Positions 1 to 6,056 of a stretch of 6,056 bases of DNA are shown here, one piece after another (positions within the stretch are counted from its first letter, which is position 1; the number at the start of each line of letters is the position of its first letter). The position numbers were made by a program, and so were the translations under genes. Source of the DNA: a virus. The stretch spans positions 1 through 6,056 of IMG/VR virus record IMGVR_UViG_3300020041_000042, one strand, 5' to 3'. The notes under the pieces are model-generated. The model was not told where the DNA came from, made no database searches, and was given only the letters and a program-made list of their open reading frames with translations.

Positions 1-121
1 AGCAGCCGACTAAAGCGATCGGGATTCGAGGGGACGACGGCCATAGGATGATACTTTAAGATGCTGCGAATCAAAGGTACTATTGCCGTGCCAGGAGTTG
101 TAGAAAACTGGCTAGTCGGAT
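1..121. repeat. Terminal direct repeat, copy 1, identical to 5936-6056. It is the overlap produced by linearising or assembling a circular genome.
   Basis: Base-by-base reading shows 1-121 (agcagccgactaaagcgatcggg...gctagtcggat) equals 5936-6056. The capsid reading frame runs through the junction without interruption. Confidence 0.95.
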
Positions 122-968
122 AAGGATTTAAATCACCCGCCAAATCACTCAACGCCATGACCGGGAAACCATCGCCGGAAGCGCCACTGCCTTCTATATC
201 CGACATAATAATCTGACCGTAAAGAGCGGCGCGATTATAAGAATTATTAGACGAGGAAAGAGCCGACGGGTAAAACTGGCTTTCAAAATAGGCGTCGAGG
301 TACTCAACATTACCGAAGCGTTGAGCAAAAAAGGATGCTTGTGGAAGAGGCTGCGACGAAAAAGCGCCGGAACCGTCTTCTGTAATATAGGAGGTTCCAG
401 GCCAGGCGAAAGAGTAAACACCCCACTGACTGTAGGCGTAATAGTTACGGACGATATCCCAATACGCTAGATAAGTATCAGAATTAAAATAAGCGGACGA
501 GTTGCCAGTAGTGGGAATAGACACACTTGTAGATTCTGCGTCGGTAAGCAACCGAGAGGGCTCCGTAACGGAGACACGAAGCCAATTAAAAAGCGAATTA
601 GAGTAACCACCACGCTTACTAAACATCTCAACGCCAGAAACAGCCGGAGTGCTGGGCGCCGGAATCCAGTTGAAGCTAACGCTATTCATGTCAAACTTAC
701 TGCTATTCGTTCGCATTTCAGGGTGGTACAGCTGCATCGGCACCCAAAAACGATGCAAACGAATAGTATAGGGATTGAACGTCGGAACAGCAAGGGGGTT
801 ACTGCGAACGTCAATACCCTGCTCAATAGATACGCGATCTCGAGCGTTAATGAAATCAATTCGCACCGGATACAAGATACCTGGTGTGCACGTAAAGGCT
901 TTGCTCTCAGGAACATCGTAACGAGAGTAACCATTTACAGCATGAGAGATAAAAGGTTGTTTTCCCAT
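1..968 (-). CDS. VP1: Microviridae major capsid protein VP1 (F-protein family), N-terminal about 322 codons. The gene continues across the circular junction into 5935->5101, for 600 aa in total.
   Basis: This is my own translation; the ORF track omits it because it runs off the window edge. ATG at 968-966 begins MGKQPFISHAVNGYSRYDVPESKAFTCTPGILYPVRIDFINARDRVSIEQGIDVRSNPLAVPTFNPYTIRLHRFWVPMQLYHPEM...SDTYLAYWDIVRNYYAYSQWG...IVPLIRSILKYHPMAVVPSNPDRFSRLL. There is no stop codon from 968 to 1. The frame matches ORF 5101..6009, since 968-74 is a multiple of 3. The N-terminal block (TPGxLxP, RxxFWVPxxxxxxxM) and the AYWDIVRNYY block are typical of microvirus capsid proteins. Confidence 0.93.
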   Translation of the reverse strand, partial: MGKQPFISHAVNGYSRYDVPESKAFTCTPGILYPVRIDFINARDRVSIEQGIDVRSNPLAVPTFNPYTIRLHRFWVPMQLYHPEMRTNSSKFDMNSVSFNWIPAPSTPAVSGVEMFSKRGGYSNSLFNWLRVSVTEPSRLLTDAESTSVSIPTTGNSSAYFNSDTYLAYWDIVRNYYAYSQWGVYSFAWPGTSYITEDGSGAFSSQPLPQASFFAQRFGNVEYLDAYFESQFYPSALSSSNNSYNRAALYGQIIMSDIEGSGASGDGFPVMALSDLAGDLNPYPTSQFSTTPGTAIVPLIRSILKYHPMAVVPSNPDRFSRL

Positions 969-971
969 AAA

Positions 972-2042
972 TTAAATAATTAGTTGAAGTTTATAGTGAT
1001 CTCTCCAAAACTGGAGAATATCCACGTCTAACCAAGTAGGGGGATCAAAATCGGGCATCTTCCGAGAAGACGCAGAGAAGCGCATTATTTGCTTTTGCTC
1101 CCACGTATACGACGCTCTACTGGATACGGCGGAATTGAGGGAGAACCGCTCAACACACAAAGACACAATACGCTTAACCAGAGGAGACTTGCTAAAACGT
1201 GCATAAGAATCAGCAGCGGTAATCGAGCGAACAACGTCGTCTTCCGGTTTGAGATACTTAAGATAGTATCGAGGAATCGAGTAATTATAATTGATACACT
1301 TCTCAAAATCGAAGTAAGACCACGACGAAACACGAGCAGAAGGGCAAGGCATATAACCAAGAAAATCACCAACGCCAGCAGATACGAATTTTCGCGTATA
1401 ACGGCGATGTTGGAGGAGGCAAGATAAAGGTGTAACATTTCCATCTACAGTAACATATTTATCCGAAATTTCTTCGGGATTGAATTGAATTTGTTTAGTA
1501 ACATACTTAACGCAATAACGAGCGCGTTTATGGGTAGCCTTCGCTAGCCACACAAAGCCAAGATCTCGAACAGCAGAACGAATAGTATTGTAAAGAACGT
1601 TTGTGCCAAATAGAAAGCCATGAAAATGCAATCGAGGTTCACTTCCCGTTTGGGGGTGAGTGCCGAACTCCTGAAAAAAGGCATGCTTAAACGAATGGCC
1701 AAGCTTATGACGAAGACGCTCGTTAAAACGGCGAATAAATCGAGAAGGGTCGAGTAAGGCCTCGTTATAATACTTCGGAGCAATCGTTATTGTAATAAAA
1801 ATAGCCTGCTGGTTATCAACCTTACAACGGGCAAGCTCGCGCTCTAGACGGACGAACCAGTCATTACGCTGACGACGCAAGCAATCTTCGCACTTTCCGC
1901 AGGGGACCATCAGCCACTGGCGGGCGATATCCCAGGGGCGAAGGGCTAAAGCAGACTTAGCGACATCAGAGCCATTACGACAAGGGTTTTTCTTATCGAA
2001 ATAACGGCGATTTCGTATCCATATGGGAGATAAACAGGGCAT
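972..2042 (-). CDS. VP4: Replication initiation protein VP4 (HUH rolling-circle endonuclease, phiX174 gene A family), 356 aa
   Basis: There is a CGKCEDC cysteine cluster (1901->1881) and RCR motif 1, FITITI (about 1799->1782). The HUH motif is LHFHGFLF, with HFH at 1628->1620. The two-tyrosine catalytic motif YCVKYVTK (1517->1503) resembles phiX A YVAKYVNK. The start ATG overlaps the upstream stop as TAATG. Confidence 0.93.
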   Translation of the reverse strand: MPCLSPIWIRNRRYFDKKNPCRNGSDVAKSALALRPWDIARQWLMVPCGKCEDCLRRQRNDWFVRLERELARCKVDNQQAIFITITIAPKYYNEALLDPSRFIRRFNERLRHKLGHSFKHAFFQEFGTHPQTGSEPRLHFHGFLFGTNVLYNTIRSAVRDLGFVWLAKATHKRARYCVKYVTKQIQFNPEEISDKYVTVDGNVTPLSCLLQHRRYTRKFVSAGVGDFLGYMPCPSARVSSWSYFDFEKCINYNYSIPRYYLKYLKPEDDVVRSITAADSYARFSKSPLVKRIVSLCVERFSLNSAVSSRASYTWEQKQIMRFSASSRKMPDFDPPTWLDVDILQFWRDHYKLQLII

Positions 2043-2242
2043 TAAAAAAGACTCTTAAGGCAATCAAACTTAATATAGGGATTAGTACGACGACAACGAA
2101 CAAGATAATCATTCGCAGCGCTTTCATCGGCGAACCAAGCGATAACGACTCGCCTTCTACCGCGATAAGCGCCAACGGAATAACGATGAATAATACTATT
2201 AACAACAAGAGAAAATCTAGGTCTAAAATCAAAATTATCCAT
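2042..2242 (-). CDS. Small basic hypothetical protein, 66 aa, translationally coupled to Rep. It sits in a VP5-like position and may bind DNA.
   Basis: ATG at 2242 is the first start after the intergenic terminator. Its TAA (2044->2042) overlaps the VP4 ATG (2042->2040). The protein has 10 Arg, including an RGRRR cluster, and I recognise no motif. A hydrophobic ORF in another frame (1993..2232) competes for the same DNA. Confidence 0.55.
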   Translation of the reverse strand: MDNFDFRPRFSLVVNSIIHRYSVGAYRGRRRVVIAWFADESAANDYLVRCRRTNPYIKFDCLKSLF

Positions 2243-2277
2243 AATCTGAAAATATTACCTTGTATTAACCGATGAAT

Positions 2278-2312
2278 AAAAAAACCCGCAGGAGATGAGC
2301 AATCTCCTGGGG
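2278..2312 (-). terminator. Rho-independent terminator on the coding (minus) strand
   Basis: The minus strand reads CCCCAGGAGAT-TGCTC-ATCTCCTGCGGG followed by TTTTTTT. That is a perfect 8-bp stem (CAGGAGAT/ATCTCCTG), three further G:C pairs across a 1-nt bulge, a 5-nt loop and a T7 tract (plus-strand A7 at 2278-2284). It lies in the 116-nt gap between ORF 2359.. and the 66-aa ORF. No T-run follows on the plus strand, so it acts in one direction only. Confidence 0.8.
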
Positions 2313-2358
2313 CTCAACGAGTTAAAGAACTCTTCCACCAAGCGGGCGGGTAACTATT

Positions 2359-2709
2359 TTAGTTCCCTTTCCCTTCTTCTTTCGACGTGCTTTCATAGCA
2401 ATCAATGTTGAAGTCAAACAAGACGACAATCGTATTGTCAAAGAATTCAATGCTAAAGCCGGGGAGACGTCCGCAGGCATTAATAATGTCGGGGAGTTTC
2501 GAATGCTCAATATAGAGCGAATCGCTAATACTCGAGCTCTCCAGAAAGGGCGAAATAGGAAAACTCGCAATAGAGTCAAGAGGAAGAGGTTTAAACTGAC
2601 CGTCTTCGATATGACCTACTTGGATAAGGTCAATTTTAAGAGCCGGATTAATCCGACGAATAACAACATGAATCTGTGACATAAGAGGAAAAAAATTAAA
2701 GTTCAACAT
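2359..2709 (-). CDS. Hypothetical protein, 116 aa from ATG 2709. The track ORF extends to a TTG at 2721, and ATG 2682 is an alternative start giving 107 aa.
   Basis: The ORF is on the coding strand and overlaps the upstream ORF's end by 14 nt (ATGTTGAACTTTAA). Sequence: MLNFNFFPLMSQIHVVIRRINPALKIDLIQVGHIEDGQFKPLPLD...FDFNIDCYESTSKEEGKGN. I recognise no family motif. It is the last gene before the terminator. Confidence 0.55.
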   Translation of the reverse strand: MLNFNFFPLMSQIHVVIRRINPALKIDLIQVGHIEDGQFKPLPLDSIASFPISPFLESSSISDSLYIEHSKLPDIINACGRLPGFSIEFFDNTIVVLFDFNIDCYESTSKEEGKGN

Positions 2710-3007
2710 CAAATCTTTCAAGAAAGTCTATCCATTCTCGCTCGACAGAGCACCAATAGGCTCGACCTTGAGGCGTAAGAACAAACGGAAAAGCTACAGA
2801 AATTGCATTGCGAAGCGTCAAGGATTTGCTGCGTAAAATCTCACGGAGATAAGAGCGAATGATTTCCCGAGGGTCAAAAAAGTCAGAGTCTTTGGGGAGG
2901 TTTGCGATAAATTTCGAATAGTATCCATGACGAATAAGCCATTCGACGAACAAATAATCAGCGACGTCCAAAATAAGAAGTCGAGAATCGATTTTGCCTC
3001 TTTTCAT
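2696..3007 (-). CDS. Hypothetical protein, 103 aa
   Basis: ATG at 3007 follows a 74-nt AT-rich spacer downstream of VP2. Sequence: MKRGKIDSRLLILDVADYLFVEWLIRHGYYSKF...AFPFVLTPQGRAYWCSVEREWIDFLERFDVEL. There is no transmembrane segment and no motif I can assign. It occupies the position where gokushoviruses carry scaffold VP3, but I cannot see similarity. Confidence 0.6.
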   Translation of the reverse strand: MKRGKIDSRLLILDVADYLFVEWLIRHGYYSKFIANLPKDSDFFDPREIIRSYLREILRSKSLTLRNAISVAFPFVLTPQGRAYWCSVEREWIDFLERFDVEL

Positions 3008-3033
3008 AATAATAGGGTTATTGGTTTACAACG

Positions 3034-3065
3034 CAAATATAAAAAATAAAAATTAAAAATGCAAG
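3034..3065 (-). promoter_or_regulatory. Candidate Bacteroidota-type (sigma-AB) promoter driving the 103-aa and 116-aa ORFs
   Basis: The minus strand reads CTTG (3065->3062), a 20-nt spacer, then TATATTTG (3041->3034). The Bacteroides consensus is -33 TTTG and -7 TAnnTTTG with a 19-21 nt spacer. Here the -7 element is exact and the -33 element matches 3 of 4. The -7 element ends 26 nt upstream of ATG 3007. Confidence 0.4.
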
Positions 3066-3081
3066 AAAAAAAACAATAATT

Positions 3082-4458
3082 TTACCTAACTCTACGAGCA
3101 TGATTATACGTACTCGAATAACCGCTACGATTCATTTCTGTTTTCGCATAACCAACAAGATTTCCTTTCGAATCGTAACGAGTTGTAAGTGAAGAGCCAG
3201 TGGAATTACTCGAAGATCCACCAGCAGAGATGGTGCTAGCCGCACGCGACATACCTCCGCGAATTATACCTGCACCAGCGATACTGGCGGCCGCACCAAC
3301 CAAAGCCTTGGAAATTTCAACATACGGATCAACCTTGGCATTACGAAGAGCAATCCGAGCTTGCTCAGGGAGAAAATCAGAAGCATTCGCTTCATTTATA
3401 GCGGTCTTGTCGTAGAAGTCCTTGAGAGACATCGAAATTTTAAAAGACCGAGGACCAGGATTGCCACGAGTAATAGGATTTCCGCTTCTAAGATTCGCCG
3501 AATATTGAGGATTAGGAATTTCAACTTCAAAACGCTTATCCCAATTGCGCGCAAGTTCATTGGCAGCATCGAGGTTGTTTAGACGCAAAGACTCTATGAC
3601 CTCACGAGCTTGCTCACCAAGGACTTGATTAAGAGCAGCCTGAGTATTCATCATAAAGGCCTGAGCAGACATAACAGCACCTAAATGCTCGTTCTCAATA
3701 CCCAAACGGCGAACCTCCGCAGCAGTTAAGGCAGCTTGATTCTTTTTTTCATCAATAGCGCTCAAAAGGGTAGCATCAGAGATAAAAAGCGCATTCTTTT
3801 CAAGACTTTCCTGTACCTTAAGAACATCAGTAACGGCCAAATTATGCTTAGTAGCAGCCTGATCTAGAGCTACGCGAGTTTGAGCCATGAGAGTATACAG
3901 CTGATGGCCGACGTTTTGATCGCTAATCGATTGAGCCTCGGCATTGTCGCGATTAGCGGCAGCGGAATTGCGGTCAACCGTAGACTGCGCAATCATATTT
4001 TGAGCGACGGCCGTAGGATCGCCAGAAACAAAGGCGCCAGGGCTGACGGGAGTACTACCAGAAGGGCCAGAAGCAGAAGGCATAGATGCAGAACCTCCCG
4101 ACATAGTAGCATTGACGCCAACACCTGAAGAACCGAGTACGGCAGCGGGCGTAACGCCGGCCTTCAAATAACGATCGAAAACCTTCGAAGGATCATTATA
4201 AGCATTCTCGTAGTCGAACTGTTTTTGCCAATTAGCGTAGGAAAGTTCAGACTGCTTTTGCATTTGCTCCAACGCGTACTGCTGTTGAAGCTTCATTTGC
4301 TTTTGCTGAAAACGCCATTGGCGACGAGCGTTCATGCCACCAAAAAGCTGGCCTAAAAAACCATTAATAAGACCGGTAGTTCCAGTAGAGGCGGCAGATT
4401 CACCAAGAGCACGACCGAAAGAAGCAGTGGCACCGGCGGCGGCAATAGGAGCAGACAT
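3082..4458 (-). CDS. VP2: Minor capsid / DNA pilot protein VP2 (phiX174 H-protein analogue), 458 aa
   Basis: The N-terminus is Gly/Ala-rich (MSAPIAAAGATASFGRALG...GLINGFLGQLFGG), followed by a Gln-rich helix (RRQWRFQQKQMKLQQQYALEQMQKQ). The block YNDPSKVFDRYLKAGVTPAAVLG resembles the conserved AG(L/V)NP block of microvirus VP2. A long region follows that looks helical or coiled-coil, then a Gly/Ala hydrophobic segment (ISKALVGAAASIAGAGIIRGG) and a Ser/Gly-rich tail. Its position after the capsid gene also fits. Confidence 0.85.
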   Translation of the reverse strand: MSAPIAAAGATASFGRALGESAASTGTTGLINGFLGQLFGGMNARRQWRFQQKQMKLQQQYALEQMQKQSELSYANWQKQFDYENAYNDPSKVFDRYLKAGVTPAAVLGSSGVGVNATMSGGSASMPSASGPSGSTPVSPGAFVSGDPTAVAQNMIAQSTVDRNSAAANRDNAEAQSISDQNVGHQLYTLMAQTRVALDQAATKHNLAVTDVLKVQESLEKNALFISDATLLSAIDEKKNQAALTAAEVRRLGIENEHLGAVMSAQAFMMNTQAALNQVLGEQAREVIESLRLNNLDAANELARNWDKRFEVEIPNPQYSANLRSGNPITRGNPGPRSFKISMSLKDFYDKTAINEANASDFLPEQARIALRNAKVDPYVEISKALVGAAASIAGAGIIRGGMSRAASTISAGGSSSNSTGSSLTTRYDSKGNLVGYAKTEMNRSGYSSTYNHARRVR

Positions 4459-4459
4459 G

Positions 4460-4651
4460 CTACAAATTAGTTAAATTGTTCGAACGAATAATGTAATCAA
4501 CACGCACAGTATCGATGTGAACGCCACTACGCTGCATTCTAGCTTGAGCTGAACACGAAGCAAGAAAAAAAGCAGCCAGCGCGGCAACGATAGACGAAAC
4601 AAGTGTCCAAAAAGCCTTCGACTTATAGAAGGGTTGTTTAGTATCAGACAT
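4460..4651 (-). CDS. Small predicted lipoprotein or membrane protein, 63 aa from ATG 4651. The track ORF extends to ATG 4762.
   Basis: MSDTKQPFYKSKAFW-TLVSSIVAALAAFFLA-SC has a Lys-containing n-region, a 16-aa hydrophobic core and a lipobox, L-A-S-C (Cys33 codon at 4555->4553). The mature part would be only 30 aa (SAQARMQRSGVHIDTVRVDYIIRSNNLTNL). The TAG stop lies 1 nt before the VP2 ATG. Confidence 0.65.
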   Translation of the reverse strand: MSDTKQPFYKSKAFWTLVSSIVAALAAFFLASCSAQARMQRSGVHIDTVRVDYIIRSNNLTNL

Positions 4652-4681
4652 AGAAATAAAAATTAAAGAACGATAGAAAAA

Positions 4682-4754
4682 TGCGCGGCCTCTCCTGCAG
4701 TCGTTACCAATAACCTTCAGCAATTCACGAACTCTTTCAGAAGGGGTCCGCGCA
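4682..4754 (-). other. GC-rich long imperfect hairpin in the spacer between the acidic ORF and the lipoprotein gene
   Basis: On the plus strand, tgcgcgg (4682-4688) is the exact reverse complement of ccgcgca (4748-4754). The stem can extend by 5 more pairs, including one G:T (cctct 4689-4693 with agggg 4742-4746), across a 1-nt bulge (t4747). On the coding strand the 3' arm is followed by ATTTTTCT. This is the most GC-rich patch in an otherwise AT-rich non-coding fraction. Confidence 0.45.
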
Positions 4755-4784
4755 CGTAGCATATATCGTCAAGTAAAGGATATA

Positions 4785-5081
4785 CTATTTTTCTTCAGAG
4801 GTAATAGACTTCGAAGCAGACTTCGACCGATCTATTTCTGAATCAATAAGTTCCTGGCCAACTTCGAGACCATCAAACTTATCCATACGAGAAAATGAGT
4901 TAGGGTCGAAGTCGATTTCGGGGTTGAACTTCTCGCCCTTCTCAAAGTCAGAGGGCTCAGCTGTCACATCCGGACGACCGGGTAAAACGTCAACGGTGCC
5001 GGAACCATCGAGGACAGACATAATTCGCTGTCCACGGGAAACGTATTGAGGAGGATCCTCTAAAAGCCAATCAAGTGCCAT
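4785..5081 (-). CDS. Acidic hypothetical protein, 98 aa from ATG 5081. The track ORF starts at a TTG at 5141, inside VP1. Possibly a scaffolding-type protein.
   Basis: ATG 5081 lies 19 nt after the VP1 stop cluster. Sequence: MALDWLLEDPPQYVSRGQRIMSVLDGSGTVDVLPGRPDVTAEPSDFEKGEKFNPEIDFDPNSFSRMDKFDGLEVGQELIDSEIDRSKSASKSITSEEK. It is strongly Asp/Glu-rich and looks low in predicted structure. I recognise no motif. Confidence 0.55.
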   Translation of the reverse strand: MALDWLLEDPPQYVSRGQRIMSVLDGSGTVDVLPGRPDVTAEPSDFEKGEKFNPEIDFDPNSFSRMDKFDGLEVGQELIDSEIDRSKSASKSITSEEK

Positions 5082-5100
5082 AGGTGAAATAATTTTATCA

Positions 5101-6056
5101 TTAACGATTAGATAAACGGGTCGCAAATGTTTTGTTAACAAGGTTCTTCTTGCGCACGCTATAGGAGAGATTCACAAAGAAGTTATCCTCAACATTCGAC
5201 AAGAAAGGAGAATTAACCTGCGGCATATCAACAAAAAGGAGAGATGCGACATAACTAGAAGGAAGCGCAGTCCCTTTCAAGAGAGCCGAAGAATAGCGCT
5301 GCTGAACCCAATAAGAATAAAGAGGAACCGAGCCAGTACCAGAGGGACCGGAAAATACCGAAAGTTGTCCGAGCACCTCATCATACGACGACCTAAATTC
5401 GTTGTAACACGGCTCCTTGGCTATAGAAGAAACAGAAGTAGACTGGCCAAAAACATCTGTAGAAACGTCCTGATAACCGATATCATTGTAGATAGGGTTA
5501 AAATAATCAGAACCGCGATAAGTCAAATAATCAGGTCGAATGCCAGCCCAATAGTATACAGGACGAATACTAAGCATGTCAATCATATAGCCGGGTTCGC
5601 GAAAGTAATACGATTGGGAACGGCCAAGCTGGGCATTAAACGCGATCGAGCCGCCTTGCTGACCAAGAGGACCCATCGACGAATCTCCTCCAAAATTGCT
5701 AAATCCGGCTTGATTCATAACAACCTGAACGTTAACAGTCTGCGAGGCACTAAACAAGAGTTTAGGACGATCGACGTGTTCTATCTTAGACGCAAAGAAT
5801 GTTTCGAGCCAATCTGAATAACGATTACCGCCAGCGCCAAGAAGGTCTTTATACTCCTGCAAACGCGAAGCAATAGCAAGCTGAGGAATAGTAGAAACAC
5901 CAGTCATAGAAACGGCATCTGACGAACCATTAGGCAGCAGCCGACTAAAGCGATCGGGATTCGAGGGGACGACGGCCATAGGATGATACTTTAAGATGCT
6001 GCGAATCAAAGGTACTATTGCCGTGCCAGGAGTTGTAGAAAACTGGCTAGTCGGAT
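5101..6056 (-). CDS. VP1: Microviridae major capsid protein VP1, C-terminal part. The unique portion is 5101-5935; 5936-6056 repeats 1-121.
   Basis: The track ORF 5101..6009 starts at an internal TTG (Leu) codon, and the frame stays open upstream to the window end. The protein ends ...FVNLSYSVRKKNLVNKTFATRLSNR. It is followed by three tandem in-frame stops, TAA-TGA-TAA (5103->5095). Total length is 968 + 835 = 1803 nt, or 600 aa plus stop. Confidence 0.93.
   Translation of the reverse strand, partial: PTSQFSTTPGTAIVPLIRSILKYHPMAVVPSNPDRFSRLLPNGSSDAVSMTGVSTIPQLAIASRLQEYKDLLGAGGNRYSDWLETFFASKIEHVDRPKLLFSASQTVNVQVVMNQAGFSNFGGDSSMGPLGQQGGSIAFNAQLGRSQSYYFREPGYMIDMLSIRPVYYWAGIRPDYLTYRGSDYFNPIYNDIGYQDVSTDVFGQSTSVSSIAKEPCYNEFRSSYDEVLGQLSVFSGPSGTGSVPLYSYWVQQRYSSALLKGTALPSSYVASLLFVDMPQVNSPFLSNVEDNFFVNLSYSVRKKNLVNKTFATRLSNR
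5936..6056. repeat. Terminal direct repeat, copy 2, a duplicate of 1-121. The unit genome length is 5,935 nt.
   Basis: Same as copy 1. Position 5936 corresponds to position 1. Confidence 0.95.

Follow-up and report, generated by a model that had tools for sequence, protein, structure and literature searches.

The 6,056-nt stretch of viral DNA analysed here (the window) represents a circular microvirus genome of 5,935 nt. The minus strand carries every gene of this genome, and the gene order is common to it and its relatives. The segment of interest, at 2278-3065, lies behind VP2 and ends with a hairpin, after which the downstream gene series orf66-Rep-VP1-...-VP2 follows. Read along the minus strand, the features are:

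4458-3082, minus strand: VP2, the upstream neighbour of the cassette
3065-3034, minus strand: predicted Bacteroidota sigma-ABfr-type promoter (-33 cTTG, N20, -7 TATATTTG)
3065-3062, minus strand: -33 element cTTG of this promoter, with a 20-nt spacer to the -7 box
3041-3034, minus strand: -7 box TATATTTG, which fits TAnnTTTG
3033-3008, minus strand: conserved 5' leader, including the near-invariant AACCAATAACC
3026-3016, minus strand: near-invariant leader core motif AACCAATAACC
3007-2696, minus strand: ORF-A, 103 aa, the first gene after the spacer
2682-2359, minus strand: ORF-B, 107 aa, starting at ATG 2682
2396-2322, minus strand: unannotated 24-aa ORF MKARRKKKGKGTKIVTRPLGGRVL (J-like ORF), overprinted on the ORF-B tail in the +1 frame
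2312-2285, minus strand: predicted terminator hairpin (CCCCAGGAGAU / loop UGCUC / AUCUCCUG-C-GGG)
2284-2278, minus strand: U7 run directly 3' of the hairpin
2242-2042, minus strand: orf66, 66 aa, between the cassette and Rep

The initial annotation described a 74-nt AT-rich spacer followed by a 103-aa ORF, and both were recovered, the spacer at 3081-3008 with a GC content of 0.18, compared with 0.447 for the genome. A second ORF of about 116 aa was also described, overlapping the first by 14 nt. This ORF is indeed present, but the lengths and starts of its homologues give it 107 aa: we found 510 homologues, and 118 of the 120 listed have 107 aa and the N-terminus M[ST]QIHV, while the in-frame ATG at 2709, upstream of the ORF-B start, is peculiar to this genome. 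Because ORF-B starts at ATG 2682, as in its homologues, the supposed overlap is in fact a 13-nt gap (11 nt in 55 of 78 relatives), and the coupled translation that had been proposed from the overlap was built on a mis-called start.

The promoter-like element that had been noticed in the spacer is real and conserved in the relatives, but it fits the sigma-ABfr type and not, as had been proposed, the sigma-70 type. The consensus of Bacteroidota sigma-ABfr promoters is TTTG at -33 and TAnnTTTG at -7, separated by about 19-21 nt (PMC7366714), and the coding strand of the window has a single full match to both elements, at 3065-3034. Its -33 element is CTTG at N20, which departs from TTTG; the relatives mostly have cTTTG, and TTTG lies within the expected -33 interval for 43 of their 68 scored -7 boxes. 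The -7 box is kept in 67 of 77 relatives, in 60 of them exactly 26 nt before the ORF-A ATG. Moreover, 34 of the 39 full-consensus sites across circular relatives occupy the spacer position after VP2, and in bajarodmic 624, Dipodfec 656, mar42 and Poophage, too, the promoter directly follows VP2. A scan for sigma-70 promoters found no coding-strand site in the spacer, and in the whole window it gave 9 sites against the 9.2 expected by chance. The spacer promoter is thus assigned to the Bacteroidota sigma-ABfr type, and not to sigma-70, with its activity inferred from the sequence; it is the strongest predicted promoter of the genome and possibly its main one. No second full-consensus promoter was found between the hairpin and orf66 in 77 relatives. 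However, a conserved, weaker -7-only box was found inside orf66, and because of it we abandoned the idea of a single promoter.

The leader that follows the promoter is conserved as well. At every position of AACCAATAACC, one base is shared by 80% or more of 77 relatives, and MG945141 retains the leader although its ORF-A is deleted. Relative to the ORF-A ATG, the leader has A at -3, -6, -11, -12, -14 and -15, a pattern that is a translation-initiation signature of Bacteroidetes (PMC7366714), and no Shine-Dalgarno sequence was found upstream of any gene. The A-rich leader and the lack of Shine-Dalgarno sequences are consistent with a Bacteroidota host, and the host is probably a member of this phylum. 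The lineage is a large and abundant group of animal-gut microviruses. No prophage relatives came up when 185,579 species-representative genomes were scanned with profiles of ORF-B and of VP1. There was no named Alpavirinae record or prophage among the VP1 relatives, so that membership in the Alpavirinae is not established.

ORF-B encodes an acidic protein (pI 4.7), for which AF2 predicted a compact alpha/beta fold (pLDDT 84.9) with a disordered C-terminal tail (residues 97-107, pLDDT <50). Neither ORF-A nor ORF-B had a match in Pfam, PHROGs, NCBIfam or PADLOC, a PDB sequence-profile search returned nothing for either of them, and in a Foldseek comparison of both AF2 models with PDB nothing appeared at E <= 0.001. 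The initial statement that neither protein can be tied to microvirus scaffolds, enzymes or membrane proteins therefore stands: none was detected. The best PDB match of the ORF-B model was GFRP, which we took as a chance hit (E = 0.12, TM 0.35-0.43). In BFVD, the ORF-B fold was matched only by uncharacterised Microviridae proteins, and distant sequence homologues were found in bajarodmic 22, bajarodmic 624, Dipodfec 656 and Tortoise microvirus 110. ORF-B persists in genomes where ORF-A is lost and is, as judged from its distribution, a core gene of the lineage. Most likely, it functions in assembly or packaging and is produced along with the J-like product.

A more specific version of this role, which we regard as tentative, is that ORF-B, possibly also ORF-A, is an internal scaffolding or assembly protein, i.e., an equivalent of VP3/B or VP5/C that diverged past recognition and is displaced by the J-like protein in packaging. 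Divergent VP3 or VP5 proteins had been suggested for this pair initially, and the position of the genes agrees with that, since the order parallels VP2-VP3-ORF8-Rep of the Chlamydia phage Chp2, as well as phiX174 D-J followed by a terminator. The pI of ORF-B is close to that of Chp2 VP3 (4.8), phiX174 D (4.9) and, less so, phiX174 B (5.6), the gene is universal in the lineage and predicted to be transcriptionally linked to the J-like gene, and its fold is shared by microvirus proteins only. In contrast, neither sequence nor fold agrees with the suggestion. Comparisons of the ORF-A, ORF-B, orf66 and orf118 families with phiX174 B, C, D and K and with Chp2 VP3 and ORF5 by hhalign all gave probabilities below 1%; for ORF-A and ORF-B, the values did not exceed 0.3% against B and VP3, and every comparison with phiX174 D and C and with Chp2 VP5 gave at most 0.6%. 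Pfam Chlamy_scaf matched neither ORF-A nor ORF-B. Foldseek found no PDB entry for ORF-B at the above threshold, with a PDB copy that may lack the scaffold-containing microvirus entries, and the compact, globular and beta-rich ORF-B model is unlike the extended phiX174 B and other known internal scaffolds. Additionally, a likely VP3-like scaffold of Bacteroidetes microviruses was placed directly after VP1 (PMC3091885), and the gene that adjoins VP1 on its downstream side here, orf118, encodes an acidic protein (pI 4.5) that is the positional VP3 candidate of the literature.

ORF-A encodes an all-helical domain (AF2 model with pLDDT 91.2 and pTM 0.82) with the signature AF.F..TPEG..YW......W, and its model had no structural neighbour in PDB (best Foldseek E = 6.6). 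The ORF-A slot is occupied in 78 of 80 relatives. It is the fastest-evolving gene of the genome, with a median identity to the window copy of 35%, as compared to 61-89% for the other genes, and it was lost or broken three times: by clean deletions in MG945141 and bajarodmic virus 22, and by an in-frame stop in L073. To the extent that these genomes are a guide, ORF-A is dispensable. The family to which it belongs extends beyond microviruses, to stand-alone and tandem-repeat proteins, with tandem arrays in a eukaryote as well, and its homologues sit in arrays of small uncharacterised ORFs in large dsDNA-phage-like contigs. Members of the family matched the uncharacterised PHROG families 16354, 10949 and 25460; phrog_16354 was matched by 44 of 72 members (best E = 3.6e-7), the match of the window's own ORF-A being weak (E = 0.14). 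The stand-alone and repeated 'TPEG-YW' proteins have the signature AF.W..TPEG..YW......W in common with the ORF-A family. None of these PHROG families or 'TPEG-YW' proteins has an assigned function or a solved structure, the tandem-repeat proteins contained no Pfam domain above the curated cut-off, and a tblastn search of annotated phages with the stand-alone ORF-A-type proteins returned the same microviruses only. By signature and profile matches, the ORF-A family is a widespread, unannotated family of helical domains that occurs also in large dsDNA-phage contigs.

Most likely, ORF-A is an accessory factor of the host-interaction type. It may even be a horizontally shared gene of the dsDNA-phage 'TPEG-YW' family that this microvirus lineage captured, in first position behind its strongest promoter, and that acts in host takeover or counter-defence, but we consider this further step doubtful. 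Microviruses were reported to be genetically isolated and to lack accessory genes (PMC9239249), and ORF-A would be an exception on both counts if it was captured in this way.

The hairpin behind the J-like ORF had been regarded as the strongest terminator of the genome, and our results are in support of that. It has 14 pairs, including G-U pairs, and a predicted stability of -20.4 kcal/mol (z = -4.6), which none of 200 shuffled sequences reached; together with the U7 run, it is the best terminator-like site of the window. In the window it begins 9 nt past the J-like stop codon. In 40 of 64 genomes, the 60 nt that follow the J-like stop contain a perfect stem of 10 bp or more, as compared to 0.9% of sequence windows elsewhere, which corresponds to an about 70-fold enrichment at this position. 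Altogether 27 distinct stems occur, which show compensatory changes and contain numerous G-U pairs, and in 51 of 68 relatives the tail of the hairpin contains at least five T per 10 nt. We infer that the hairpin and the U-run probably form an intrinsic terminator, predicted to be a partial one.

Single-stranded DNA phages need structures at the DNA level, such as the intergenic complementary-strand origin of G4. It is conceivable, but rather unlikely, that the hairpin acts mainly on packaged ssDNA, possibly as an origin for the complementary strand, an entry site for the primosome, or a signal for Rep or packaging, which would be compatible with a terminator role. In favour of this, the Rep operon follows closely downstream, 17 of 68 relatives have a weak T-run, and in most relatives the intergenic region contains a further 100-130 nt that are conserved and rich in hairpins. 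However, the window itself has only one hairpin in that region, many of the stems depend on G-T/T-G pairs, which are good as RNA but poor as DNA, and the layout is that of a standard terminator, with the hairpin 9-15 nt past the stop codon and usually a T-run behind it.

The segment had been interpreted as a moron-like cassette. In the full form of this reading, ORF-A and ORF-B would be an autonomous accessory unit, acquired horizontally and inserted between VP2 and Rep, that functions in host takeover, anti-defence or as a toxin/antitoxin. Its own promoter and terminator are there at the sequence level, as the sigma-ABfr-type element and the hairpin with the U-run, and the two proteins do not resemble known microvirus proteins. 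The ORF-A domain family is found in accessory-looking regions of dsDNA phages, and the rapid evolution and occasional loss of ORF-A also fit such an origin. Nevertheless, we consider it improbable for the pair. ORF-B and the overlapping J-like ORF are syntenic in essentially all relatives, so that they do not represent an insertion between conserved neighbours. The base composition is not foreign either: the cassette has a GC content of 0.41-0.42 (0.413 for ORF-A and 0.420 for ORF-B, with 0.440 for the J-like ORF), which matches the rest of the genome. PADLOC, Pfam and NCBIfam searches matched neither ORF-A nor ORF-B to a toxin/antitoxin, defence or anti-defence family, and a promoter that is the genome's strongest and possibly its main one is no add-on. 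The arrangement had also been called unusual for a 5.9-kb phage, whereas internal promoters and leaky terminators are normal for microviruses, with phiX174 as an example (PMC11527146). Loss of ORF-A leaves ORF-B, the promoter and the leader in place, and therefore ORF-A and ORF-B are not an obligate pair. Variation in presence and absence among the relatives concerned ORF-A only, so the accessory idea remains tenable for ORF-A, which alone of the three genes looks accessory, and fails for ORF-B. We conclude that the segment represents a conserved core module for expression rather than an accessory insertion.

The third gene of this module, the J-like ORF, overlaps the end of ORF-B by 38 nt and is read in the +1 frame. 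The approximately 40 nt from the ORF-B stop to the hairpin are its 3' part and hence coding. We found it in 79 of 80 relatives with the ATG, the stop codon and the peptide all conserved. The entropy at the three codon positions of its frame was 2.3/1.2/11.4, and synonymous changes outnumbered non-synonymous ones about 4:1 (8951:2275), as opposed to 1:7 (1264:9396) and 1:27 (369:10172) in the two control frames. The ORF persists, with a differing nucleotide sequence, down to about 39% VP1 identity, and equivalent basic ORFs of 23-29 aa occur in seven more distant genomes, in none of which they are annotated. Likewise, it was unannotated in 10 of 10 GenBank records inspected for it. Its distribution marks the J-like ORF as a core gene of the lineage.

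The 24-aa peptide has a pI of 12 and consists of K and R in 42%, as compared to 32% in phiX174 J (38 aa) and 43% in Chp2 ORF8 (44 aa). J/VP8 proteins are very small, about 25-45 aa, and rich in Arg and Lys (PMC3091885), and the peptide conforms to this description in size, charge and pI. Its C-terminus, ...PLGGRVL, resembles ...YVGGQQF and ...MRGGIRF, and the last residue is hydrophobic; in mar42-type relatives the peptide ends with ...LLGPVL, and the GG motif is gone. The C-termini of J/VP8 proteins occupy a hydrophobic pocket of the capsid, and only their last four residues are structurally conserved (PMC11281519). Searches of Pfam, PHROGs (E up to 10) and NCBIfam (0.1) gave no match, with little power for a low-complexity query of 24 aa. 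We regard the peptide as a candidate J/VP8-type DNA-binding or packaging protein. No J/VP8 equivalent was reported for Bacteroidetes-associated microviruses (PMC3091885), and a large microvirus survey deliberately left out overprinted genes (PMC9239249). That the ORF is untranslated and its conservation reflects a cis-acting nucleic-acid element between ORF-B and the hairpin is highly improbable: RNAfold predicts two small hairpins within this stretch, the peptide lacks a database homologue, and computation alone gives no proof of overprinted genes (PMC9239249), but most of the variation is held by the third codon positions of the J-like frame only, the substitution ratios and the retention of the start and stop codons are as given above, distant relatives encode the same kind of peptide from very different nucleotides, and an Rfam scan of the whole window gave no match.

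The closest parallel to this arrangement is the pD-D-(E)-J-TJ unit of phiX174. That phage has three canonical promoters and four terminators, of which the leaky TJ, TF and TG are 40-60% efficient (PMC11527146). In both cases, an internal promoter stands ahead of a gene for an acidic protein, which is morphogenetic in phiX174, and the start of a gene for a tiny Lys/Arg-rich protein, DNA-binding in phiX174, overlaps the upstream gene; an intrinsic terminator, leaky in phiX174 and predicted to be partial here, is then followed by more genes in a circular genome with all genes on one strand (PMC11527146). The differences are that the phiX174 promoter is of the sigma-70 type and the present one of the Bacteroidota type, that the D stop and the J start share only position 848, a one-base overlap, as compared to 38 nt in the +1 frame here, that D has no similarity to ORF-B in sequence or fold, that phiX174 has no counterpart of ORF-A, an extra first gene from a non-microvirus domain family, and that the genes that follow are F-G-H in phiX174 but Rep and capsid here.

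The gokushovirus Chp2, with the order VP2-VP3-ORF8 (VP8)-ORF4 (Rep), also has an acidic protein of about 100-150 aa and a small basic peptide between the pilot gene and Rep, and its ORF8 is a basic peptide with a hydrophobic C-terminus, as is the J-like peptide. However, there is no detectable homology to Chp2 VP3 (no Chlamy_scaf match; hhalign <1%), and the 44-aa ORF8 is free-standing, whereas the 24-aa peptide is overprinted on the upstream gene. Finally, as in the Alpavirinae/BMV proviruses, only VP1, VP2 and VP4 are recognisable genes and the remaining ORFs have no assignment, the order is VP4-VP1-...-VP2, and the likely host is a member of the Bacteroidetes (PMC3091885, PMC3394797). Those papers described no J/VP8 equivalent in BMVs (PMC3091885, PMC3394797), whereas a candidate for one is evident here.

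In our interpretation, which we consider probable, 2278-3065 is a conserved promoter-proximal expression module, with three genes and a terminator, of a gut microvirus whose host probably belongs to the Bacteroidota. The sigma-ABfr-type promoter and the A-rich, Shine-Dalgarno-less leader would drive the expression of ORF-A, ORF-B and the J-like gene, and the hairpin with the U-run would end part of the transcripts 9 nt past the J-like stop. The products of the three genes would thereby be made in excess over those of the downstream orf66-Rep-VP1-...-VP2 series, which could be reached by read-through, from the weaker -7-only box inside orf66, or both. Such a module would follow the logic of phiX174 pD-D-(E)-J-TJ with the gene order of Chp2 VP2-VP3-ORF8-Rep.

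The first reading of the segment is thus corrected, as it is no exotic inserted cassette. The J/VP8-type peptide would add a missing core gene to the annotation of a large gut-microvirus lineage. The confident predicted folds of ORF-A and ORF-B, two folds without structural neighbours, belong to a member of a widespread phage domain family and to a lineage-wide microvirus protein, respectively. Additionally, the prediction of the host phylum is concrete and comes with a defined set of promoter, leader and terminator, and together they could help to resurrect the phages, which are uncultured, in Bacteroidota, and to use their signals as expression parts.

The window is a circularly closed genome of 5,935 nt, as its ends form an exact terminal direct repeat of 121 nt (1-121 = 5936-6056). 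Its minus strand carries every gene, in an order shared with the closest annotated records. These records are of uncultured Microviridae in the faeces of pig, deer, rodent, lemur, tortoise and marmot. VP1 crosses the circular junction and is therefore shown as fragments in ORF lists.

2042-972, minus strand: Rep/VP4
start at about 966, wrapping over the junction to 5101, minus strand: VP1 (600 aa)
5141-4785, minus strand: orf118
4762-4460, minus strand: orf100
4458-3082, minus strand: VP2
3065-2278, minus strand: the module studied here
2242-2042, minus strand: orf66

Comparisons were made with 80 related genomes gathered via ORF-B, the second gene of the module, and with annotated records. 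As the genes of the family all face one way, a 'hypothetical protein' annotated on the opposite strand of Tortoise microvirus 110 (4240-4527) is doubtful. Outside the module, orf100 encodes a basic, well-conserved protein of 100 aa (median identity to the window's copy 87%) that had no family match. A lipoprotein-type signal, ...KSKAFWTLVSSIVAALAAFFLASC, comes after an internal Met and includes a lipobox-like LASC; the product may be a small lipoprotein, possibly for lysis or membrane functions.

The stretch from the ORF-B stop codon to the hairpin that closes the module is coding. A conserved ATG at 2396 opens, in the +1 frame, an ORF of 24 codons ending at 2322 (minus strand), which shares 38 nt with the 3' end of ORF-B, fills this stretch with its 3' part and encodes MKARRKKKGKGTKIVTRPLGGRVL. 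It is present in 79/80 relatives, the one exception being a contig end. Its variation falls mostly at third codon positions (entropy 2.3/1.2/11.4), and synonymous and non-synonymous differences number 8951:2275 in its frame, versus 1264:9396 and 369:10172 in the control frames. The tail of ORF-B that underlies it (residues 97-107) was predicted by AlphaFold2 to be disordered, which fits an overprinted arrangement. In more distant relatives, a peptide of this kind is encoded by quite different nucleotide sequences, and it is annotated in none of them:

bajarodmic virus 22: MSRRKKKSSGRRVVSRPLGGNVL
bajarodmic virus 624: MSRKKKKTRSNGVRVVVRPVGGKVL
Dipodfec virus 656: MSKRGRARRRSSGRRVVNRPVLGTVL
Tortoise microvirus 110: MSRKNRRRKQTRGTRVVTRPLLGPVL
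Poophage MBI-2016a: MSRKKKTRGKGGKRIVVRPLGGKVL
bajarodmic virus 974: MSRKNRRRKSGRRTIRRPLLGPVL
Microvirus mar42: (MNFF)MSRKNRRRKKSGRRVVHRPLLGPVM

The window's peptide has a pI of 12, 42% K+R and a hydrophobic C-terminus, and is in size, charge and C-terminus like phiX174 J (...ARLWYVGGQQF) and ORF8 (VP8) of the Chlamydia phage Chp2 (...RRIMRGGIRF). In solved virions, the C-termini of J and VP8 share one hydrophobic capsid pocket, and structural conservation is limited to the last four residues (PMC11281519). Searches of Pfam, PHROGs and NCBIfam with this very short query gave no statistical homology. We therefore classify the peptide as a putative J/VP8-type protein by features and position, a label that does not amount to demonstrated family membership. 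The small basic ORF is unannotated in ten GenBank records (MG945730, MG945141, MG945455, PQ006260, PQ006833, OQ686888, MZ089788, PQ007228, MK765667 and LT986678).

Directly before the J-like gene, between VP2 and Rep, lies ORF-B. The initial annotation described two overlapping ORFs of 103 and about 116 aa. The first (ORF-A, 3007-2696, minus strand) was confirmed and the second is real, but ORF-B has 510 homologues, and among the 120 listed, 118 are 107 aa long and start with M[ST]QIHV, so that its true start is the ATG at 2682. Instead of the proposed 14-nt overlap there is a gap of 13 nt, or 11 nt in most relatives. The AlphaFold2 model of ORF-B is confident (pLDDT 84.9, pTM 0.74) and shows a compact alpha/beta domain. 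Foldseek found no significant neighbour in the PDB (best E = 0.12), and in a viral library ORF-B matched only uncharacterised Microviridae proteins, one of them from mar42. Sequence homologues reach bajarodmic viruses 22 and 624, Dipodfec virus 656 and Tortoise microvirus 110.

ORF-B is acidic (pI 4.7), as are phiX174 B and D and Chp2 VP3, and lies in the place taken by VP3 in Chp2 and by D in phiX174; hhalign profile comparison with these three proteins showed no similarity. For Bacteroidetes microviruses, however, Krupovic and Forterre put forward the ORF after VP1 as the counterpart of VP3 (PMC3091885). Here this ORF is orf118, which is also acidic (pI 4.5) and overlaps the 3' end of VP1; hhalign revealed no similarity of orf118 to Chp2 VP3 or phiX174 B. 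An assembly or packaging factor is the most likely role of ORF-B, a reading that we hold with modest confidence. In mar42 (L094, 3718-4101) and bajarodmic virus 974 (L095, 3923-4279), a different conserved gene of 118-127 aa directly precedes the J-like ORF; the mar42 protein of this type matches the ORF-B fold (Foldseek E = 2.5e-4) with no sequence similarity, and the gene may represent an old duplication or a replacement.

The ORF-A slot is filled by one protein family in 78/80 genomes. Its model is all-helical and very confident (pLDDT 91.2, pTM 0.82), with no PDB neighbour found by Foldseek. An exhaustive profile search collected 135 proteins (E <= 0.001): besides the microvirus copies, these are many stand-alone proteins some 80-110 aa in length and long ones in which the module recurs up to nine times in tandem, such as P0141 (964 aa, 9 repeats) and the eukaryotic P0159 (860 aa, from the gut symbiont Blattamonas nauphoetae), some arrays having acidic linkers. 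No Pfam family covers the domain, and the PHROGs matched by family members have no assigned function. Around the stand-alone genes, on dsDNA-phage-like contigs, are long runs of small uncharacterised ORFs in the same orientation; L093, a phage-like contig of 7.4 kb, carries at least four adjacent paralogues. F73 and W85 are invariant across the family, and L24, N36, T78, G81 and W92 nearly so. With invariance confined to aromatic and small residues, the domain looks more like a binding or structural module than an enzyme.

ORF-A is the fastest-evolving gene of the clade, with a median identity to the window's copy of 35%, compared with 61% for ORF-B and 70-89% for other genes. Clean deletions are seen in MG945141, which keeps promoter and leader, and in bajarodmic virus 22, and the gene of the relative L073 has an in-frame stop; in mar42 and bajarodmic virus 974, the ORF-A family is matched by none of the ORFs from VP2 to the J-like gene. 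Judging from its fast evolution, losses and in-frame stop, ORF-A is a variable gene that the lineage can do without, carried as a passenger within a core module.

Ahead of ORF-A lies, as first described, a 74-nt AT-rich spacer (GC 0.18). The promoter-like element placed there is retained as a prediction, of the Bacteroidota sigma-ABfr type and not of the sigma-70 type. A sigma-70 scan, whose overall total was no higher than chance, gave no match on the spacer's coding strand. The sequence cTTG-N20-TATATTTG (3065-3034, minus strand) matches the Bacteroidetes sigma-ABfr consensus (-33 TTTG, -7 TAnnTTTG; PMC7366714), with cTTG for TTTG at -33, and is the sole full match on the window's coding strand. 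The -7 box occurs in 67/77 spacers, in 60 of those exactly 26 nt from the ORF-A ATG. On its 3' side is a near-invariant leader, GTAAACCAATAACC, with A at -3, -6, -11, -12, -14 and -15, a pattern that is reported as favourable to translation in Bacteroidetes, a group without Shine-Dalgarno sequences (PMC7366714); none was found at any gene here. In these genomes, the full-consensus promoter is only that ahead of ORF-A, and the intergenic region past the hairpin has none (0/77 relatives). A -7-only box, TAAGTTTG (2065-2072, minus strand), lies within orf66, some 22 nt before the start codon of Rep, and 48/64 circular relatives keep it at this position. Either Rep-VP1 may be served by a weaker internal promoter here, or the box may simply reflect the amino-acid sequence ...IKFD..., a motif conserved in orf66.

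Promoter type, A-rich leader and lack of Shine-Dalgarno sequences together suggest a Bacteroidota host. No named host was found among VP1 relatives, and no integrated relatives among 185,579 species-representative genomes queried with ORF-B and VP1.

The strong terminator noted initially after the second ORF was recovered as the window's best predicted terminator-like site, a hairpin (-20.4 kcal/mol, z = -4.6) after the module's last gene. In 40/64 genomes, the 60 nt after the last stop codon contain a perfect hairpin 10 bp or longer, versus 0.9% of windows elsewhere; among the relatives' hairpins, 27 different stems were counted, which show compensatory changes and contain many G-U pairs. Less probably, the hairpin has a role at the DNA level on the packaged strand, in favour of which one relative in four has a weak T-run and most have extra hairpins in the same region. 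The intergenic region from the J-like stop to orf66 (2243-2321) spans 79 nt in the window versus about 200 nt in most relatives; the extra part (in L004, L006, L012, L031 and others) is conserved and hairpin-rich, e.g., GCGTAACGAAATAGTTTTCGCGCTCGAAAGTACCGTCTTTCGAAGCGCA, and could be part of an origin, for replication or for the complementary strand, that would be missing from the window genome or shortened in it.

With the hairpin as a terminator, in the simplest model, transcription would start ahead of ORF-A, and the hairpin and U-run would halt some transcripts, so that ORF-A, ORF-B and the J-like peptide would be made in excess, while the remaining transcripts would read through into orf66-Rep-VP1-...-VP2. 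The same logic operates in phiX174, which has three canonical promoters and four terminators, TJ, TF and TG being only 40-60% efficient (PMC11527146).

The initial description is thus confirmed in part. The moron interpretation is not supported by the conservation of the module across relatives or by its GC content (0.41-0.42), close to the genome's 0.447; by these measures the module is ancestral to the lineage, not an insertion. The idea of an accessory pair fits ORF-A alone, which is fast-evolving and sometimes lost, but not the conserved ORF-B, which stays where ORF-A is lost, or the J-like gene. Useful by-products of the analysis are a putative gene of J/VP8 type that annotations lack, a defined set of a promoter of Bacteroidota type, a leader and a terminator, all predicted, and two confident folds, those of the ORF-A and ORF-B models, without structural neighbours. 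Taken as a whole, the module follows a microvirus design that is already known, in a version particular to this lineage.

Follow-up and report, generated by a model that had tools for sequence, protein, structure and literature searches.

A conserved 63-codon prolipoprotein gene of microviruses as a candidate for release from, or protection at, the host envelope

What does a short, free-standing gene do beside the DNA pilot protein gene of a gut microvirus? The question is raised by a viral sequence of 6,056 nucleotides (IMG/VR record IMGVR_UViG_3300020041_000042, positions 1 to 6,056; the window, below), in which an ORF of 63 codons runs on the minus strand at 4460-4651, from an ATG at 4651-4649 to a TAG at 4462-4460, and encodes the product MSDTKQPFYKSKAFWTLVSSIVAALAAFFLASCSAQARMQRSGVHIDTVRVDYIIRSNNLTNL. 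The preliminary description of the window, made from its letters, had placed a 63-residue product at this position, in agreement with our coordinates and translation. It had also taken the ORF for a gene outside the canonical microvirus set, and the comparison with relatives (pN/pS 0.125) bears out that the gene is real.

By comparing 85 distinct relatives of a length identical to that of the 63-codon ORF, we obtained this pN/pS in the gene frame, whereas the two alternative frames gave 2.1 and 2.6. In the same set, diversity was 28.1 at third codon positions compared to 6.7 at first and 3.3 at second positions. The ORF was undisrupted in 92/92 loci examined, and the gene was found in one of its two forms (type A or type B, see below) in 20/20 of the DNA-level relatives listed. 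Moreover, 396 protein clusters match the 63-aa protein. The ORF is a genuine and strongly conserved gene, and it is under strong purifying selection. A match of one sequence to a lipoprotein rule is weak evidence here, since about 12% of shuffled windows give one by chance; it is the conservation of the family that is decisive for the reality of the gene.

An ATG at 4762 opens a mechanical ORF of 100 codons in the same frame, and about half of the gene callers report it. We rejected this reading. About one third of close relatives have either a stop four codons before Met-4651 or an insertion of ~100 nt, distant homologues carry stops just upstream of the 63-codon ORF, and the extra 37 codons run through a conserved covarying stem-loop (4681-4755), so that they are not coding.

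This stem-loop lies directly upstream of the gene. Its outer 8-bp stem (GTGCGCGG/CCGCGCAT) pairs 4755-4748 with 4688-4681, and within it 4744-4735 pairs with 4723-4714 in a covarying hairpin of 9 bp. In alignments of relatives 98.8% of the cells are paired, compared to 29–48% when the partner is slid, and double-sided changes number 42 as against 8.2 ± 4.6 in shuffles (0/500). No Rfam or tRNA match was found for the element, and a tRNA-like identity or membership of a known RNA family was rejected on that ground. Between the stem-loop and the ATG lies a T-rich spacer, of which the ~22 nt proximal to the stem are more than 90% conserved and the ~12 nt beside the ATG vary; some relatives have an insertion of ~100 nt here. 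The spacer lacks a Shine-Dalgarno sequence. A scan for σ70-type promoters around the gene, which does not cover Bacteroidales promoters, returned no sites, and the sole terminator-like match on the coding strand near the gene was a weak 5-bp stem inside it. At the other end the gene meets VP2 in the junction TAG-C-ATG. The 1-nt gap, from which coupling of the two genes had been suggested before, recurs in 84/88 relatives and fits late co-expression with VP2. The coordinates of these and the other features are collected in Table 1.

Table 1. Features of the window around the lipoprotein gene and elsewhere, with the evidence for each
Feature	Position in window	Strand	Evidence
63-codon prolipoprotein ORF and TAG stop	4460..4651	-	Translation; pN/pS 0.125 in this frame only; intact in all loci examined
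n-region, codons 1-13 (MSDTKQPFYKSKA), net positive (K5, K10, K12)	4613..4651	-	Mean per-codon conservation 0.94
Hydrophobic segment, codons 14-29 (FWTLVSSIVAALAAFF)	4565..4612	-	95% amino-acid conservation; third-position diversity 0.41
Lipobox L-A-S-C, codons 30-33 (Cys33 codon 4553-4555)	4553..4564	-	Cys invariant
Predicted mature lipopeptide Cys33-Leu63, 31 aa, with motif R41-x-G43-V-H45-I-D47-T48-V49-R-V-D-Y	4463..4555	-	R41, G43, H45, D47, T48 and V49 invariant
T-rich spacer between stem-loop and ATG (ATTTTTCTATCGTTCTTTAATTTTTATTTCT), mostly conserved	4652..4680	-	Alignments, >80 relatives
Structured non-coding element directly upstream of the gene	4681..4755	-	Covariation; alignments of relatives
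VP2 (DNA pilot protein) gene	3082..4458	-	PHROG 8689, pilot protein; starts 1 nt past the lipoprotein stop
J-like mini-gene, 24 codons (MKARRKKKGKGTKIVTRPLGGRVL)	2322..2396	-	In 28/30 near-complete relatives; counterpart fused in frame to the module in long forms
Overprinted membrane-protein gene, 119 codons, +1 frame of VP4	1085..1444	-	Frame open in 37/38 relatives

The protein has the parts of a bacterial-type prolipoprotein. We applied the PROSITE rule PS51257 (K/R in the first 7 residues, an uncharged h-region, and [LVI][ASTVI][GAS]C with the Cys at 15-35), and in six frames of the window this gene was the only ORF to pass; K5 supplies the Lys among the first seven residues, and the Cys stands at position 33 at the end of the run F28-F29-L30-A31-S32-C33. 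The rule is also passed by 127/132 short and 140/143 long homologues, and position −1 of the lipobox is S, A or G in 129/132 and 140/143 of them, respectively. In the 85 same-length relatives K12, Ser32 and Cys33 are invariant, and S11 and K12 reach at least 90% conservation in a wider alignment. The type II signal peptide and lipobox named in the preliminary description are therefore upheld by positions conserved throughout the family (the invariant Cys, S/A/G at −1), and the homologues in other microviruses, for which it had proposed a search, do exist and retain both the ORF and the lipobox. Type-B members form an exception to the rule, carrying L-E-S-C, where Glu at position −2 causes them to fail it. 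The hydrophobic segment is as well conserved in amino acids as the mature motif (95% and 96%, respectively) with synonymous sites free to vary, and is also kept in the type-B and long forms. Such conservation is unusually high for a signal peptide.

Cleavage before Cys33 would leave a peptide of 31 residues including the Cys; the figure of 30 given earlier counts the residues after it. The description of this peptide as basic holds in a mild sense, as it has 4 K/R and 2 D/E, a charge of about +1.8 and a pI of 9.5. Neither the short nor the long forms vary at R41, G43, H45, D47, T48 or V49. The peptide has no acidic residues from +2 to +6 after the Cys and so lacks the surface-export signal defined for Bacteroidota lipoproteins (PMC5080379), suggesting that the lipopeptide would face the periplasm. 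There is no proline in residues 14-32 or in the mature part. An AlphaFold model gives a helix at pLDDT 85–90, and its mature part (pLDDT 51–67) is uninformative. From the alignments, the signature of the family is the FWTL helix, the lipobox Cys and the GVHIDTV motif.

How widely is this module distributed, and how is it put together? More than 600 protein clusters, every one of them microviral, share the n-region, hydrophobic segment, lipobox and Cys33, and the peptide occurs in hundreds of related viruses whose probable hosts are Alistipes-like bacteria. No family match was found in Pfam, PHROGs, NCBIfam, PADLOC or PDB, where the signal region gave the only hits, all below threshold, to generic models of lipoprotein signals. 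Our literature search found no paper on a microvirus lipoprotein or on the conservation, modularity or function of this family. Just one earlier label exists, assigned automatically in GenBank to a family member that is 94% identical (P0035, 'MAG TPA: lipoprotein [Microviridae sp.]'). Within the family, signal segment A is joined to two unrelated tails of ~31 residues, which define types A and B, and tail A is also found behind a different signal segment (sigC) in the Alistipes MAGs L106 and L107. Since each half is conserved in amino acids with free synonymous change, and each occurs with another partner, both the signal segment and the mature motif look functional.

In the long form, seen in Alistipes prophages, the module opens an ORF of ~197 aa that is overprinted on another gene in its middle and closes with a J-like basic tail (RSRRGGRRGxxRPKxxKxIPLGGSHL). 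In about 30 clusters at 50% identity, and in 233 at 90% identity, module and J-like tail belong to one continuous ORF. Here, overprinting of the linker was judged by protein conservation of both frames, the loci being too few and too divergent for a codon-based test. The prophage copies are from Alistipes montrealensis (strain kh20, whose prophage has the long form) and from Alistipes MAGs, and they place the lipoprotein gene at the prophage edge. In a scan of reference genomes the long-form query returned none and the family alignment three Alistipes genomes. The host of the window microvirus is thus probably an Alistipes-like member of the Bacteroidales.

We also compared the module with the capsid proteins of its carriers, using the full 600-aa VP1 as the query. 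The module is 57–76% identical between phages whose VP1 proteins are 22–27% and VP4 proteins 28–29% identical. Conversely, the unrelated tail B is found in genomes with a VP1 66–68% identical to that of the window. VP2 identity ranges from 30 to 80%, making it far more variable than the lipopeptide. Because the module is kept across diverged VP1 proteins, and its tail differs among phages with similar ones, these comparisons argue for a target that is a conserved feature of the host envelope rather than one matched to the capsid.

A role for such a protein may be sought in lysis. Outside the phiX group microvirus lysis genes are unassigned, as the preliminary description also had it, and in the literature that we searched E is the only mechanism that has been worked out (PMC3394797). 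We tentatively favour, at somewhat less than an even chance, a processed lipoprotein that acts as a lysis or release factor and works like the colicin lysis proteins (BRPs). BRPs are small lipoproteins that cause quasi-lysis and activate the outer-membrane phospholipase A (PMC9517006). The window protein resembles them as a very small prolipoprotein whose mature part has about 30 residues, encoded next to a cargo gene with which it would be co-expressed. The signal peptide of BRPs is stable and toxic and contributes to lethality, a behaviour matched by the apparent function of both halves of the window protein. However, the protein has no match to Pfam Lysis_col even at E values up to 10, it comes from a virus of Bacteroidales whereas BRPs are encoded on enterobacterial plasmids, and its motif GVHIDTVRVDY is unrelated to them.

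In the favoured lysis or release model the lipoprotein would be translated as a late gene from the same transcript as VP2 and be inserted through Sec by way of its conserved n-region and hydrophobic segment. Lgt would acylate Cys33 and signal peptidase II would cut after Ser32, leaving the 31-residue lipopeptide facing the periplasm and the conserved free signal peptide in the inner membrane. Either or both may then damage or deregulate a conserved component of the host envelope, and release could be brought about by the lipoprotein alone or together with a two-helix membrane protein overprinted in VP4. A more specific version, which we hold to be doubtful, is that the family represents a viral 'protein antibiotic' of a new class, in which microviruses would use a lipoprotein as their single-gene lysis factor. 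The lipidated peptide, the released signal peptide or both would then hit a conserved component of envelope biogenesis in Bacteroidales, for example in the processing or sorting of lipoproteins, in the assembly of outer-membrane proteins or at a step of cell-wall synthesis. Such a conserved target would explain both the 57–76% identity of the module and its exchange among microviruses with capsids diverged to about 25%.

The long form, with an N-terminal membrane module and a remainder overprinted on another gene, speaks for lysis, the E gene of phiX174 being likewise embedded in D. Several observations speak against it. Searches of Pfam, PHROGs, NCBIfam, PADLOC and PDB gave no similarity to any lysis protein. 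The module is among the best conserved proteins of these genomes, unlike single-gene lysis proteins, which evolve fast and de novo (PMC7693330). Its place at the prophage edge is typical of lysogenic-conversion or exclusion genes, the Glu at −2 in type B falls outside the lipobox rule, and the lysis model does not account for a long form in which a secretion signal is followed by a J-like basic tail.

Nor is the lipoprotein the sole lysis candidate in its genome. Across exactly 1085-1444 the third-position diversity of VP4 drops from 0.43 to 0.18, and distant relatives still share the embedded membrane protein at identities as low as 31%, making this gene an equally good or better Sgl-style candidate. 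An argument for lysis by elimination fails because of this second conserved membrane-protein gene. Open +1-frame stretches also occur inside VP4 of the Alistipes prophages, where the similarity may only mirror a conserved VP4 motif. An M15 peptidase has been proposed as the lysis device of some gut microvirus lineages (PMC3394797). None was found in about 100 module-bearing loci, and 4/4 peptidase-bearing microviruses were without the lipoprotein module, an exclusivity that may reflect merely different clades. In the peptidase-bearing microviruses, AT-rich alternate frames give many spurious hydrophobic ORFs among small membrane-protein candidates. The VP4 gene, the colicin analogy, the upstream structured element and the long fused homologues in Alistipes prophages had all escaped the preliminary description.

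That description had offered several other comparisons, which our results tend to weaken. One was with receptor-masking lipoproteins such as T5 Llp and phi80/N15 Cor. In this model of superinfection exclusion (which would also be in the style of the streptococcal Ltp) the lipopeptide, exposed to the periplasm, would bind either a receptor in the outer membrane or the conduit of the incoming pilot protein, blocking the entry of further microvirus DNA and sparing released progeny from being lost on cell debris. We regard this as unlikely, if still worth serious attention. The protein shares with Llp and Cor the signature of a small phage lipoprotein and a predicted periplasm-facing location, and in the clade of the window its gene adjoins, and is coupled to, the host-entry gene VP2, much as llp adjoins the receptor-binding gene in T5. 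A gene at the prophage edge in Alistipes could be expressed in lysogens, and two alternative tails could mean two alternative targets. Moreover, host-range evolution of phiHBP1 maps to capsid and pilot proteins (PMC13064476). However, the mature part is about half the size of Llp and Cor and shows no sequence similarity to them, and neither PADLOC, Pfam, NCBIfam and PHROGs nor the known exclusion families gave a match. The type of tail does not follow the capsid (tail A with VP1 at 22–27%, tail B with VP1 at 66–68%), the module being conserved across very different capsids and exchanged between phages with similar ones, and VP2 varies far more than the lipopeptide. In L088, L089, L091 and every long form the gene no longer adjoins VP2. 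The exclusion model also leaves the conservation of the signal segment unexplained, and the lack of any disrupted copy in 6-kb genomes is unusual for an accessory gene.

Architecture had also suggested an uncleaved, signal-anchored single-pass protein like phiX174 E, an inhibitor of MraY. In this case the helix itself would bind to and inhibit one of the membrane steps by which cell-wall precursors are made, conservation of the Cys would have some other reason, and the C-terminal part would be largely replaceable. E, too, is a small membrane protein of a microvirus in which a hydrophobic helix at the N-terminus precedes a mildly basic remainder, and the likeness extends to the helix being best conserved and to the overprinted remainder of the long homologues. 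The equal conservation of hydrophobic segment and mature motif, with synonymous sites free, would suit an E-like protein, as would a type B that swaps the tail and keeps the helix and the standing of E as the sole known lysis mechanism of microviruses (PMC3394797). We nevertheless find it improbable. The residues flanking the Cys obey the signal-peptidase-II rule in more than 270 homologues, which would be needless for a plain transmembrane anchor, and the type-A mature motif is kept behind a quite different hydrophobic segment in L106 and L107. The window gene stands free between the stem-loop and VP2, and overprinting is confined to the linker of the long homologues. Its probable host is of the Bacteroidales, there is no sequence similarity to E families in Pfam or PHROG, and its helix lacks proline. 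phiX174 E depends on Pro21.

An o-spanin of the lambda Rz1 type, the third likeness drawn before, would also be a small outer-membrane-type lipoprotein from a phage of a diderm host. Here, the 31-residue mature part lacks proline and any cysteine other than Cys33, and its length does not suffice to bridge the periplasm, and neither Pfam nor PHROGs revealed an i-spanin partner, an endolysin or a holin among the ORFs of the window. The protein may instead serve neither lysis nor exclusion but act as an accessory envelope or assembly factor, for example a burst-size modulator like phiX K or a membrane tether for DNA packaging. In favour of this, the long forms fuse the module in frame to a J-like tail, the window has a separate mini-gene for the J-like peptide, and the overprinted VP4 membrane protein is available for lysis. 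Nonetheless, we consider such a role rather improbable: a secreted, lipidated N-terminus is topologically hard to reconcile with a cytoplasmic DNA-binding tail, the version in the window works without any tail, and we know of no precedent.

Taken on its sequence and its relatives, the lipoprotein is a good but unproven candidate for release from, or protection at, the host envelope. Microviruses rank among the most abundant phages of the gut, and their major hosts are Bacteroidales. With this analysis an anonymous 63-codon ORF becomes a defined, testable family, in which the natural domain swaps are ready-made controls. An exclusion role would make it the first such factor described in microviruses. 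A role in lysis would instead mean a new type of small protein that kills Bacteroidales via the envelope, with a target of interest for antibacterial work.

The window covers a 5935-nt microvirus genome with all its genes on the minus strand. An exact direct overlap of 121 nt between the ends of the 6056-base window (1–121 = 5936–6056) shows this genome to be circular, and the capsid protein gene VP1 crosses the junction. The nearest GenBank records, uncultured Microviridae from faeces of pig, deer, civet, rodent and lemur, share about 75–81% identity over at most half of the genome. By direct reading, a Shine-Dalgarno sequence was found before no gene of the window; genes lacking this sequence are typical of Bacteroidota. 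The acidic ORF downstream of VP1 is 59–87% conserved among relatives and may encode a scaffold-type protein. The TTG start listed for it, which would give 118 aa, probably lies upstream of the true one, since the relatives start near MALDW.

Features of the window and of related loci, with strand and database matches
Feature	Coordinates	Strand	Match
VP1, 600 aa	968 to 1, then 5935 to 5101	-	
Acidic ORF of about 100 aa, between VP1 and stem-loop	4785-5141	-	
Conserved covarying stem-loop, directly upstream of lipoprotein gene	4681-4755	-	
Lipoprotein gene	ATG 4651 to TAG 4460	-	
VP2, pilot protein	4458-3082	-	PHROG 8689
Two ORFs, 103 and 120 aa		-	
Basic 24-codon mini-gene	2396-2322	-	
66-aa ORF		-	
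VP4, replication initiator	2042-972	-	PF23343 and PHROG 942
Overprinted 119-codon ORF, +1 frame of VP4	1444-1085	-	
Long-form ORF of related loci (module, overprinted linker, J-like basic tail; about 197 aa)	L102 6001-6600; L105 7977-8585; L101 1512-2114; L108-L111		

The lipoprotein gene encodes MSDTKQPFYKSKAFWTLVSSIVAALAAFFLASCSAQARMQRSGVHIDTVRVDYIIRSNNLTNL and meets VP2 at the junction TAG-C-ATG, which bears out the ORF, and the stop 1 nt before the VP2 ATG, of the preliminary description; this coupling to a late gene is seen in 84 of 88 relatives. It is the sole ORF of the window to pass the PROSITE lipoprotein rule, and as about 12% of shuffled windows also give one such ORF, a single sequence proves little. 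By tblastn the gene was found in 42 phage records, and a search of 5.8 billion proteins returned 396 matching clusters, whose contigs are of microvirus genome size or less, save two that are about double this length; the comparison drew on 80 IMG/VR genomes. Among 85 distinct same-length copies, diversity is concentrated at third positions and pN/pS is 0.125 in the lipoprotein frame, compared to more than 2 in the other two. Absence or disruption in close relatives, which the preliminary description had considered, was not seen: ORF and lipobox are both conserved among the homologues, none of 92 loci carries a disrupted copy, and all 20 listed DNA-level relatives have the gene in one of two forms. 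This pattern of conservation marks the ORF as a real gene. We note that GenBank features named 'similar to VP2' engulf the ORF in L004 (MG945498, 2987–4612), MG945680, MG945716 and MG945683; L004 is the one of the four that was read, and as its two genes are kept apart by a stop codon, this feature is an annotation artefact rather than a fusion.

Gene callers split about evenly between products of 63 and 100 aa. Comparison of the upstream sequences places the start at Met-4651 and rules out ATG-4762, because a third of the close relatives have either a stop four codons before Met-4651 or an insertion of about 100 nt, distant homologues have stops just upstream of the Met, and the N-terminal 'extension' coincides with the conserved stem-loop. 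The latter has an outer stem of 8 bp, which is invariant, and inside it a 9-bp hairpin in which four pairs covary; a T-run follows, and the flanks of the element (4652–4680 and 4756–4777) are conserved as well. In the alignment 98.8% of cells are paired, compared to 29–48% with the partner slid, and 42 cells are compensatory compared to 8.2 ± 4.6 in shuffles. The element matched no Rfam family and no tRNA. Since the packaged strand of microviruses is of mRNA sense, it could act in RNA or in the ssDNA genome; its possible roles include those of terminator, RNA-stability element and origin for the complementary strand. In L021, L023, L024, L034, L035 and other close relatives the insertion of about 100 nt, between stem-loop and ATG, has its own hairpin with compensatory changes (GCGGTTCGGAGAACCGC / GCGCTCCGGAGGAGCGC / GCGCTTCGGAGAAGCGC).

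The lipobox proposed earlier also stands, the protein conforming to the PROSITE rule. All close relatives keep Cys33 and Ser32; −3 is Leu in 84 of 85, and −2 is A, S, T or V. Across 275 family members the Cys lies 32–33 residues from the Met, and −1 is S, A or G with few exceptions, in which the Cys may be mis-assigned. The rule is passed by 127 of 132 short forms (free-standing, as in the window) and 140 of 143 long forms (about 197 aa, with the module at the N-terminus). The lipoprotein reading of the 63-aa protein is well supported by these sequence features, from which we infer its processing. The surface-export signal of Bacteroidota requires acidic residues, as in C-X-K-(D/E)2 of Capnocytophaga and SDDDD of Bacteroides fragilis (PMC5080379). 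Acidic residues at +2 to +6 occur in no short form and in only 5 of 143 long forms, so the mature lipopeptide is predicted to face the periplasm.

Amino-acid conservation reaches 95% in the hydrophobic segment, which is unusual for a signal peptide, and 96% in the mature motif, while third positions vary freely (0.41–0.44); both parts look functional. The signal peptide is active too in colicin lysis proteins. Three natural combinations of signal segment and tail of about 31 residues were found, each joined at the Cys. The window's signal segment occurs with tail A (…R-x-G-V-H-I-D-T-V-R-V-D-Y…) or with the unrelated tail B (T-T-R-H-Y-V-V-Q-S-A-S-S-I-K-S-G-D-T-T-R-T-T-I-T-Y-E-Q-V-G-N-F-K-R-P), and a different signal segment carries tail A in two Alistipes MAGs. 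The tail B form occupies the same gene slot in five relatives, without a BLAST match to the window's protein, and has full-length matches in at least 10 phage records. No known family was found in Pfam, PHROGs, NCBIfam, PADLOC or PDB, the sole database signal being hits of the signal region, below threshold, to generic models of lipoprotein signals; in the AlphaFold model the helix alone is confident. A literature search found no paper on the family, and its only existing label is the automatic GenBank name 'MAG TPA: lipoprotein [Microviridae sp.]'. The family is undescribed and microvirus-specific, and belongs, as a variant, with the small phage and plasmid lipoproteins that act on the envelope.

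Searched exhaustively, 1.84 billion representatives gave 53 clusters, about 30 of them of 160–223 aa with the module N-terminal; a second search gave 233 clusters at 90% identity, with lengths tight at 194–202 or 217 aa. In microvirus prophages the long forms immediately precede VP4. Their linker of about 100 S/T/L/F/P-rich residues is overprinted and itself poorly conserved, unlike the protein of about 130 aa encoded in its +2 frame, whose motifs FDPxxxPVYTC and HLWGKMF are kept across divergent prophages. The C-terminus reads RSRRGGRRGxxRPKxxKxIPLGGSHL. The window's clade has a peptide like it as the product of a separate gene, the mini-gene MKARRKKKGKGTKIVTRPLGGRVL, which 28 of 30 near-complete relatives carry. 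This mini-gene runs in another frame over the 3' end of the 120-aa ORF, and its product resembles the DNA-binding protein J of phiX/G4. One long-form protein is named as from Alistipes sp. and lies on a 225-kb contig, and in a scan of reference genomes the module turned up in Alistipes montrealensis kh20, in two Alistipes MAGs and nowhere else. Because Alistipes chromosomes contain complete microvirus prophages (L105 of kh20, NZ_JAGYXY010000001, about 7900–12800; L102, about 5300–11900, neighboured by hisD, hisG, a DUF4251 gene and znuA), Alistipes is the likely host genus of the family. No integrase was seen near either prophage.

What the lipoprotein does can be stated tentatively. We favour, at somewhat less than even odds, a lysis or release factor acting as a processed lipoprotein, because the gene is universal and undisrupted in a 6-kb genome, is coupled to VP2 and resembles in size and architecture the colicin lysis proteins, small lipoproteins that cause quasi-lysis (PMC9517006). 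An M15 peptidase has been proposed as an alternative lysis device of microviruses (PMC3394797), and that its distribution does not overlap with the module's also favours release: about 100 loci with the module lack the peptidase, and all 4 microvirus genomes with the peptidase lack the module. One such peptidase is the 'hypothetical protein' at 84–488 (-) of phiHBP1 (L095, PV598014), an isolated microvirus of Bacteroides fragilis without a homologue of the lipoprotein; it is 40–49% identical to annotated phage endolysins. Another peptidase-bearing microvirus (L099, PQ006596) has an annotated 40-aa ORF (3245–3367) between VP2 and peptidase, whose product combines a single hydrophobic helix with a basic tail (MVYILVLVLVVIKLIIILCFRKKKSISNNKRIGIVDNKRF) and is possibly a holin-like partner.

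Superinfection exclusion would suit the position of the module at the edge of prophages, and is a rather unlikely but serious alternative. Receptor masking, as one form of it, fits less well with the distribution of the module, which does not track capsid identity: it is 57–76% identical to the window's in phages whose VP1 and VP4 are only 22–27% and 28–29% identical, and the unrelated tail B occurs in genomes with VP1 66–68% identical to the window's. Tracking of the capsid would be expected of a protein that masks the receptor of its own phage, but not necessarily of one directed at a conserved host component; this identity across divergent capsids also favours release. Some other accessory role is less probable still, and action of the uncleaved product in the manner of phiX E appears improbable. 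Caution against the lysis reading comes from the strong conservation of the module, since known single-gene lysis proteins evolve fast and de novo (PMC7693330).

Nor does an argument by elimination lead to lysis by the lipoprotein, because a second membrane-protein gene is embedded in VP4. Its product is basic at the C-terminus and has two hydrophobic segments, the frame stays open in 37 of the 38 relatives of the same length, and the third-position diversity of VP4 drops from 0.43 to 0.18 across exactly its span. The protein is conserved to 31% identity in distant relatives, with motifs IRENSYLLALVI and PPYPxE[KR]R. These features mark it as a genuine overprinted gene and, by analogy with E or K of phiX, as a natural lysis or membrane candidate. 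Lysis may therefore be due to the embedded gene, the lipoprotein or both, and the lipoprotein family, with the VP4-embedded gene alongside, brings lysis in gut microviruses within reach of direct tests.
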